Source: an uncultured Gemmatimonadales bacterium (GTDB taxonomy: Bacteria; Gemmatimonadota; Gemmatimonadetes; Gemmatimonadales; Gemmatimonadaceae). From it: DNA of 64,000 bases. Position numbers and translations under genes: made by a program. The first letter of the stretch is position 1; the number at the start of each line of letters is the position of its first letter. Positions 1 to 64,000 of this stretch are shown here, one piece after another. Under the pieces are notes generated by a model. That model worked only from the letters and a program-made list of their open reading frames with translations, was not told where the DNA came from and did not search any database. The stretch covers positions 3,589,248 to 3,653,247 of the forward strand of contig CAWKMU010000003.1 of NCBI GenBank assembly GCA_963850905.1, written 5' to 3'.

Positions 1-207
1 GTGGGCACGGGCCGGCGACGCCAGGGCACATCGCAAGACGTGGGGCGGCACGCAGATCCGAAGGTGCCGCTCGAGAGTCGCGCCCTCGACGCCGCGGAAG
101 CCGTGCGCGATGCCGCTGATGACATCCCGCCCGCAAGAATCCGTCGTGACGAGTCGCCGCGACCGATCGACCAACGACCGGCAGCCGAAGACCTCGGAGC
201 GCCCTGA
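1..207 (+). CDS. Probable 3' end of an unidentified gene entering from outside the window
   Basis: Open frame from position 1 to TGA at 207, followed by a hairpin (~217-244). No recognisable motif. Confidence 0.35.
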   Translation: MGTGRRRQGTSQDVGRHADPKVPLESRALDAAEAVRDAADDIPPARIRRDESPRPIDQRPAAEDLGAP

Positions 208-264
208 CGTCCACGCGCCCCGGATGGCTTCGCGCCGTTCGGGTTGTCGGGCTACATTTGAACG

Positions 265-3070
265 ATGGCGGCAGTGACCGCGCGCGACGGCGACCTATCA
301 GCCCAATATGACGCGGCCGCCACCGAGCGTGAAGTCACGGCTCGGTGGGAGGTGGCGCACGCCTTCACCGCTGACCCCGCGCAGACCACGCGTCTCGGCG
401 GCGAGCGCCCGGCCTTCGTGATTTGCATGCCGCCGCCCAACGTGACGGCGATCCTGCACGTGGGACACGGGCTCGACATCACCGTGCAGGACGTCCTGAT
501 CAGGTGGCGCCGGATGGCTGGCGACGAAGCGCTCTGGCAGCCCGGCACCGATCACGCGGGCATCGCAACACAGAACGCCGTCGAGAAGATCCTCGCGCGC
601 GAGGGCACGACGCGGCGCGCCCTGGGCCGTGACGCATTCGTCGAGCGCATCGCGTGCTTCGTCGAGCAGACCGGCGGGACCATCCTGCAGCAGCTGCGCG
701 GCATTGGCGCCTCGGCCGACTGGTCACGCACGGCGTACACCCTGTCGCCCGCGCTGTCCCGCGCGGTCCGCGAAGCGTTCGTGCGCCTCTACGAGGAAGG
801 CCTGATCTATCGCGGACACCGCGTGATCCACTGGTGCCCGCGCTGCCTCACGTCGCTCAGCGATGAGGAAGCCGAGCATGAGGATGAGCAGGGCCGGCTG
901 TACCACATTCGGTATCCCGTGGCCGGCGACCCGCAGCGTGCGATCATCATCGCCACCACACGACCGGAAACAATGCTCGGCGACGTGGCCGTCGCGGTCC
1001 ACCCGACCGACGAGCGATACCGCGACCTCGTGGGCCGCCGCGTCGTGTTGCCGATCGTCGGCGTGGAGATCCCAGTCATCGCCGATGCGGGGGTCGATCC
1101 GGCATTTGGGACCGGCGCCGTGAAGGTGACGCCGGCGCACGACCCCAACGATTTCGAGATCGGCCAGCGCCATGACCTGCCGTCGCCCGTCATCATGAAC
1201 CCGGCCGCGGAAATGGAGGCCGGCGATGCCGCCGCGGGGCGCGTACCGCCCGATCTCGCGGGTTTGAGTCGCTTTGACGCCCGTTCACGGATCGTCGAAT
1301 CCCTGCGGACGATGGGCTTGCTCGAGCGCGTGCAGGACCATGTGCACGCGGTGCGACACTGCTACCGATGCGCAACCGTCGTAGAGCCGCGCCTGTCGGA
1401 TCAGTGGTTCGTTCGGATGGCACCGCTCGCGGCGCCCGCACTGGCCGCCGTCCGATCAGGCGAGATCCGCATCATGCCCGAGCGATGGGTCGCGGTCTAC
1501 GAGCAATTGGATGGAGAACATCCGCGACTGGAACATCTCGCGGCAGCTGTGGTGGGGCCACCGCATCCCGGTGTGGTATTGCGACGCATGCGGGTGGGAA
1601 GGCACCTCGCGCGATGATCTCGCCGCATGCCCGCGGTGCCATGGCGCGCTGAGGCAGGACGAGGACGTGCTCGACACGTGGTTCTCGTCGTGGCTGTGGC
1701 CACTCTCGACACTCGGCTGGCCCGACGACACGGCGGAGATGCACGCGTTCTACCCGGGCGATGTCCTCGTCAGCGGCCCCGACATCCTCTTCTTCTGGGT
1801 CGCTCGCATGATCATGGCCGGGCTGCATTTTGACGGCCGTCCGCCCTTCCACACAGTGCTGTTGCACGGCATCGTGCGCGATCTCAACCGACGGAAGATG
1901 TCGAAGTCGTTGGGCAACGGGATCGATCCACTGGATGTCGTGGCGCGATATGGTGCGGATGCGCTTCGCTACACAGTGATCGCCGGAATGGGCCTCGGCA
2001 CCGACCTCCTGCTCGATCCGGACAGCCTCGAGCGATCGTTCGCGCCCGGTCGAAACTTTGTGACCAAGCTGTGGAACATGGGCCGCTTCCTCCTCACCAA
2101 CCTGGGGGCGGCGCTCGACGAGGCCGACGATCTCGCACAGCTCGAGGCAGGGCCGCTCACGCGGGCTGACCACTGGATTCTCGCACGCCTCGACGCGGCG
2201 ATCGCGGCGAGTGACGCTGCCCTGGGCCCCCCACGACCCGGGCCGGATGGGCACTGGGCGGAGGCCCAGCGCGAGACCGGGATGCGGTTGAGTGAGTACG
2301 TCGAAAGTGCACGCGCGTTCGTCTGGGGCGATTTCGCGGACTGGTACATCGAGCATTGCAAGGGGCGGCTGGCAAGCGACTGGGATCGGCATGACGCGCT
2401 GACGGCACGCGCGGTGCTCGTGTACGTCTTCGACATGGCGCTGCGGCTCCTGCACCCGGTCGTGCCGTACGTGACCGAGGCGCTCTGGCAACGGCTCCCG
2501 GTCCCTTCGAGGCCCGATGCCGTCGTGCTGGCTCGGGCCCCGTGGCCCACTCGCGCCGCGGAAAGCGAGAACGCGTGGCCGATCCGCGACGACGCAGCCC
2601 GAGAATACGAGTGGGTGCGCGAGGCCGTGTCGGCGCTGCGCCAGATTCGGACCGACTACCGGATCGGCGAGCGCGTCATCGTGGACGCGGTCATCGAGCC
2701 GGCGTCGACGGCCGAAAGTGTCTTCACCGACGAAGCGGCGGCGATCGGGCGCCTGACGTGGAGCCGCGTCCGCGTAGCCCGCGGCCTCGCACACGACGAT
2801 GCGGCGGCGACCGCCGTGCTGTCCGACGGTTCAACCGTCATCGTCCCGCTCGCGGGCGTGATCGACCTGGCGCAGGAGTGCAAGCGCCTCCAGGCGGAGC
2901 TTCAACCGCTGGAGAGTCAGCTCGCGAAGCTGCGCGAGCGGCTCGCCAACCCGGGATTCACCGCCCGGGCACCGTCACAGGTCGTGGAGGCCGAGCGCAC
3001 CAGGGAACAGGAATGGTCGGCGCGCGCCGATCAGTTGCGCGCGCGGGTGCGCGCCGTGTGCCGCGGGTGA
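265..3070 (+). CDS. valS: Valyl-tRNA synthetase (one apparent sequencing frameshift at ~1505)
   Basis: PPPNVT..LHVGH (HIGH), PGTDHAGIATQ and TTRPET lie in ORF 265..1617. IRDWNISRQLWWGH, DVLDTWFSS, KMSKS and the C-terminal coiled coil lie in ORF 1511..3070. Removing one A from GAGCAATTGGATG gives E-H-W-M-E-N in one frame. Confidence 0.97.
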
Positions 3071-4515
3071 GCAGGCCGGAACCCGGGCCGCTCTGCGTCG
3101 AGTGTCCGCCTCCAGCACCGCGCCCGAAGCTCGGGTCGCGGAGCATCGGGCGTTGGGTCGCGTTAGTGAGTGGTGCGCTGGCCGCCGCCTGTGCCGGCAA
3201 CGTGCCGCCGCCCGGCGGCGCGCCGCGCCACAACCCGCCGCTCGTCCTGTTCTTCATCCCGGAGACCAACGCCGTCAACGTCCGGGTGCACGAAGCGTCG
3301 ATCCAGTTCGACGAGGTCATCAATCAGCGCCCGCAAGGCGCCACCGATCTCGCGGGACTCTTTCTCATCTCGCCATGGGACGGAGACCCGAACGTGGGTT
3401 GGCACCGAAGCCGCATCACGATTCGCCCGCGCCACGGATTTCGACGCAATACGGTCTACACCATCACGATGTTGCCGGGCATCGTAGACCTGCACAACAA
3501 CGTGCGACGGAATGGCGCGACGCTGACGTTCTCGACCGGGCCGTCAATTCCCGCCACGATCGTGCATGGACGCGTATTCGACTGGCTGACAGGCCAGGTC
3601 GCTCCGCGAGCCTTTGTGCAAGCGTTCAAGCCGACGGACACGACACTCGTCTTCGTGGCCGAAGCCGACTCCAATGGGCTGTTTATCCTGCCGCACCTCG
3701 CCCCGGCCGAATACGTCGTCCGCGGCTTCGTCGACGCAAACCATAATCGCAAGCTCGACCGAACCGAGATCTGGGATACGGTCCACATCAACCTCGTGGA
3801 CAGTGGGCGTGTAGAACTCCTGGCCTTCTCGCACGACACGATCGGGCCACACATCAGCGAAGTCACGGTGCGCGACAGCGTCACCCTGCGGGTGACATTG
3901 GATCGCGGTCTCGACACGACGACCCGCATCTCGCCCGCATTGTTCACGCTGAAGGACAAGGATTCCGCGCTGGTCGCCATCTCCGGCGCGCGCTCGGCGG
4001 CCGCGTACGACTCAGCCGCTGACTCGGCCACGCGGGCACGCACGGATTCCATCTTCCGCAGTGACTCCGCGCGCCGTGCCGCTGCGGGCCTCGGGATCAC
4101 GGACACGGCGCTCGCCCGCCGCCGCGAAGCGCGACTGGCCGCGCGGCGCGACTCGGTGGCGCGCCTCCGCCGGCCGCGGCCCAGCAAGCCGAGCCCAGTC
4201 CACGAGATCGTCGTGCAGCTGGCGACACCCCTCAAACCAGGGTACTACCGGCTGAGCGCAGCCAATTTGAGGGGTCTCCTCGGGAAGGAACGCTCCAGCG
4301 ACCGCGTGTTCAACGTCCCCAAGCCGCCGGAAGCCGATTCCGCCGCTCGCGCCCGCGCCCACGCCGACAGCGCGCATCGGCTGCGCCGTGCCCCGCTCGG
4401 CCCGGGAGCGCCGCCCGCTGGAGGTTCGCAGTCCCCTACGCCCAGCCCCCCTCCCCAGGCCCCACCGTCACCTGGTAATCCGCCGGCCGTCACCCAGCCA
4501 CCCGGAGAGCGTTAG
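3067..4515 (+). CDS. Ig-like (Big_5/SbsA-type) domain lipoprotein with Pro-rich tail
   Basis: GTG overlapping the valS stop. Lipobox-like ALAAAC followed by xxxxPPPGG, then IQFDEVI, NTVYTITMLPGIVDLHNN and GFVDANHNRKLD, typical of this lipoprotein family. Confidence 0.7.
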   Translation: MSRPEPGPLCVECPPPAPRPKLGSRSIGRWVALVSGALAAACAGNVPPPGGAPRHNPPLVLFFIPETNAVNVRVHEASIQFDEVINQRPQGATDLAGLFLISPWDGDPNVGWHRSRITIRPRHGFRRNTVYTITMLPGIVDLHNNVRRNGATLTFSTGPSIPATIVHGRVFDWLTGQVAPRAFVQAFKPTDTTLVFVAEADSNGLFILPHLAPAEYVVRGFVDANHNRKLDRTEIWDTVHINLVDSGRVELLAFSHDTIGPHISEVTVRDSVTLRVTLDRGLDTTTRISPALFTLKDKDSALVAISGARSAAAYDSAADSATRARTDSIFRSDSARRAAAGLGITDTALARRREARLAARRDSVARLRRPRPSKPSPVHEIVVQLATPLKPGYYRLSAANLRGLLGKERSSDRVFNVPKPPEADSAARARAHADSAHRLRRAPLGPGAPPAGGSQSPTPSPPPQAPPSPGNPPAVTQPPGER

Positions 4516-5870
4516 TGGACGCCCGACGCACGCTGCCATCCGTGCACGCCCTGGTGGATGATGAGCTCGTGCGACCGCTACTCGAGCGCGCGCCGCGCCC
4601 GTTGGTGACGGACGCCGTCCGAGCCGTCATAGAGCGCGCGCGACAGGACCCCGCGAGCGCCCCGCGCGATCGGGCGGCCTGGGCGGCCGCCATCGGGGCT
4701 GCGCTGGCCGAGCGGGAGCGGCCGTCGTTGCGCCCGGCGTATAACGCGACCGGCGTCGTGCTGCACACCAATCTCGGTCGCGCGCCCCTTGCCGATGTGG
4801 CGCTCGCGGCGATCCAGCAGACGGCGGCAGGCTACTGCAACCTGGAATACGACCTCGCCGAAGGGAGCCGCGGATCCCGGTATGATCACTGCGTGGCGCT
4901 CTTGCGCGAGCTCACGGGTGCCGAAGATGCGATTGTGGTGAACAATTGCGCGGCCGCGCTCGTGCTCGCGCTGAATACGATGGCGGAGGGACGGGAGGCG
5001 CTGGTCTCCCGCGGTGAATTGATCGAGATCGGAGGCAGCTTCCGCGTACCGGATATCATGGCGAAAAGCGGTGCCCGCCTCGTCGAAGTCGGCACGACCA
5101 ATCGGACCTATGCAGCGGATTACGCGGCGGCGCTGACAGATCAGAGCGGCGCTATCGTCAAGGTACATCGAAGCAACTTCGCGGTTGCGGGATTTGTCGC
5201 TGCCGCGACCCTCGAGGAGCTCGTCGCGCTCGCGCACCTGAGGTCGGTTCCGGTAATCCACGATTTTGGAAGTGGACTGATGCTCGACCTGGGTCCCTTC
5301 GGACTGACGGGCGAGCCCACCGCGGGTGATGCGGTCCGCGCCGGCGTAGACATCCTGGCGATGAGTGGAGACAAGCTGCTTGGTGGTCCGCAGGCCGGCA
5401 TCATGCTGGGACGCGCGGGCGCGGTCGCCCGTCTGCGCAAAAACCCACTGCTGCGAGCGCTCCGCGTCGACAAGCTGACCATCGCGGCATTGGAAGCGAC
5501 GCTCGCCCTGTACCGTGATCCCGAGCGGGCCGTGCACCTCATTCCCGCACTCGCCATGCTCACGGCACCCGAAGCAGCAGTGCGGGCGCGAGCAACTGAC
5601 TTCGCAGCCGCACTCCACAGGGCGGGCATTGAGGCAGACATTGTGGACTCGGTCGCGAGCGTCGGCGGTGGAGCGTTTCCGACCGCGCGCATTCCGTCGG
5701 CCGCCGTGCGACTCGCCGGTGACGCGGTGACCACCGAAGAACGCCTCCGGACGGTGACGCCCCCCGTGATAGCTCGGGTAGCGGATGATCACGTGCTGCT
5801 AGACCTGCGAAGCGTCCCCGTGCGCGATGACGCCAATTTCCGGAGAACCGTGGTCACGGCCTTATCGTGA
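4515..5870 (+). CDS. selA: L-seryl-tRNA(Sec) selenium transferase
   Basis: NATGVVLHTNLGRAPL, VSRGELIEIGGSFRVPDIM, EVGTTNRT and SGDKLLGGPQAG (PLP lysine). Confidence 0.96.
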   Translation: MDARRTLPSVHALVDDELVRPLLERAPRPLVTDAVRAVIERARQDPASAPRDRAAWAAAIGAALAERERPSLRPAYNATGVVLHTNLGRAPLADVALAAIQQTAAGYCNLEYDLAEGSRGSRYDHCVALLRELTGAEDAIVVNNCAAALVLALNTMAEGREALVSRGELIEIGGSFRVPDIMAKSGARLVEVGTTNRTYAADYAAALTDQSGAIVKVHRSNFAVAGFVAAATLEELVALAHLRSVPVIHDFGSGLMLDLGPFGLTGEPTAGDAVRAGVDILAMSGDKLLGGPQAGIMLGRAGAVARLRKNPLLRALRVDKLTIAALEATLALYRDPERAVHLIPALAMLTAPEAAVRARATDFAAALHRAGIEADIVDSVASVGGGAFPTARIPSAAVRLAGDAVTTEERLRTVTPPVIARVADDHVLLDLRSVPVRDDANFRRTVVTALS

Positions 5871-6442
5871 CCCCCCAGACGACTCGCGGGCGCCCCGCCG
5901 TGTTCTTCGATCGCGACGGCACGATCATCGATGACAACGGGTACATCGGCGACCCGGACGGGGTGACGCTGGTCCCCGGAGCGGCTGACGCAATCGCGCG
6001 TGTACGGGCGGCCGGGTTCGCGGTCGTCGTGATTACGAATCAGTCCGGGATCGCCCGCGGCATGATCACACCGGCTGCATATGCCGCGGTCGCGGCCCGC
6101 GTCGACGCGACCATTCGTGCAGCCGGCGCGGCAATCGACGCGACATACATGTGCCCGCACCACCCGGACGTGAGTGGCCCGTGTGACTGCCGAAAACCGG
6201 CGCCAGGGCTGTATCTGCGCGCGGCCCGCGAGCTCGACCTCGACCTCACAGGATCGGCCCTCGTCGGAGACCGGTGGCGGGACGTGGCGCCGGCGGCTCA
6301 ATTGCACGCACGCGGCATTCTCGTGCCCAGCCCGGTCACACCGGCCGCTGACACCGAAGAGGCGCAGCGCAACGCCCTCGTTGCGCCGACATTGTCCGCA
6401 GCCGTTGACCTGATCCTCGACGACACTAAACTCACGCCGTGA
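5867..6442 (+). CDS. gmhB: HAD-IIIA hydrolase, D-glycero-D-manno-heptose 1,7-bisphosphate phosphatase-like
   Basis: FFDRDGTI, TNQSGIARG, CPHHP..CDCRKPAPG and VGDRWRD. Confidence 0.85.
   Translation: MTPQTTRGRPAVFFDRDGTIIDDNGYIGDPDGVTLVPGAADAIARVRAAGFAVVVITNQSGIARGMITPAAYAAVAARVDATIRAAGAAIDATYMCPHHPDVSGPCDCRKPAPGLYLRAARELDLDLTGSALVGDRWRDVAPAAQLHARGILVPSPVTPAADTEEAQRNALVAPTLSAAVDLILDDTKLTP
6405..6432 (+). promoter_or_regulatory. Sigma70-like promoter for a probably leaderless purN transcript
   Basis: TTGACC (6405-6410), 16-nt spacer, TAAACT (6427-6432), then 6 nt to the purN GTG. Confidence 0.5.
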
Positions 6443-7119
6443 CTGCACGCATCGCCGTGTTCGCGTCCGGAGCCGGTTCCAATCTCGAGGCGCTCCTGCA
6501 ATACCTCGGAGCGCGTCCAGCCGCCCGATCCGCCTCCGCGGCCGTCGCGCTCGTCGTGTCCAACCGGGCGAGCGCGGGCGCCCTCGGCGTCGCGGCTCGC
6601 TACAGCCTGCCGACGTCCGTACTCACGGATCCCGACGACGATCTAGCGATCCTGAGCCTGCTCGCCCGATCCGACGTCGACATCATCGCCCTGGCGGGAT
6701 ATCTCAAGGCGATTCCGTCCGCCGTCACCGATGGCTTTCGCGGCCGAGCCCTCAATGTACACCCAGCCCTTCTTCCGGCGTTCGGTGGTCCGGGGATGTA
6801 TGGACGCCGCGTGCATCGTGCGGTGATCGAGGCTGGGGTGCGCGTGACGGGCGTGACCGCGCACTTCGTCGACGCGGTCTACGATCGCGGCCCGATCATC
6901 ACGCAGTGGCCGGTGCAGGTCCGAAGCGACGATTCGCCGGAGACGCTCGCGGCTCGCGTCCTGCGCGTCGAGCATGCACTGTATCCCCGTGTGGTTGAAG
7001 CGGTGGCCGAGGGTCGGGTACGCCTCGATGCCGATGGTCGCGTGAGCACTCATGAGTTCGACGCGGCGGACACCGCCCACTTCACGTTACAGCCCGAGGG
7101 GGTCACGACATGCGCGTGA
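6439..7119 (+). CDS. purN: Phosphoribosylglycinamide formyltransferase
   Basis: ASGAGSNLEA, LAGYLK, LNVHPALLPAFGG, TGVTAHFVDAVYDRGPII and VEHALYP. Confidence 0.95.
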   Translation: MTARIAVFASGAGSNLEALLQYLGARPAARSASAAVALVVSNRASAGALGVAARYSLPTSVLTDPDDDLAILSLLARSDVDIIALAGYLKAIPSAVTDGFRGRALNVHPALLPAFGGPGMYGRRVHRAVIEAGVRVTGVTAHFVDAVYDRGPIITQWPVQVRSDDSPETLAARVLRVEHALYPRVVEAVAEGRVRLDADGRVSTHEFDAADTAHFTLQPEGVTTCA

Positions 7120-9308
7120 GAGCTCGCGGATTCGGAGGACGCGTCGTTGGCCTGGTTGTCGCCGGCTGTTGCGGGCTGCCGGTCGTGGCCAGCGCGCAGA
7201 GCGATGCACGCGTCGATGGGCGCAATGCGGGCGATGTGGACGCCGTCGCCCAGTGGATTGCGCTCCCGGCTGCGACTGGGCACGAGGGGCGAGCGATGGA
7301 CATCATCACTGCGTCCCTGCCCGGCTGGACACTCGATCCCAGCGGCAACCTGATCGCGCGGAAAGGGTCTGGCACCCCCCGACGCGTGGTCGCGTGTGGT
7401 CTCGACGAAGCGGCATACGTGGTGAGCGAGATCACGGACGATGGGTACATCCGACTGCACATGGACGGTCGGGCGCGCCGGTCCGCACTCTGGGACCAAA
7501 GTCACGAAGGCCAGCGCGTACGGATCCTGACGGCGGCTGGCGATCGGCCCGCGGTCGTGGCGGTCCGCAGCACACACCTGTGGCGTGCGCGCGCGAGCAC
7601 CGAGCCCCTCGCAAACGTCGACTCGCTCTGGGTCGATGTGGGTGCCCGCTCGCGGGCCGAGGTCGCTCGGTTGGGAATCGCGGTCCTCGACCCCGTCATT
7701 CGCGAGTGGCCACCGTGGCGCTTCGCCGACATCGTCTCGGGCCCGGCCGCCGGAGATCGCGCGAGTTGCGCAGCGGTCGCGGCGAGTGCCCGACGCACCC
7801 CGACGACCGGCGAAACAATCTGGATCATCAGCGCGCGACACGCTTTCGGATACGAAGGGTTGGCCGGCGCCCTTGCCAGGCTCGGCCCTGTGGACACACT
7901 GGTCGTTGTCGATCCGTCGCTGGGCCGGGACACGACAGGGCCAAGTGCCGCCGTCAGCCGGCGTCCGTTGGCGGCATCGAGTGACATTCCCTGGGTCGGC
8001 GCCCGCGTGCGCGCCGCAGTGGTAGTGAGTATCCCGACGCGATTCCCCGGCACGCTCGCCGAGTCTGTTCGGGGCGAGGATGTCGCGTCCCTCATCGATG
8101 AGACGGCGCGTGCGGCGGGCACGCTGAGCATCGCCACCGCGGATCCGCCCCGCGAAACCTCGCCATTCGCGTTGCGGGGGGTACCCGGGCCGCCCCCTGC
8201 GGCGCCAGTCACGGACTCACTCACACCGGTCGCTCGACTACTCGGACAGTTGAGCGACGTGTACGGTGTCTCAGGAAATGAGGCGCTGGTTCGCGCGGCC
8301 GTGAGGGAGGCGCTTCCGGATCGCTGGAAGGCCCAGCCAACGACGGTCGATACGGCTGGTGATTTGCTCGTCGAAGCGGGTCCCAACCGGGACACGGTGG
8401 TCATCGTGGCTCACCTCGACGAGATCGGCTTCCGCGTGGTGCGAATCAGTCACGCCGGTTGGGCCACGCTCGCGCCACTCGGCGGATTCTACGCGTCGCT
8501 GTGGGAAGGACAGCCCGCGCTCCTGCATCTGGATCCAGGCCAAACCGTCCCTGCGACCTGTCCACTCGCCCCGACACCCGGAAGTCGGGCCGCCGGCGTA
8601 CCAGCGGTCGCCGGCGCAGTACCGGCACTCTTTGTGCCGCGTGAACACCCGACGAGCAAGCAGCCCGACTCGATGGTCGTGTGGGCCGGTGTCGATTCAG
8701 CGACGCTCGTCGCGTGCGGCGTTGTACCCGGCGCGCGCGTGTCGGGATTCAAGGTCGCATCGCGCCTCGGCATGATGCGGTTCACGGCGCGATCGATTGA
8801 CGACCGCGCGGGATGCACAGCGTTGCTGCTGGCGCTTCGCACGCTGGATCCTCGCGCCTTCACACACAAGGTCATCTTCGTGTGGTCGGTGCGTGAGGAA
8901 GTCGGCCTGGATGGCGCCGCGGTCGTCGCACGGGCGCTGGGCCCCTCCGTTCGCCGCGTACATGCCATCGATACGTTTGTGTCCTCTGACTCCCCGCTCG
9001 AGAGTCATCGGTTCGCGTACGCACCTCTCGGAGACGGGGCCGCATTTCGGGCGCTCGACAACTCCAGCGTGACGCCGCCGGCTGAAGTCGCCCGGGTGGT
9101 CAGCGCCGCGGCCGCGCACGGCGTCCCCCTGCAGGTCGGCACGACCAATGGCGGCAATGACGGATCGACGTTTGTGCCGTGGGGGTCGGTCGACGTGCCG
9201 ATCGGTTGGCCGATGCGCTACAGTCATTCGCCGGCCGAGCTGGTCGACCTGCGCGATATCGCGGCCCTGGCGCGCATGGTTGCTGTGGTCGCAACGACGG
9301 CCCCCTAG
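7110..9308 (+). CDS. Secreted M42-family aminopeptidase with two tandem M42 domains (N-terminal copy degenerate)
   Basis: Signal peptide ending ASAQ. C-terminal half has AHLDEIG, IDDRAG, REEVG, AIDT and RYSHSPAE. N-terminal half has the same layout without the ligands. Confidence 0.8.
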   Translation: MRVRARGFGGRVVGLVVAGCCGLPVVASAQSDARVDGRNAGDVDAVAQWIALPAATGHEGRAMDIITASLPGWTLDPSGNLIARKGSGTPRRVVACGLDEAAYVVSEITDDGYIRLHMDGRARRSALWDQSHEGQRVRILTAAGDRPAVVAVRSTHLWRARASTEPLANVDSLWVDVGARSRAEVARLGIAVLDPVIREWPPWRFADIVSGPAAGDRASCAAVAASARRTPTTGETIWIISARHAFGYEGLAGALARLGPVDTLVVVDPSLGRDTTGPSAAVSRRPLAASSDIPWVGARVRAAVVVSIPTRFPGTLAESVRGEDVASLIDETARAAGTLSIATADPPRETSPFALRGVPGPPPAAPVTDSLTPVARLLGQLSDVYGVSGNEALVRAAVREALPDRWKAQPTTVDTAGDLLVEAGPNRDTVVIVAHLDEIGFRVVRISHAGWATLAPLGGFYASLWEGQPALLHLDPGQTVPATCPLAPTPGSRAAGVPAVAGAVPALFVPREHPTSKQPDSMVVWAGVDSATLVACGVVPGARVSGFKVASRLGMMRFTARSIDDRAGCTALLLALRTLDPRAFTHKVIFVWSVREEVGLDGAAVVARALGPSVRRVHAIDTFVSSDSPLESHRFAYAPLGDGAAFRALDNSSVTPPAEVARVVSAAAAHGVPLQVGTTNGGNDGSTFVPWGSVDVPIGWPMRYSHSPAELVDLRDIAALARMVAVVATTAP

Positions 9309-9320
9309 CACCGCTCTCTC

Positions 9321-10859
9321 ATGCCTCTTGCACTGCTTTCCGTCTCGGACAAAAGCGGCCTCGTCGACTTCGCGCAGGCACTCGCGCGCCTGCAGTGGGA
9401 GCTGGTGTCGACCGGGGGTACCGCCGCGACCCTCAGGAGCGCGGGACTCGTCGTTCGCGACGTCAGCGACTTGACCGGGTTCGCCGAAATGCTGGACGGT
9501 CGCGTCAAGACCCTGCATCCGGCGATCCACGGGGGCATTCTCGCGAGACGGGACCGCCCGGCGCATCAGCGGCAGATCGAAGCGGCAGGAATTCGACCGA
9601 TCTCGTTGGTAGTCGTCAACCTATACCCGTTCCGCGAGACCGCGGCACGCGCGGGGGCGACGCCGGAGGAGATCATCGAGCAAATCGATATCGGGGGCCC
9701 GGCCCTTCTCCGATCTGCCGCCAAGAATTTCGCCAGCGTCACGGCGATCGTGGATCCGTCCGACTACCCACGAGTCCTCGCTGGCCTGGAGAGCGGCGAC
9801 GACGATCCGGACCTGCGTCGGTTGCTCGCGGGCAAGGTCTTCGCCCACACCGCCGCCTACGATGCGGCGATTGCGAATTGGTTCAGCGCCGCCCGTGGTG
9901 ATCCGTTCCCGGAGCGCCTGACACTGTCATACGAACGCGGTCAATCGCTCCGCTACGGCGAGAATCCGGATCAGCGAGCGGCCTTCTACGTCGAGCAACC
10001 CGGCGCCGGCCTCGCCGGTCTTCACCAATACGGCGGAAAGGAGCTGTCGTTCAACAACCTCCTCGATCTCGAGGGCGCGCTGATATCGGCCGATCCATTT
10101 CGCGCGGTCGGAGAGGTCTGCTGCGCCATCATCAAGCATACGACCCCCTGCGGCCTCGCGATCGGGGCAACGCCCCTCGAGGCGTATCGGAAAGCGCTCG
10201 CCTGTGATCCCGTCTCCGCATTTGGCTCGGTGATCGCCTTCACGGTTCCGGTGGACCAGCCGGCCGCCGAAGCGGTATCGAGCCTGTTTGTGGAGTGCGT
10301 GGTGGCGCCGGCCTTCACCGAAACCGCGCTCGAGATTCTTGGTCGGAAGAAGAATCTGCGCGTGCTCGCGGGGCGCGCCGAGTGGTCGCCCGACGCACTG
10401 GACTACAAGCGCGTGCGGGGCGGTCTCCTCGTGCAGGACCGGCCGCCGCTCGAGAGCGGCCGCCGCACCTGGCGGATCGTGAGTCGGCGGGCCCCGACGC
10501 CGACCGAATGGGCCGATCTCGAGTTCGTGTGGCGTGCAGTCGCGAGCGTGAAATCGAACGCGATCGTGATCGCAAAGGACGGCGCGACGATCGGCATCGG
10601 AGCTGGCCAGATGTCGCGGGTGGATGCCGCGTTCCTCGCGGTGCACAAAGCCTCGCAGGCCGGCCTCGACACCAACGGCGCAGTCATGGGCTCCGACGCA
10701 TACTTCCCGTTCCGGGACGGCGTGGATCATGCCGCCGCGTCCGGTGTAACCGCTATCGTCCAACCGGGTGGATCGGTCAAGGACCCCGAGGTGATCGCCG
10801 CCGCCGACGAACACGGCATCGCAATGGTGGTCACCGGACGCCGGACATTTCGCCATTGA
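9321..10859 (+). CDS. purH: Bifunctional AICAR formyltransferase/IMP cyclohydrolase
   Basis: [55 protein letters not shown] and RTFRH. Confidence 0.97.
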
Positions 10860-10971
10860 GCCCGCGGCGCGTGCTGCCGTCGTCCCCTTTCTCCTTTCTG
10901 TTGTTCTCCTTTCTACGAGGCGCGCCAGCGCGAGTTGCCCTCGCCCCGCCGTCCAGGCACCTTTCTCCCCC

Positions 10972-13348
10972 ATGGCACAGACGAAGGTAACAGCCCCGGC
11001 GAGCCGCCCATCGTACGGCGCGGCCGCAATCGCGGCGCTGCTCGTGTTTCTGCTCTACGTCGTCACGCTCGCTCCGTCCACGGCAATGTGGGACACGAGC
11101 GAATACATCGCGGCTGCCTACGTGCTGGGCATTCCACACCCGCCCGGCAACCCGTTCTTCGTGCTGCTTGGGCACGTCATGAGCCTGCTGCCCGGTGGCC
11201 AGCGTCGCGCAGCGCATCAATCTGATGGCCGCCGCGTGCAGCGCTGTCTCCGCGGGCATGTGGTTCCTCATCACGGAGCGTGTGCTCGAGGGCTGGCTGC
11301 CAAGTCGCTGGCAGCGGCTGGTCGGCGCGTCGATCGCCGTGCTGGTCGGCGCCACCGCGTTCACGGTGTGGAACCAGTCGGTCGTGAATGAGAAGGTGTA
11401 TACGGTCTCGCTGCTGTTCTTTGCGGTCGTGGCGTGGCTCACCGTGATGTGGTGCGACGACCCGGACGGGCCCAAGGCCGACCACATACTGATTCTCATC
11501 GCGTATCTCGTCGGACTGGGCTACGCGAACCACCCGGCCGGCTTCCTCATCGCGCCCGCGGCTGCGGTCGCCATCCTCGCTCGGCGCTGGCACACCGTGC
11601 TCCGGTGGCGGCTCATGCTGGCGTGTCTGGGCGCCCTCATCATCGGACTCACGCCGTTCTTATACGAGCCAATTCGGGCGGCGCACTTTCCGCCGCTCAA
11701 CGAGGGAGAGCCCACCGCGTGCACGACGACGTTCAAGGTGTCATGCACGCTCGACAAGGTCACCTACGACCGGTTGATGGACAACATCAACCGGGTGCAG
11801 TACGGCAAGCCGGATGTCTCCGACCGACAGGCGCCGTTCTCGGCGCAGATCGGGATGTACTGGCTGTACTTCAAGTGGCAGTGGTTCCGCGACGTGCACG
11901 AACAGCATCCCGGCCTGCAGAACATGATGGCGGCGATCTTCTTGATCCTCGGTCTGTTCGGAGGCTACGCCCATTGGCGATACGATAGACGAAGTTTCTG
12001 GTTCTTCGGACCGCTGATATTCACGGTCACGATCGCGCTGATCGTCTACCTCAACTTCAAGTACGGGTACTCGGAATCACCCGAGCTGGGTGAAACGGTC
12101 GCTCGCGAGGTCCGCGATCGCGACTATTTCTACCTGTGGAGCTTCTCGGCCTGGAGCGTGTGGGTCGCGCTGGGCTTCGTCTTCCTCTGGGAATCGGTCG
12201 CGGCCGTGTTCGGCACGGAGAATGGTGGGTCCGGCTCGCTCGGCCACGGAGCAGCCGACGAAGCGCTCCTGGCTGCTGGCCTCTCCATTGCTCGCGTTCG
12301 TGTTCATCCCGCTCTTCGTGAATTGGAAGTCCGCCTCGCGCGCGGGGCAAACGGACACGCGCGACTTCGCAGCCGATTTACTCAACTCCGTGGAGCCGTA
12401 CGGCGTGCTCGTCACGGTGGGTGATAACGACACCTTCCCCCTGTGGTACGCTCAAGAGGTGGAAGGAATACGCAAGGACGTCGTCGTCGCGAATACGTCG
12501 CTGCTCAATACCGATTGGTATACGCGCCAGATGCTGCGACGGCCGATCTTTCCATACGACTCGCTGGCCGGGTCCGTCCGTGTATCGTGGCCACGTGTGG
12601 AAGCGACCGACGACGCCGGTCATGAACATGACGATGGCCCAGGCAGACGCCGTCCCGCTGGCGGTCGAGGTGCCGGGCCCCCAAACGGTCCGCAAGCCGG
12701 GCACTGACTTCGTCGCAGTCATTGATCCGAAGAACTTGCCGCACCAGTTCCTGGAACGGGCCGACATCTTCGTGCTGCACCTCATCGTCGACAATCCGGA
12801 GCGTCCGGTGTATCTCAGCGCGACCTCCGGGAATTACGGCGCGCAGCTGGGGTTCTCGAACTTTCTCCTGACCCAGGGTCTGGCGCGCAAGGTCCTGCCA
12901 ACCGCCCCTCAGGCGACGAAAGACACGGTCAACATCCCGGGCGAGGGCTGGATGGACGTCCAGCGGTCACTCGCGCTGTGGAAGGAATTCAAGGCGCCGC
13001 ACTCGCTGATCCGGCGCGGCGATTGGGTCGACCGGCCGTCTGTGAACATTCCGGCCCTCTATGTCATGAGTGGGTATTTCCTGGCCGAGGGACTGGCGCA
13101 CGACGGGGATCGCGCGCAGGGCGACTCAGTGCTGCGCACGGCGAGTGAAGTCGCCGGAGCGGCGCATCTCGATCGAGATGTTCGGTCCGCGTCTCCCGCC
13201 CGCACAACCGCAACCGGTCCTCCCGCTACCGGAGAGCGGCGACAAGCCGCAGGCGGCGCCAGTTCCCGGGTCGGCTCCCGGTCCACCGGCGCGAAATCCG
13301 CAGCGTCAGCCGGCCAGCGCGCCCGCCCCGGCGCCAGCACCCAAGTAG
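10972..13348 (+). CDS. DUF2723 / TMEM260-like GT-C membrane glycosyltransferase (about 4 apparent frameshifts)
   Basis: TLAPSTAMWDTSEYIAAAYVLGIPHPPGNPFF, EVRDRDYFY, GDNDTFPLWYAQEVEGIRKDV and SLLNTDWY are spread over ORFs 10972, 11195, 12090, 12421 and 13070. Confidence 0.85.
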
Positions 13349-13354
13349 CGGCGC

Positions 13355-13936
13355 GTGCCCGAAGGGCCTGAGGTCGACACGGACAAGCTTCGTGAGCAGA
13401 TCGACGAGGAGATCGAGCGGTCTGGCGGTCGGCTCGTGCGAGTCATCGCACTGTCCACGGCACTCCTGGCCGCATGCGCGGCGATCGCGTCGCTGGAGGC
13501 GGGTGCGACCGTCAACGAGGCCCTGGTTCTGAAAACGGAGGCGACGCAGCTCCAGGCGCGCGCTTCGGATCAGTGGACGTACTACCAGGCGAAGGGCATC
13601 AAGGGCGCGATCTCCGCTGCAACGGTCGCCGCCTGGCATGCCGCCGGCAAGACGGCGCCGGCAGCGGACAGCGCGGCCGTCAGCAAATACGCTGCCGACC
13701 AAAAAGCCATTGCCGACTCCGCGCGCGAGATGGAACACGAACGGGACGCGCGGTCCGCCGAGGCAGACCTGCTCCTGCATCGCCACCATGGATTCGCCTA
13801 CGCTGTCGCGTTCTTTCAGATCGCCATTGCGCTCGGTGCGGTCTCCGCGCTCACGAGATCGCGTCCGGTGCTCGGGGCGTCCCTGATCGCCGGAGTCCTC
13901 GGGCTGGGATTCTTCATCGCTCACCTACGAGGCTGA
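13355..13936 (+). CDS. DUF4337-family membrane protein
   Basis: N-terminal TM helix, ASDQWTYYQAKGIK, and HHGFAYAVAFFQIAIAL. Confidence 0.8.
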   Translation: MPEGPEVDTDKLREQIDEEIERSGGRLVRVIALSTALLAACAAIASLEAGATVNEALVLKTEATQLQARASDQWTYYQAKGIKGAISAATVAAWHAAGKTAPAADSAAVSKYAADQKAIADSAREMEHERDARSAEADLLLHRHHGFAYAVAFFQIAIALGAVSALTRSRPVLGASLIAGVLGLGFFIAHLRG

Positions 13937-13942
13937 ACCCGT

Positions 13943-14161
13943 ATGCCACAGCACCAAGGGTCGAACCATCACCGCGACGCTGCGGCGCATTACGAGCACG
14001 CCGCGCGCCATCACCGCGAGGCCGCCAAGTACCACGACGCCGGGAACGCGGAGAAAGCGGCATACCACGCGTACGTCGCGTTCGCGCATCATGCCCTGGC
14101 CGCCCACGAGGCCGAGGAAGCCGTCAAGCACTACGCCAGCGCGCACGCCCCGGAGTTCTGA
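13943..14161 (+). CDS. Small His/Ala-rich helical protein, putative metal-binding
   Basis: 72 aa with periodic His (HHRDAAAHYEHAARHHREAAKYHDAG..EKAAYHAY..HH). ATG 7 nt after the DUF4337 stop. Confidence 0.75.
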   Translation: MPQHQGSNHHRDAAAHYEHAARHHREAAKYHDAGNAEKAAYHAYVAFAHHALAAHEAEEAVKHYASAHAPEF

Positions 14162-14163
14162 CC

Positions 14164-15708
14164 CTACGGCGCCGGCGCCGTGTAGACCAACGACCACGTC
14201 CCCGTCGACTGACCCAGGTTGATGAGCGCGTGGGCGTACAGCTGCTCCGCGTCGTAGGACGCGACGTAGACGTCGTTCGCCGTTTGCTCGGCCGTCAGCA
14301 CCTCGAGTAGCGACGCTGAGCCATGCTGATAGCTGTAGAGCTTGGCCCGCCGCACGCGCTCGGCGTCGAGCAGCACGCTGCCCGTGTACTGCGCGAGCTG
14401 GACGATGGCCGCTTGATATGCCGACCACGCCTGTCGGACATCGATGACCGCTTTCCACTCGGTCGACTGTTCCGTCTTCTGCGCCTGCTTGGCCGTATAC
14501 TGGGCCGCCCTCAGCTCGCCGTGCGAGAGGTTCGAGAGCGGAATCGGGAATGAGACGCCGACATTGACCGAGGAGAACTTGGGAGTCGGGTCGATCGCGT
14601 TCGTCCCCTGTGTGTAGTAGGAGGTGCCGGCGGTGAGGTCGATGTCCGACCACCGGTCGCCGTGCGCCACCTGGACCCCCGCGTTCGCAGCGTCCAACAG
14701 GCGACGTGCCGCGATGACATCTGGACGCGAAGAGACAGCGACGCGCGTCAGGCTGTCGAGATTGGGCCCACCCTGCTGCAGCACCGCCTGCGCGGGCGGT
14801 CCCGCTGGCTGACCGATCGCCGCCGCCGGACCGCGTAGGCCGCCCGGTAGCGTGTCGGCGGCTGCACCCGCTGCCAGAGCCGCCTGCGCCGCCGCCGGCG
14901 TGATGGGTGCGTCTGGCGCGATCCCCGTGAGTCGGACCAGATCACCGGACGCCGCTGGGGCGACCAGCGTGTCGGTGGGCCGGGGGCTCAAGAGCCCCGT
15001 GAGTGTGAGCCGCGCGGTGTGCACATCGTTCGCCGCAGAGACCAGCTCCCCATGGAACTGCGCGGCGTCAACACGCGACTGCGCGAGATCGATCTCGCCA
15101 ATGTCACCCGCTTTGACCCGGCGCTCGTTGAGTGTCACCAGCCGATCCAGATCCGCCGCCGTCTGGCGTTTGCGCTCATACACCTGCTCGGCGTGCACCG
15201 CATCGACGTATGCCGTGGCCGCCGAGCCGCGCAACGTCCGCAGAAAGTCATCGAGTTGGGCGCGTGCGGCCGCGAGCTGCTCGCTGGCCACACGCGTGCG
15301 CGCGTGCAGCTTGCCGCCCACGAGAATAGTCTGCGTGAGCGAGACGGCGAACGACGACGCCTGGTGCGCCCCCGACACGTCGAAGGCGCCACCCCAGTCG
15401 AGTGTCGGGTTCGGGAAGAGTTTGGCGACGGAAACCTGCGCGTCCGCGATCGGGACGCTGAAGGCCTGCGCTGCGTAGTCGAGGTTCCGACGGCCGACTT
15501 GCGCAATGAATTCGGCCACGCTCAGTCGGATAACCGGCTCCGATCCGCTCAGCACGACCGCGGGCTTCGGCAGTGTAGAGCTGTCCGGCGCCGCTGGAGC
15601 CTTGGGTGCCGGCGGCTGGGCGTGAGCCATCGCAGCCACAGTGAGGACCATCGCGGCGGTCACGCGCGCACCCAGGATCGCGGACTGGCCTTTGGCGACG
15701 CGTTTCAT
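14164..15708 (-). CDS. TolC/CzcC-family outer membrane efflux protein
   Basis: Start MKRVAK overlaps the czcA stop (ATGA). Signal peptide, FPNPTL, RVKAGDIGEIDL, RPDVIAA and YQHGSASLLEVL. Confidence 0.88.
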   Translation of the reverse strand: MKRVAKGQSAILGARVTAAMVLTVAAMAHAQPPAPKAPAAPDSSTLPKPAVVLSGSEPVIRLSVAEFIAQVGRRNLDYAAQAFSVPIADAQVSVAKLFPNPTLDWGGAFDVSGAHQASSFAVSLTQTILVGGKLHARTRVASEQLAAARAQLDDFLRTLRGSAATAYVDAVHAEQVYERKRQTAADLDRLVTLNERRVKAGDIGEIDLAQSRVDAAQFHGELVSAANDVHTARLTLTGLLSPRPTDTLVAPAASGDLVRLTGIAPDAPITPAAAQAALAAGAAADTLPGGLRGPAAAIGQPAGPPAQAVLQQGGPNLDSLTRVAVSSRPDVIAARRLLDAANAGVQVAHGDRWSDIDLTAGTSYYTQGTNAIDPTPKFSSVNVGVSFPIPLSNLSHGELRAAQYTAKQAQKTEQSTEWKAVIDVRQAWSAYQAAIVQLAQYTGSVLLDAERVRRAKLYSYQHGSASLLEVLTAEQTANDVYVASYDAEQLYAHALINLGQSTGTWSLVYTAPAP

Positions 15709-18700
15709 TCGACTGCTGCCTTCCGACGGTTGGCGCGCCGCGTCTCGAGCGCGACGTACAACGCTGGCAAGACGATGAGGGTCAGCAACGTCGCGGTGAT
15801 CAGGCCCCCGACGATAACCGTTGCCAGCGGACGCTGGACGTCGCTCCCGACCCCGCGGGCGAGCGCAGCGGGCATGAGACCGAGCGTGGCGACGCTGGCG
15901 GTCATGAGCACCGGGCGCAGTCGCTCCTCCGCCCCCTCGATGACGGCGTCCGCGAGCCACACGCCCGTGATCGACCGCCACCGGTTGAGGTTCGCGACCA
16001 TGATCACGCCGTTCTGGACGGCGACGCCAAACAGCGCGATGAACCCGACGGCGCTCGACACGTTGAGCGTCATGCCGCGCAAGTGCAGCGCGATGACGCC
16101 GCCCAGGAGCGCGAGTGGGACGTTGAGCAGAATGATCCCGGCATGGGCCAGGTCACCGAACTGTGCGTACAACAGGACGAAGATCAATGCGAGCGCAGCG
16201 GGGACGATCACCATCAACCGCGCCTGCGCGCGCTGCTGGTTCTCGAACTGGCCACCCCATTCGATCGAGTAGCGCTGGTGATCATACGGGACCTCGCGCT
16301 CGATCCGGCTCTTGGCCTCGTCGATGAAGGTCGACAGGTCGCGGCCTCGAAGGTCGAGTTTGACGGTGACGTGGCGACGACCCATTTCGTGCGTGATCGT
16401 GCTCTCCCCCGAGCCCTGGCGAATCGTCGCGACCTGCGACAGTGGAATGCGGACCCCGCCTGCGCTCACCAGCTGCAGATCGCCGATCGCTGTCGGGCTG
16501 TTGCGCGAGTAGTCGGCGAACCGCACCGTGACATCGTACCGGCGGGCGCCAAGGAACACCTGGGAGAGCGCCTGGCCACCAATCGCCGTCTGGATCAGAT
16601 CGGCAATGTCGGAGACATTGATGCCGTAACGCGCGGCAGCTGCGCGGTCGACGACGATCTGGAGTTGCGGAAGCGGCGGCTCTTGATCGATCGAGGGATC
16701 GGCGGCGCCAGGAATCTTCGCCAGCAGGTCCTGCACCTGTTCGGCTATCCGTCGCGTCTCGTGGAAGTCGTCGCCGAGCACCCGAACCACCAGCTCGCTG
16801 TGCGCGCCGGCGATCATGTCCTCGACGCCGTCGATCATCGGTTGTGAGAAGCTGACGTTGAAGCCCGGCATCTCGATGGAAGCGGGCGTCCATCCGGTCG
16901 GATGAGCGCCTGTTTGTCGCCGCCCCACTCGCTGTAGGGTTTGAGCCCGACCGCCGCCTCGATGTGCGACGGAGTCCAGGGATCGGTGCCGTCCTCGTTG
17001 CGGCCGAGCTGCGTGACGACGAACGCGACCTCCGGGAATGTCCGCACCACGCCACGGAGCTGCGCAGCCATCTCGCTCCCCTTTGCCAACGAGATCCCTG
17101 GCGGCATTTCGACCTGGAGCCAGATCGACCCCTCGTCCAGGTACGGGAGGAAGTCGCGCCCCAACACCGCAAAGAGCACGATCGCGAGCACGGCAGCCGC
17201 TGCCCCTGGGATGATCGCCTCGCGCGGGCGGTGCACGACGATTTCGAGCAGTTGGTGGTAGGACTGGGTGATGCGCTCGAGCACCCGGTTCCGATACACC
17301 TTCCCCGGCTTGCGATACAGGGCGAACGCCAGCGCGGGCATGAGCGACATGCGAGGTGAGCAGCGCGCCGACGAGTGCGTATCCGACCGTGAACGCCATC
17401 GGGGTGAACAGCTTGCGCTCGACCCGTTGAAACGCGAACAGCGGGAGATAGCCCAGGATGATGATCGTGGTGGCGAAGAAGATGGGGCGCGCGACTTGCA
17501 GCGCCGCCGTGCGCGCCTCGACCTCCGTCATCTCCGAGTCGGGATGTGACTCGTGGCGACGCAGGATCGTTTCGACCATCACGACCGACCCGTCCACGAT
17601 GATGCCAAAGTCGATGGCGCCGAGCGACAATAGATTCGCCGGGATGTTCGTGAAGTGCATGCACACGAACGCGAACAGCAGCGACAGCGGGATCGTGAGC
17701 GCGATGAGCAGCGCACCGCGGACGCTGCCCACAAACAGCAGGACGACGATCGTGACGAGCGCGAGGCCCTCGAGGAGCGTGCGGCGGATCGTGTGAATCG
17801 TGGTGTTGATGAGTGTCGTACGGTCGAGATACGGGACGACCTTGACATCCGGAGGGAGGAGGCCACTGCCGTTCAATTGATCGACCTTCGCGTGGATCGC
17901 TGCCAGCACAGGCGACGGGTTCGATCCGCGCAGCAGGAGGACGATCCCCGTGACGACATCGGAGGCCGAGTCCATCCCGACCATCCCCTCCCGCTGAAGC
18001 GCACCGAGATGGATCAGTCCCAGGTCCTTGAGGAAGATCGGCACCCCGCTCTTCTGCGTGACCACGACGTTGCCGAGGTCATCGAGCGATGTGAGCAGCC
18101 CGATGCCACGGACCACGACGCCCTGCTCGCCCGTGACCAGAATGCTGCCGCCGGCATTGGCGTTGTTGTTCGTGATCGCAGCCTCGACGTCGCGAAGCGC
18201 GAGTCCGTACTTGGCGAGCGCGGCGGGATCGACGACGAGCTGAAACGAAACCGTCTCGCCGCCAAAGAGCGTGACATCCGCGACGCCGGCGATCTGCTTC
18301 AGCGCAGGATAGACCACCCAGTCCTGCAGGTCCTTCAACTCACGCGGGCCCCGCTGCGTTGACTGCAGGGTGTACCGGTAGATCTCGCCGATCGGTGAGC
18401 TGATGGGATCGAGCCCCGGGGTGACGCCGGGCGGCAGCGTGACGTTCTGGATGCGCTCGTTGATGCGCTGCCGGGCCCAGTAGTCGTCGGTCCCGTCCTT
18501 GAACACCAGGGTGATGAGCGACAGGGCGTACGTGGTTCGAGACCGCATGACGACGAGGCCCGGCGTCCCCGCGAGCTCGCGCTCGAGCGGCATCGTGACC
18601 TGCTGCTCCATCTCCTCGGCCGCGTGTCCCGGATACTGCGATACGACCTGCGCAGTGGTATCCGCGATATCCGGATACGCCTCGAGCGCGAGCTGGAACC

Positions 18701-18791
18701 ACGAGTAGATGCCCGTTCCCGCGATCAAGGCAAAGATGACGACCATGAGCCAGCGCCGGTCGAGGCACCAGCTGACGACGTAGTCGATCAT
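15705..18791 (-). CDS. CzcA/CusA-family heavy-metal RND transporter (compensating frameshifts ~17350 and ~16890)
   Basis: EAYPDI, AAEEMEQQVT, ANLLSLGAIDFGIIVDG, GFIALFGVAVQNG and RLRPVLMTA. The missing middle segment (DFLPYLDEGSIW) is in ORF 16835..17350. Confidence 0.93.
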   Translation of the reverse strand: MIDYVVSWCLDRRWLMVVIFALIAGTGIYSWFQLALEAYPDIADTTAQVVSQYPGHAAEEMEQQVTMPLERELAGTPGLVVMRSRTTYALSLITLVFKDGTDDYWARQRINERIQNVTLPPGVTPGLDPISSPIGEIYRYTLQSTQRGPRELKDLQDWVVYPALKQIAGVADVTLFGGETVSFQLVVDPAALAKYGLALRDVEAAITNNNANAGGSILVTGEQGVVVRGIGLLTSLDDLGNVVVTQKSGVPIFLKDLGLIHLGALQREGMVGMDSASDVVTGIVLLLRGSNPSPVLAAIHAKVDQLNGSGLLPPDVKVVPYLDRTTLINTTIHTIRRTLLEGLALVTIVVLLFVGSVRGALLIALTIPLSLLFAFVCMHFTNIPANLLSLGAIDFGIIVDGSVVMVETILRRHESHPDSEMTEVEARTAALQVARPIFFATTIIILGYLPLFAFQRVERKLFTPMAFTVGYALVGALLTSHVAHARAGVRPVSQAGEGVSEPGARAHHPVLPPTARNRRAPPARGDHPRGSGCRARDRALCGVGARLPPVPGRGVDLAPGRNAARDLVGKGERDGCAAPWRGADIPGGRVRRHAARPQRGRHRSLDSVAHRGGGRAQTLQRVGRRQTGAHPTGWTPASIEMPGFNVSFSQPMIDGVEDMIAGAHSELVVRVLGDDFHETRRIAEQVQDLLAKIPGAADPSIDQEPPLPQLQIVVDRAAAARYGINVSDIADLIQTAIGGQALSQVFLGARRYDVTVRFADYSRNSPTAIGDLQLVSAGGVRIPLSQVATIRQGSGESTITHEMGRRHVTVKLDLRGRDLSTFIDEAKSRIEREVPYDHQRYSIEWGGQFENQQRAQARLMVIVPAALALIFVLLYAQFGDLAHAGIILLNVPLALLGGVIALHLRGMTLNVSSAVGFIALFGVAVQNGVIMVANLNRWRSITGVWLADAVIEGAEERLRPVLMTASVATLGLMPAALARGVGSDVQRPLATVIVGGLITATLLTLIVLPALYVALETRRANRRKAAVE

Positions 18792-19945
18792 TGCAGGAGG
18801 ACCACCTGGTGCGTCACGATGCGCTGCCCGCCTGACAGGCCCTCACGCACGACCGCGCGTCCGTTTGTGAGCTCCCCGATGACGACCGCGCGACGCTCCA
18901 GCGTCCACGGTTTCGTCTCGACGAACACGTAATTGGAGTCGCGGACCTGGAGCAGTGATGTCGCCGGCACGACGACAGTGGGCACTGGCCGCCCGGAAAA
19001 GGTGACCGTGCCGTACATCCCGGGCTTGAGCCGGTCACCGGGGTTTCGGAACGTGATGCGCACCTGGGTCATCCGCGTCCCGGTATCGACGACCGCACCG
19101 ACCTGCGCGACGGTCCCGCGAAGCGTGTCGGTGGGATACGCCGCGAGCACGGCATTGGCACGATCACCGACACGGACAGCGTGCACATCCTTTTCCGACA
19201 CATTCGCGCTGAGCCACACCGTCGCAAGATCCGCGACCGTCATGACCGGAACGGTCGGGTCATTGTGGAACTGGCCGACGCCCACCGACAGGTCGGTGAC
19301 GCGGCCCGCAATCGGCGATCGAATGATCAGCGCTTGATCCGTGCGGGCGGTGCCCGTGTCGATGCCCAGCAGGGTGAGGTGGGCGACCGCGCGATGTAGA
19401 TCGCCGTCCGCCTGTGCGTAATCCGTCTCCGCCTGCTCGACGTCGCGCGTCGCCGCGATGCCGTAGCTCGCGAGGTCCCGCTCACGCGCCAGATTGTTCT
19501 TGGCCTGTCGGTACGCGGCCGCCGCGTGCGCGAGATCCGCTTGCGCGGACGTAAAATCCGGCGCGTCCAGCGTGATCAGCGGGTCGCCGCGATGCACCTC
19601 GTCGCCCGGCTGGGCGTGCACCGCCACAACTCGGCCCGTCATCGGGGGAAAGAGCCGCACGGTGCGGTCCGGCACCGTCTCGACCGACGCCGTCGCCGTG
19701 ATCGTGCTGCTGATCGGCAACGTGCGCGTCGTGTCGAACGTGAGCTCCGAGCGCAACGCAGACCCTTCCGGGATCGTGACCTGGCCGTTGCTCCCAGTCA
19801 CCATCGCCGGCACGGCCGGCGCCGGGGCGGAGCCGCGGCACCCGGCGACCGCCCCGATGGCCAGGACCAGACTCGCGACGCTCGTCGCGCGGGCCGCGAA
19901 TGACCCACGCCGCCGGGGCTCACCGTCACTCGATTGCCTCTGCAT
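18788..19945 (-). CDS. RND efflux periplasmic adaptor (CzcB-like), probable lipoprotein
   Basis: VAGC lipobox, GDEVHRGDPL, RSPIAGRV, ADLATVW and LKPGMYG. Start assigned to MQRQSS (uncertain). Confidence 0.88.
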   Translation of the reverse strand: MQRQSSDGEPRRRGSFAARATSVASLVLAIGAVAGCRGSAPAPAVPAMVTGSNGQVTIPEGSALRSELTFDTTRTLPISSTITATASVETVPDRTVRLFPPMTGRVVAVHAQPGDEVHRGDPLITLDAPDFTSAQADLAHAAAAYRQAKNNLARERDLASYGIAATRDVEQAETDYAQADGDLHRAVAHLTLLGIDTGTARTDQALIIRSPIAGRVTDLSVGVGQFHNDPTVPVMTVADLATVWLSANVSEKDVHAVRVGDRANAVLAAYPTDTLRGTVAQVGAVVDTGTRMTQVRITFRNPGDRLKPGMYGTVTFSGRPVPTVVVPATSLLQVRDSNYVFVETKPWTLERRAVVIGELTNGRAVVREGLSGGQRIVTHQVVLLQ

Positions 19946-20047
19946 GGTGCCCCTCCCTGTCTTGCTTGACCCCTGACCCCTGACCCCGCCGCTCAGCCAC
20001 ACACTGATGCGCCGACGCACTCGGACTCGCTCCCGGGGGGATAAACT

Positions 20048-20110
20048 ATACCCACCTACCCTATTCCGGACTGCGCCACCAGAATAGCGTACCTAGGTAT
20101 CCACTGTCAA
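20048..20110 (-). promoter_or_regulatory. Promoter of the efflux operon with two CsoR/RcnR-type operators
   Basis: Minus strand TTGACA (20110-20105), 18 nt, TATTCT (20086-20081). 17-bp sites ATACCCACCTACCCTAT (20048-20064) and ATAGCGTACCTAGGTAT (20084-20100) are inverted relative to each other and 13/17 identical. Confidence 0.7.
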
Positions 20111-20194
20111 CGTCCGCTACAATGCCCCGAGTGTACCAACCACGTATCAGCCTGGATACCCGACCAGGCGGCTGGGATCCTGGTACTGGCGCGA

Positions 20195-20217
20195 CTACCC
20201 TGGGGGGCTATAGTATA
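20195..20217 (+). promoter_or_regulatory. RcnR/FrmR-type G-tract operator upstream of the repressor gene
   Basis: CTACCCTGGGGGGCTATAGTAT: a G6 tract with TAC/TAT flanks, overlapping a -10-like TATAGT/TAGTAT. Confidence 0.65.
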
Positions 20218-20363
20218 CGCTCTCTCGACGAGTGTGGTGCCCGGCGCGCCCGGCTGGACGGCCGCGGACCATGGAGCAGACCCGAGCGGTGAGGGATCGG
20301 CCAGTGACCCATCTGAAAGGATTGACCTCGAGCGGGCCCGGCGTGGAGCCGGCGGGTCGCGGT

Positions 20364-20642
20364 GTGCGGCACACCGTGCGAGAGAAGCAGAAGCTCGTCA
20401 ATCGGGTCAAGCGCATCCGCGGCCAGGTGGCGGCGGTCGAGGAGCTCCTGGAGGGCGAGGCCGACTGTGAGCGCGCCATTCATACGCTCGCGGCATGTCG
20501 CGGGGCGATCAGCTCCCTCATGGCTGAGATCCTGGAAGACCACATCCGGTACCATGTCATCGACCCTGCATCCGACCGCGATTCGCACGAGCGTCAGGCC
20601 GCCGAACAGCTCGTCGATATCGTGAAGAGCTATCTGAAGTAA
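20364..20642 (+). CDS. CsoR/RcnR/FrmR-family metal-sensing repressor (RcnR/DmeR-like)
   Basis: MRHTVREKQKLVNRVKRIRGQV..C..AACRGAISSLMAEILEDHIRYH..VKSYLK matches the RcnR pattern (His3, Cys35, His60, His64). Start assigned to GTG 20364. Confidence 0.88.
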   Translation: MRHTVREKQKLVNRVKRIRGQVAAVEELLEGEADCERAIHTLAACRGAISSLMAEILEDHIRYHVIDPASDRDSHERQAAEQLVDIVKSYLK

Positions 20643-20727
20643 CCGTTTCGCGGGGCCTTCTCCGCGGGCCTGCCCACGGACCGGTAGGGGCGACGCATTG
20701 CGTCGCCCTCTTTGCCACGCAGAGAAC

Positions 20728-21210
20728 TCAGACGTGCGGATTGCCCTCCGCGCGCCGAAGCGGCGCGGTCACCACGAGACCGGTGAGGAGACCAAGGGCG
20801 ATCGCCGTCGTGGTGATCACCACCACGCCGAAGTCCGCGGCCAGCTGAAGCGTGGGCTGCGTGAGCGCCGAACCCTTGAGCGTCGCAAGGGCGACCACAT
20901 TTTCGATCAGATCGAACAAGGCGACAGCCGCGCCGAGTGGCAGGACACCCGTGACCAGTGCGATCATTGACAGGCTGGGCTGCCGGCGGACCACGATGGC
21001 GGCAACGACGACGCACGACGCGGCGGCCGCGGCTACCGCGACCGCAAGGCTGACACCGCTCCCGATCAGCAGATCGCGCACGAGCCTGGCGGCAAAGCCG
21101 CAGATAAAGCTTGGAGCGAGCGCCTTTGGAAGGGTCGTGAGCCCGACGCCGAGGGCGGCAGCGAACACCCCTGCCCAGATGCTGTCCGGCAGCACGCTGC
21201 GAATGTCCAT
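20728..21210 (-). CDS. ThrE-family exporter small subunit (YjjB-like)
   Basis: Hydrophobic 160 aa protein with GVLPLGAA and a final TTAIALGL helix. Directly follows the YjjP-like gene. Confidence 0.65.
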   Translation of the reverse strand: MDIRSVLPDSIWAGVFAAALGVGLTTLPKALAPSFICGFAARLVRDLLIGSGVSLAVAVAAAAASCVVVAAIVVRRQPSLSMIALVTGVLPLGAAVALFDLIENVVALATLKGSALTQPTLQLAADFGVVVITTTAIALGLLTGLVVTAPLRRAEGNPHV

Positions 21211-21215
21211 ACTGG

Positions 21216-21962
21216 CTATCGTCCTGCGACCGCGGCGCCGATCGCGATTCCAGTCGCGAGCATGCCGGCGATCAGGAGCGCGTAGGCGATACGCTGGGCC
21301 CCGGCCGCCATGTATTTCGGCGACGTCACGTCAATGAAGCCGTTGACCAATGCAAGTCCCGGTATCATGTACACGACCGACGCGACGAGCGTCGCGGGCT
21401 CGATCGTGCTCAGATGCGTCCGCAATCCCCACGCGGCGATGAACGCGGAGAGCGCCGCGCAGGCGACCGTTATCGTGCCGCTGGAGCGACGGGTCCGCTG
21501 CAGGAGTGAGCGCACCGTCTGCCCGATCCCGCCGGCCACGCCGCAGATCGCGACGCTTCCCCAGTCGCCGCCGGCCAGGCGGGCAAATGACCCCGCCGTC
21601 ACGGCGGATGCCACGGCTGCGACCGCGAGCCCATACGGCGGTCGTAGCGCCCGGATGCGCACCAACTCGGCATCGATGACCGTTCCATCGACCTCACCGC
21701 TGCCGATGCGATCCGCCAGCGCGGCCGCCTCCGAGACGCGGACCAGGTTGGCACCGGGCGGGGCTAAGTGGCGAACGTAGATCGAGGACTGCCCGTCAAC
21801 GACCGCCGTGGCAATGACGACATCCGTCCGCCAAAACGCGGTGACGGATGTCGCCCCTAGTCCCGTGGCGGCGGTGGTGAATGCACGATCGGCACTCAAC
21901 GTACTGCCGCCATTCTCTACGATGATCAACGAAACGTCGAGCGCGACCTGGATCGGGCGCAC
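21216..21962 (-). CDS. ThrE-family exporter large subunit (YjjP-like)
   Basis: ENGGST, GANLVRVSE, FARLAGGDW, YMIPGLALVNGFID and AGAQR. Start uncertain. Confidence 0.75.
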   Translation of the reverse strand: MRPIQVALDVSLIIVENGGSTLSADRAFTTAATGLGATSVTAFWRTDVVIATAVVDGQSSIYVRHLAPPGANLVRVSEAAALADRIGSGEVDGTVIDAELVRIRALRPPYGLAVAAVASAVTAGSFARLAGGDWGSVAICGVAGGIGQTVRSLLQRTRRSSGTITVACAALSAFIAAWGLRTHLSTIEPATLVASVVYMIPGLALVNGFIDVTSPKYMAAGAQRIAYALLIAGMLATGIAIGAAVAGR

Positions 21963-21988
21963 GAACAGGCGACCCGGGTGTGGTCCGT

Positions 21989-23020
21989 CTACCTCCCCGG
22001 CACAAAGACGTTGACGTTCAACGCCTTCCCAATGTCCTGGATCGCCAGCTTCGCGCGCACGCTGTTGCCTGCGGCGTCGAGCCGGGGCGAGAACACGGCG
22101 ATGCCGAACTTGCCGGGCGAGACCGCGATGATCCCGCCGCCCACGCCACTCTTGCCAGGCAGCCCGGTGTCGTACAGCCACTGCCCCGAATCATCGTAGA
22201 GTCCGGCCGTCGCCATGACCGAGAGCACGCGCGGGACGTAGTCGGTGTTCAGAACACGCTTCTTGGTCATGGGGTTCACACCGCCGTTGGCGAGCGTCGC
22301 CGCCATCGTCGCCAGATCCTTCGCCGACACGTTGAGGGCGCACTGCCGCGTATAGATGTCGGTCGCCGAAGACGGGTTCGAATAGAGACGGTCGTAGGCA
22401 TACATCAGCTGTGCGATGGCCTGGTTGCGCTGGTTCGTCGCGGCCTCCGACTTGTACACCGGCTCATTGACCGTGAGGGGACGGCCGGCGAACGCACTCT
22501 GCGCAGCGACGATCTTGTCCCACCGGTCCTGATCACTGGTCGCCTTGACCATGCTCACCGTGGCGATCGCTCCCGCGTTGACGAGCGGGTTCATCTCCTT
22601 TCCTTTCTGCAACTCGATCGCAACGATCGAGTTGAATCGGAGCCCCGTCGCGTCCACGCCCAGCTTCTCCCTGACGGCGACAGGCCCCTGCTCCTGCATC
22701 ACCTCCGCCATCGTGAAGACCTTGGAGATGGATTGGATCGAGAAGAGGCTGTCGACATCGCCCATTGCGTACACCTTGCCGTCGGTCGTGACAATGGCGA
22801 CGCCAAACAGTTTCGGGTTGACCTTGGCGAGCTCGGGGATGTAATCGGCCACCGCGCCGCTGTCGACGCTCTTGTATTTCGCGTATGCCGCTTTCACCGC
22901 GGAATCGTACTGGGCCGGCGTCTGCGCACCGACCGGCAAAACCGGTGAGCTCAGCGCGAGGGCGGCGAGCAGTCCGCCGAACCCACGCGCGGAGGCTGCG
23001 TGTCCAGTCGCGTACCTCAT
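21989..23020 (-). CDS. glsA: Glutaminase A with N-terminal signal peptide
   Basis: GAVADYIPELA, FSIQSISKVFT, NPLVNAGAI, YTRQC, GLYDDSG and GLPGKSGVGGGI. Hydrophobic leader ending VGA-Q. Confidence 0.93.
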   Translation of the reverse strand: MRYATGHAASARGFGGLLAALALSSPVLPVGAQTPAQYDSAVKAAYAKYKSVDSGAVADYIPELAKVNPKLFGVAIVTTDGKVYAMGDVDSLFSIQSISKVFTMAEVMQEQGPVAVREKLGVDATGLRFNSIVAIELQKGKEMNPLVNAGAIATVSMVKATSDQDRWDKIVAAQSAFAGRPLTVNEPVYKSEAATNQRNQAIAQLMYAYDRLYSNPSSATDIYTRQCALNVSAKDLATMAATLANGGVNPMTKKRVLNTDYVPRVLSVMATAGLYDDSGQWLYDTGLPGKSGVGGGIIAVSPGKFGIAVFSPRLDAAGNSVRAKLAIQDIGKALNVNVFVPGR

Positions 23021-23026
23021 TGCTTG

Positions 23027-24259
23027 TCACCTCCAAACACGAATGCCATAGTTGAATTTGCCCGAGAACTGCAGGCGATAGTCATTGTACGTGTAGCCGT
23101 TACTCTTGTTCTGGCGTTGACCCCACTGGCCTTCGAGGCCCACCAGGAAGTCCTTCACCGGGGTGTAGAGGATGTTGGCGAGGGCGTATTGCCCGAGCCT
23201 GAAATCGCTCGGCAGTTGGCTCTCGGAGTTCTGGATGTTCACCTGCGAATAGCCGATGCTGCTCGTCCAGTGCTTGTTCCACGTATGGTCGTAGAACGCG
23301 ACGAGTCCAAACACCGGCAACGGGACGCCGAGGAACGGCTGGAACGTGTTGCCCGGGTTCGTCTTGACGCCAATGTCGATCGGCGCGTCGTTCATGTAGT
23401 TCTCGACGGCTTTCCCGTACAGCGCCTGGAGCTTGAGCTGGCTTCCCGCGCTCCCCAGGTTGATGCGGCTGCTCAGGTTGACTCCCCAGCCCACGGTAGA
23501 CCCGGACAGGTTTCGCGTCGACGTTGCCGCGAGATCATCCCAGTAGATGGGGCTCAACATTCCCGCGAGCTGGATGTACCACGTGGGGTGTCCCCACCGG
23601 TAATGCGCAGACAAATCGGGTGCCGGAAACCGTGCCGAGATGTTCGCAAGCTCGACCCGGTCCGCATATACACCAGCGTCGCCGGACGCGCCCGGGCGTT
23701 CGAGCGCAAACGCCAACTCCGATTCCCCGCGAATCGGCGACCACCGCAGCTGAATGTTCCGAAAGAACGCCATCCCGTTCGGGACCCCACGCCTCCAGCG
23801 TATTCGGGAAGATGTCCAAGTCCATGAACAGGCTGTTCATTTGTCCGATGCCGAACGCGCCGAGCTCGCCATAGGCATACCGCAAGCGAATCTGCGTCTG
23901 CCCTGCCTGTGCTCCCACGCCGGTCATGTCGAATTCGAAACGTGCGAACAGCTCGCCCAGGGCTGTCGGCGTCGCGCCTTTGACGCCGAAGCGGGTTTGT
24001 CGAACACTCTCGTAAAAGTGACCGTTCTTGCCGAACTCGCCGTCAAATGCGGGAAGCTTCGTGGGCCGCATCATGTCGAACCAATTCGGGTCGTTCGTGC
24101 CGAAGTCGCCGATCATGTCGGTTTTGAATGAAGCCATAGATCGTGAACATAGGCTTTTTCGTCTTGGTCGTATCGTCCTGCGCGCGCGATCCTGCCGGCA
24201 GCCAGCACGGTCAGAACAGCGGCAAGCGATGTAGTCCAACGAACAAGTCGCAAGGTCAT
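23027..24259 (-). CDS. DcaP-family outer membrane porin (frameshifts ~24125 and ~23780)
   Basis: GGAGG RBS and ATG 24259 with a signal peptide (..ARAQDDT). SVRQTRFG, FEFDM, RLRYAYGELG, FRNIQLRW and LQFSGKFNY. Confidence 0.8.
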
Positions 24260-24291
24260 ATGTTCCTCCGAATGCGACATCAGTCAGCAAA

Positions 24292-25514
24292 TCATTGGTC
24301 GAACACGAGCCCGCCGCTGGCGCTCGCTGACTTCGCGCGCGCACGGTCCTGGCTCTCCCACGCGCGCACATCGCGGCGAGCCCTGTCGAAGAGCCGTTCG
24401 AAGTTCCCCATGCGTACCTTGAGGCTCGCCTCGGGTGTCAACTTCGCCCAAAGCGGTGCGTACTCGACGTAGACCCGGAGGTAGGTGGCCTGATCGGCAG
24501 GAGCGACTTCATCGGTGCCGAAGAGGAAACGGTCTGGAAACCGATTGATGAGCGCCGCCGTGTTGGCGAGCGACTGCGGTGTCGCCACGACGTACTTCGC
24601 GACTTCATCCCACGAAATGTCGAAGTAGAGATTGGGGAGCGACGAATCCTCGAGCAGCTCCGTGAGGATGCCGAGATGGTATGGGCTCCGCTCCGCCGGC
24701 GCGGCCGACGGCGACTCTGGGCGCGGCTGTACGATGCGGCCGAGGCCCGTGTGGGCCCAGATCAGCGTCGTTGTCGGATGCCGATGCAGGAGCGCCTTCA
24801 TTTGCGTCAGGTACGCCGGCTCCGTGGCTGGCTTTGCGAAGGGCACGTCGATGTCGTTGTGTAGAATGACCACGAGCCCCGCCTGCGCGGCGAAAGCGAG
24901 GATGCTGTCCAGTGCAGGGTTCGTGAGGCTCGCCACTCCACCGGCGACCTTGGACGACACGAATTCCTTGTGAATCGAAAACTCGCCGATGCCCTCGAAC
25001 ACGCCTGGGAACGTGCGGAGCACACGCCTGATGTGCTCCGTCGCATACATATCGGCGGGATTGAAGCCCGTGATCATGGGATCGAACCGCGCCTGCTGAT
25101 CCCTCGTCAAGGACCGATACGCCATTGCGATGTACGCATCGGTGAACGAGTAGTAGTAGAGCGGTGCATCGGTCTGCAGGTAGTACGTCGGTGCGTACGT
25201 CCCTGAGTTACCGTACGACCACATTTGTTGCAGCGGAATGCCGAACAGGGCGACCCGTCCCACCTTGTCGCCCATGATCTCGAGGAACCGGTGGATCTCG
25301 GTCCCACGCTGGACGTAGTTCGTCAGGTGGAAGTGGGAGTCGTTGAACTCGTAGCTGCCGGGCACCCGGGCGTCGGCCAATGCAGCCACAGCGTGGCGCA
25401 TGGACACCGCACCGCCGTCATCACCGCGCCGAGCCCAAGGCCAATGGCCACGCGTCCACTACGCGCGATGGCCCGACTGTTCGGGTCCGGGGCCTTTGGA
25501 TTACGCAAACGCAT
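24292..25514 (-). CDS. Amidohydrolase-family (TIM barrel) protein, probably exported (frameshift ~25405)
   Basis: DSHFHLTNY, GIGEFSIHKE, LHND, WAHTG, DISWDEVAK and RFLFGTD. A signal-like N-terminus (VAIGLGLGAV) lies upstream in another frame. Confidence 0.8.
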
Positions 25515-25993
25515 CGGCGGACATTGCGACGGCGTAGCCAGTGTGGCCGCGGCCGTCAGACACGAATAAGCTGCCCCGCACCAAGCCACTCACATCCGCG
25601 CGGCGCTAACGCCGAAATGGGCGACCTACCGTCGGCGGCGTCTCGATCCATATGAACTGCGACCAACCATGCTCACCTGTCCTCGGCCCGAGCCATGCAC
25701 AGGCCTCGGGGCGTTACCGACCATCGCTACAGCCGATCCTGGGCGACCGTTCGTCGCGCAAGGACCTGCTCTGTCTACGAGTTAAGACGGCGCGCGGCAC
25801 CACGACAATCGTGACCAAGGTCTGAGGCATAGGCGCGCACCCGCAGGGTTGCCCAACCACGACGCGGCCCGCCACGAGGCGTCGACCTTTGGTCACCAGG
25901 ACCAAAGTCTATAAAACGCGGGCTGACGTTCGCGGGCGTGGCGCTCGCCGCCAGTGACTACGCAACCAGCTGGTCGCCCCCCCGCTGTCGGCG

Positions 25994-27283
25994 TCAGAAC
26001 GTCAGCGCAAGCCGCGTTTGGAAGAATTGCGTCGCGCCTTTCATCTCGAATCGGTCGAGCACCCCGTACCCGTAGGCGACCTCGACGCGCACGAGGCTCG
26101 AGAGATACCAGTTGACCATCGGCGTGATGCGCCAGAAGCTGCCGCCCGTCACGGTCTGGTTGTTCAGATTGCTGTAGGAAAAGCGGAGCAGCGCCTCGAA
26201 CGCGCCAGTGCCACCGCGAAACACCGACTTGTCCGGCGTGATGCCCTTGAAGTAGCCCCCGGCCGTGTTGTACGGCCGAACCTCTCCGGTGATCAACCAT
26301 GACGCGAAGATGTCGCCGCCGTTAAACAGCGGGTTGTGCGTCTGTGGCGAGCTCACCTTCATCAGATAGTACTCCGATCCGAACAGCCACGACCCCGGCC
26401 GGAGGTACGCCTCGAGCCCTAGATTCTGCGTATTCGTCGCGGGGAACTCGCCGGTGTCGAGGAAGTACGGTGCCGGAAAGGCCTCAGGCCTGGATCGCAA
26501 TCGGAGCGAGTCGCCATGCACCTTGGCGATACTCCCGTCGATGCCGATATTGAGCACCGTTCCGGTGGTCGCCGAGACCAGGGGTACCCATACCAGGCGC
26601 GCCGTGAACTGATTGTCGTACCAACCGAAGCTCTGCCCATTGGTGGTGAGCGCGCCCGTAAACCACCCGAGGTTCCAGATGAGGTGGCGGTCGGGCAGGT
26701 AGCCAAGCCACTTGATGCCGTCGGCCAGGAGCGGGATGGTCGCGTCCGAGAACGTGAACCGCTCCATCGTCCAGCCGTCGTATCCAGTCATGATCTTGTT
26801 CAGACTGATGCCGACTTTCGAACGCCCGATGAAGATATTGCCCCAGAGCTCCGGAACGCCTACCATGACTCCCGTTTGGCGGAGCAGCCAGGAACTGGTC
26901 GGGCCGTCATACATGACACCGATCTGCCATGTCACCGGGCGGTTGAGGGCGAACTGCCCGCCAAAGAGCAAACGGGCATCCCGGAGCTTCCACTGATCCT
27001 GGACCTGGACCTGCTCCTTACTCGCCGCGTTCTGCGCGAACGCCGTGTAATCGGTCAGGAGGCCGCCGCCGATGCGAAGCGTCGTGAAACCGAGATGGTA
27101 CGGCATGCCCAAGAGGCTCGGTTCCTGATCGGCGTCCGCCCCCGAGGCAGTGACCGGCGGCGTCTTCGTCGAGTCGCGCGCAGTCGAGTCGCGCACAGCG
27201 GAGTCGGGAGCCTGTGCCACTGCGCGCACCGATGTGCACAGGCCGGCCAGGGCGACGAGCCCCCCAAGGATGCGCGATCGCAT
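25994..27283 (-). CDS. OprO/OprP-like (Porin O/P) outer membrane porin
   Basis: Signal peptide AVA-Q, RDARL, TMER, LRSRPE, SWLITGEVRPY, GAFEALLRFS, VNWYL and terminal Phe. Confidence 0.8.
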   Translation of the reverse strand: MRSRILGGLVALAGLCTSVRAVAQAPDSAVRDSTARDSTKTPPVTASGADADQEPSLLGMPYHLGFTTLRIGGGLLTDYTAFAQNAASKEQVQVQDQWKLRDARLLFGGQFALNRPVTWQIGVMYDGPTSSWLLRQTGVMVGVPELWGNIFIGRSKVGISLNKIMTGYDGWTMERFTFSDATIPLLADGIKWLGYLPDRHLIWNLGWFTGALTTNGQSFGWYDNQFTARLVWVPLVSATTGTVLNIGIDGSIAKVHGDSLRLRSRPEAFPAPYFLDTGEFPATNTQNLGLEAYLRPGSWLFGSEYYLMKVSSPQTHNPLFNGGDIFASWLITGEVRPYNTAGGYFKGITPDKSVFRGGTGAFEALLRFSYSNLNNQTVTGGSFWRITPMVNWYLSSLVRVEVAYGYGVLDRFEMKGATQFFQTRLALTF

Positions 27284-27319
27284 AGCCGATCCCACCCTCG
27301 CTTCTGAGTGGACGCTGGC

Positions 27320-28405
27320 TCAGTACTGGTCGAAATAGCGCTGGATCGTCTTGGGGTCCTGTGTCTGGAGCAGCGCGAGTCGGAGGAGGACCCGCGACTT
27401 TTGCGGATTGAGCGCGAGCGAGGCCACGAATCCGTACTTGTCGTCGTCCACTTCCACGTCGCGACCGACCTGGCCCGTCGTCACCCGCGACGAGCGGACG
27501 CACACAATGCCCTTCTTGGCCTGGGCCGCAAGTGCTTCCACCGCGGCTTTCGTCATGTTGCCGTTCCCGACGCCGGCGATCACGATGCCCTTCGCACCGT
27601 CTGCCGCCGCCGCCTCAATGAGCTTGCCGTCCATGTTCTCATACGCCATGATGATGTCCACGCGCGGCAAAACCGTGGTCGGCGTGACGGAGAATTCCGA
27701 TTGCGTCGTGTTGCGGCCAACGCCGTTCCGATACCATTCGATATTGCCGTAGGCCACCGTACCGACCAATCCGGAGAGCGGAGACAGGAACGTCTGCACC
27801 GCAGTCGTGCTCGTCTTGGTCAACGAGGCGGCTCCGTGAATCCAATCATTCACCACGACCATGACACCGCGCCCCTGAGCGTCCTTGTTGGCTGCGACGG
27901 CGACCGCGTTGAAAAAGTTGAGTGGCCCGTCGGCCGACAGCGCCGTCGAGGGCCGCATCGCGGCCGTCAACACCACGGGCTTTTTCGATTTGATCACCAG
28001 GTTCAGGAAATACGCGGTCTCCTCGATGGTGTCGGTGCCGTGCGTGATGACCACGCCCGAGACGTCGGGCTGCGCGAGCAGCTCGTTGGTTCTCGTCGCG
28101 AGCTTGATCCACACCGAATCGTTCATGTCCTGCGAGCCGATGTTCGCGATCTGCTCGCCCTTCAGGTTGGCGAGCTTCTTTGCCTCCGGTACAGCGGCGA
28201 GGAGCTGGTCGACGCCGACCTGGCCGCTCGTGTAGCCGGCCTGCACGTTCGTCCCGGCGGCACCCGCGATTGTGCCCCCGGTGGCGAGGACCACGACCGT
28301 CGGGAGTGGCTGGGTCGGCGCTGCCTGCGCCGCGACTCGGACCTGACCGCTCACAGCGACGAGCAGAGACGCCAGTAACAGAGATGGTGCGGATCGCCTC
28401 GCCAT
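27320..28405 (-). CDS. ansB: Type II (periplasmic) L-asparaginase/glutaminase-asparaginase
   Basis: LATGGTIAG, NIGSQDM, HGTDTIEETAYF, MRPSTALSADGP, GVGNGN and LNPQKSR. Signal peptide. Confidence 0.93.
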   Translation of the reverse strand: MARRSAPSLLLASLLVAVSGQVRVAAQAAPTQPLPTVVVLATGGTIAGAAGTNVQAGYTSGQVGVDQLLAAVPEAKKLANLKGEQIANIGSQDMNDSVWIKLATRTNELLAQPDVSGVVITHGTDTIEETAYFLNLVIKSKKPVVLTAAMRPSTALSADGPLNFFNAVAVAANKDAQGRGVMVVVNDWIHGAASLTKTSTTAVQTFLSPLSGLVGTVAYGNIEWYRNGVGRNTTQSEFSVTPTTVLPRVDIIMAYENMDGKLIEAAAADGAKGIVIAGVGNGNMTKAAVEALAAQAKKGIVCVRSSRVTTGQVGRDVEVDDDKYGFVASLALNPQKSRVLLRLALLQTQDPKTIQRYFDQY

Positions 28406-28443
28406 TGGAACCTCCTAGCGTGTCAGCATGACCTAAATGATTT

Positions 28444-29856
28444 TCACCGAGCCACCAGTAACAGCCAGGGCGTACCGACGACCAGATAGAGCACGACGAA
28501 CAGCCCCGTGAGAATCGCTCCGAGGCGATACAGCTCGCCCTGCGCCAGATAGCCACTCCCGACAAAGAGGAGGTTCGCGCTCGAGGCTTGCGGTGTGATC
28601 GCCCCGAAGTAGTTGGTCGCGAAGAGCAGCTGGAAGGCGAGCGGCGCAGCCGGTATCCCCAGCTTGACGCCGACTCCGAGGAATACGCCGAAGAGTGCCA
28701 GGAGGTGCGCCGTCTCGCTCACGAAGAGGTAGTGCAACAGCACGTACACGACCACCAACGCCACCGCCGCCGCGATCCCGGGCAACCCTTCCAGTGCGAC
28801 CGCCAGATGATCACCCACAAACCCCATGAACCCGAGCTTGTTGAGCTGACTGCTGAGCGTGAACAGCGACGCGAACCAGATGTAGGTCGCGAGGACATCC
28901 CCTTGTTTTGAGATGTCGCCCAGCGTCAGCACGCCCGTCGCGAGCAGGATCCCGAGCCCCAGGAAGGCCACCGCGGTCGAATCGATCCCCAGTGTCGACG
29001 CCAAGCCCCACAGGACGACCATCCCCAGGAACGTGAAGCCGACCACCTTCTGGTCTCGGGTAAGGGGTCCGAGTGCGGCGAGCGACTTGCGAGCCTCCGC
29101 CGGCGCCTCCGGCATGGCAGTCACCTCCGGGCGCATTAGCTTGTAGAGCACGAACGGAATCGCGATGATGCCCAGGATCGTCGGCACCGAGGATGCCACG
29201 AGCCACGAGCCAAACCCGATGTTCACGCCGTAGGGTTTGGCGATTTCGGCCCCCAGTGGATTGCCTGCCATTGCCGTGAGCCAAAGCGCTGACGAGAGGC
29301 AGAGGCTCGCCATCCCCGAGAGCATCAGAAACTTCCCGAGGCGTTGCCGATCCTGCCGCTCGGGACTCACGCCAGCGGCTTCCGCCACGGAGAGCGCCAG
29401 CGGATAGAGCACGCCGGACCGCGCGGTATTGCTTGGAAAGGCCGGCGCGATCAGCGCGTCCACCACGAAGATGCTGTACGACAGGCCGAGCGTGGAACGT
29501 CCAAAAAGGCTGATCGCCCGGTAACCAAGTCGCTGTCCCAGTCCGGACTTGACCACCGCGTAGGCAACAAGAAATGCGACGATGATCAACACGATCGTCG
29601 GGTTCGAGAACCCGGCGTACGCGTCGTCGGCTGACAGCGTCCCCGAAAGGACCGCAGCCGCCACGGCAAACAGCGACGCAGTGAGAATCGGCAACGCGCC
29701 GATCACGACCGACAGGATCGTGGCCGCGAAGATCGCGAAGAGGTGCCAGGCTTGCGCGGTCAACCCCTCGGGAGGGGGGATGAACCAGATCAGGAGCGCG
29801 ACCGCCAGCGTCACCACACGGGCGATGCGCTGGCGTCGCGTAACCGGTGCGTTCAC
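28444..29856 (-). CDS. DASS-family di/tricarboxylate anion permease
   Basis: PPEGLTAQAWHLFAIF, PSNTARSG, LTAMAGNPL, HYLFVSETAH. About 12 TM segments. Confidence 0.9.
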   Translation of the reverse strand: MNAPVTRRQRIARVVTLAVALLIWFIPPPEGLTAQAWHLFAIFAATILSVVIGALPILTASLFAVAAAVLSGTLSADDAYAGFSNPTIVLIIVAFLVAYAVVKSGLGQRLGYRAISLFGRSTLGLSYSIFVVDALIAPAFPSNTARSGVLYPLALSVAEAAGVSPERQDRQRLGKFLMLSGMASLCLSSALWLTAMAGNPLGAEIAKPYGVNIGFGSWLVASSVPTILGIIAIPFVLYKLMRPEVTAMPEAPAEARKSLAALGPLTRDQKVVGFTFLGMVVLWGLASTLGIDSTAVAFLGLGILLATGVLTLGDISKQGDVLATYIWFASLFTLSSQLNKLGFMGFVGDHLAVALEGLPGIAAAVALVVVYVLLHYLFVSETAHLLALFGVFLGVGVKLGIPAAPLAFQLLFATNYFGAITPQASSANLLFVGSGYLAQGELYRLGAILTGLFVVLYLVVGTPWLLLVAR

Positions 29857-29876
29857 GGTGGCTCTCGCACGGGGTG

Positions 29877-31280
29877 TTACCGTCCTGCGCCGGTCAAAGC
29901 GGCTGGGTCTAGGATCTCGTTGATCTGGTCATCAGTCAGGATGTGCTTCTCGCGAATCAGCTCGACGATCCCCTCACCAGTCTTCAGCGCCTCGGCGGCG
30001 AGCGCCGTTGCCCGTTCATAGCCGATCACTGGATTCAGCGCAGTGACGGTCCCGATAGTGCGCTCGATGTAGTGCTGAAGCACGTCCTTGTTGGCGGTAA
30101 TCCCCTCGACACAGTACTTGCGCAGGGTGTTGGCCGCATTGATCAGCGTCGTCTGCCCTTCGAAGATGCAGGCCGCCATCACGGGCTCGAAGGCGTTGAG
30201 CTGGAGCTGCCCCGCCTCTGCCGCCATCGTGACCGCCATGTCTGCACCGATGACGCGGTAGCAGACCATGTTCACCACTTCCGGGATGACGGGATTCACC
30301 TTGCCAGGCATGATCGATGACCCAGGCTGGGTCGCTGGCAGGTTGATCTCGAACAGACCGCAGCGAGGTCCGGACGACAGGAGGCGGAGGTCGTTGCTAA
30401 CCTTCGCGAGCTTGATGGCCAGGCTCTTCAAGGCGGACGAGTACAGCACGAAGGCCTGCGTGTCCTGCGTGGCCTCGATGAGATCCTCGGCCAGCTTGAT
30501 CGGGAGTCCGGTGATCTTTGCCAGATGATCGGCGCACTTCTGGGCGTAGCCCTTCGGAGCGTTGAGCCCCGTACCGATCGCCGTGCCGCCCATGCTGATC
30601 TCGCTGAGGACACGCTGCATCGCCTGGAGCGCTTGCACTTCCCCCTCGAGCGTGCGCGCGAACGCCTCGAACTCCTGGCCCAATGTCATCGGTACCGCGT
30701 CCTGCAGCTGCGTCCGTCCCATCTTGAGGAGGGTGCTGAACTCCTTTCCCTTCGCACGGAACGCCTTGATCAGCGCATTGATGGCCGCAATGAGCTCGAC
30801 GTTCCCGAGCGCCATGCCAACGTGCATGGAGGTGGGGTAGGAATCGTTCGTCGATTGCGAGCGATTCACGTGATCGTGCGGGTCGAGGTACTTGTACTCG
30901 CCCTTCTTGTGTCCCATCAGCTCGAGCCCACGGTTCGCGATCACCTCGTTCGCGTTCATGTTGGTAGACGTACCGGCACCACCTTGCAGCACATTGAGCT
31001 CGAACTGGTCATGGAGCTTGCCGTCGATGATTTCCTGACAGGCCTTTTCGATCGCCGTGAGGATCTCCTTGGAGAAGCCGCCAGTCTCGAAGTTCGCCCG
31101 CGCCGCCGCGAGCTTCACCATCGCGAGCCCTTTGATGAAGTTGGGGTAGTTGGAGATCGGCACCCCGGAGATCTGGAAATTCTCGAGCGCGCGTGCGGTT
31201 TGAACGCCGTAATAGGCATTGGCCGGGACGGCCAGGTCACCTAAGAGATCATGTTCAATTCGTGTTTGCGCCGACGGCAT
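29877..31280 (-). CDS. aspA: Aspartate ammonia-lyase
   Basis: RIEHDLLG, YYGVQTARALENF, QGGAGTSTNMNANEVIAN, KMGRTQLQDAVP and GSSIMPGKVNP. GGAGG RBS before ATG 31280. Confidence 0.95.
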   Translation of the reverse strand: MPSAQTRIEHDLLGDLAVPANAYYGVQTARALENFQISGVPISNYPNFIKGLAMVKLAAARANFETGGFSKEILTAIEKACQEIIDGKLHDQFELNVLQGGAGTSTNMNANEVIANRGLELMGHKKGEYKYLDPHDHVNRSQSTNDSYPTSMHVGMALGNVELIAAINALIKAFRAKGKEFSTLLKMGRTQLQDAVPMTLGQEFEAFARTLEGEVQALQAMQRVLSEISMGGTAIGTGLNAPKGYAQKCADHLAKITGLPIKLAEDLIEATQDTQAFVLYSSALKSLAIKLAKVSNDLRLLSSGPRCGLFEINLPATQPGSSIMPGKVNPVIPEVVNMVCYRVIGADMAVTMAAEAGQLQLNAFEPVMAACIFEGQTTLINAANTLRKYCVEGITANKDVLQHYIERTIGTVTALNPVIGYERATALAAEALKTGEGIVELIREKHILTDDQINEILDPAALTGAGR

Positions 31281-31696
31281 GCTACCCTCCGTGCGCAACG
31301 CCAGTGCGTCGCGTGGTTGAAAAGCGTCCCCAAGCGTCGAGGTTGGCGCCCGGTTGAGATGCGTCTCGCGATGTCGTGAAACGTTCCGGTTGCTACTCCC
31401 GTTGATCATACCCCACGGGATCCGAGTGCCCGCATAGGACCTTGGTCGATACCACTGCCACAATGCCGTGACGTCCCGAGCGCCGGCCGCCGCTGGCACG
31501 CCCCTCAGCGGAGCTGGGTTGTCATCAGCATGAAGAACGACTGGAAGTCGATCGTCGCTTGGCAGTAGGAAAACAATCGCGGTCGCTGGTCGGCACCGCA
31601 CTACGAACCGCACGCCGACATGTAGGGGCGGCCTTCAGGCCGCCCATGGCTGCGCTCGGACCCCCAGACCCACGGCCTGCCGACGCCCGGCGCTGG

Positions 31697-32719
31697 CTAC
31701 ACCTTACCGCGGAACATCCTGTAGATGAACACGAAGTAGCCCACCGCCAGCGCCATCCCGACGAGCCACACGATCAGCCCCGCCGAGAGAGAGTAGGCGC
31801 CGGCCGCAGCGTTGTGCACAGTAAGGTTCAGCGCTGAGTCCGTTGTGGACATGAGCAGGTTCGGATAGACGGCGGCGGCCGCGCCGACGAGCATAGCCGT
31901 CAGGTAGGCAGCGGAGCAAAGAAAGGCTCGCGCGTCGTTGCCCCGTCTGCGGTACAGCAACATCCCCACGAGGCTCGCCGCCACGGCGAGCGGGATGACA
32001 AACAGCACCGGGTGCTCGCGATAGTTCCCGAGCAACTCCGCTCGGATGGACAATGTCAGCACGAGAGTAGCCATCGTGAGCAATGCCAGGAGCGGCCAGA
32101 GGCGTGCAGCCGCGCGCCGGGCGCGCAGATTCAGATCGCCTCCGGTCTTGAGAGCGATCCAATGCGCACCGTGTACGGTCAGGGCCACGAGCGCGAGAGC
32201 GCCTGCGCTGACTGTGTACCAGTCGAGGACACCCGGCTGTGGCCCCACGTCCCAATTAGTCCACAGCGGCAGAAAGAAGAATCCATCCTTGCCGAGCGGC
32301 ACACCGCGGATCACGTTGCCGAATGCTGCACCGAAAAACACAGTCAGGAGCACACTGGAAAGCGCGAAGCAGCCGTCGAAGAGGCCGCGCCAGACGATCG
32401 AATCCATGTGGGTGCGCAGCTCGACGCCGATCCCGCGCAGAACGAGCAGCCAGAGCACAATCGTCAGCGGCAGATAGAACCCGCTGAAGCTGGAGGCGTA
32501 GAGCAGCGGGAAGGCGAAGAACAATGTGCCCCCGCCGGCGATGAGCCACACTTCGTTGCCGTCCCACACCGGGCCGATCGTGCGCAGCACGGTGCGGCGC
32601 TCCTCATCAGTCTTCGCGATCAGCAGGTGCAGCACTCCCGCGCCGAGGTCGAACCCATCCAGCACGACGTAGCCCGTGATCATGAGGGCCACCAGCCAGA
32701 ACCAGATGAAGGGCAGCAC
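31697..32719 (-). CDS. cydB: Cytochrome bd ubiquinol oxidase subunit II
   Basis: YVVLDGFDLGAG, IGPVWDGNEVWL, SGFYLPL and FGNVIRGVP. Terminal YRMFRGKV. Confidence 0.95.
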   Translation of the reverse strand: MLPFIWFWLVALMITGYVVLDGFDLGAGVLHLLIAKTDEERRTVLRTIGPVWDGNEVWLIAGGGTLFFAFPLLYASSFSGFYLPLTIVLWLLVLRGIGVELRTHMDSIVWRGLFDGCFALSSVLLTVFFGAAFGNVIRGVPLGKDGFFFLPLWTNWDVGPQPGVLDWYTVSAGALALVALTVHGAHWIALKTGGDLNLRARRAAARLWPLLALLTMATLVLTLSIRAELLGNYREHPVLFVIPLAVAASLVGMLLYRRRGNDARAFLCSAAYLTAMLVGAAAAVYPNLLMSTTDSALNLTVHNAAAGAYSLSAGLIVWLVGMALAVGYFVFIYRMFRGKV

Positions 32720-32727
32720 GCGGGCTG

Positions 32728-34089
32728 CTACACGACGGCCGGTGCCGACGGATTCTCGGCGACGCCCGCTGCCTGCCGCGGGCCGACCGCGATCTCGTGC
32801 CGGACGAGGTACAAGAAAAGAATCGCCAGCACCGTGTAGAGGCCCATGAATCCGAGCAACGTGAACAGCCCGTTGCCCTCTTGCACGCGGTCGGAGTACC
32901 CCTCGCTCACACGCATGAGACCATACACCAGCCAGGGCTGCCGGCCCGTCTCCGCAGCCAGCCAGCCAGCGGTGTTGGCAACGAATGCGACCGGCGCGCA
33001 CAGCATGATGATCCACAAGGCCCAGCGCGCCTCATACAGTCGCCGACGCCACAACAGCACGGCGGCGAGCGTCATCACTGCCGCGAAGATGGTCCCCAGG
33101 CCAACCATGATGTGATAGCTGTAGTACAGGAGCGGGATGTCTGTGGGCCAGTCTTCCCTGGGGAACGCATTCAACCCCCGCACCTCTCCCGCCGTCGTGC
33201 CGTAAATGAGGAAGCTGAGCGCATTGTTGGCGACGAGCGCATTGTCGATCTGCTGGTGCTGCAAGTCCGGCTGGCCGAGGATCACAATGGGGGCGCCAGC
33301 CCTGGTATTGAACAGGCCTTCCATGGCCGCCGTGGTCACGGGCTGTCGCTTCGCCACATACCGAGCCATAGCGTCGCCGCTCGGGAACAACTGCAGAATG
33401 CACACGATGACGCCGACGATGACCGCCACCCGTAGAAAGAGGCGGCCATGATCGATGTGCTCCCGTTGCAGGAGATAGTACGCGCCCACACCAGCCACGA
33501 CCAGCGCGCCCGTGATCACGGCGCCGCCCATGGTGTGCACAAACTGCAGCAGTGCCCAGGGACTCGAGAGCAGCCCCCAGAAGCTCGTGAGTTGAAAGCT
33601 GCCGTCCGCGAGACGCGCATATGCGACCGGGTCCTGCATCCAAGCATTGGTCGCGATGATGAAATAGGCTGACAGCCAGGACCCCAGAAATACGAGAAAC
33701 GCCGTCCACCAATGGGCGACGCGACTCAAGCGGTTCTCACCGTACAGGAAGAGCCCCAGGAACGCGGATTCGAGAAAGAATGCAAACACGCCTTCCATCA
33801 CGACCGTCGACCCGATCACCCCGCCTGTCACCCGTGAGAACCGCGCCCAGTTCGTCCCGAACTGAAACTCCATCGGGATCCCGGTGACCACGCCGAAGAG
33901 AAAGCTGATCCCGAAGATCCGACCCCAGAAACGTGCAGCGTCGTTGTACGACTCGTTTCGCGTGCGGAGCGCGATCGTTTTCAGTATCACGATGAGCAGC
34001 GCGAGCCCCATCGTGAGCTGGGGAAAGAGGTAGTGGAACGTGATCGTGAACGCGAACTGAAGCCGGTGGATCAGGAGGGTGCTGTCCAT
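32728..34089 (-). CDS. cydA: Cytochrome bd ubiquinol oxidase subunit I (short Q-loop)
   Basis: RLQFAFTITFHYLF, GVVTGIPMEFQFGTNW, FFLES, NAWMQ, HIMVGLG and ETGRQPW. Confidence 0.95.
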   Translation of the reverse strand: MDSTLLIHRLQFAFTITFHYLFPQLTMGLALLIVILKTIALRTRNESYNDAARFWGRIFGISFLFGVVTGIPMEFQFGTNWARFSRVTGGVIGSTVVMEGVFAFFLESAFLGLFLYGENRLSRVAHWWTAFLVFLGSWLSAYFIIATNAWMQDPVAYARLADGSFQLTSFWGLLSSPWALLQFVHTMGGAVITGALVVAGVGAYYLLQREHIDHGRLFLRVAVIVGVIVCILQLFPSGDAMARYVAKRQPVTTAAMEGLFNTRAGAPIVILGQPDLQHQQIDNALVANNALSFLIYGTTAGEVRGLNAFPREDWPTDIPLLYYSYHIMVGLGTIFAAVMTLAAVLLWRRRLYEARWALWIIMLCAPVAFVANTAGWLAAETGRQPWLVYGLMRVSEGYSDRVQEGNGLFTLLGFMGLYTVLAILFLYLVRHEIAVGPRQAAGVAENPSAPAVV

Positions 34090-34569
34090 CGCGCAAGGCC
34101 CACCAGGGTTGGATCGCGGAGTCGACGGCTCAGCGCCAATCTAGTCCGTCGCGAGAGGCATGGCAGTGCTTGCCAGCTGACCAACGGCTCCGGCTCCGCC
34201 GGGACAGCGACAATCGTCAACCTTGGTCACATTGCTCGGCGCTTCGTGAACGCCTTAACTGCAACCCGGCGAACGACGCACGAGTGATCAAATCCGCATG
34301 CCGCGGGCGCTCTAGGGAGAGCGCGTTGGTGCGGCCCGGAGATCTGACCAGGGTGGCCCGCCACGCATCACGCGGCCGAGGTCGCGGACGTGATCGGGGG
34401 GCGGCTAAGGGGTACGTGAGCGGGCCCACCTTGGAATTACGTCGCGGGCAACTGGGATGTAAGAGGCCTCCTATCGCAGTCAAACGCCCCTGCTGTTCGC
34501 TCGCGCCACTGATGCGTGCGTCGCCGACGGCCGTCCTTCCGGCTACCTTCTCCGGAGAACGGAGGCCGG

Positions 34570-37248
34570 ATGGACGCTGGGACGATCGGCGGGCTACAAG
34601 GGGTCCTGGGTGAGCGCTACCGCATCGAGCGGGAGCTCGGTCGCGGCGGCATGGCCGCCGTCTATCTGGCCGAGGACACGCGCCACGCTCGGCTGGTCGC
34701 CCTCAAGGTGCTCCACCCGGAGCTCGCCGCTGCGGTGGGACTCAAGCGCTTTCGCCAGGAGATCGCGATCGTCGCACAGCTCCAGCACCCGAATATCCTC
34801 GCGCTGCTGGACTCCTGTGAGTCATCCGGGGGTCCCCTCTGGTACACAATGCCATACGTCGAGGGCGCGACCCTGCGCGAGCGCCTCACTCGACAGCACC
34901 AGCTTCCGCTGGAGGATGCGCTCCGGATTACCCGAGAGGTTGCATCTGCGCTCGACTACGCGCATCGCCGGGGCGTCATCCATCGCGATGTCAAACCCGA
35001 GAACATCCTGCTGGCATCCGATGGTCAAGCGTTGCTCACCGACTTCGGGATCGCTCGGGATCTGCTCAGCACCCATGTCGAGCCAACCTCGAGCGAGCGG
35101 CGGCTGACCGATACCGGAGTAAGCCTCGGGACGCTCGAGTACATGAGCCCCGAGCAGACAGCTGGAGCCCGCGACGTCGATGCCCGCACCGATATATACG
35201 CACTGGGTTGCGTGTTGTACGAGATGCTGGCCGGCGAGCCACCCTTCACCGGCGCCACGCCCCAGGCCCTCGTGGCACGGCGCCTCGTGGAGCGACCGCT
35301 CTCACTCGGAGCGGTCCGAGACCGCATCCCTGAGGAGATCGAGCAGGCGGTCGAGATCGCGCTGGCCCGTTCTCCTGCGGATCGCTACCAGAGCGTAGCC
35401 GAGTTCCGAGAGGCCCTGGAGACGCCGCCGAGCGCGGAGGGAACATCGAGAAGACACAGACACCCAGCGGCCACTGCTCGCAGACGACTGGGGCAGGCCG
35501 CCGCCATTGCGGGGCTTCTCGTCGCCGCGCTCGTCGTGTTCGCGTGGACGCGATGGAATGCGCGGCCGAGCGCGAGTGCACCGGCATCGCTGGCCGTACT
35601 GCCGTTCGAGAATATCGGCGATACGGCCAGTGCGTACTACGGCAGCGGCATCGCGGACGAGATCAGGAACAAGCTCGCATCGCTGCCGGGCGCACGGGTG
35701 ATCGCCCGGGCGAGCTCCACGCAATACCGTCATACCGGCAAGTCGCCGCAGGTGATTGCGCAGGAACTCGGAGTGGAGCACCTGCTGATGGGACAGGTAC
35801 AGGTGCCCAAGGTCCCCTCCGCTACAGGTCACGTGCACGTGAACGCGAAGCTGATTCGCATCTCGAGTCGATCGGCGCCCCGCACCGAGTGGGAGGCCCC
35901 TTTCGACGGACAACTGTCGGATGTGTTCCGTCTGCAGGCCGAGATCGCCGCTGCCGCCGCGTCAGCCCTCGGCATCGCGGGCGGAAATGCCAGGACCGCG
36001 CTCGAGACCGACCAACCAACGACCAACCTCGACGCCTACGACGCGTATCTGCAGGCGGAGGCCCTTCGAGGCGACAACAGCCCCGGGATGCTCCGCCACC
36101 GGGAGGAGCTCTACACACGGGCGATCGCCGCTGATTCGAGCTTTGGCCTCGCATGGGCGTCGCTCGCGTTTGTTCACGCGGCGATCTTCTACTACTCGTC
36201 GCCAACCGTAGATGAGGCGACCGGCGCGGCGTACGCGTTGTCCCGCGCGCAGGCGCTCATCCCCGAGCGTCCAGAGACCAAGATCGTTCTCAGCTACTAT
36301 GAGTCTGCCGTTCGGCGCGATCCGAACGCCGCGCGCGCCGCCGCCGAGACCGGACTCACGACGGCCCCGGACAACGTAGACCTCCTCACCGCCGCGGCCA
36401 ACGCGGAGCGCTCGGCGGGAGCCTGGGAGTTGGCGCTCCAGCATTCTGAACGGGCTGCGCTCCTCGATCCCCGTTCGTTGGCGGCAGCAGCCAGTTTCGG
36501 GACGAGCCTGCACTACCTCAGGCGATATCACGCCGCACACGAGGCCTACGACCACGCGCTGGCGATTGCCCCGCGATCGCTTGGGATGGCGGAATTCCAG
36601 ACGATGGTGAGCATCGCGCAGGGCGATACGGTTGCCGCGCGCGCGGTCATCCGCCGCTCCTTGTCGGTCGCCGATACCACTGCCCTGATCACCTTCCTCG
36701 GTGAAGAGAATAGCCTGTACTGGATCCTCGACGACAATTTGCAGAAGCGGCTCTTGAGCCTTGGTCCAGATAGCTTCGACGATCACGGATCCTGGGGATT
36801 GGTTCGGGCCGAGGTGTATTGGCTGCGAGGCGATACCGCGCGCGCACGGGTGTACGCGGATACGGGACGCCGGGTGCTCGCCGAGCAAGTCAGAAACGGG
36901 GCGAACGACGAACTGCAGTACATCACGCTCGGACTCGCCTATGCCTACCTCGGTCAGAAGGCTCAGGCGATCAAGTACGGCGAACAAGGAGCGGCGATGA
37001 AAACCCTCGCGAACGACCACGTCGCTGGGCTCTACGACCAGCAGGTGCTCGCCCAGATCTACACCGTGATCGGCGAGCCTGACAAAGCGATCGATCACCT
37101 CGATCCACTGCTCCGCGTGCCATCATTTCTCTCGCCTGCGTTCCTCCGCGTCGACCCTGTGTGGGCGTCGCTCCGCGGGAACCTGCGGTTCCAGGCGATG
37201 ACGCGCGATACGGCGCCCGAGCATCAGCCACCCGCGAGCGGTCCGTGA
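34570..37248 (+). CDS. Hanks-type Ser/Thr protein kinase with TM helix, TolB-like domain and TPR repeats
   Basis: LGRGGMAAVY, VALK, HRDVKPEN, DFG and YMSPEQ. Then SLAVLPFEN and NLDAYDAYL followed by TPR-like helices. Confidence 0.93.
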   Translation: MDAGTIGGLQGVLGERYRIERELGRGGMAAVYLAEDTRHARLVALKVLHPELAAAVGLKRFRQEIAIVAQLQHPNILALLDSCESSGGPLWYTMPYVEGATLRERLTRQHQLPLEDALRITREVASALDYAHRRGVIHRDVKPENILLASDGQALLTDFGIARDLLSTHVEPTSSERRLTDTGVSLGTLEYMSPEQTAGARDVDARTDIYALGCVLYEMLAGEPPFTGATPQALVARRLVERPLSLGAVRDRIPEEIEQAVEIALARSPADRYQSVAEFREALETPPSAEGTSRRHRHPAATARRRLGQAAAIAGLLVAALVVFAWTRWNARPSASAPASLAVLPFENIGDTASAYYGSGIADEIRNKLASLPGARVIARASSTQYRHTGKSPQVIAQELGVEHLLMGQVQVPKVPSATGHVHVNAKLIRISSRSAPRTEWEAPFDGQLSDVFRLQAEIAAAAASALGIAGGNARTALETDQPTTNLDAYDAYLQAEALRGDNSPGMLRHREELYTRAIAADSSFGLAWASLAFVHAAIFYYSSPTVDEATGAAYALSRAQALIPERPETKIVLSYYESAVRRDPNAARAAAETGLTTAPDNVDLLTAAANAERSAGAWELALQHSERAALLDPRSLAAAASFGTSLHYLRRYHAAHEAYDHALAIAPRSLGMAEFQTMVSIAQGDTVAARAVIRRSLSVADTTALITFLGEENSLYWILDDNLQKRLLSLGPDSFDDHGSWGLVRAEVYWLRGDTARARVYADTGRRVLAEQVRNGANDELQYITLGLAYAYLGQKAQAIKYGEQGAAMKTLANDHVAGLYDQQVLAQIYTVIGEPDKAIDHLDPLLRVPSFLSPAFLRVDPVWASLRGNLRFQAMTRDTAPEHQPPASGP

Positions 37249-37265
37249 TTCGAGTGTTCTAGCTC

Positions 37266-38654
37266 TTGGCGCAAACCGCGACGCCGGACGACGACCGACG
37301 GGGTCTCGCGCGCCAACTCGGGCTGCGTGAGGCAACGGCCATCGTGATCGGCGGCATCATCGGATCCGGGATCTTCATGACACCGGGCATCGTTGCGCGA
37401 CAGGCCGGAACGCCGGCCCTCGCGTTACTCGTTTGGACCGTCGCGGGTGGCCTGGCATTTTGCGGCGCCCTCTCATTTGCCGAGCTGGGCGCCTCGATCC
37501 CCCAGACGGGCGGCACGTATCAGTTCCTGCGCATCGCCTATGGTACTCCACTAGTCGCGTTTCTCTGCGGGTGGGCATTCTTTTTCGTCGACGGCGCCGG
37601 CGCTATCGCCTCGCTCGCCACGACATTCGCGACCTACAGTGGCTTCTTCCTGAGCCGTTTCGTGCCGATGTCTGCCGCGCCGCTCCGCATCGTCGCCGTA
37701 CTGACGATTGCGATCATCGCCGCCGTCAACTACGTCGGAGTCAAGGCTGGCGGACGAGTGCAGGTCGTTTTCACTGTGCTCAAGATTGCAGCGCTGGTCG
37801 GCATCATCGCGGCAGGGCTCCTCGCCAAGGGGGGATGGGATCACTTCCACACCACTCCTGGCGTGCGACCTGAGGGCGCGCTGGGCGCGCGCTTTGCCAC
37901 CGGAATGATTGGGGCGCTCTTCTCGTACGCGGGCTGGTCGTATACCAGCTATGTCGCCGGCGAAATCGACAATCCCCGGCGCAACCTGCCACTGTCGATC
38001 CTCCTCGGCATGGCAGTCGTGCTCGCCGCATACCTCGGCGTGAACGTCGCGTACATGAAAGTGCTGCCCTTCCGCGAGCTTCAGCAGTCATCGTTGGTGG
38101 CATCCGACGCAATGCGGCGAGTGATTGGTCCCGGGAGCGCCGGCCTCATCGCCGCCGCCGTCATGGTGTCGACGGTCGGAGCGCTCAATGCCGTCACGCT
38201 GGCGTACGCGCGAATCGGATTCGCGATGGCACGTGACGGACTGTTCTTCGAGCGGCTGCGGACGGTGCATCCTCGCTATCACACGCCCGCGGATGCCATC
38301 GTCGTCTTGGCGATGGTCGCCGCTGCGTTCGCGTTGTCCGGGAGCTTCGAGCAAATCGTGAACTACTTCGCGTTCATCGATTACTTCTTCTTCGGCCTAG
38401 CCGTGGCGTCGGTCATCATTTTGCGACGCCGGTTTCCGTCGATGCCCCGCCCGTTCAAGATGTGGGGCTACCCGGTGACCCCGCTGCTCTTCCTCGTCAC
38501 CACCGCGTGGTACCTCTCGCAGGTCCTGACGCACCGCTTCCGGGAATCCATGGTTGGCATCGGCATTCTCTTGGCGGGCATTCCCTTCTACTGGTATTGG
38601 CGACGCGCACAGACGGCGGCCGCGGCCTCGGTGGACGCAGCGCGCGTTGGGTGA
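37266..38654 (+). CDS. APC-family amino acid permease (LAT/SteT-like)
   Basis: IIGSGIF, FAELGASIPQTGG, FSYAGW, GEIDNPRRNLP, AMARDG and RPFKMWGYP. Confidence 0.92.
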   Translation: MAQTATPDDDRRGLARQLGLREATAIVIGGIIGSGIFMTPGIVARQAGTPALALLVWTVAGGLAFCGALSFAELGASIPQTGGTYQFLRIAYGTPLVAFLCGWAFFFVDGAGAIASLATTFATYSGFFLSRFVPMSAAPLRIVAVLTIAIIAAVNYVGVKAGGRVQVVFTVLKIAALVGIIAAGLLAKGGWDHFHTTPGVRPEGALGARFATGMIGALFSYAGWSYTSYVAGEIDNPRRNLPLSILLGMAVVLAAYLGVNVAYMKVLPFRELQQSSLVASDAMRRVIGPGSAGLIAAAVMVSTVGALNAVTLAYARIGFAMARDGLFFERLRTVHPRYHTPADAIVVLAMVAAAFALSGSFEQIVNYFAFIDYFFFGLAVASVIILRRRFPSMPRPFKMWGYPVTPLLFLVTTAWYLSQVLTHRFRESMVGIGILLAGIPFYWYWRRAQTAAAASVDAARVG

Positions 38655-38706
38655 CCGAGATACGGTTTCGCCGGTCACCAGCAATGAGGACGCAAAACCC
38701 GGCTGC

Positions 38707-40038
38707 TCAATCGTCGAACGTGTACTTCGGCGTCGCGAACGCCGTCGCCAGCGCAGCCACGTCGCTGGACACCGCATCCGCTGCCTCTCGGTCGAGCGCG
38801 GCGCGCCGCACGAGCCTCGCGACATACTGCATCTCGGGCTCGCACATCCCCTGGCGAGTGAGCTCCTGGACCGACAGCCGAAGGCCCGTGCGGACGCCGC
38901 GCGCCCGGTCACCCCGCATGTGACTCGCCTGAAAGAAGATATTGGAGGCGCGGCAGAGCTCCTCGACGTGCCGCGCGCCGATCGCGGTGGCGTCGAGGAA
39001 GATCTGATGCGTCATCGTGTAATTCCGCTCGGCGGCCAGGACGCTGAATCCCTCGTCGGATAGCGCGCGGCCAAGGGCCCGAGCGTTCGCCACCATCTGA
39101 CGGCCGTACGACTGCCCGAACGCGCTCATCTCAGCCAGCGAGTACGCCGTGGCCGCGTACTTGTTCTGATCGCGTGTCTGCATGAGGGGTGGGAACGGAA
39201 TCTGCCAGAGTCGTTCGGCGATCGCGGCGTCATTGGTCACGATCAACCCACCGACGGGCCCACCCATGACCTTGTGCGTGCTCATCGTCATGAGGTGCGC
39301 GCCTTCCGCCAACGGGTTCTGGAACTCGCCGGCGGCAACGAGGAGGGCCAGATGGGCGGCGTCGTACAGGAACACGGCGCCGATCTCGTCGGCGATCGCG
39401 CGCAGCTCGCGCACCGGATACGGGAAGAGCACATAACTGCCACCGACGACGAGGAGCGCCGGGTGGAGCGCTCGCGCGGCCTCGCGCACGCCATCCACGT
39501 CGACCTCGAAGCACTCGCCAGCGATTGGCATGTCGTGAACCGACAAGCCGCGGAGATCCGGGATGGCTCCCGGGTGGTAGCCCATATTGGCACCGCCGTC
39601 CATGGACTGGACGAGCAGCGTGTCACCCGGCTTGGTCAGGGCGAAGAGCACAACGGTGTTGGCCATCGTCGTACTCGTCGCGCGCCACTCGACGAATTCC
39701 GCCCTGAACAACCGTCTCGCATGCGCAATGATCAGCGCCTCCAGCTCGTCCACCCAGCGATTCTGGTTGTGTCCAATAGGAAACTCGCGGTCGCCGGGCG
39801 GTCCCTCGGACACGCGGGTGGCGAGATCGGAATCGAGGAGCCGCCGCGCAGCGTCGGAGATCGTGCTTTCTGCGGCATTGAGGTTCAAGCACTGATGTCG
39901 GCGGTGTACTTCGTGTTCGGCGACCAGCTGGACGATGCGATCCGCTACACGCGCCGGCGTGGCGGTGTCGACCGATTGAGCGACGCGCTCGAGATACGCC
40001 CGGCTCGCGGGCGTCAGCTTGTTCCAGGTCGTATGCAT
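38707..40038 (-). CDS. Divergent serine hydroxymethyltransferase-like PLP enzyme
   Basis: YDAAHLALL and MSTHKVMGGPVGG (PLP Lys), THQI, GLRL. The canonical EGYPGxRYY is replaced by EGPPGDREF. Confidence 0.8.
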   Translation of the reverse strand: MHTTWNKLTPASRAYLERVAQSVDTATPARVADRIVQLVAEHEVHRRHQCLNLNAAESTISDAARRLLDSDLATRVSEGPPGDREFPIGHNQNRWVDELEALIIAHARRLFRAEFVEWRATSTTMANTVVLFALTKPGDTLLVQSMDGGANMGYHPGAIPDLRGLSVHDMPIAGECFEVDVDGVREAARALHPALLVVGGSYVLFPYPVRELRAIADEIGAVFLYDAAHLALLVAAGEFQNPLAEGAHLMTMSTHKVMGGPVGGLIVTNDAAIAERLWQIPFPPLMQTRDQNKYAATAYSLAEMSAFGQSYGRQMVANARALGRALSDEGFSVLAAERNYTMTHQIFLDATAIGARHVEELCRASNIFFQASHMRGDRARGVRTGLRLSVQELTRQGMCEPEMQYVARLVRRAALDREAADAVSSDVAALATAFATPKYTFDD

Positions 40039-40072
40039 GCCGTGAGAAGCAGGGGTCGAGTGACAGGAATGT

Positions 40073-41512
40073 TCAGGAAGCTGATGCGGGGAGGGCCTCT
40101 GCGGGATCGTCTTGACGCATCGCGGCCGCCTGCGTCGTCATCAGGCTGACGGCAACGAATGCGATGGCGGAGAGTGAATATGCGATGAGGAGTCCAAGAT
40201 CGACGCTGAAGATGCCGTGAAAGCGCCCCGGCAGTCCGGCGACGAACGCAGCCACCCCCGCGGCGCCACCGACCGCCATGCCCGCGAGCGCTCCCTGGTA
40301 GGTCGCCCCACGCCAGAGGACCCCACCCAGCAGCGGCACGAGCATGCTGCCCATGTACGGGTAGTTGAAGATGATGATCGTGTAGAGAATGCCTTTTCGT
40401 GCATGAAGCGCGAGGACGCACCCGATCACGAGAGCCCCGACCAGAGCAACCCGCGAGACGGTCTTGGCATGCTTCAACTCATCCAGCTGGACCGTCGGGT
40501 GCAGGATCTTGTTGTAGAAGTCGCGCGAGACGCACCCCGCGAGCGAGATCAACAAGCCAGTGCCACTCGACATTGCCGCACCGAGGAGCGCCGCGACCAC
40601 AAGTCCCGCCACCGCCGGATGCAGCAGCGCCTGAATCGCGTGGGGGAGTACCGATACTGCAGGAACGTCCGGAAACATGCGCCGCCCGACCGCACCGATG
40701 AAGGCCGTGCATAGCGTCACGAAGATGACGATCACGCCGGCGAGCACGCAGCCCCATTTGGCAATGCGGCCCGAGCTCGCCGACTGGTACCGCAGGAAGG
40801 CGTCGTAGGACACCGAGATCGAGAGCAGGAACGGCAACACGAGGAATACGGCCTTGGACGCCATGCCCGGCGGTATGAACGGCTGCGAGAGTATCTGGCC
40901 GATCGCGCGGCGATCGTGCAGCGAAGCGAGTGTCATCACCGCGGCGAGCGGAATGCCAATCACGAGTATCCCGACCTGCACGAGGTCGACCGTCGCGATA
41001 CTCCACATGCCCCCGAGGACGCTGTACACCGCAATCACAGTACCGACGAGAATGAGGGCTGTTTGGAAGTCGAAACCAAAGATGGACAGGACTGACGCGG
41101 CGGCGAGCACCTGGGCGACGAAGATCCCCAGGAGGCTCGGAATGTTGCAGACTGCCGCCCAGAGGCGCACCCAGCGGCGCTCGGCGAAGCGGACTCCAAA
41201 GAAGTCCAGGGGCACGTATCCGTTATTCCCCCACAGCTTCGACGCGACCACCAGTCCCGCGATGATGAGGCCGACCCCGCAGCCAAGCCCGTACCATACA
41301 CCCGGCCAGATTCCCGACTCCGCTCCGGTTTCCGCGCTGCCCAGGACGATCCCCGCACCGATCTGCACGCCAGCCATCGTCGCGGTCGTCAGCACGAGCC
41401 CAAGCTTCCGCCCCGCGACCAGGAAATCCGATGCGCTCTTGTTGCGCTTGCTCAGTATGGCCCCGAGCGCAAGCATCACCGCGAAGTACAGCACGACGAC
41501 CGAGAGGAGCAT
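40073..41512 (-). CDS. Sodium:solute symporter (SSS) family
   Basis: SDFLVAGRKL, YSVLGGMWSIATVDLVQ, GAAMSS and SRDFY. About 13 TM segments. Confidence 0.9.
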   Translation of the reverse strand: MLLSVVVLYFAVMLALGAILSKRNKSASDFLVAGRKLGLVLTTATMAGVQIGAGIVLGSAETGAESGIWPGVWYGLGCGVGLIIAGLVVASKLWGNNGYVPLDFFGVRFAERRWVRLWAAVCNIPSLLGIFVAQVLAAASVLSIFGFDFQTALILVGTVIAVYSVLGGMWSIATVDLVQVGILVIGIPLAAVMTLASLHDRRAIGQILSQPFIPPGMASKAVFLVLPFLLSISVSYDAFLRYQSASSGRIAKWGCVLAGVIVIFVTLCTAFIGAVGRRMFPDVPAVSVLPHAIQALLHPAVAGLVVAALLGAAMSSGTGLLISLAGCVSRDFYNKILHPTVQLDELKHAKTVSRVALVGALVIGCVLALHARKGILYTIIIFNYPYMGSMLVPLLGGVLWRGATYQGALAGMAVGGAAGVAAFVAGLPGRFHGIFSVDLGLLIAYSLSAIAFVAVSLMTTQAAAMRQDDPAEALPASAS

Positions 41513-41526
41513 GAATGATCTCGCCC

Positions 41527-41862
41527 TTAAGTGTCGCCCTTGAGCTTCCAGTTCACGCGGCTGACGAAGGGGCGATTGAGCACGATAGCGCCGGGTTCTG
41601 GGCAGACGTCCACGCAGCTCCCCTCGAACCAGCACTCACCGGGGAACACCACCAGCGGTGCCCCACCTCGCTCCGGGCTGGGAAGGAACAAGTCCACTGG
41701 GCAGATATTGACGCACCGATTGCAGCCCGTGCACGTCTCGGGGAAAATGGTAACGGGGTCGACCATCGCCCGCTCGTAACCAACGGTGATTTTCCGGGGT
41801 TCAGCATCGCTGTAGTCCCCCGACCCCTGCCCCCTGGCCCCAGACTCCGTGTCTTCAGTCAT
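41527..41862 (-). CDS. AprB-like dicluster ferredoxin
   Basis: CTGCNRCVNICP and ECWFEGSCVDVCP..GAI. Start overlaps the 3' end of the flavoprotein gene. Confidence 0.85.
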   Translation of the reverse strand: MTEDTESGARGQGSGDYSDAEPRKITVGYERAMVDPVTIFPETCTGCNRCVNICPVDLFLPSPERGGAPLVVFPGECWFEGSCVDVCPEPGAIVLNRPFVSRVNWKLKGDT

Positions 41863-43810
41863 TCCGATACCGGTCGGCGTAGCGCTCATAGTTCTCGACC
41901 AGATCGCCCCAGAAATCAATGGCGAGCGCGCCGGTATGAATCCCGTCGCCGTCGCGTCGCACCGTGACCCACTTGTGCCATTCTGGTGGATCCATCGCGG
42001 GGTAATCGAGGCGCGCGAACTGTAACTGCTTCGAGCTGGCCTTGCGAGCCAGGCACGAATGAATCACGAGCTCCGCGTTGCTACGGATATTGAGCACTTC
42101 GTGCACCCGCCCGAGCTCGCGCGGGTTGCTTGCCGACAGGTGGCCCACCTCCGCTTGATCGAGCTCGTACAAGGCCTTGAGCCCCTCGTTGAGTAGGTCG
42201 TCGCTCTTCACGGCGCCGCAATAGTTTTGCATGATGCGCGTGACGGCGAGATTGGCCGATTGCCAACTCGGACCACGCTTCCGCCTGAGCGGCTCGTAGA
42301 GCCGCGTGCGCTCGGCATCTACCTGCCGAGCGTCGACGGTGACTGGCCCCGATCGGACGGCGTAGTCCGCCGCGTGGCGGCCTGCGTAGCGACCCGTCGC
42401 GGCCGCGTGACCGACACAATCCGAAGCGAAGAGCATGTCGCCGGCGGCGAAGAGCCCCGGCAGGTTGGTTTCCAGGTTCCAGTCGTTGACGGCACCACCC
42501 GGTATGCCGAAGAACTGCCGCTCTTGTGGCAGGAACTGTCCGGACCGCCATCCGTCGCCGTAACTCTGAAGCAGATGTCGGTTCGGATCGAAGCCTGCCG
42601 CCGTGTAATTGGCCATCACCGGTGTCTTCGTCTTTCCCTCGTGCCCGACCATCATCCCCCAGATGACGCGGCGCTCCATGTCGGGCATGCCGGGCAAGTC
42701 GGCAAAGAGCGGCAGCTTGTAGCCGCGCTTGAGCAACTCATCGACCGGTAGTGTTTCGGGCCCCTCGAACTCGTAAATGGGAAAGTCCGGTTCGCCGCCG
42801 CCCTTGAGAAAGAATTTCTGGCCGGGCGCGGGCCGATGGCGCTCGGCAACGGTCGTCAATGTGCGACCGTCGCGATCGACCCACGGGACTTCGCGGCCCT
42901 GCGCGTCCACCATGCTGCACGCATACCACGTATTGTGGTTGTTGCCGGTGCTGTACGGCGGAAAGCTGCGCAGCCCGCTCCATTCTGCACGCAACGACTT
43001 TTCCAGCATCGTGAACTCGAGGCCCACCCGCCATCCAATCGCGTGGCCATCGCCTGTGCACTCCGGCGGACGGAACTCCGAGATCCCGCTGGCCTCTGGC
43101 GCGAACAGCCACAACCGAGTCGGCCGCGAGGTGCACAGCACGGTCGCCTTGGCGCGGCAGACGACGAACTTGCCCGTGCGCACGTTCATGCCGACTGCGC
43201 CTACGACACGGCCTCCGACGCGGCCACCCTCGGTCAATAGTCCGGTCACCATCGTTCGATCGAGCAGCCGCACCCGATTCCGCTTCAAGCCCCGGTACAT
43301 CATCGGCTTGAACGTGTCCCCCCAGACCCGAATCGTGTAGCGGTTCTCGTAGTCGTACGCGAAGAGGAATTTGGTCGCCTCGTCGCGAAAGTCCGCGCCC
43401 CTGAACTCGTCGTCGGTATCTCGAATCTTGGCGCCCATCCGCTCCAGATCGAGCAGCCGGTCGTAGCATTGGCGGGTTTCGATGTAGTGAGAGATCCCGT
43501 TGTTGTATCCGCGGTGTCCCCGGATCATCGCGTCGGTCAACTCTTCGGGCGTGACTCGCGAGCAGGGGTTGGTGGCCGCCATCTCCCAGTGGTCGCACCC
43601 CGAACCCATCGCGCCGCTGGCAAAGGTCGAGGCCTTTTCGAGCAGCACCACGCGCGCCCCCCTGGCAACGGCCCCCAATGCGGCGAAACAGCCGGAGGCA
43701 CCGCCGCCGATCACGAGGACGTCGGTGTCAATCTCCTCGGTCTGATCCCATTGGATCGGGTAGGGCCACACGAGAGGGCCAGAACCGTCGTCCGTCGCAC
43801 TATTGAGCAT
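41855..43810 (-). CDS. AprA-like flavoprotein (APS reductase alpha / succinate dehydrogenase-fumarate reductase superfamily)
   Basis: DTDVLVIGGGASG, AKATVLCT, CTGDGHAIG, TNLPGLFAAGD, IMQNYCG, and C-terminal ARKAS..RLDYP. Paired with an AprB-like ferredoxin. Confidence 0.82.
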   Translation of the reverse strand: MLNSATDDGSGPLVWPYPIQWDQTEEIDTDVLVIGGGASGCFAALGAVARGARVVLLEKASTFASGAMGSGCDHWEMAATNPCSRVTPEELTDAMIRGHRGYNNGISHYIETRQCYDRLLDLERMGAKIRDTDDEFRGADFRDEATKFLFAYDYENRYTIRVWGDTFKPMMYRGLKRNRVRLLDRTMVTGLLTEGGRVGGRVVGAVGMNVRTGKFVVCRAKATVLCTSRPTRLWLFAPEASGISEFRPPECTGDGHAIGWRVGLEFTMLEKSLRAEWSGLRSFPPYSTGNNHNTWYACSMVDAQGREVPWVDRDGRTLTTVAERHRPAPGQKFFLKGGGEPDFPIYEFEGPETLPVDELLKRGYKLPLFADLPGMPDMERRVIWGMMVGHEGKTKTPVMANYTAAGFDPNRHLLQSYGDGWRSGQFLPQERQFFGIPGGAVNDWNLETNLPGLFAAGDMLFASDCVGHAAATGRYAGRHAADYAVRSGPVTVDARQVDAERTRLYEPLRRKRGPSWQSANLAVTRIMQNYCGAVKSDDLLNEGLKALYELDQAEVGHLSASNPRELGRVHEVLNIRSNAELVIHSCLARKASSKQLQFARLDYPAMDPPEWHKWVTVRRDGDGIHTGALAIDFWGDLVENYERYADRYRND

Positions 43811-44109
43811 TCGTACCATTTCCGTGAACCAGAGAGTCTGGGCGTTGAGCCGTCGCCAGAGAATTGTGTGCGCAAACGCGTGATAACGCGAGGCCCGGCA
43901 TGAGTTGGCGACCGGTCCCGCAAATTGCTGCGCCGCGCGCCCAGCATCGCGTCGTGCCGTCATCCGTTGCCCGCCAATGAGCCGGCCACGAACCGATGAC
44001 CTGTCCATACCCATAAGTCGCGAGGGTCTCGCTTGACAGCCTTAGCCCGCTCGCGTAACTACCCCGCCGAGTGAACGCGCGATAGCAGCCATAGCCCAGA
44101 CGTCTCATC

Positions 44110-45453
44110 GTGTTCTGGATTAGCAAGATCATTCATTGGGTCTCTCGGCTGCGGCGGCGCTGGGTGATCCTGCTCGCCGTGATTGGACCCGGCGTCATCA
44201 CAATGGTCGCCGATAACGACGCCGGCGGGATTTCCACGTACGCGCAGACCGGTGCGAGGACTGGGTTCAATCTGCTGTGGGCGTTCATCCTCCTCGTGCC
44301 GATGGCCTACTACATCCAGGAAATGACGGTCCGACTGGGAGCCGTCACGAAGCGGGGCCACGCCGAGGCGATCTTCGATGCCTTCGGTCCCGTGTGGGGC
44401 TGGTTCTCGGTCTTCGATCTCGTGCTGATCAATTGGCTGACGCTCGTGACCGAGTACATCGGCATGACCCAGGCGGCGCGGATCTTCGGCATTCCTGAGT
44501 GGCTCACGTTCCTCGGCGTCACTGCGCTGCTGATGGCGATCGTGATCACCGGGCGCTACTGGACGTTCGAGCGGATCACCCTGTTCTTCTGTGCGTTCAA
44601 CTTCGTCTACATCCCCGCCGCGTTTTGGGCGATGCACACCGGCAATGTGCACGGCGGCTGGCTGCAGGTGGGCCGCGGGTTCTTCGCGCCGAGCTTCAGC
44701 TTTGGGGCCGCGCTCGGCCCGGCGGCGGTGCTCACATTGATCATGGCCAACATCGGCACGACTATCACGCCCTGGCAGATCTTCTTCCAGCAGTCAGCGG
44801 TCGTCGACAAGGGCATGGACATCAAGGACATCAAGTACGGCAAGATCGATACGTTCGTGGGATCGCTCGTGACATGCATCGTCGCGGCATTCATCATCAT
44901 CGCAACCGCGGCGGCCTTCTACTACCACCCGTCGGGCCAGATCCTGGTCGAATCCGCGGCGGAAACCGCGGCGAAGATGCCGGAGGTCCTACCGAATCGC
45001 ACACTGGGTGAGTCCGCGAGAGTGTTGTTCGCGATCGGATTGTTCGACGCCGGCCTCCTGGGAGCGCTCTGCATCTCGCTCGCCACGAGTTGGGCACTCG
45101 GTGAAGTCTTCGGGTGGGCGCACTCGCTCAACAAGAGCGTGCGCGAGGCCCCGTGGTTCTACGTGGCGTACCTGGCTATGCTCCTCTCATCCGGCGTCGT
45201 CTCTCTCATCGCGAGCACCCGGGTCCAGGACGCGATTACCATCTTCGTTCAGGTCGTCGCCGTGACGCTGTTGCCTGCCGCACTGGTTTTTCTCATCCTG
45301 TTGCTGAACGACAAGCCGCTGATGGGTGATCAGGTCAATACGCGCAGCCAGAACATCGCCAACTGGTCGATCACGGTGTTCGTCATCATCGTCTCGACGG
45401 CGTTCGGACTCTCCGTCCTGTTCCCGCACCTCTTCGGATCGGGAGGGACGTAA
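44110..45453 (+). CDS. NRAMP-related divalent cation (probably Mg2+) transporter
   Basis: GPGVITMVADNDAGGISTY, QEMTVRLG, and GTTITPWQIFFQQSAVVDKG. Adjacent to an MgtE-N/CBS gene. Confidence 0.88.
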   Translation: MFWISKIIHWVSRLRRRWVILLAVIGPGVITMVADNDAGGISTYAQTGARTGFNLLWAFILLVPMAYYIQEMTVRLGAVTKRGHAEAIFDAFGPVWGWFSVFDLVLINWLTLVTEYIGMTQAARIFGIPEWLTFLGVTALLMAIVITGRYWTFERITLFFCAFNFVYIPAAFWAMHTGNVHGGWLQVGRGFFAPSFSFGAALGPAAVLTLIMANIGTTITPWQIFFQQSAVVDKGMDIKDIKYGKIDTFVGSLVTCIVAAFIIIATAAAFYYHPSGQILVESAAETAAKMPEVLPNRTLGESARVLFAIGLFDAGLLGALCISLATSWALGEVFGWAHSLNKSVREAPWFYVAYLAMLLSSGVVSLIASTRVQDAITIFVQVVAVTLLPAALVFLILLLNDKPLMGDQVNTRSQNIANWSITVFVIIVSTAFGLSVLFPHLFGSGGT

Positions 45454-45456
45454 GCG

Positions 45457-46719
45457 ATGGCCGTCACACCCGTTCCGCCGCCGCCGGCGCAGGCGGGCGC
45501 CAACCATCGCTTCGTCTTCTTCTCCGAGCTACTCGACCGCCGCGTCTCTATGACGCGCGCCGAGCTGAGGATCGGCAAGTTGACCGATCTCGTGTTCCGT
45601 CTCGCTGAGCCCTTTCCCGAGGCGGTGGGCATCTTCATCAGCCACGGCTGGGGCAATCCCAGTGAGTTCGTGCCCTGGGAGCGAGTGATCCGCACGGACG
45701 CAAACGCCGTCATCGTGATGCCGCCCGACGGCAGCGATCGGTACCCGCCGTTTGTCGACCAGCCGGGGTGGATTCTCGTCAACGAACATCTGATCGGCCG
45801 GACGATCCTCGACCTGGACGGCCGGCGCGTGGAGGTGGTGAACGACGTACACCTCCTACAAGACCCGAAACGATTGATCCTCGTGCATGTCGACGTCTCG
45901 TTCAACGGGTTTCTGCGCAAATGGGGGCTCGGCTTCGTGCGGTTCGGAAAGGACCGTCTCATCTCGTGGAAATACGTACAACCGCTCTCGATCGAAGATG
46001 TCACCACGTCCGACAAGGTGTCCCTGTCGCTCACCCGGACGCAGATCCACGAGTTGCCGAGCGAAGATCTGGCGGACGTGCTAGAGGAACTTCCCGGCCC
46101 CGAGCAGGAAGCCATCTTCTCCGCCCTCGAGCCGGACAAGGCGGCGGAGACCCTGCTCGAGACTGAGCCACGCGCGCAGCGCCAGATCGTGGCCGATCTC
46201 GCACCGGACCGGGCGAAATCGATCCTGTCGGAGATGACGATGGCCGAGGTCGCGGACCTGCTCTCGGCCCTTCCCTGGGACGACCGCATCGACCTGCTGT
46301 CGCTCCTGCCGGCGGAGCAAGCGGAGCGCGTGCGGCTCATCCTTGGAACGAGCGAAGCGAAGGCCTCCTCGCTCACCTCGCAGCGGTACGTGACGATGCC
46401 CGGCCAGACGACGGCGGCCGTCGCGCTCGCTCGCCTGCGTGACAGCGCGCTCGACCATCGCGCGGTGACATACATCTATGTCGTGACCGAACCGGAGGGC
46501 CTGTTGTTGGGGATTGTGGACTTGCGGGAGCTGGTGCTCGCGAAGGAGGGCATGACGCTGGAAGAGCTGATGGTGGCACCTGCGGTCGCGGCAGGTGCCG
46601 ACATGGTGGAGCAGGAGGTCGTGGATCTGTTCGCGAAATACCACTTCCAGCTGTTGCCAGTGGTCGACGCCGGTGACCGCATCATCGGCGTCATTCGGTA
46701 CAAGGACATCATGCGATGA
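45457..46719 (+). CDS. Cytoplasmic MgtE-like protein (PRC-barrel + MgtE N-domain + CBS pair, no TM domain)
   Basis: ILDLDGRRVEVVNDV, EDLADVLEEL, YIYVV..LLGIV.LREL, and FAKYHFQLLPVVD. Confidence 0.85.
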   Translation: MAVTPVPPPPAQAGANHRFVFFSELLDRRVSMTRAELRIGKLTDLVFRLAEPFPEAVGIFISHGWGNPSEFVPWERVIRTDANAVIVMPPDGSDRYPPFVDQPGWILVNEHLIGRTILDLDGRRVEVVNDVHLLQDPKRLILVHVDVSFNGFLRKWGLGFVRFGKDRLISWKYVQPLSIEDVTTSDKVSLSLTRTQIHELPSEDLADVLEELPGPEQEAIFSALEPDKAAETLLETEPRAQRQIVADLAPDRAKSILSEMTMAEVADLLSALPWDDRIDLLSLLPAEQAERVRLILGTSEAKASSLTSQRYVTMPGQTTAAVALARLRDSALDHRAVTYIYVVTEPEGLLLGIVDLRELVLAKEGMTLEELMVAPAVAAGADMVEQEVVDLFAKYHFQLLPVVDAGDRIIGVIRYKDIMR

Positions 46720-46740
46720 CACGCGGGGAGAGGCAGGCTC

Positions 46741-46875
46741 GTGACGCACGCGGGGGACGGCATGCCGCGGATTGAGATGACGCGCGGTGTGCGCATCGCG
46801 CTGCTCGTGTTGCGCGTCTATCTCATCGGCATGCTAGTGCTGATCCTGCTCAAGTTCTTGCGGATTTTTGGCTGA
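46741..46875 (+). CDS. 44-aa single-TM membrane protein (below ORF-track cutoff)
   Basis: GTG..TGA reads MTHAGDGMPRIEMTRGVRIALLVLRVYLIGMLVLILLKFLRIFG. GGAGAGG upstream. Third gene of the NRAMP/MgtE-N unit. Confidence 0.7.
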   Translation: MTHAGDGMPRIEMTRGVRIALLVLRVYLIGMLVLILLKFLRIFG

Positions 46876-46999
46876 TCCGCCTCGAAGCGTGTGATATCGG
46901 TTGAGTCTGCGCCAGCCTTGACGAATTGCCGCAGGTGCCGCTTCGTGATCTCAATGTGCGAGGCGATGAACCACGGCTGCGCCCGACTCGGGATGGGCG

Positions 47000-48634
47000 A
47001 TGACTGACCACGGGCCAGAAGCAGCGGACTCGCCTCGACCGGAGAATGCACGCGACGCCGGGTCCGCTTGGGCTCCATTTCGATACGCGGCGTTCACGGT
47101 CCTGTGGACAGCGTCCGTCGTCGCCAGCATTGGGACGTGGATGTACACAGCGGCCTGCGCCTGGCTCATGACGAGCCTGAGCCCGGATCCGCTGCTCGTC
47201 GCACTCGTGCAGGTCGCCAATGCCCTTCCGATGTTTCTGTTCGCGATTCCAGCGGGTGCATTGACAGACATCGTCGATCGACGCCGGTTGCTCGTCGTCG
47301 CGGAGAGCACCACCACGGTCCTCTCCGCCATCTTCGCCGTGCTCGTCGGGCTGGGTCTCGTGACGCCCTCGGTGCTGCTGCTGTTCGTGTTCCTGATCGG
47401 AGCAGGCTCCGCGCTGGACGCTCCGGCGTGGCAGGCAATCGTTCCGCAGCTCGTGCCGAAAAAAGAGCTGGCGCCCGCCATTGCGGCGAACGGCGTTGGC
47501 GTAAACGTGAGTCGCGCCATTGGCCCGGCGCTCGGTGGCGCGCTCACGGCAATCAGCGGTGTGGTGGTTCCCCTCTGGATCAACGCCATCAGCAACCTCG
47601 CGACCGTCGGAGGGCTCCTCTGGTGGCAACCGCCGCGCAAGGCGCGGAGTCAGATTCCGCCCGAGCGATTCTGGAGAGCCATTCGGACGGGCTGGCGCTA
47701 CGGCATCAACAGCCGCTCCTTGCGAGCGACCGCCCTCCGGACCGCCGCGTTTCTTGTCTTTGCCAGCGCGTACTGGGCTCTCTTGCCGCTGGTTGCGCGT
47801 CAGCAGATCGCTGGCGGGCCCGGGGCCTACGGCGTACTTCTGGGCTGCATCGGCCTGGGCGCGATCATCGGCGCGGGCGCGCTTGCGCGAGTTCGGGCAA
47901 GGCTGGGGCCGGATCGTGTCATGGCCGCCGCGACGGTCGGGACCGTGCTCGCGCTGGTGATGTTCGGGCTGGCGCACGACCTCGCCACAGCGCTGGTCGC
48001 GAGTCTCGTCGCGGGCCTGTCATGGGTCGCAGCCCTGGCCACGCTCAACGTCTCGGCACAGCTGGCGCTCCCCGATTGGGTTCGCGGCCGCGGACTCGCG
48101 CTCTACGTCACGGTGCTATTCGGCTCAATGTCGCTCGGCAGCGCGCTCTGGGGCCAGGTGGCCGCCATCCTGGGACTTCCCGCGGCGCACTTCCTCGCCG
48201 CTGTCGGCGCACTCGCGGCAATACCGATGACGTGGCGGTGCAAACTCCAGATCGGCGCTGAGGTAGATCTCACACCCGCTCTCAGTTGGCCGGCGCCTGT
48301 CACGACGCGGCAGGTGGGCGAGGACCGGGGGCCTGTGCTTGTGACCATCGAGTACCGCATCGACCCCCGCGATCGTGAGGCGTTTCTGGAGGCCGTCGAA
48401 CGACTATCGCAGGAACGCCGCCGCAATGGTGCCTACGAGTGGGCGATCTTCGAGGATGCCGCCGACGACGGGCGATTTCTCGAGACCTTCCTCGTCGAGT
48501 CGTGGCTCGATCACCTACGCCAGCACGAGCGCGCGACGGCCGCTGACCAACTAGTACAAGCGGAGGTGGAGCGGTTCAATACTGAAGGCGTCCCGACGGT
48601 CACACACCTCATCGCGGCGGAGCGGAGGCTGTGA
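47000..48634 (+). CDS. MFS transporter (MFS_3 / transmembrane secretion effector type) with C-terminal soluble domain
   Basis: GALTDIVDRRRL, PAWQAIVP, LPDWVRGRG, and GPVLVTIEYRID..SWLDHLRQHER. Confidence 0.9.
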   Translation: MTDHGPEAADSPRPENARDAGSAWAPFRYAAFTVLWTASVVASIGTWMYTAACAWLMTSLSPDPLLVALVQVANALPMFLFAIPAGALTDIVDRRRLLVVAESTTTVLSAIFAVLVGLGLVTPSVLLLFVFLIGAGSALDAPAWQAIVPQLVPKKELAPAIAANGVGVNVSRAIGPALGGALTAISGVVVPLWINAISNLATVGGLLWWQPPRKARSQIPPERFWRAIRTGWRYGINSRSLRATALRTAAFLVFASAYWALLPLVARQQIAGGPGAYGVLLGCIGLGAIIGAGALARVRARLGPDRVMAAATVGTVLALVMFGLAHDLATALVASLVAGLSWVAALATLNVSAQLALPDWVRGRGLALYVTVLFGSMSLGSALWGQVAAILGLPAAHFLAAVGALAAIPMTWRCKLQIGAEVDLTPALSWPAPVTTRQVGEDRGPVLVTIEYRIDPRDREAFLEAVERLSQERRRNGAYEWAIFEDAADDGRFLETFLVESWLDHLRQHERATAADQLVQAEVERFNTEGVPTVTHLIAAERRL

Positions 48635-48707
48635 CGCTTTGTTTAGCGATTGTGCCACTGGCGTTTGTGCGGTTCCCCTCGTGTTCACGATCCCGTGAGG
48701 CTCCTCC

Positions 48708-49619
48708 ATGATCTATCGCACACTGGGCAAGACCGGCGAACGAGTGTCGGCGATTGGATTGGGCGGTCATCACATCGGCCGGCCACCGGATCAGAACGAG
48801 GGAGTTCGGATCATTCGGGCGGCCGTCGACCGCGGAATCACGTTCATGGACAACAGCTGGGATTATCACGAAGGAGAAAGCGAGCGGCGGATGGGACGGG
48901 CGCTCCGCGACGGGTATCGCCAGCGGGTGTTCCTGATGACCAAGTTCGACGGGCGCACGAAGCTGGCGACGGCTGACCAGATCGATGAGTCGCTGCGGCG
49001 GCTCCAAACGGACCGCATTGACTTGATCCAATTCCATGAGAACATCCGCATGGAGGACCCGGACCGCTTTTTCGCGCCCCAAGGATCTCTCGAGGCCGTA
49101 CTCGAAGCCAAGCAGGCCGGCAAGATCCGATATATCGGCTTCACCGGGCACAAGGACCCGGTGGTTCATTTGCGAATGCTGGAAGTCGCGGCCGCACACA
49201 CCTTTTCGTTTGATGCATGTCAGCTACCGCTCAACGTCATGGATGCGCACTTTCGCAGCTTCACTCAACAGGTGCTCCCGAGGTTGTTGGCGCAGCAGAT
49301 TGCGGTCCTCGGGATGAAACCGCTGGGCGACGGACATGTCTTGCGATCCAACACGCTCGGCGCCACCGAATGTCTCCACTACGCGCTCAACCTGCCGGCG
49401 TCGGTCATCATCACTGGCTGTGAGAGCATGCAGCGCCTCGACCAGGCGATCGAGGCGGTGGAGACGTTTGCCCCCATGAGCCAAGCCGACGTTGCGGCAC
49501 TTCTCGCTCGCACGCGCGACGCGGCCGCAACCGGAGAGTACGAACCGTTCAAGACGACCGAGATGTTCGACGGCACGGCCCACACCCCCGCGTGGATGGG
49601 GGAAGGTAGGATGATCTAA
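48708..49619 (+). CDS. Aldo/keto reductase
   Basis: YRTLGKTGERVSAIGLGG, DNSWDY, FLMTK, SLRRLQTDRIDL, GKIRYIGFTGH and GMKP. Confidence 0.92.
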   Translation: MIYRTLGKTGERVSAIGLGGHHIGRPPDQNEGVRIIRAAVDRGITFMDNSWDYHEGESERRMGRALRDGYRQRVFLMTKFDGRTKLATADQIDESLRRLQTDRIDLIQFHENIRMEDPDRFFAPQGSLEAVLEAKQAGKIRYIGFTGHKDPVVHLRMLEVAAAHTFSFDACQLPLNVMDAHFRSFTQQVLPRLLAQQIAVLGMKPLGDGHVLRSNTLGATECLHYALNLPASVIITGCESMQRLDQAIEAVETFAPMSQADVAALLARTRDAAATGEYEPFKTTEMFDGTAHTPAWMGEGRMI

Positions 49620-49644
49620 GTCGTCCGCGATTGTTATCGGGCGG

Positions 49645-50310
49645 TCACCACTCAGCGCCTAACACGAGTGGAACGAAGTTCGTATCGCCGTGATGTCCGT
49701 ACAGCGTGTTGTAGCGCGCCTCGAGGAAGAGGCGGACGGGCTTCACCCGGTAGCGCAGCCCGCCGCCCGCATCGACACCCCCCGTGAACTGCGTCCGGGT
49801 CCGCACCGGAACGTCCTCCCCATATGGACCGCAGAACCCGACGAACGCGCTACAGTAGGTGCTGGCGCCGTAGTTATCGAGCTGGACGTTGCGCCAATAC
49901 GCGCCGCCGCCAAAGACAAGGTACGGCGTCAGGGCACCGAAGTAGTCCCGCTTGTTGAGCACGAGGTTGAGCGTGCCGGACGTGATGCTGGCACCGCCCC
50001 CGGTTGCCCCGTAATCAGTCGCAGTTGCGCCGTTCACTCCGTGCGCCGCATACGAGAAATCACCTTGCAACCAGATGCCACCGTGCGAGCTGAGTGGTCG
50101 TGCGAGGTTGGCCCCGATGACCCAGCCGGGTTCGAACCGCTCACCGAACTGACCGGTCGGAAACGAGGCCCCCACATCAATGCCCGCGTGGAACGGCCGC
50201 TGCCAAAAAACCCCGTAGCCACCAGGGCCGCCGCCCTGGGCCTCCAAACCCGGCGCGCCGACGACGGCAGTGATCAGAGCAACGCTAGCCACACGCCAAA
50301 GCAGAGTCAC
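49645..50310 (-). CDS. Outer membrane beta-barrel protein (OmpA/OmpW-like)
   Basis: Signal peptide LEA-Q, TPYLVFGGGAY, LFLEARY, and terminal aromatic W. Confidence 0.75.
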   Translation of the reverse strand: MTLLWRVASVALITAVVGAPGLEAQGGGPGGYGVFWQRPFHAGIDVGASFPTGQFGERFEPGWVIGANLARPLSSHGGIWLQGDFSYAAHGVNGATATDYGATGGGASITSGTLNLVLNKRDYFGALTPYLVFGGGAYWRNVQLDNYGASTYCSAFVGFCGPYGEDVPVRTRTQFTGGVDAGGGLRYRVKPVRLFLEARYNTLYGHHGDTNFVPLVLGAEW

Positions 50311-50430
50311 GGGCCCCCTCCAAGAGTCGGATGCGCACAGCTCGCTACACAGATACGCGAATGGTAGCGCATCGTTGCGCTTCGGAGGAAGGCATAGCCC
50401 ATCGCCAAGCGTGCACGATGAGATGCCCGT

Positions 50431-51327
50431 TCATCTGGGCGCGCGCGGCTCCGCTATGAGCGCCAGATAGGCGCCGGATACGTCCCGATCGCCCAAACCG
50501 GCTTGCAGGGCGCTCTCCCATTGCGTTGCAATCGATTGCGCCATCGGAAGCCGTTGGTGCGCGCGGTTCGCGGCATCGAGGGCCAGGTGCAGGTCCTTGG
50601 ATGCTAGAGCGAGTGAAAAGTCAGGAGCGAAGCCTTCGTGCTCGATCTTGTCTAACTTGGAGAGCGCCCAAGGCGCATCGAGCGCAGTGGACCCTAGGCA
50701 CGCCGAAAGATCGTCGAGCGAAACGCCCAGCGACTGCGCGAGCACTGCCGCCTCGGCAATGCCTTCACCAAGCACGGCGAGCCAAGTATTGAGAACGAGC
50801 TTCATCCGCGAGCCGCTGCCCGCGCGCTCCCATCGCATCGTCTTCTGGCCAAGCACCGAGAACACCGGCATCAGCGCGTCGAGCGCCGCGGCAGGGCCAG
50901 ACGCCAGAATCAGCAGCTTCCCTTCTTCCGCGGGGGCCTTTGACCCTGATACCGGTGCATCGACAAAGACGACATCAGGCCGATGCGCCTGAGCGAGCGC
51001 CACGGCACGCTCGGTTCCGTCGACGCCGATCGTGCTCATCTGCAACCAGATAGCGCCGCGCGGCACCACCGCCAGCGCTCGCGGCATCGTTTCCTCGATC
51101 GACGCGATCGTAGGGACCATCGTGAGCACGACACCCGCCTCGCGGACGGCCTCCTCTGGCGTCGCGGCGACCTGAGCGCCGAACGTTGCGAGCCGCGCAG
51201 CCGCAGGAGGGGAAACATCCCATACGCTCACGCGCATTCCCGCGCCGAGGAGTCTCTGTGCGAACGCCGACCCCATCGTGCCGACGCCGAGGACCGCAAT
51301 ATTTTGAGTGGATTGCACGGCCGTCAC
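50431..51327 (-). CDS. NAD(P)-dependent beta-hydroxyacid dehydrogenase family (3-hydroxyisobutyrate/6-PGDH-like)
   Basis: GVGTMG, QMSTIG, FVDAPVSGSK, MKLVLN, and FSLALASKDL. Confidence 0.9.
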   Translation of the reverse strand: MTAVQSTQNIAVLGVGTMGSAFAQRLLGAGMRVSVWDVSPPAAARLATFGAQVAATPEEAVREAGVVLTMVPTIASIEETMPRALAVVPRGAIWLQMSTIGVDGTERAVALAQAHRPDVVFVDAPVSGSKAPAEEGKLLILASGPAAALDALMPVFSVLGQKTMRWERAGSGSRMKLVLNTWLAVLGEGIAEAAVLAQSLGVSLDDLSACLGSTALDAPWALSKLDKIEHEGFAPDFSLALASKDLHLALDAANRAHQRLPMAQSIATQWESALQAGLGDRDVSGAYLALIAEPRAPR

Positions 51328-51480
51328 ATCCTTTCAGGGGACGATGCGGCGCTCCCGTGAGCGTACCGCGAATGGCAAGACCGCGTTACGGTGGTCGCGC
51401 CATCTACGCGCCCGACCCGTAACATTGGGAGCAGCCCGCTGCCGACCCCCAACGGATCGGCAGCGGTGCCTTGTTGTTGC

Positions 51481-51612
51481 CTACTTATGCTCCGCCTTCG
51501 AGTGATTGCACGTGCATCGTTCTGGGTCACCCGAGCTCGCTCGAAAACTCTGGCAGCCACACTTGGTGCATCCCCCGCTGCCGGCATCATCATGGCTTGA
51601 ATTGTTCTGCAT
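51481..51612 (-). CDS. 43-aa Cys/His-rich microprotein, putative Zn-binding
   Basis: GAGGAGGAG RBS before ATG 51612. Reads MQNNSSHDDAGSGGCTKCGCQSFRASSGDPERCTCNHSKAEHK. Confidence 0.6.
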   Translation of the reverse strand: MQNNSSHDDAGSGGCTKCGCQSFRASSGDPERCTCNHSKAEHK

Positions 51613-51928
51613 GCGCTCCTCCTCGGCCCGTTGTAGGCCAACCTGATGTGGTGAGCATGCCACGCAACAGCCGGACCGCCTCCGCCGTAGGGAACGGGGT
51701 TGAGCCCATCGTCGGGTACCGCAACGAAGGACGGTGCCTCGAGACTCCCGTCGCCAGCTGCGTCGCCGTACCGCTGATGACAACGGCTAGCTGAGGTCGC
51801 CTTCGCCGGGGTTCAACCAATGGGCACCCCATTACATCGGCGCACGCCCCGTTACGATTATCTCGGCGACTGCTCACGTATATCGAGACCGACATGTCGA
51901 GTTTCTGCGAGACGAGAATGGGAGGTGC

Positions 51929-53608
51929 GTGGTGAGTATCGAAACCCTTCCGCTGCCGCCCACAACCGCGGTCCCTTTCGATCGTTTATTCCCCACGCTG
52001 ACCCCAGAGCAGATGGCGCGGATCGCAGCGCACGGCCACGTCCGGCCGAGTACCGCTGGGGAAGTGTTGGTCGAAGTGGGTGATCAAACAGTACGCTTCT
52101 TTGTCGTGACCCGAGGCAAAGCAGAGGTCGTGCGCTCGGCCAACTCGACTGACAGCGTCGCCGTCCTGGAGCCCGGCACCTTTACGGGGGAAACCAACCT
52201 GATTTCGGGGCGCCCGAGCCTCGTCCGCGTACGCGTGAGCGAGCCAGGCGAACTGATCGAGGTGGATCGCGACCACCTGGTAGCCCTCGTGCAGACCGAC
52301 AGCGAGCTCGGCGAGCTCATCATGCGGGCCTTCATCCTTCGTCGCGTCGAGCTGATCGCGCAAGGCGTGGGCGACGTCGTGCTCATCGGCTCCAGTCATT
52401 CCGCCGGCACGCTCCGCGTCCAGGAGTTCCTGACGCGCAACGGCCATCCCCACGCGTATATCGACCTCGACCGTGACGGTGGTGTCCAGGAGCTGCTGGA
52501 TCGGTTTCACGTCTCGGTCGCCGACGTGCCTGTGGTGATCTGTCGCGGCGAGCTCGTGCTGCGGAGTCCGACGAATCAGCAGATCGCCGACTGCCTCGGC
52601 TTCAACGAAGCGATCGACCAGACCCACGTGCGTGACGTGGTCATCGTCGGTGCCGGTCCTGCAGGCCTCGCGGCGGCCGTGTACGGGGCGTCGGAGGGGC
52701 TGGATGTGCTCGTGGTGGAGTCCAACGCGCCTGGGGGACAAGCTGGATCGAGCTCCCGCATCGAGAATTATCTCGGCTTCCCCACCGGCATATCAGGGCA
52801 GGAGCTCGCGGGCCGAGCCTATGCGCAGGCACAGAGGTTTGGCGCCCAGATCCTCATCACGAAGAGTGCGACCCGGCTCGCCTGCGAGAAACGGCCATAT
52901 GCGATCGATATCGACACCGGTGGATGTGTGACCGCGCGCACCGTCATCATCGCGGCTGGCGCCGAATACCGGCGACTCCCTCTGGCAAACTTGTCTCAGT
53001 TCGAGGGGGCGGGAGTGTACTACGGCGCGACGTTCGTCGAGGCGCAATTGTGCAACGGAGAAGAAGTGATGGTGGTGGGCGGGGGGAATTCGGCTGGTCA
53101 GGCGGCAGTGTTTCTCGCGCAGACCGCGAAGCGAGTCCATATCCTGGTGCGATCAGGTGGGCTCGCGGAGAGCATGTCACGCTACCTGACTCGACGAATC
53201 GAGGAGAACCCAGCGATCGTGTTGCGGACGCACGCGGAGATCGTGGCGCTCGAGGGCACTGACCATCTGGAGCGCGTGCAATGGCGGGACACCGCAACGG
53301 GCACCACTGAGACCGCGTCCATCAAACACGTCTTCGTTATGACAGGAGCCGCGCCCAACACGGGCTGGCTCGAGGGCTGCGTGGCGCTCGACTCGAGCGG
53401 ATTCGTCAATACGGGAACCGACCTGTTGCCAGAAGATCTGGCGGCAGCGCACTGGCCTCTCAGCCGGAGGCCGTACCTGCTCGAAACGAGCTTGCCTGGC
53501 GTCTTTGCGGTCGGCGATGTGCGCGGAGGTAATGTCAAACGCGTGGCATCGGCCGTCGGAGAGGGATCGATTGCCATCAGTTTCGTTCACCAGTTCTTGC
53601 GTGAGTAA
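51929..53608 (+). CDS. cNMP-binding domain + thioredoxin-reductase-like FAD oxidoreductase
   Basis: N-terminal cNMP fold (FFVVTRG, PGTFTGE). VGAGPAGLAAA, SSRIENYLGFP, GGGNSAGQAA and ETSLPGVFAVGDVR. Confidence 0.9.
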   Translation: MVSIETLPLPPTTAVPFDRLFPTLTPEQMARIAAHGHVRPSTAGEVLVEVGDQTVRFFVVTRGKAEVVRSANSTDSVAVLEPGTFTGETNLISGRPSLVRVRVSEPGELIEVDRDHLVALVQTDSELGELIMRAFILRRVELIAQGVGDVVLIGSSHSAGTLRVQEFLTRNGHPHAYIDLDRDGGVQELLDRFHVSVADVPVVICRGELVLRSPTNQQIADCLGFNEAIDQTHVRDVVIVGAGPAGLAAAVYGASEGLDVLVVESNAPGGQAGSSSRIENYLGFPTGISGQELAGRAYAQAQRFGAQILITKSATRLACEKRPYAIDIDTGGCVTARTVIIAAGAEYRRLPLANLSQFEGAGVYYGATFVEAQLCNGEEVMVVGGGNSAGQAAVFLAQTAKRVHILVRSGGLAESMSRYLTRRIEENPAIVLRTHAEIVALEGTDHLERVQWRDTATGTTETASIKHVFVMTGAAPNTGWLEGCVALDSSGFVNTGTDLLPEDLAAAHWPLSRRPYLLETSLPGVFAVGDVRGGNVKRVASAVGEGSIAISFVHQFLRE

Positions 53609-53787
53609 GAGGTCGACGGCGGCGCGGTGGTTACGCTCCACCACTCAGCAATCGGCCTGTTTGCTGACGGTATCGAGAGGAGGTCTCGCAGGGCTGGCCG
53701 CTCTTCGTCGCACGCATTCGACGACGAGTCGAGCATGCTTAGGACCATTAGTCTGTGCTCCCTACCGATCCGAATTGTAGATTTGTT

Positions 53788-53848
53788 TCTAACGTCCCAC
53801 GTCTAACGTCTAGCGTCCACCTAACGTCTAGCGCCGAGCGCGTCTAAC
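53788..53848. repeat. Degenerate heptamer repeats GTCTAAC/GTCTAGC
   Basis: About six (G)TCTA(A/G)C units immediately upstream of the tRNA-Ser fragment. Confidence 0.6.
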
Positions 53849-53871
53849 ATTTACAGCTCAGCAATCCGTTG

Positions 53872-53909
53872 GGAGGGCTGGCAGAATGGCTAATGCACCG
53901 GTCTTGAAA
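53872..53909 (+). tRNA. 5' half of tRNA-Ser(UGA), truncated at the anticodon loop (att remnant)
   Basis: GGAGGGC TG GCAGAATGGCTAATGC A CCGGT CTTGAAA gives acceptor strand, D arm, anticodon 5' strand and loop. The expected ACCGG and 3' half are absent. Confidence 0.85.
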
Positions 53910-54024
53910 TTGCCGCCCGGCTCCTGCACCTGACTGCAGTACGCTGCACTTCACTCTGAAAACGCGGCGCTAACGTGTTCGACGTTGGCGCCGTGTTGCA
54001 CATCTTTGCACCGCGTTGCGCGCG

Positions 54025-54049
54025 GATGGGACCACGGATGGGACCACGG
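54025..54049. repeat. Tandem 12-bp direct repeat, arm-type integrase binding site-like
   Basis: GGATGGGACCAC x2, about 115 bp from the tRNA-Ser fragment, preceded by roughly 10-bp-phased TGCA motifs. Confidence 0.55.
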
Positions 54050-54513
54050 GCTGCCGAGTTGGCAGAACGTCATCTGCGGCTCAAATCACCAGGCCGAGCG
54101 GGACTAGGCCGCTCCTCGAGGTGCTGAGTTTGACCGAGGGCCAGCGCGTGCAAATCAGGAACGCACACCGGAACGCGAAGGGCGTATCAGACGGCGCTCC
54201 GGATCCCTGGGAGCCTAGGGAGGCGCCTGCGGTACGGGGTAGCCTGGGTCTCTGCCAATGCGATCCTCCACCGACGCGTATAGCTCGGTGCGGCACTCGC
54301 CAGCAGCGTTCGGGTCAGAACACCACCACGCTTCAAATGTGTTATCAACGACCGACTAATGACGCCTTGGCCGTGGTGATGAGCGAGGAGCGAAAGGTGC
54401 GTGATATGGCCGTGGCGGAGCGTCCTAGAGAAACGGACCACAAACGCACCACGCCCACTGGGACGACAAAGCCTCACCGATGGGAAGTGACGGCGCGGCC
54501 TTGAGTTACACGA

Positions 54514-54560
54514 TGGAGCGGATGGGGATCGAAACCACGACCTCCTGGTTGCAAACCAGA
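54514..54560 (-). tRNA. 3' fragment of tRNA-Ala(UGC) (att remnant)
   Basis: Reverse complement TCTGG TTTGCAA CCAGG AGGTC GTGGT TTCGATC CCCAT CCGCTCC A gives anticodon arm, T arm and acceptor 3' strand. No D arm or 5' strand upstream. Confidence 0.8.
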
Positions 54561-54709
54561 ATCACGGACTACCCACTTTACGGCAACTTGACGGTTCGCT
54601 GGGGGGAACCGGGCATCGGCGCCGGACCTAACATCAAGAATGTCGGACTATGCCGGAAGAAACGGGTAATGCGTACAACAATGGAGTGGACTTGAGAATG
54701 CGTCGCGGT

Positions 54710-55222
54710 CTAAGAACGTCGCGCTTTTGACATCCTCGAGCGTTTCTTTTTGACGGGGCGTGCGCTCACAGGTATTCGCTCCGTGGGAGGTACTTGGGCT
54801 GATGCGTGGAGGACGAGGCCTTGGACGTTCGTCGGATTCAGCCAGATCGGGCCGAATCGTCCACGTGCAGTCAGGTTCGCGATCGCCTCACGCGCGAACG
54901 GCATGAGGGTCACTGCGGCGACCTGCTTTGCGTAGTCCAGTGGAGACATGTTTTCGGAGCCGGCCACCGCCGTGACAATGAGCGTCATTCGCACACGATA
55001 GTCGTAGAGTGCCGGCTGATCGGTTGCCGATGACACAGTGAGCCTTGTCAGGGCTTGCTTGCCATCAGGGGCGCTACCGAACTGTATCTCTATGTTCGCA
55101 GGCGTTGTTGGGTGGGGAGTGTTTGCCGGCAGTGCGAGCACGCCCTCTCGATGGCGGAATTGTGCCTCCTCAAGAAAGATCTGGGCGATTTGGAGGCCAG
55201 GCCCTCGCGTGGGATCCGTCAC
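54710..55222 (-). CDS. SecB-like chaperone (TAC chaperone)
   Basis: LQIAQIFLEEAQF near the N-terminus and AAVTLMPFAREAIANLTARGRFGPIWLNPTN resemble the SecB signature (LFPYAREAISxxxxRGGFPPLxLxPIN). GTG overlaps the antitoxin stop. Confidence 0.85.
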   Translation of the reverse strand: MTDPTRGPGLQIAQIFLEEAQFRHREGVLALPANTPHPTTPANIEIQFGSAPDGKQALTRLTVSSATDQPALYDYRVRMTLIVTAVAGSENMSPLDYAKQVAAVTLMPFAREAIANLTARGRFGPIWLNPTNVQGLVLHASAQVPPTERIPVSARPVKKKRSRMSKARRS

Positions 55223-55837
55223 GCTGCCATCGCCAGTGCGGGAGGCTCTTGCTCAACACGTTCTTCTTCTTCAGAGGGCACGGCGGGTTGGAACATGCCA
55301 CTTATCGTTATCGATGTCGCAAACGCGAATGTCGAGCTGCTCCACTGATTCATCGGCTGTGCGAAACAGTTGGAGATCGTGACGTCCGTGAAAAGCAGGG
55401 TGCTTACGTGGGTAAGGGAAGCGTTGCTCGGGTTAACTGGCGTTGTCATGCCGCCCCATACCACTGTGGTCGCTCCAGTCACCAGCACCGCTGGAGCGTT
55501 AACAACGGTTGCGGTCTCGACAGTCACGCCTGCGCGAGGTCGGTCCGGCGATTTGGGTGCCAACGAGATTTTCACATCTACTTCGAGATCGACCAAGAAA
55601 CGCTCAAGACGGTCATTGCTAAACCGTGCTAAACGACCCCGAAGAAGGTCAGATACGTCCGGTTGGGTTATGCTGAGGAGTTCGGCCGCCTGTCGCTGAC
55701 TCAGGCCTCGGGTTGTGATCTCGCGTTGGATAGCACGGGCCAACTGGGCCTTCGCAAGACGCACATCCGCATCTCGGCAGACCCGCGTCTTTAAAGACGT
55801 TGCCTGACCCTAGTTCCACTCGCTCTTCACTACTCAT
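55219..55837 (-). CDS. XRE/HTH_37 (HigA-like) antitoxin with ~100-aa C-terminal extension (frameshift ~55775)
   Basis: MSSEERVELGSGNVFKDAGLP then, after a one-base shift, DADVRLAKAQL..GLSQRQAAELLSITQPDVSDLLRGRLARFSNDRL. Tail ends ALAMAA. Confidence 0.85.
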
Positions 55838-56214
55838 ATAGCCCCTCGCGTCGCCGGATACCTACCTGCGTAGTCTTTCTTCGCGGCCTGGGATCTTCGT
55901 CGGATGCGGTCCAAATCTTCGTTTGGCGTACGCCTTCCCGATTTGGATTTTTTCATGAAGGCTGCCAAGAGGTACGTGCACCTCGGAAAGGCAAGATAGG
56001 CAGCGCGGTACGTATCGCCGCCGGCGTTCTCGGACAGCTTCATCACTTCGCTAGGTAGCCCTTCTCCGAAGTGTTTTGCGCCAATCGGCCGATCGCCATA
56101 CTGGACGTCCAAAAGAGCCTTTCCGAAGACGTCTTTAACGTCGTCAGGCAGGCTCTGGAGTTCCCTCTTGCTGTTTCCAATGAATAGGAGAGGCTTCCTT
56201 TCGGGACGATCCAC
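55834..56214 (-). CDS. RelE/ParE-superfamily toxin (Gp49/DUF891, HigB-like)
   Basis: KPLLFIGNSKREL..FGKALLDVQYG..GDTYRAAY..YLLAAFMKKSKSG..TP..DL..IRRR. ATGA overlap with the antitoxin. Confidence 0.9.
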   Translation of the reverse strand: MDRPERKPLLFIGNSKRELQSLPDDVKDVFGKALLDVQYGDRPIGAKHFGEGLPSEVMKLSENAGGDTYRAAYLAFPRCTYLLAAFMKKSKSGRRTPNEDLDRIRRRSQAAKKDYAGRYPATRGAI

Positions 56215-56219
56215 GGTTC

Positions 56220-56248
56220 ATTATAGCAACTCTGCTATGTGCTTACAA
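56220..56248 (-). promoter_or_regulatory. TAC operon promoter with palindromic operator, leaderless start
   Basis: TTGTAA (56248-56243), 17 nt, TATAAT (56225-56220) with extended TGn, then 5 nt to GTG. ATAGCA-ACTC-TGCTAT palindrome at 56223-56238. Confidence 0.75.
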
Positions 56249-56290
56249 ACTAACAGGTAGCAACGTTTTTCGACAGCATCTGAGGCCAGA

Positions 56291-56908
56291 ATGGGGAAAA
56301 AGAAGGCTGCCAAGCGGGGGCGTGGTGTCACAGCCGGGGTCATTACTCTGAGCCCGCGTGCATCGTTGAAAGTGATTGCGCCCGACGGGCAGGAGGCGAC
56401 AATCACAGCCACCGCGGCGATCGCCCTACAAGATGCAGCGGAGCATGTCGTCAAGACCCTCATTGCGCAAATTCGCCAATGCCTTGGCGCCGGCATGATT
56501 CAGATTGCGGTACTGGCGACCCTCGCGCTTCCCGACATGTGCGCTGCATCGGAGCACGCGGATGGAACAGCGACCGGCGCGCGATATAAGGCTTGGGTCG
56601 ACGCCCATGTCGCGCCCAAATACGTGGATAGCAATGGGAAGAAGACTCTTGGCGGTGCTGAGCTGTGGGCGCTTCGCTGTGCCATCGCGCATCAGATGAG
56701 GCTGACACATCCGGGGCTAGGCTACACAACTATTTGGTTTTCGAACAAGCACAAGGTGGTCGAGAATGGCGCGCTGTATTTGTCGGCGAGCATATTCTGC
56801 GAGGACATTCTTACGGCCGTCGAGAACTGGCTTCTGACATCCCGCGGCAACACCACGATCGTGACCAATCTTGCATCCCTTTCTCGGTTCCGTGTGGAAT
56901 TGAGTTAA
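56291..56908 (+). CDS. Hypothetical protein with HEPN-like R-x4-H motif
   Basis: LATLALPDMCAA..RYKAWVD..ELWALRCAIAHQ. Mostly helical. Confidence 0.65.
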   Translation: MGKKKAAKRGRGVTAGVITLSPRASLKVIAPDGQEATITATAAIALQDAAEHVVKTLIAQIRQCLGAGMIQIAVLATLALPDMCAASEHADGTATGARYKAWVDAHVAPKYVDSNGKKTLGGAELWALRCAIAHQMRLTHPGLGYTTIWFSNKHKVVENGALYLSASIFCEDILTAVENWLLTSRGNTTIVTNLASLSRFRVELS

Positions 56909-56924
56909 GCCAAGCCGTCCTGAC

Positions 56925-57308
56925 TCAAGCCCGTTCGCTGTTTATCAGGTAACGCCGGACATCTGACAGCCGGTAGCGACTCTCGCCGCCGACCGTCAAA
57001 CTTCGAATCCCGAGGTGTCTAATCCTCGCCTGCGAGACCCGCAGAATCGCCGCCACTTCATGCGGCGTGAGCAGCGGCTCAATGTACCAATCAGTGCCCT
57101 CATCGCGCTTACCGTAAATCGGATCCGGGTCCGCCTCCATCAGCAGCGATGCGGGGATCGACCCGACTTTCGCCAATAAGCTCCGCGCGCGTGAGACGGC
57201 GTCCGTTGCCGTCCGGATCTCCTTCGCCAAGTCAGCAGCGATTGGTCGTGGCAGGTCGGCTGACGGTGCCTCCCTCAGCGCAGGAGGTTGCGCGGTTCCC
57301 GGCCGCAA
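56925..57308 (-). CDS. Possible excisionase-like HTH (HTH_17) protein or remnant
   Basis: C-terminus LLTPHEVAAILRVS..IR..VGGESRYRLSDVRRYL. Start uncertain. Confidence 0.55.
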   Translation of the reverse strand: MRPGTAQPPALREAPSADLPRPIAADLAKEIRTATDAVSRARSLLAKVGSIPASLLMEADPDPIYGKRDEGTDWYIEPLLTPHEVAAILRVSQARIRHLGIRSLTVGGESRYRLSDVRRYLINSERA

Positions 57309-57420
57309 CGCGATGACCGCGTCCCAGGAGAGTTCAGACCCCTTCGAATGTCATTTGCGCGTAACACGCACGCCGGCGGGCGATATGACCACTTTGTACG
57401 GTTGGTCGCCCAAGACAACC

Positions 57421-58020
57421 TCACGGGCAACCGGCTTGTCGAGCCGAGTGGTCATTGGCGGATGGCTGGCAGTAAACGAGGACTAGCGCGGCATCACCAC
57501 CCGCGCCGGTATGGCTCCGGTCCTTTGGGACGCTGGGTTCGGGCAGCAGGGGGTCCATCCGGTCCGCGTATCGTTCGACCCACGAGAGCCAGCTGCACAC
57601 CTTTTCCTGCGCCTCGGGATCGGTCACGCGATCGAGTGCCGGTTCGCGTCAGCGACGTACGCCCGGATCTCGGCAGCCGCGCTCCACTCCTTCATCACCT
57701 GCTCGAGTGCGCGCACGCGACGCGCGCGCTGCTGGCGCTCGTGATCTTGTCGCGCTTGTTCCTCCTGCTCGGCGCGCCACTGACGCTCCCACTCCTCCCG
57801 TTCCTGCCGCTGCCTCTTGACCGCCTCACTTGCCGCAACGAGACCCACGACGAATGCGTTGAGGCTGTGGTCGACCCGTTGCTTCTTGCCGTCGGACCAG
57901 ACGCAGCGGATGCCGAGCGAGCTGTCCTCAATGCGGAGCGTGTACTGTCCGAGATGAGTTCGCGCCGCGGTTGTGGGGGCGGCGGCCTTCGCGGTGTATT
58001 CGAAGGGCGGGAAAGCTCGC
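57421..58020 (-). pseudogene. C-terminal remnant of a coiled-coil hypothetical protein typical of integrative elements
   Basis: FEY..TLRIED..VWSDGKKQRVD..EWERQWRAEQEE..WSAAAEIRAYV / WLSWVERYADRMDPL. No start codon, one frameshift. Confidence 0.55.
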
Positions 58021-59708
58021 GTCCGGCGGGTGGGGCGAGCGGGAGGGTCAGCGTAAAATGCGAGCCGACGCCGGCGCGGCTCGACGCGACGAGGTCACCC
58101 TTCATGCCGCGAGCGCGTTGGCGACTGATGGACAGTCCTAGGCCGGAGCCTTGTTGTGGACGCGACAGCCTGCGCTCGAGCTGTACAAAAGGTTCGAAGA
58201 TCGCTTCGAGTTGATCCTCTGGGATGCCGATGCCGGTGTCGCGCACGCTGATCCACGCCTGGTCGCCATCGTGCCCACTCGTCACCTCGATCTCTCCCCC
58301 GGCGCCAGTGGCCTTGACGGCGTTGGAGAGAAGGTTGAGAAGAATTTGCTCCACTTTGAGACGATCGCCGAGCGCGATGACGCGAGGTGTCTCGTGAGGA
58401 GTCCGCAGCTCGAGACCTTTGGCCCGCGCTTGGGGTGCGATCATGGGGACGACCGCCTCCACGAGGGTCGGAAAAGAGATCGGCCCACAATTGTACGCGA
58501 TTTGTCCGACTTCGATTCGACTGAAGTCGAGAATGTCATTGATGACATTCAGGAGATGCGCCTGGCTGCGCTGAATGCGTTCCAGGTGTTGCACCTGTAG
58601 AGGGGGTCACAGGGCCGCTCACGCCGAGTTGCAGGAGCTCCGCGTAGCCGGCAATGGCGTTGAGCGGCGTGCGGAGCTCATGCGACATGGCGGCAAGCAA
58701 TTCCCCTTTTGCTCGGCTGGCCGCCTCCGCCTGCGCACTCCGCGTTTCGAGCTCCGTCGCTGACGCTCGGAGTCGGTCGGCGAGCGCCCGAAGGTCTTCA
58801 CTGCGCGCTTCTGCGGCGGCGCGTGCCGCCCCCTCCTCAGCAATGCGCCGGGCGTCCGCCAGCATGCGTTCAACCGCTGCTTGCTGCTCGGTCAGATCGC
58901 GAGTGACCTTCGCGAAGCCTGTCAGCGTGTTGCGCGCATCGCGGACCGCGGTGATGACCACGCGGGCCCAAAAGAGCGATCCGTCCTTTCGGACGCGCCA
59001 GCCCTCTTCCTTGTACTCGCCGGTCTCCGTGGCAATCACCAGCTCGCGCGCGGGTTTGCCGTTGGCGACATCGGCTTCCGGGTAGAAGACAGAGAAGTGC
59101 TTGCCAATGATCTCGGCGGCGGTGTATCCCTTGATCCGCTGCGCCCCTTCGTTCCAGGTGGCGATGTGGCCCGTGGGGTCGAGCATGAAGATGGCGTATA
59201 CCTGCACGGACTGGACAAGAAGGCGGAATCGCTCTTCGCTACGACGGACGGATTCGGTCGCCTCGCGCTGCTGGGTCAGGTCGCGCGTCACCTTGGCGAA
59301 CCCGACCAGATTGCCTTCGTCATCTCGCAAAGCAGTGATCACGACATTCGCCCAAAAGCGTGAGCCGTCCTTGCGGATGCGCCAGCCATCGTCCTCAATG
59401 TGACCCATTGTCGCAGCGAGCTCGAGCAGACATGCCGGCTTCCCTGCCGCGATGTCATCCTGCGGGTAGAGCACGGAGAAGTGCTGTCCCAGGATCTCTT
59501 CTGTCGTGTATCCCTTGAGACGTTCGGCGCCACTGTTCCACGTCAGGATGTGCCCGCGGGGATCGAGGGCGAAGATCGCGTACTCGGTCACGCGCGCGAC
59601 CAACAACTCGTGAAGATCTACCGCGTGGGCGGCGGCGCCCTCAGGCGCAGGCACCTTGATCTTGCCGGGCGCTGGCGGAGTGAATGTCACGCTGTGCTCC
59701 TCCCTCAC
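57695..59708 (-). CDS. PAS-PAS sensor histidine kinase (frameshift ~58595; C-terminus runs into the remnant gene)
   Basis: Two PAS/PAC repeats (WNxGAxRxKGY, RKDGSxFWA), MSHELRTPLNAI, LLNLLSNAVK, DTGIGI, IFEPF and GLGLSI. Confidence 0.9.
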
Positions 59709-59899
59709 AAAACAGCTGTCGGCGCCTCGAGGTGCGAGACCCCGACGACGATGGCTGCCAGAGTAAAGAATAACATCGGGAAAATCGGCCCGACGAGACA
59801 GGGCCCCTCACTAAGCAACTGAGTCAACCCGCCTGCGGATCGACGCCGTCGGACTGCCCATCTCAGGGGACCATCGATCGCACAGCACGGGGGACGACA

Positions 59900-60420
59900 C
59901 TAATGCGTCCGTCCGATTCGAGCGTCGCGCTCGCAACGCCCGCGAGTCCATTCGAGGCCGGCCTTCCGGGCCGCAGCCACGACTTTAGCTCGCGTGACGC
60001 GCTCTCGCTTGAGAGCCGACTCATTTAGAGTGCCGTCGGTGAGCAGCCTCGAGGGCTCCGCCTGAAAGACCGGCGGACGGCAGCGGCATGATACGTGAGG
60101 AGCGAGGTGAGAAACGCAAGCCCGAACAGCGTCAGCGCACCGACGAGCGCACCAATCATCGTGTCGTCGTTCTGCATGATGGCATTGCAGAAGAGCTGCG
60201 GGATGAGGAACAGCGTCACGATCTCGAGCGGCGAATTCTGCGTGAGCTCGCGCTTCCCTAACACGCGGAAGCACACCAGAACAAACCCGTAGACGAGTGC
60301 CACGCGCGCCACAATGTTGGCGCGGTCGCCGCCGAACACGCCGAAAAGCGCGACGATCGGAAGCCCGAGGAGGATCGGGACGCCCAGCACCTGGCACCAG
60401 GTCAGATTGAACAGGCGCAT
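59900..60420 (-). CDS. DUF421/YetF-like membrane protein, frameshifted or decayed
   Basis: FRVLGKRELTQNSPLEIV..NAI, then EPSRLLTDG..ALKRERVT..AARKAG in a second frame. Confidence 0.7.
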
Positions 60421-60625
60421 GTAGACAACCGTTCGTTAGAACCCCACGAGTTCAGATGGCGACGAGGCGACGCACAAGCCATGTCATCCAAATCCAATGG
60501 CCCGATTCCCTTGCAGGCGGGCTATCCGGTGACGGCGCCGAAGCGGCGCGCGGCTTTCGACCGAGCAACGCCGTCCAGCTCCTACTATCACTCAGATCGC
60601 AGTGCTCAACGACGTTTCGTCGCAG

Positions 60626-60775
60626 CTACACGGACCGGCGACCGGCAATCAGACCCCAGAGGAGCGAGATGACCGCCAATATCAGCAGGATGTGAATGAG
60701 GCCCCCGGCGACGTGCAACACGCCGAACCCGAGAATCCAGAGCACGAACAAGATGATTGCGATCGTCCAAAACAT
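60626..60775 (-). CDS. lmo0937-family (DUF5670) small membrane protein, 49 aa
   Basis: MFWTIAIILFVLWILGFGVLHVAGGLIHILLILAVISLLWGLIAGRRSV with GGAG RBS. Not in the ORF track. Confidence 0.88.
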   Translation of the reverse strand: MFWTIAIILFVLWILGFGVLHVAGGLIHILLILAVISLLWGLIAGRRSV

Positions 60776-61199
60776 CGTTGCTCCCGCGTTGCGTATCGGT
60801 TCCGATCTCAGTCAGGGCCTTCGCGCCATCGAGTCCACCCACGGATTCGTGACGCATATTGCCGATTTTTGCACGGACTATGCCTCGGCGACTCATCGCT
60901 CGGGTGCCTGCGCCGTCCTTTTGGGCCGAAGGGGGCGTGGGGCCACTCGCGCGCGCGCACTGCTGGCGCGGGCGAGAACGAAGCGTCGGAGAGAGCTCGC
61001 CGGAAGACAAAAAGTCCAAGAGTCGGACGCTGCGACAATGACGCCGGCTCGCCTGGCACCGCAGACCTTCGCGGCCGCACCGCTCAGGCGCACGCGCGGA
61101 CGTAACGGGTAGACGGGACTGCTCCCCGATGCCGCGGCACGGAACTGGTCAGGGATTGCGTCGGTTGAGACGCGAGATTCGCCTCCCGAACCCACTCGG

Positions 61200-62542
61200 A
61201 TGCCGGCGCTGCCAGAATCAATCAAACTTACGGCCGAAGGCGAGTCGCCCCCGTCCGACCCGCATCCGCCAGACACGCGTGTCGTCGGCACCAGCGCGGT
61301 CGCGCGCGCGCTCAGGGTCCTTGGGCCTGGACTTATTACGGGCGCAGCCGATGATGATCCCTCCGGAATCGCCACGTACTCGCAAGCGGGCGCATCCTTT
61401 GGCTACGGTCTCCTCTGGACGGCGCTCCTCACGTTTCCGCTTATCGTGGCCGTGCAGCTCATGTGTGCGCGCGTCGGCGAAGTCGCGGATCGCGGGCTGG
61501 CCAGTGTGCTGCGCAAACACTACCCGGCGTGGGTGCTATGGGTCGCGTGCGGTCTGCTCACCGTGGCCAATACCGTCAACATCGGCGCAGATCTCGGCGC
61601 AATGGCCGCCGGCGGCCACCTCATCACCGGCGTGCGGTCGATCTGGTTCCTTGCGCCGTTCGCGATCGCGATGCTCCTGGTGGTATCGTTCACGTCCAAC
61701 GCACAGGTCAGCGCGATCTTCAAGTGGCTGACACTCAGCTTGTTTGCGTACGTCGGCGCGGCGTTCCTCGCGCGGCCGGACTGGGGGACCGTGCTGCTCC
61801 GCACCGCGGTGCCACACGTGCAGCAGAGTCACGACTATGTGCTCACCGTCGTGGCGATTCTGGGCACGACGATCTCGCCGTACCTCTTCTTCTGGCAGGC
61901 CGCATCCTCCGCCGAAGAGCGGGATGCGCGAGGCCACGATCGGCGGCCGAGCGCCGCGCGCGGTGGAGCGAGAGCTACGGACCGTCCGAGCCGATGTCGT
62001 GGTGGGGATGTTCTTCTCCAACCTCATCATGTATTTCATCATTCTGACAGCTGGCGCGACGCTGCACGGGGTGCAGGCCAACATCGAGACGGCTGAGCAA
62101 GCAGCGGCAGCGCTACGCCCGCTGGCCGGACCGGCCGCGGAATTCCTCTTCGCTGCGGGGTTGATCGGTACGGGGTTGCTGGGCGTCCCGCTACTGGCTG
62201 GGTCCGCGGCGTATGCGCTCGCGGAGGCTGGTGCGTGGCGTCGCGGCATGGACAAGACGCCGCGAACGGCGGGACGGTTCTATGCGGTCTTCGCAGTTGC
62301 GCTCTTGATCGGTACGGTCATCGACCTCCTGGGAGTCAACCCCATCCCGGCTGCTGTTTTGGTCTGCAGTCATCAACGGCCTGCTCGCCCCACCGCTCAT
62401 CGTCATCATCCTCTTCGTCTGCAACAACGCCACCATCATGGGCCCGTATCAGAAGGGTCGAGCGATGAACGTCCTCGGCATTCTGGCGGCGGTCATCATG
62501 ACTGTCGCTGCCGTCGCACTGGTCGCGAGTTGGATCGTGTGA
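61200..62542 (+). CDS. NRAMP-related divalent metal transporter (frameshifts ~61935 and ~62345)
   Basis: LGPGLITGAADDDPSGIATYSQAGA, NIGADL, GTTISPYLFFWQA, GLIGTGLL, and LLFWSAVING. Confidence 0.88.
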
Positions 62543-63104
62543 GCCAAAGGATCGGGGCAGCTACCCGTCGGCACACCCGCATCATCCCACGGAGAAGGTG
62601 CACACTGTTTTTGCGGGCACAGGGGTCATGGTCCCAATCGTCGATCGTACGTGTCTCCCGGTTTGGCAATCGGCGCGACCACGGTCACTCCGTTCATCGC
62701 TGTCCTTGGGATGCCAACCTCGACCCGCGTCACCCTGCGGCCGTTCAGTACGAATGACCAACAGGACTGACCGACACGGCGCATCGGCTTAGCCCGCCCC
62801 AAACTCAATGCGGAGATAACTCTCAATGCCCCAGCGAAGCAGCGGTCACGGACCGCGCTTCGCCGCCCAGGCCCCATATCGTACAATCCAGGCTGCATCA
62901 ATGTCGACATGTCGTAGCGTACTATCAATGGCGGCGGAGCCCGCACGTCGCCGCCGCAGTCGGCCCGCAGCGTTTCGTCGCGGTGATACGCTCTGTTTCC
63001 TGAGGAGCGTGCCAACTCGTACACAACTGCAAATGCCGTGTGGTCTTTCCCCGGTTTCGTAGACACCTCAGTGAGCCCGATTATGTTCGGGCGGGAGGTG
63101 TCTC

Positions 63105-63407
63105 ATGGGACGAAGGCGACGGTCATTCACGGCGGAGTTCAAACTCGAGGCCGTGCGATTGGCGAACGAGTCGGGGCGGCCGCCGGGTGAGATTGCGCGA
63201 GATCTGGGCATTCGACCGGACATCCTGCGGCGCTGGCGCGCGCAGCTGGGCGAGTCAGTCCGACGGCCCGGTGTGGTGGCCACGAGTGGGAAGCTGCTGA
63301 CGCCGGAGGAGGAGATTCGCCGACTCCAACGTGAGAATGCGCTCCTGCGCGAGGAGCGCGAAATCCTAAAAAAAGCGACGGCCTTCTTCGCCAAGGATGC
63401 ACAATGA
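63105..63407 (+). CDS. IS3 transposase OrfA
   Basis: RRSFTAEFKLEAV..IARDLGI..LRRW..EEIRRLQREN..REILKKATAFFAK. Confidence 0.93.
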   Translation: MGRRRRSFTAEFKLEAVRLANESGRPPGEIARDLGIRPDILRRWRAQLGESVRRPGVVATSGKLLTPEEEIRRLQRENALLREEREILKKATAFFAKDAQ

Positions 63408-64000
63408 GGTTCGTGTTCATCCAAGCGCACGCCCGCATCTATCCATCACGACGATGTACCGGGTGCTCCAGGTGTCGAGGGCCGGTTACTACGCCTGGCG
63501 TGCGCGGCCGCTCTGTGAGCGCGTGAAAGACGACGTCGTCCTGCGGGAGCGGATTCGGCAGATCCACAAACAAGTCAAGGGCCGCTATGGCAGTCCACGC
63601 GTGCGGATGGAACTCCGGGCGCTCGGGATCCGGTGTGCGAAGAAGCGGGTCGCGCGCCTGATGCGGGTGGAAGGGCTGCGAGCCAAGAGTGCTCGGCGCT
63701 ATCGGGTGACAACCAACTCGGATCATGCCCAGCCGGTCGCGAGGAATGTGCTCGATCGGCAATTCTCGCTCACGAGCAATCCCGAGCCTGATCGGGTGTG
63801 GGCGGCTGATCTCACGTACATCCCGACACGGGAAGGCTGGCTCTATCTCGCGGTCATTCTCGACTTGGCCACGCGCCGGGTCGTCGGCTGGGCGCTGCGC
63901 GCGCGGCTCGATCAGGAGCTCGCGCTCAGTGCGCTCCGGATGGCGCTCACGCATCGGGGCGCCCGTGGCGGTCTGCATCATTCGGATCGCGGAGTGCAAC
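63404..64000 (+). CDS. IS3 transposase OrfB (DDE), partial, apparent indel ~63443
   Basis: RVLQVSRAGYYAW, YGSPRV, KRVARLMR, VWAADLTYIPTREGWLYLAVILDL, and HHSDRGVQ. Confidence 0.9.

Follow-up and report, generated by a model that had tools for sequence, protein, structure and literature searches.

Is the three-gene operon in a 64,000-nucleotide stretch of DNA from an uncultured Gemmatimonadales bacterium (hereafter the window) a genuine toxin-antitoxin-chaperone (TAC) system, is it intact in the living cell, and against what would it act? TACs, defined here as toxin, antitoxin and chaperone in one operon, are sparsely spread over seven phyla, and at least 75% of them are described as acquired by transfer (PMC3581621). 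A first-pass annotation, made from the letters alone, had placed three translationally coupled genes at 54710..56248. They are present as placed, in the order toxin, antitoxin and chaperone on the minus strand, and at each junction the stop and start codons overlap by 4 nt (ATGA, GTGA). An HMM search put all three products over the cut-off of the families proposed for them (Table 1). PF05973 and PF13744 together correspond to the combination of a RelE-superfamily Gp49/HigB toxin with an XRE-type antitoxin that marks the HigBAC subtype and, judged by its sequence, the locus is a genuine HigBAC-type TAC. An intact orthologous triad (L002) was found in another genome of the same genus, G003, adjoining tRNA-Leu instead of the tRNA fragments seen here.

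Table 1. Features of the operon and of the element around it (window positions; C3 is the contig that holds the window, C4 a second contig of the same assembly).
Feature	Position	Strand	Basis
tRNA-Ser(TGA) 5' fragment, left attachment site	53872..53909	+	38 nt exact to intact gene C4:42594-42678
Direct repeat GGGACCACG-GAT-GGGACCACG, candidate integrase arm site	54028..54048	+	21-mer, two genome copies
tRNA-Ala(TGC) 3' fragment	54513..54559	-	46/47 to intact gene, C3:2322080-2322126
SecB-like chaperone, 170 aa	54710..55222	-	PF02556 (SecB) 30.1 bits, cut-off 26
HTH_37/XRE antitoxin, 205 aa once one extra base is skipped	55219..55837	-	PF13744 (HTH_37) E 4e-20
Gp49/HigB-type toxin, 126 aa, predicted ribosome-dependent mRNase	55834..56214	-	PF05973 (Gp49) E 7e-12
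Sigma-70-like promoter TTGTAA-17-TATAAT with TG extension	56220..56248	-	promoter scan
Palindrome ATAGCA-N4-TGCTAT, overlaps -10 element; candidate antitoxin operator	56223..56238	.	sequence
Insertion-sequence repeat linking C3 to C4	63038..64000	.	99.6% to C4:32669-33632

The chaperone gene is the sole PF02556 match in this genome, which is 82% complete. The earlier reading depended on a SecB fold of the third ORF, and besides the Pfam match an AlphaFold model from a 15-row alignment (pLDDT 88.7) bears this out. Its top Foldseek matches were E. coli SecB (1qyn, E 1e-7) and the Rv1957-ChAD complex (5mtw, E 1.6e-6), with a probability of 1.00 for both of these and for H. influenzae SecB. A housekeeping SecB was considered and rejected, the protein scoring 23.1 bits against a cut-off of 102.8 for the NCBIfam equivalog TIGR00809 and its gene overlapping that of the antitoxin. 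The orthologous chaperone in G003 is 60% identical.

The toxin has 135 homologues at E<=1e-10. It keeps all 26 columns that are invariant in an alignment of 35 sequences (itself included) and departs conservatively at three of the 21 near-invariant ones; in addition, it carries Ala84 where the 34 other relatives have Asp or His, together with a one-residue gap. Its single-sequence structure model was poor (pLDDT 44) and was not taken into the fold search. Searches of PDB sequences with the protein and with the 35-row profile gave no real match to any solved structure, and we therefore place the toxin, on sequence grounds, in a distant Gp49 subfamily. The Gp49/DUF891 toxin had been put forward as what makes this operon a variant. 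This does not hold against the published record, where the founding TAC pair is likened to the gp49-gp48 locus (PMC3581621), its toxin is called Gp49-like (PMC9098466) and PF05973 includes HigB1 as well as HigB from an E. coli TAC (PMC11980606). Since all three sources tie TAC toxins to Gp49/PF05973, a toxin of this kind is no new feature of a TAC. Against an active toxin here stands that two of the three HigB-like toxins of one species are described as non-toxic (PMC9098466).

The antitoxin carries a C-terminal extension of about 93-95 aa with seven aromatics in 93 aa, 37% V/T/I/S and the end ALAMAA, a candidate ChAD with a degron-like Ala-Ala end. Counted from the ERFL motif, 124 residues follow here, 132 in the G003 orthologue and 131 in a third long-tailed antitoxin of 212 aa (P0014), which probably forms one locus with the chaperone P0005. 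Among 118 near relatives examined, 115 have the motif and 94 of these continue for 31 residues (longest 103); the extension is thus absent from most homologues of the chaperone-less type (124 vs 31 residues). Over the folded part, identity to the nearest relatives is 55-70%. An AA end occurs in only two of the 118, and the two other long-tailed proteins end in KLARAA (G003) and KVERAA (P0014). Among the genes upstream of related chaperones the end is AA, VA or IA in 23/40 and Ala in 28/40, in a set of mechanically chosen ORFs that includes this locus and non-independent kin. The three long tails align poorly, as do published ChADs (PMC5105189), and a ChAD of 96 aa with aromatic anchors has been published (bioRxiv 2024.02.24.581848). 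TAC antitoxins ending in VA or (L)AA are reported to be removed by ClpXP (bioRxiv 2024.02.24.581848; PMC11618068); family searches found both ClpX and ClpP encoded in this genome. A second HTH_37 gene able to neutralise the toxin in trans was not found in the genome.

The operon had also been credited with its own promoter and a palindromic operator. The palindrome stands: it occurs once in the whole genome and lies within 17 consecutive bases that are identical in the orthologous locus of G003, whose flanks diverge. The promoter-like site was found as well, at the level expected by chance (1 site vs 0.8 +/- 0.9 in shuffles). The operon mRNA is probably leaderless, since the predicted toxin start lies only 6 nt downstream of this site. 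Neither a terminator scan nor an Rfam search of 53500-58000 gave a match. As remarked in the first-pass annotation, the operon is visibly AT-rich, with 57.2% GC vs 65.6% for the genome; only 0.18% of 7304 same-size windows of the contig are equally low.

As assembled, the antitoxin gene is 619 nt long, and translation from its ATG would end after 62 aa. A single surplus base at 55774-55777, close to where an indel had been suspected, parts the N-terminal 20-21 codons from a remainder of 184 aa, while the G003 orthologue aligns without it and its frame is continuous. A check against the reads had been proposed for this site. Contigs were examined for four of the 11 runs listed and none spans 55774, so that the site itself stayed uncovered; at nearby 54697, short-read contigs from three of the four runs, near-identical otherwise, are without one base that is present in the assembly. 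Over 25,030 bases aligned to G003, nine isolated non-triplet gaps are extra bases here (seven of them single) and two are missing bases. Six single-base insertions relative to G003 cluster in a single 1-kb stretch that covers two adjacent ribosomal-protein genes (C3:210620-211629 of this assembly); five lie in what we take, from the translation, to be the gene of ribosomal protein L1, the sixth in its neighbour. Because insertions occur in ribosomal-protein genes, frameshifts in this assembly are not to be trusted as read. A protein-level frameshift count gave 8/51 orthologues vs 3/74 in its reverse control and is too noisy, and too confounded by antisense and fused ORFs, to be relied on. With an orthologue that has no such base, contigs without the base at 54697 and insertions in ribosomal-protein genes, we consider it likely that the extra base in the antitoxin is an assembly error. 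Two further genes of the island are split, a PAS-histidine kinase inside its HisKA domain (57695-59708) and an Nramp transporter between profile positions 190 and 196 (61200-62757), which fits either assembly error or decay.

The setting of the operon is that of a mobile element. The tRNA-Ser(TGA) fragment in the window had been passed over in the first-pass annotation. The intact tRNA-Ser(TGA) gene on C4 is preceded by a tyrosine integrase (PF00589) and a MobA/VirD2 relaxase (PF03432), and the 21-mer repeat has its only other genome copy at C4:42519, each copy just inside one tRNA-Ser site. The window ends with contig C3, within an insertion-sequence repeat; the end of C3 and the start of C4 match the internal insertion-sequence copy of C4 at 600/600 bases, from which we infer that C3 and C4 join through the repeated insertion sequence and that the rest of the element is located on C4. 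With tRNA-derived direct repeats, a tyrosine integrase beside one att site and a relaxase present, the operon, as read from these sequences, rides an integrative mobilisable element that has tRNA-Ser(TGA) repeats at its two ends, and the horizontal acquisition proposed at first is borne out. The element would measure about 53 kb, or about 19 kb if C3 joins the internal insertion-sequence copy; given the tRNA-Ser repeats and the C3-C4 join, the operon would therefore lie 800 bp inside its left end. In a search for the empty site, the left flank (51900-53850) was unmatched at the tRNA-Ser(TGA) loci of nine same-genus genomes beyond about 20 bases before the tRNA, and none of the nine showed such a site.

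The boundary had originally been sought in a tRNA-Ala att scar about 150 bp from the operon. The fragment is real and lies 151 bp from the chaperone stop; as the boundary of the carrying element it is less likely, with the intact gene 1.3 Mb off on the opposite strand, because the tRNA-Ser repeats enclose integrase, relaxase and the matching arm-like repeats. Probably it is what remains of a different element that lies inside the island. A second partial tRNA-Ala copy lies at C3:2322309-2322399, 200 bp past the intact gene, and its flank resembles window 54537-54626 at 77%; it is a remnant of an element family that uses tRNA-Ala. ARAGORN found no intact tRNA within the window. Divergent from the operon and 77 bp from the toxin start, a 205-aa gene (56291-56908, plus strand) without Pfam match gives a product similar to PHROG 18591, a family of unknown function (E 6e-22). 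Its R-x4-H motif (LRCAIAH) presumably recalls HEPN nucleases. The adjoining 56925-57848 (minus strand) holds an HTH_17/excisionase-like ORF (weak, E 0.0025) and short fragments, in part resembling C4:143629-143790; these are typical mobile-element remnants. On the other side, an imperfect heptamer repeat (CTAACGT/CCAACGT/CTAGCGT) at 53779-53853 directly precedes the tRNA-Ser fragment and belongs to a dispersed repeat family, similar tracts with a common leader being found at more than 25 other sites of C3.

Taken together, the locus is probably a HigBAC-type module that is intact in the living cell and travels as cargo of an integrative mobilisable element located at tRNA-Ser(TGA). By analogy with published TACs, toxin, antitoxin and chaperone would be co-translated, and a chaperone tetramer would bind the aromatic-rich antitoxin tail so that the antitoxin stays folded. 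The antitoxin would bind the Gp49 mRNase and, through the palindrome, act as repressor of the promoter. A competing substrate that titrates the chaperone would let ClpXP read the C-terminal Ala-Ala and degrade the antitoxin; the freed toxin would then cleave ribosome-bound mRNA and translation would halt. As the competitor we have a modest preference for a phage structural protein. For the role of the module we lean, if slightly, towards phage defence, because E. coli HigBAC and CmdTAC respond to a competing tail or capsid protein of a phage (bioRxiv 2024.02.24.581848; PMC11618068) and MqsRAC inhibits phage T2 (PMC10783111); the main rival is a role in element stabilisation or stress response.

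In that rival role, a working TAC would serve to stabilise the mobile element or to respond to proteotoxic stress and not to phages, the toxin being freed by element loss or by chaperone overload. That the operon sits so near one end of a mobilisable element, just inside its left att site, agrees with this, as do the two-gene Gp49-HTH_37 pair known as a passenger of Tn3 transposons (PMC7157771) and the description of the founding TAC as stress-induced (PMC3581621). PADLOC, named earlier as a test of the defence reading, also points this way, since it returned no meaningful match for toxin, antitoxin or chaperone and weak HTH matches only. However, the E. coli TACs that have been tested with phages (HigBAC, CmdTAC, MqsRAC) protect, and both roles may coexist; we regard a purely stabilising or stress-related function as possible, not as probable. 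A SecB-like gene that serves export in general and lies by chance behind an ordinary two-gene toxin-antitoxin pair could be argued from the absence of a second SecB-family match in the genome and from the best Foldseek matches of its product, which are housekeeping SecB proteins. Such a chance arrangement is very improbable in view of the 4-nt overlap with a tailed antitoxin, the restriction of chaperone relatives to just 23/401 genomes of the phylum and a gene directly upstream at 40/44 distinct loci, mostly antitoxin-like and with a tail.

The state of the module leads to two further explanations, both of which take the extra base as real. If the TAC has decayed, the antitoxin would be a pseudogene, and a weak or dead toxin would explain why the cell lives; the site of the extra base lies outside all read-derived contigs of the four runs, two more island genes (HisKA and Nramp domains) are split, and the toxin shows the atypical Ala84 and the gap. 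Yet the toxin retains every invariant position with conservative change at 3/21 near-invariant ones, promoter, palindrome, overlaps and chaperone are all intact, and the same type of insertion occurs in ribosomal-protein genes and at 54697 of the assembly, so that we hold decay to be rather unlikely. Alternatively, the extra base could be regulatory, with the antitoxin arising through +1 frameshifting or through a restart of translation at the in-frame GTG 55764 beyond the break. We give this hardly any credence, as the orthologue is continuous, the break has no homopolymer, GTG 55764 has no Shine-Dalgarno-like motif upstream and re-initiation would cost the protein its first 24 residues and, with them, the conserved SGNVF motif. 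An intact HigBAC-type module remains the preferred reading.

How does this module compare with the TACs already described? Close by description is HigBAC of E. coli NT1F31 (Mets et al., bioRxiv 2024.02.24.581848), with the same gene order, a location on a mobile element, a HigB toxin in PF05973 (PMC11980606) and a ChAD of 96 aa with spaced aromatics. In contrast to the antitoxin here, which ends in Ala-Ala, its HigA ends in Leu-Pro and is described as ClpXP-independent; moreover, it resides on a prophage and is triggered by lambda gpV, whereas the present operon lies on an integrative mobilisable element. The founding TAC, HigB1-HigA1-Rv1957 of M. tuberculosis, likewise combines a Gp49-like RelE-superfamily toxin and a SecB-fold chaperone (5mtw, 17% identity) with an XRE antitoxin that has a C-terminal extension and an aliphatic C-terminal degron, but its ChAD is about 45 aa long (PMC5105189) vs about 93 aa here. 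E. coli CmdTAC (PMC11618068) shares the (L)AA antitoxin end as a ClpXP signal and a dedicated SecB-like chaperone as sensor; its toxin ADP-ribosylates mRNA and has no relation to Gp49, and CmdA is, by description, without HTH_37. Finally, two-gene Gp49-HTH_37 modules of Tn3 transposons have the same Pfam families and the toxin-first order, but lack the tail, with no chaperone among the components listed for them (PMC7157771); the tail-less relatives were compared here as protein sequences.

A search of largely open-access main texts found no publication that joins Gemmatimonad, toxin-antitoxin and SecB, in agreement with the earlier statement that none was known to be characterised in this lineage. 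The available parts of PMC6504116 and PMC13069673 hold nothing on this system. New here are the host phylum and the Gp49-HTH_37 subfamily within a TAC. The locus thus adds one phylum and one toxin-antitoxin subfamily to a system known as sporadic, mobile and repeatedly assembled, and chaperones are described as repeatedly and independently paired with toxin-antitoxin families (PMC3581621). It offers a clean natural case of chaperone addiction added to a two-gene toxin-antitoxin pair, with close tail-less relatives for comparison, as well as a new candidate for a phage sensor, in a soil lineage that is abundant and for the most part uncultured.

The relatives of the chaperone are scattered. They were found in 7/61 related genomes and, by profile search, in the 23/401 genomes of the phylum noted above, this genome counted in both, and all five named records closest to the chaperone are Gemmatimonadota assemblies. 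Of 51 chaperone loci, seven were duplicates, leaving 44 distinct ones. The 40 with an upstream same-strand ORF exclude one housekeeping-type SecB, two loci cut by contig ends and one solitary phage gene. Related chaperones are paired with differing toxin-antitoxin families: in a tree of 43 chaperones, with labels assigned partly by eye, the window's chaperone groups with its orthologue and then with a chaperone behind an MqsA-like HTH antitoxin (support 100/96), in line with the published modularity of TACs.

At seven loci of the Gemmatimonadota group (L004 (=L066), L005, L007, L069, L072, L073 and L074), sorted by eye, a small PemK/MazF-like gene is followed by a gene of about 240-280 aa and a SecB-like gene. 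The middle gene is without Pfam match and has an AA end in 5/7; it is split at L005, and the L073 and L069 versions share 40% identity over 144 aa. The small gene is not clear at L074. One small protein tested in the ESM Atlas gave 0.94 to PemK/MazF clusters, and Pfam PemK was weak in two of five tested (E 0.15, 0.24). No PemK-type TAC appeared in the texts examined, that of the Mets preprint (bioRxiv 2024.02.24.581848) among them, and these triads are possibly an undescribed TAC class. They would matter more than the present locus, because the papers examined mention, as TAC pairs, only HigBA, MqsRA, HicAB, CmdTA and some that are unclassified.

On a viral contig (L048:4998-5453), a SecB-like gene from the clade of the window's chaperone stands by itself; it directly follows head genes (terminase, portal-like and Mu F-like) and has no toxin-antitoxin pair upstream. 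It may be a relic, or a decoy used in counter-defence; phiCD119 is a published case of a phage with a solitary SecB (PMC3581621). In its widest and most tentative form, our reading is that the operon actively defends against phages and arose when a normally two-gene Gp49-HTH_37 pair captured a tail-plus-chaperone cassette and so became dependent on the chaperone. It would belong to an unreported radiation of Gemmatimonadota TACs that swap chaperones among Gp49/RelE-XRE, MqsRA-like and new PemK/MazF-like toxins, the same-clade chaperone alone in a phage being possibly counter-defence. We give this full scenario as a speculative one.

Three further loci deserve mention. The housekeeping-type SecB (L084) occurs in one genome of the phylum (G121), on a very long branch and with atypical composition, and may be binning contamination. 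One related TAC adjoins an Xre/MbcA/ParS-type antitoxin gene (L010:1881-3047), and another adjoins a type I restriction subunit (L011:4899-7214), the only defence gene noticed beside a relative.
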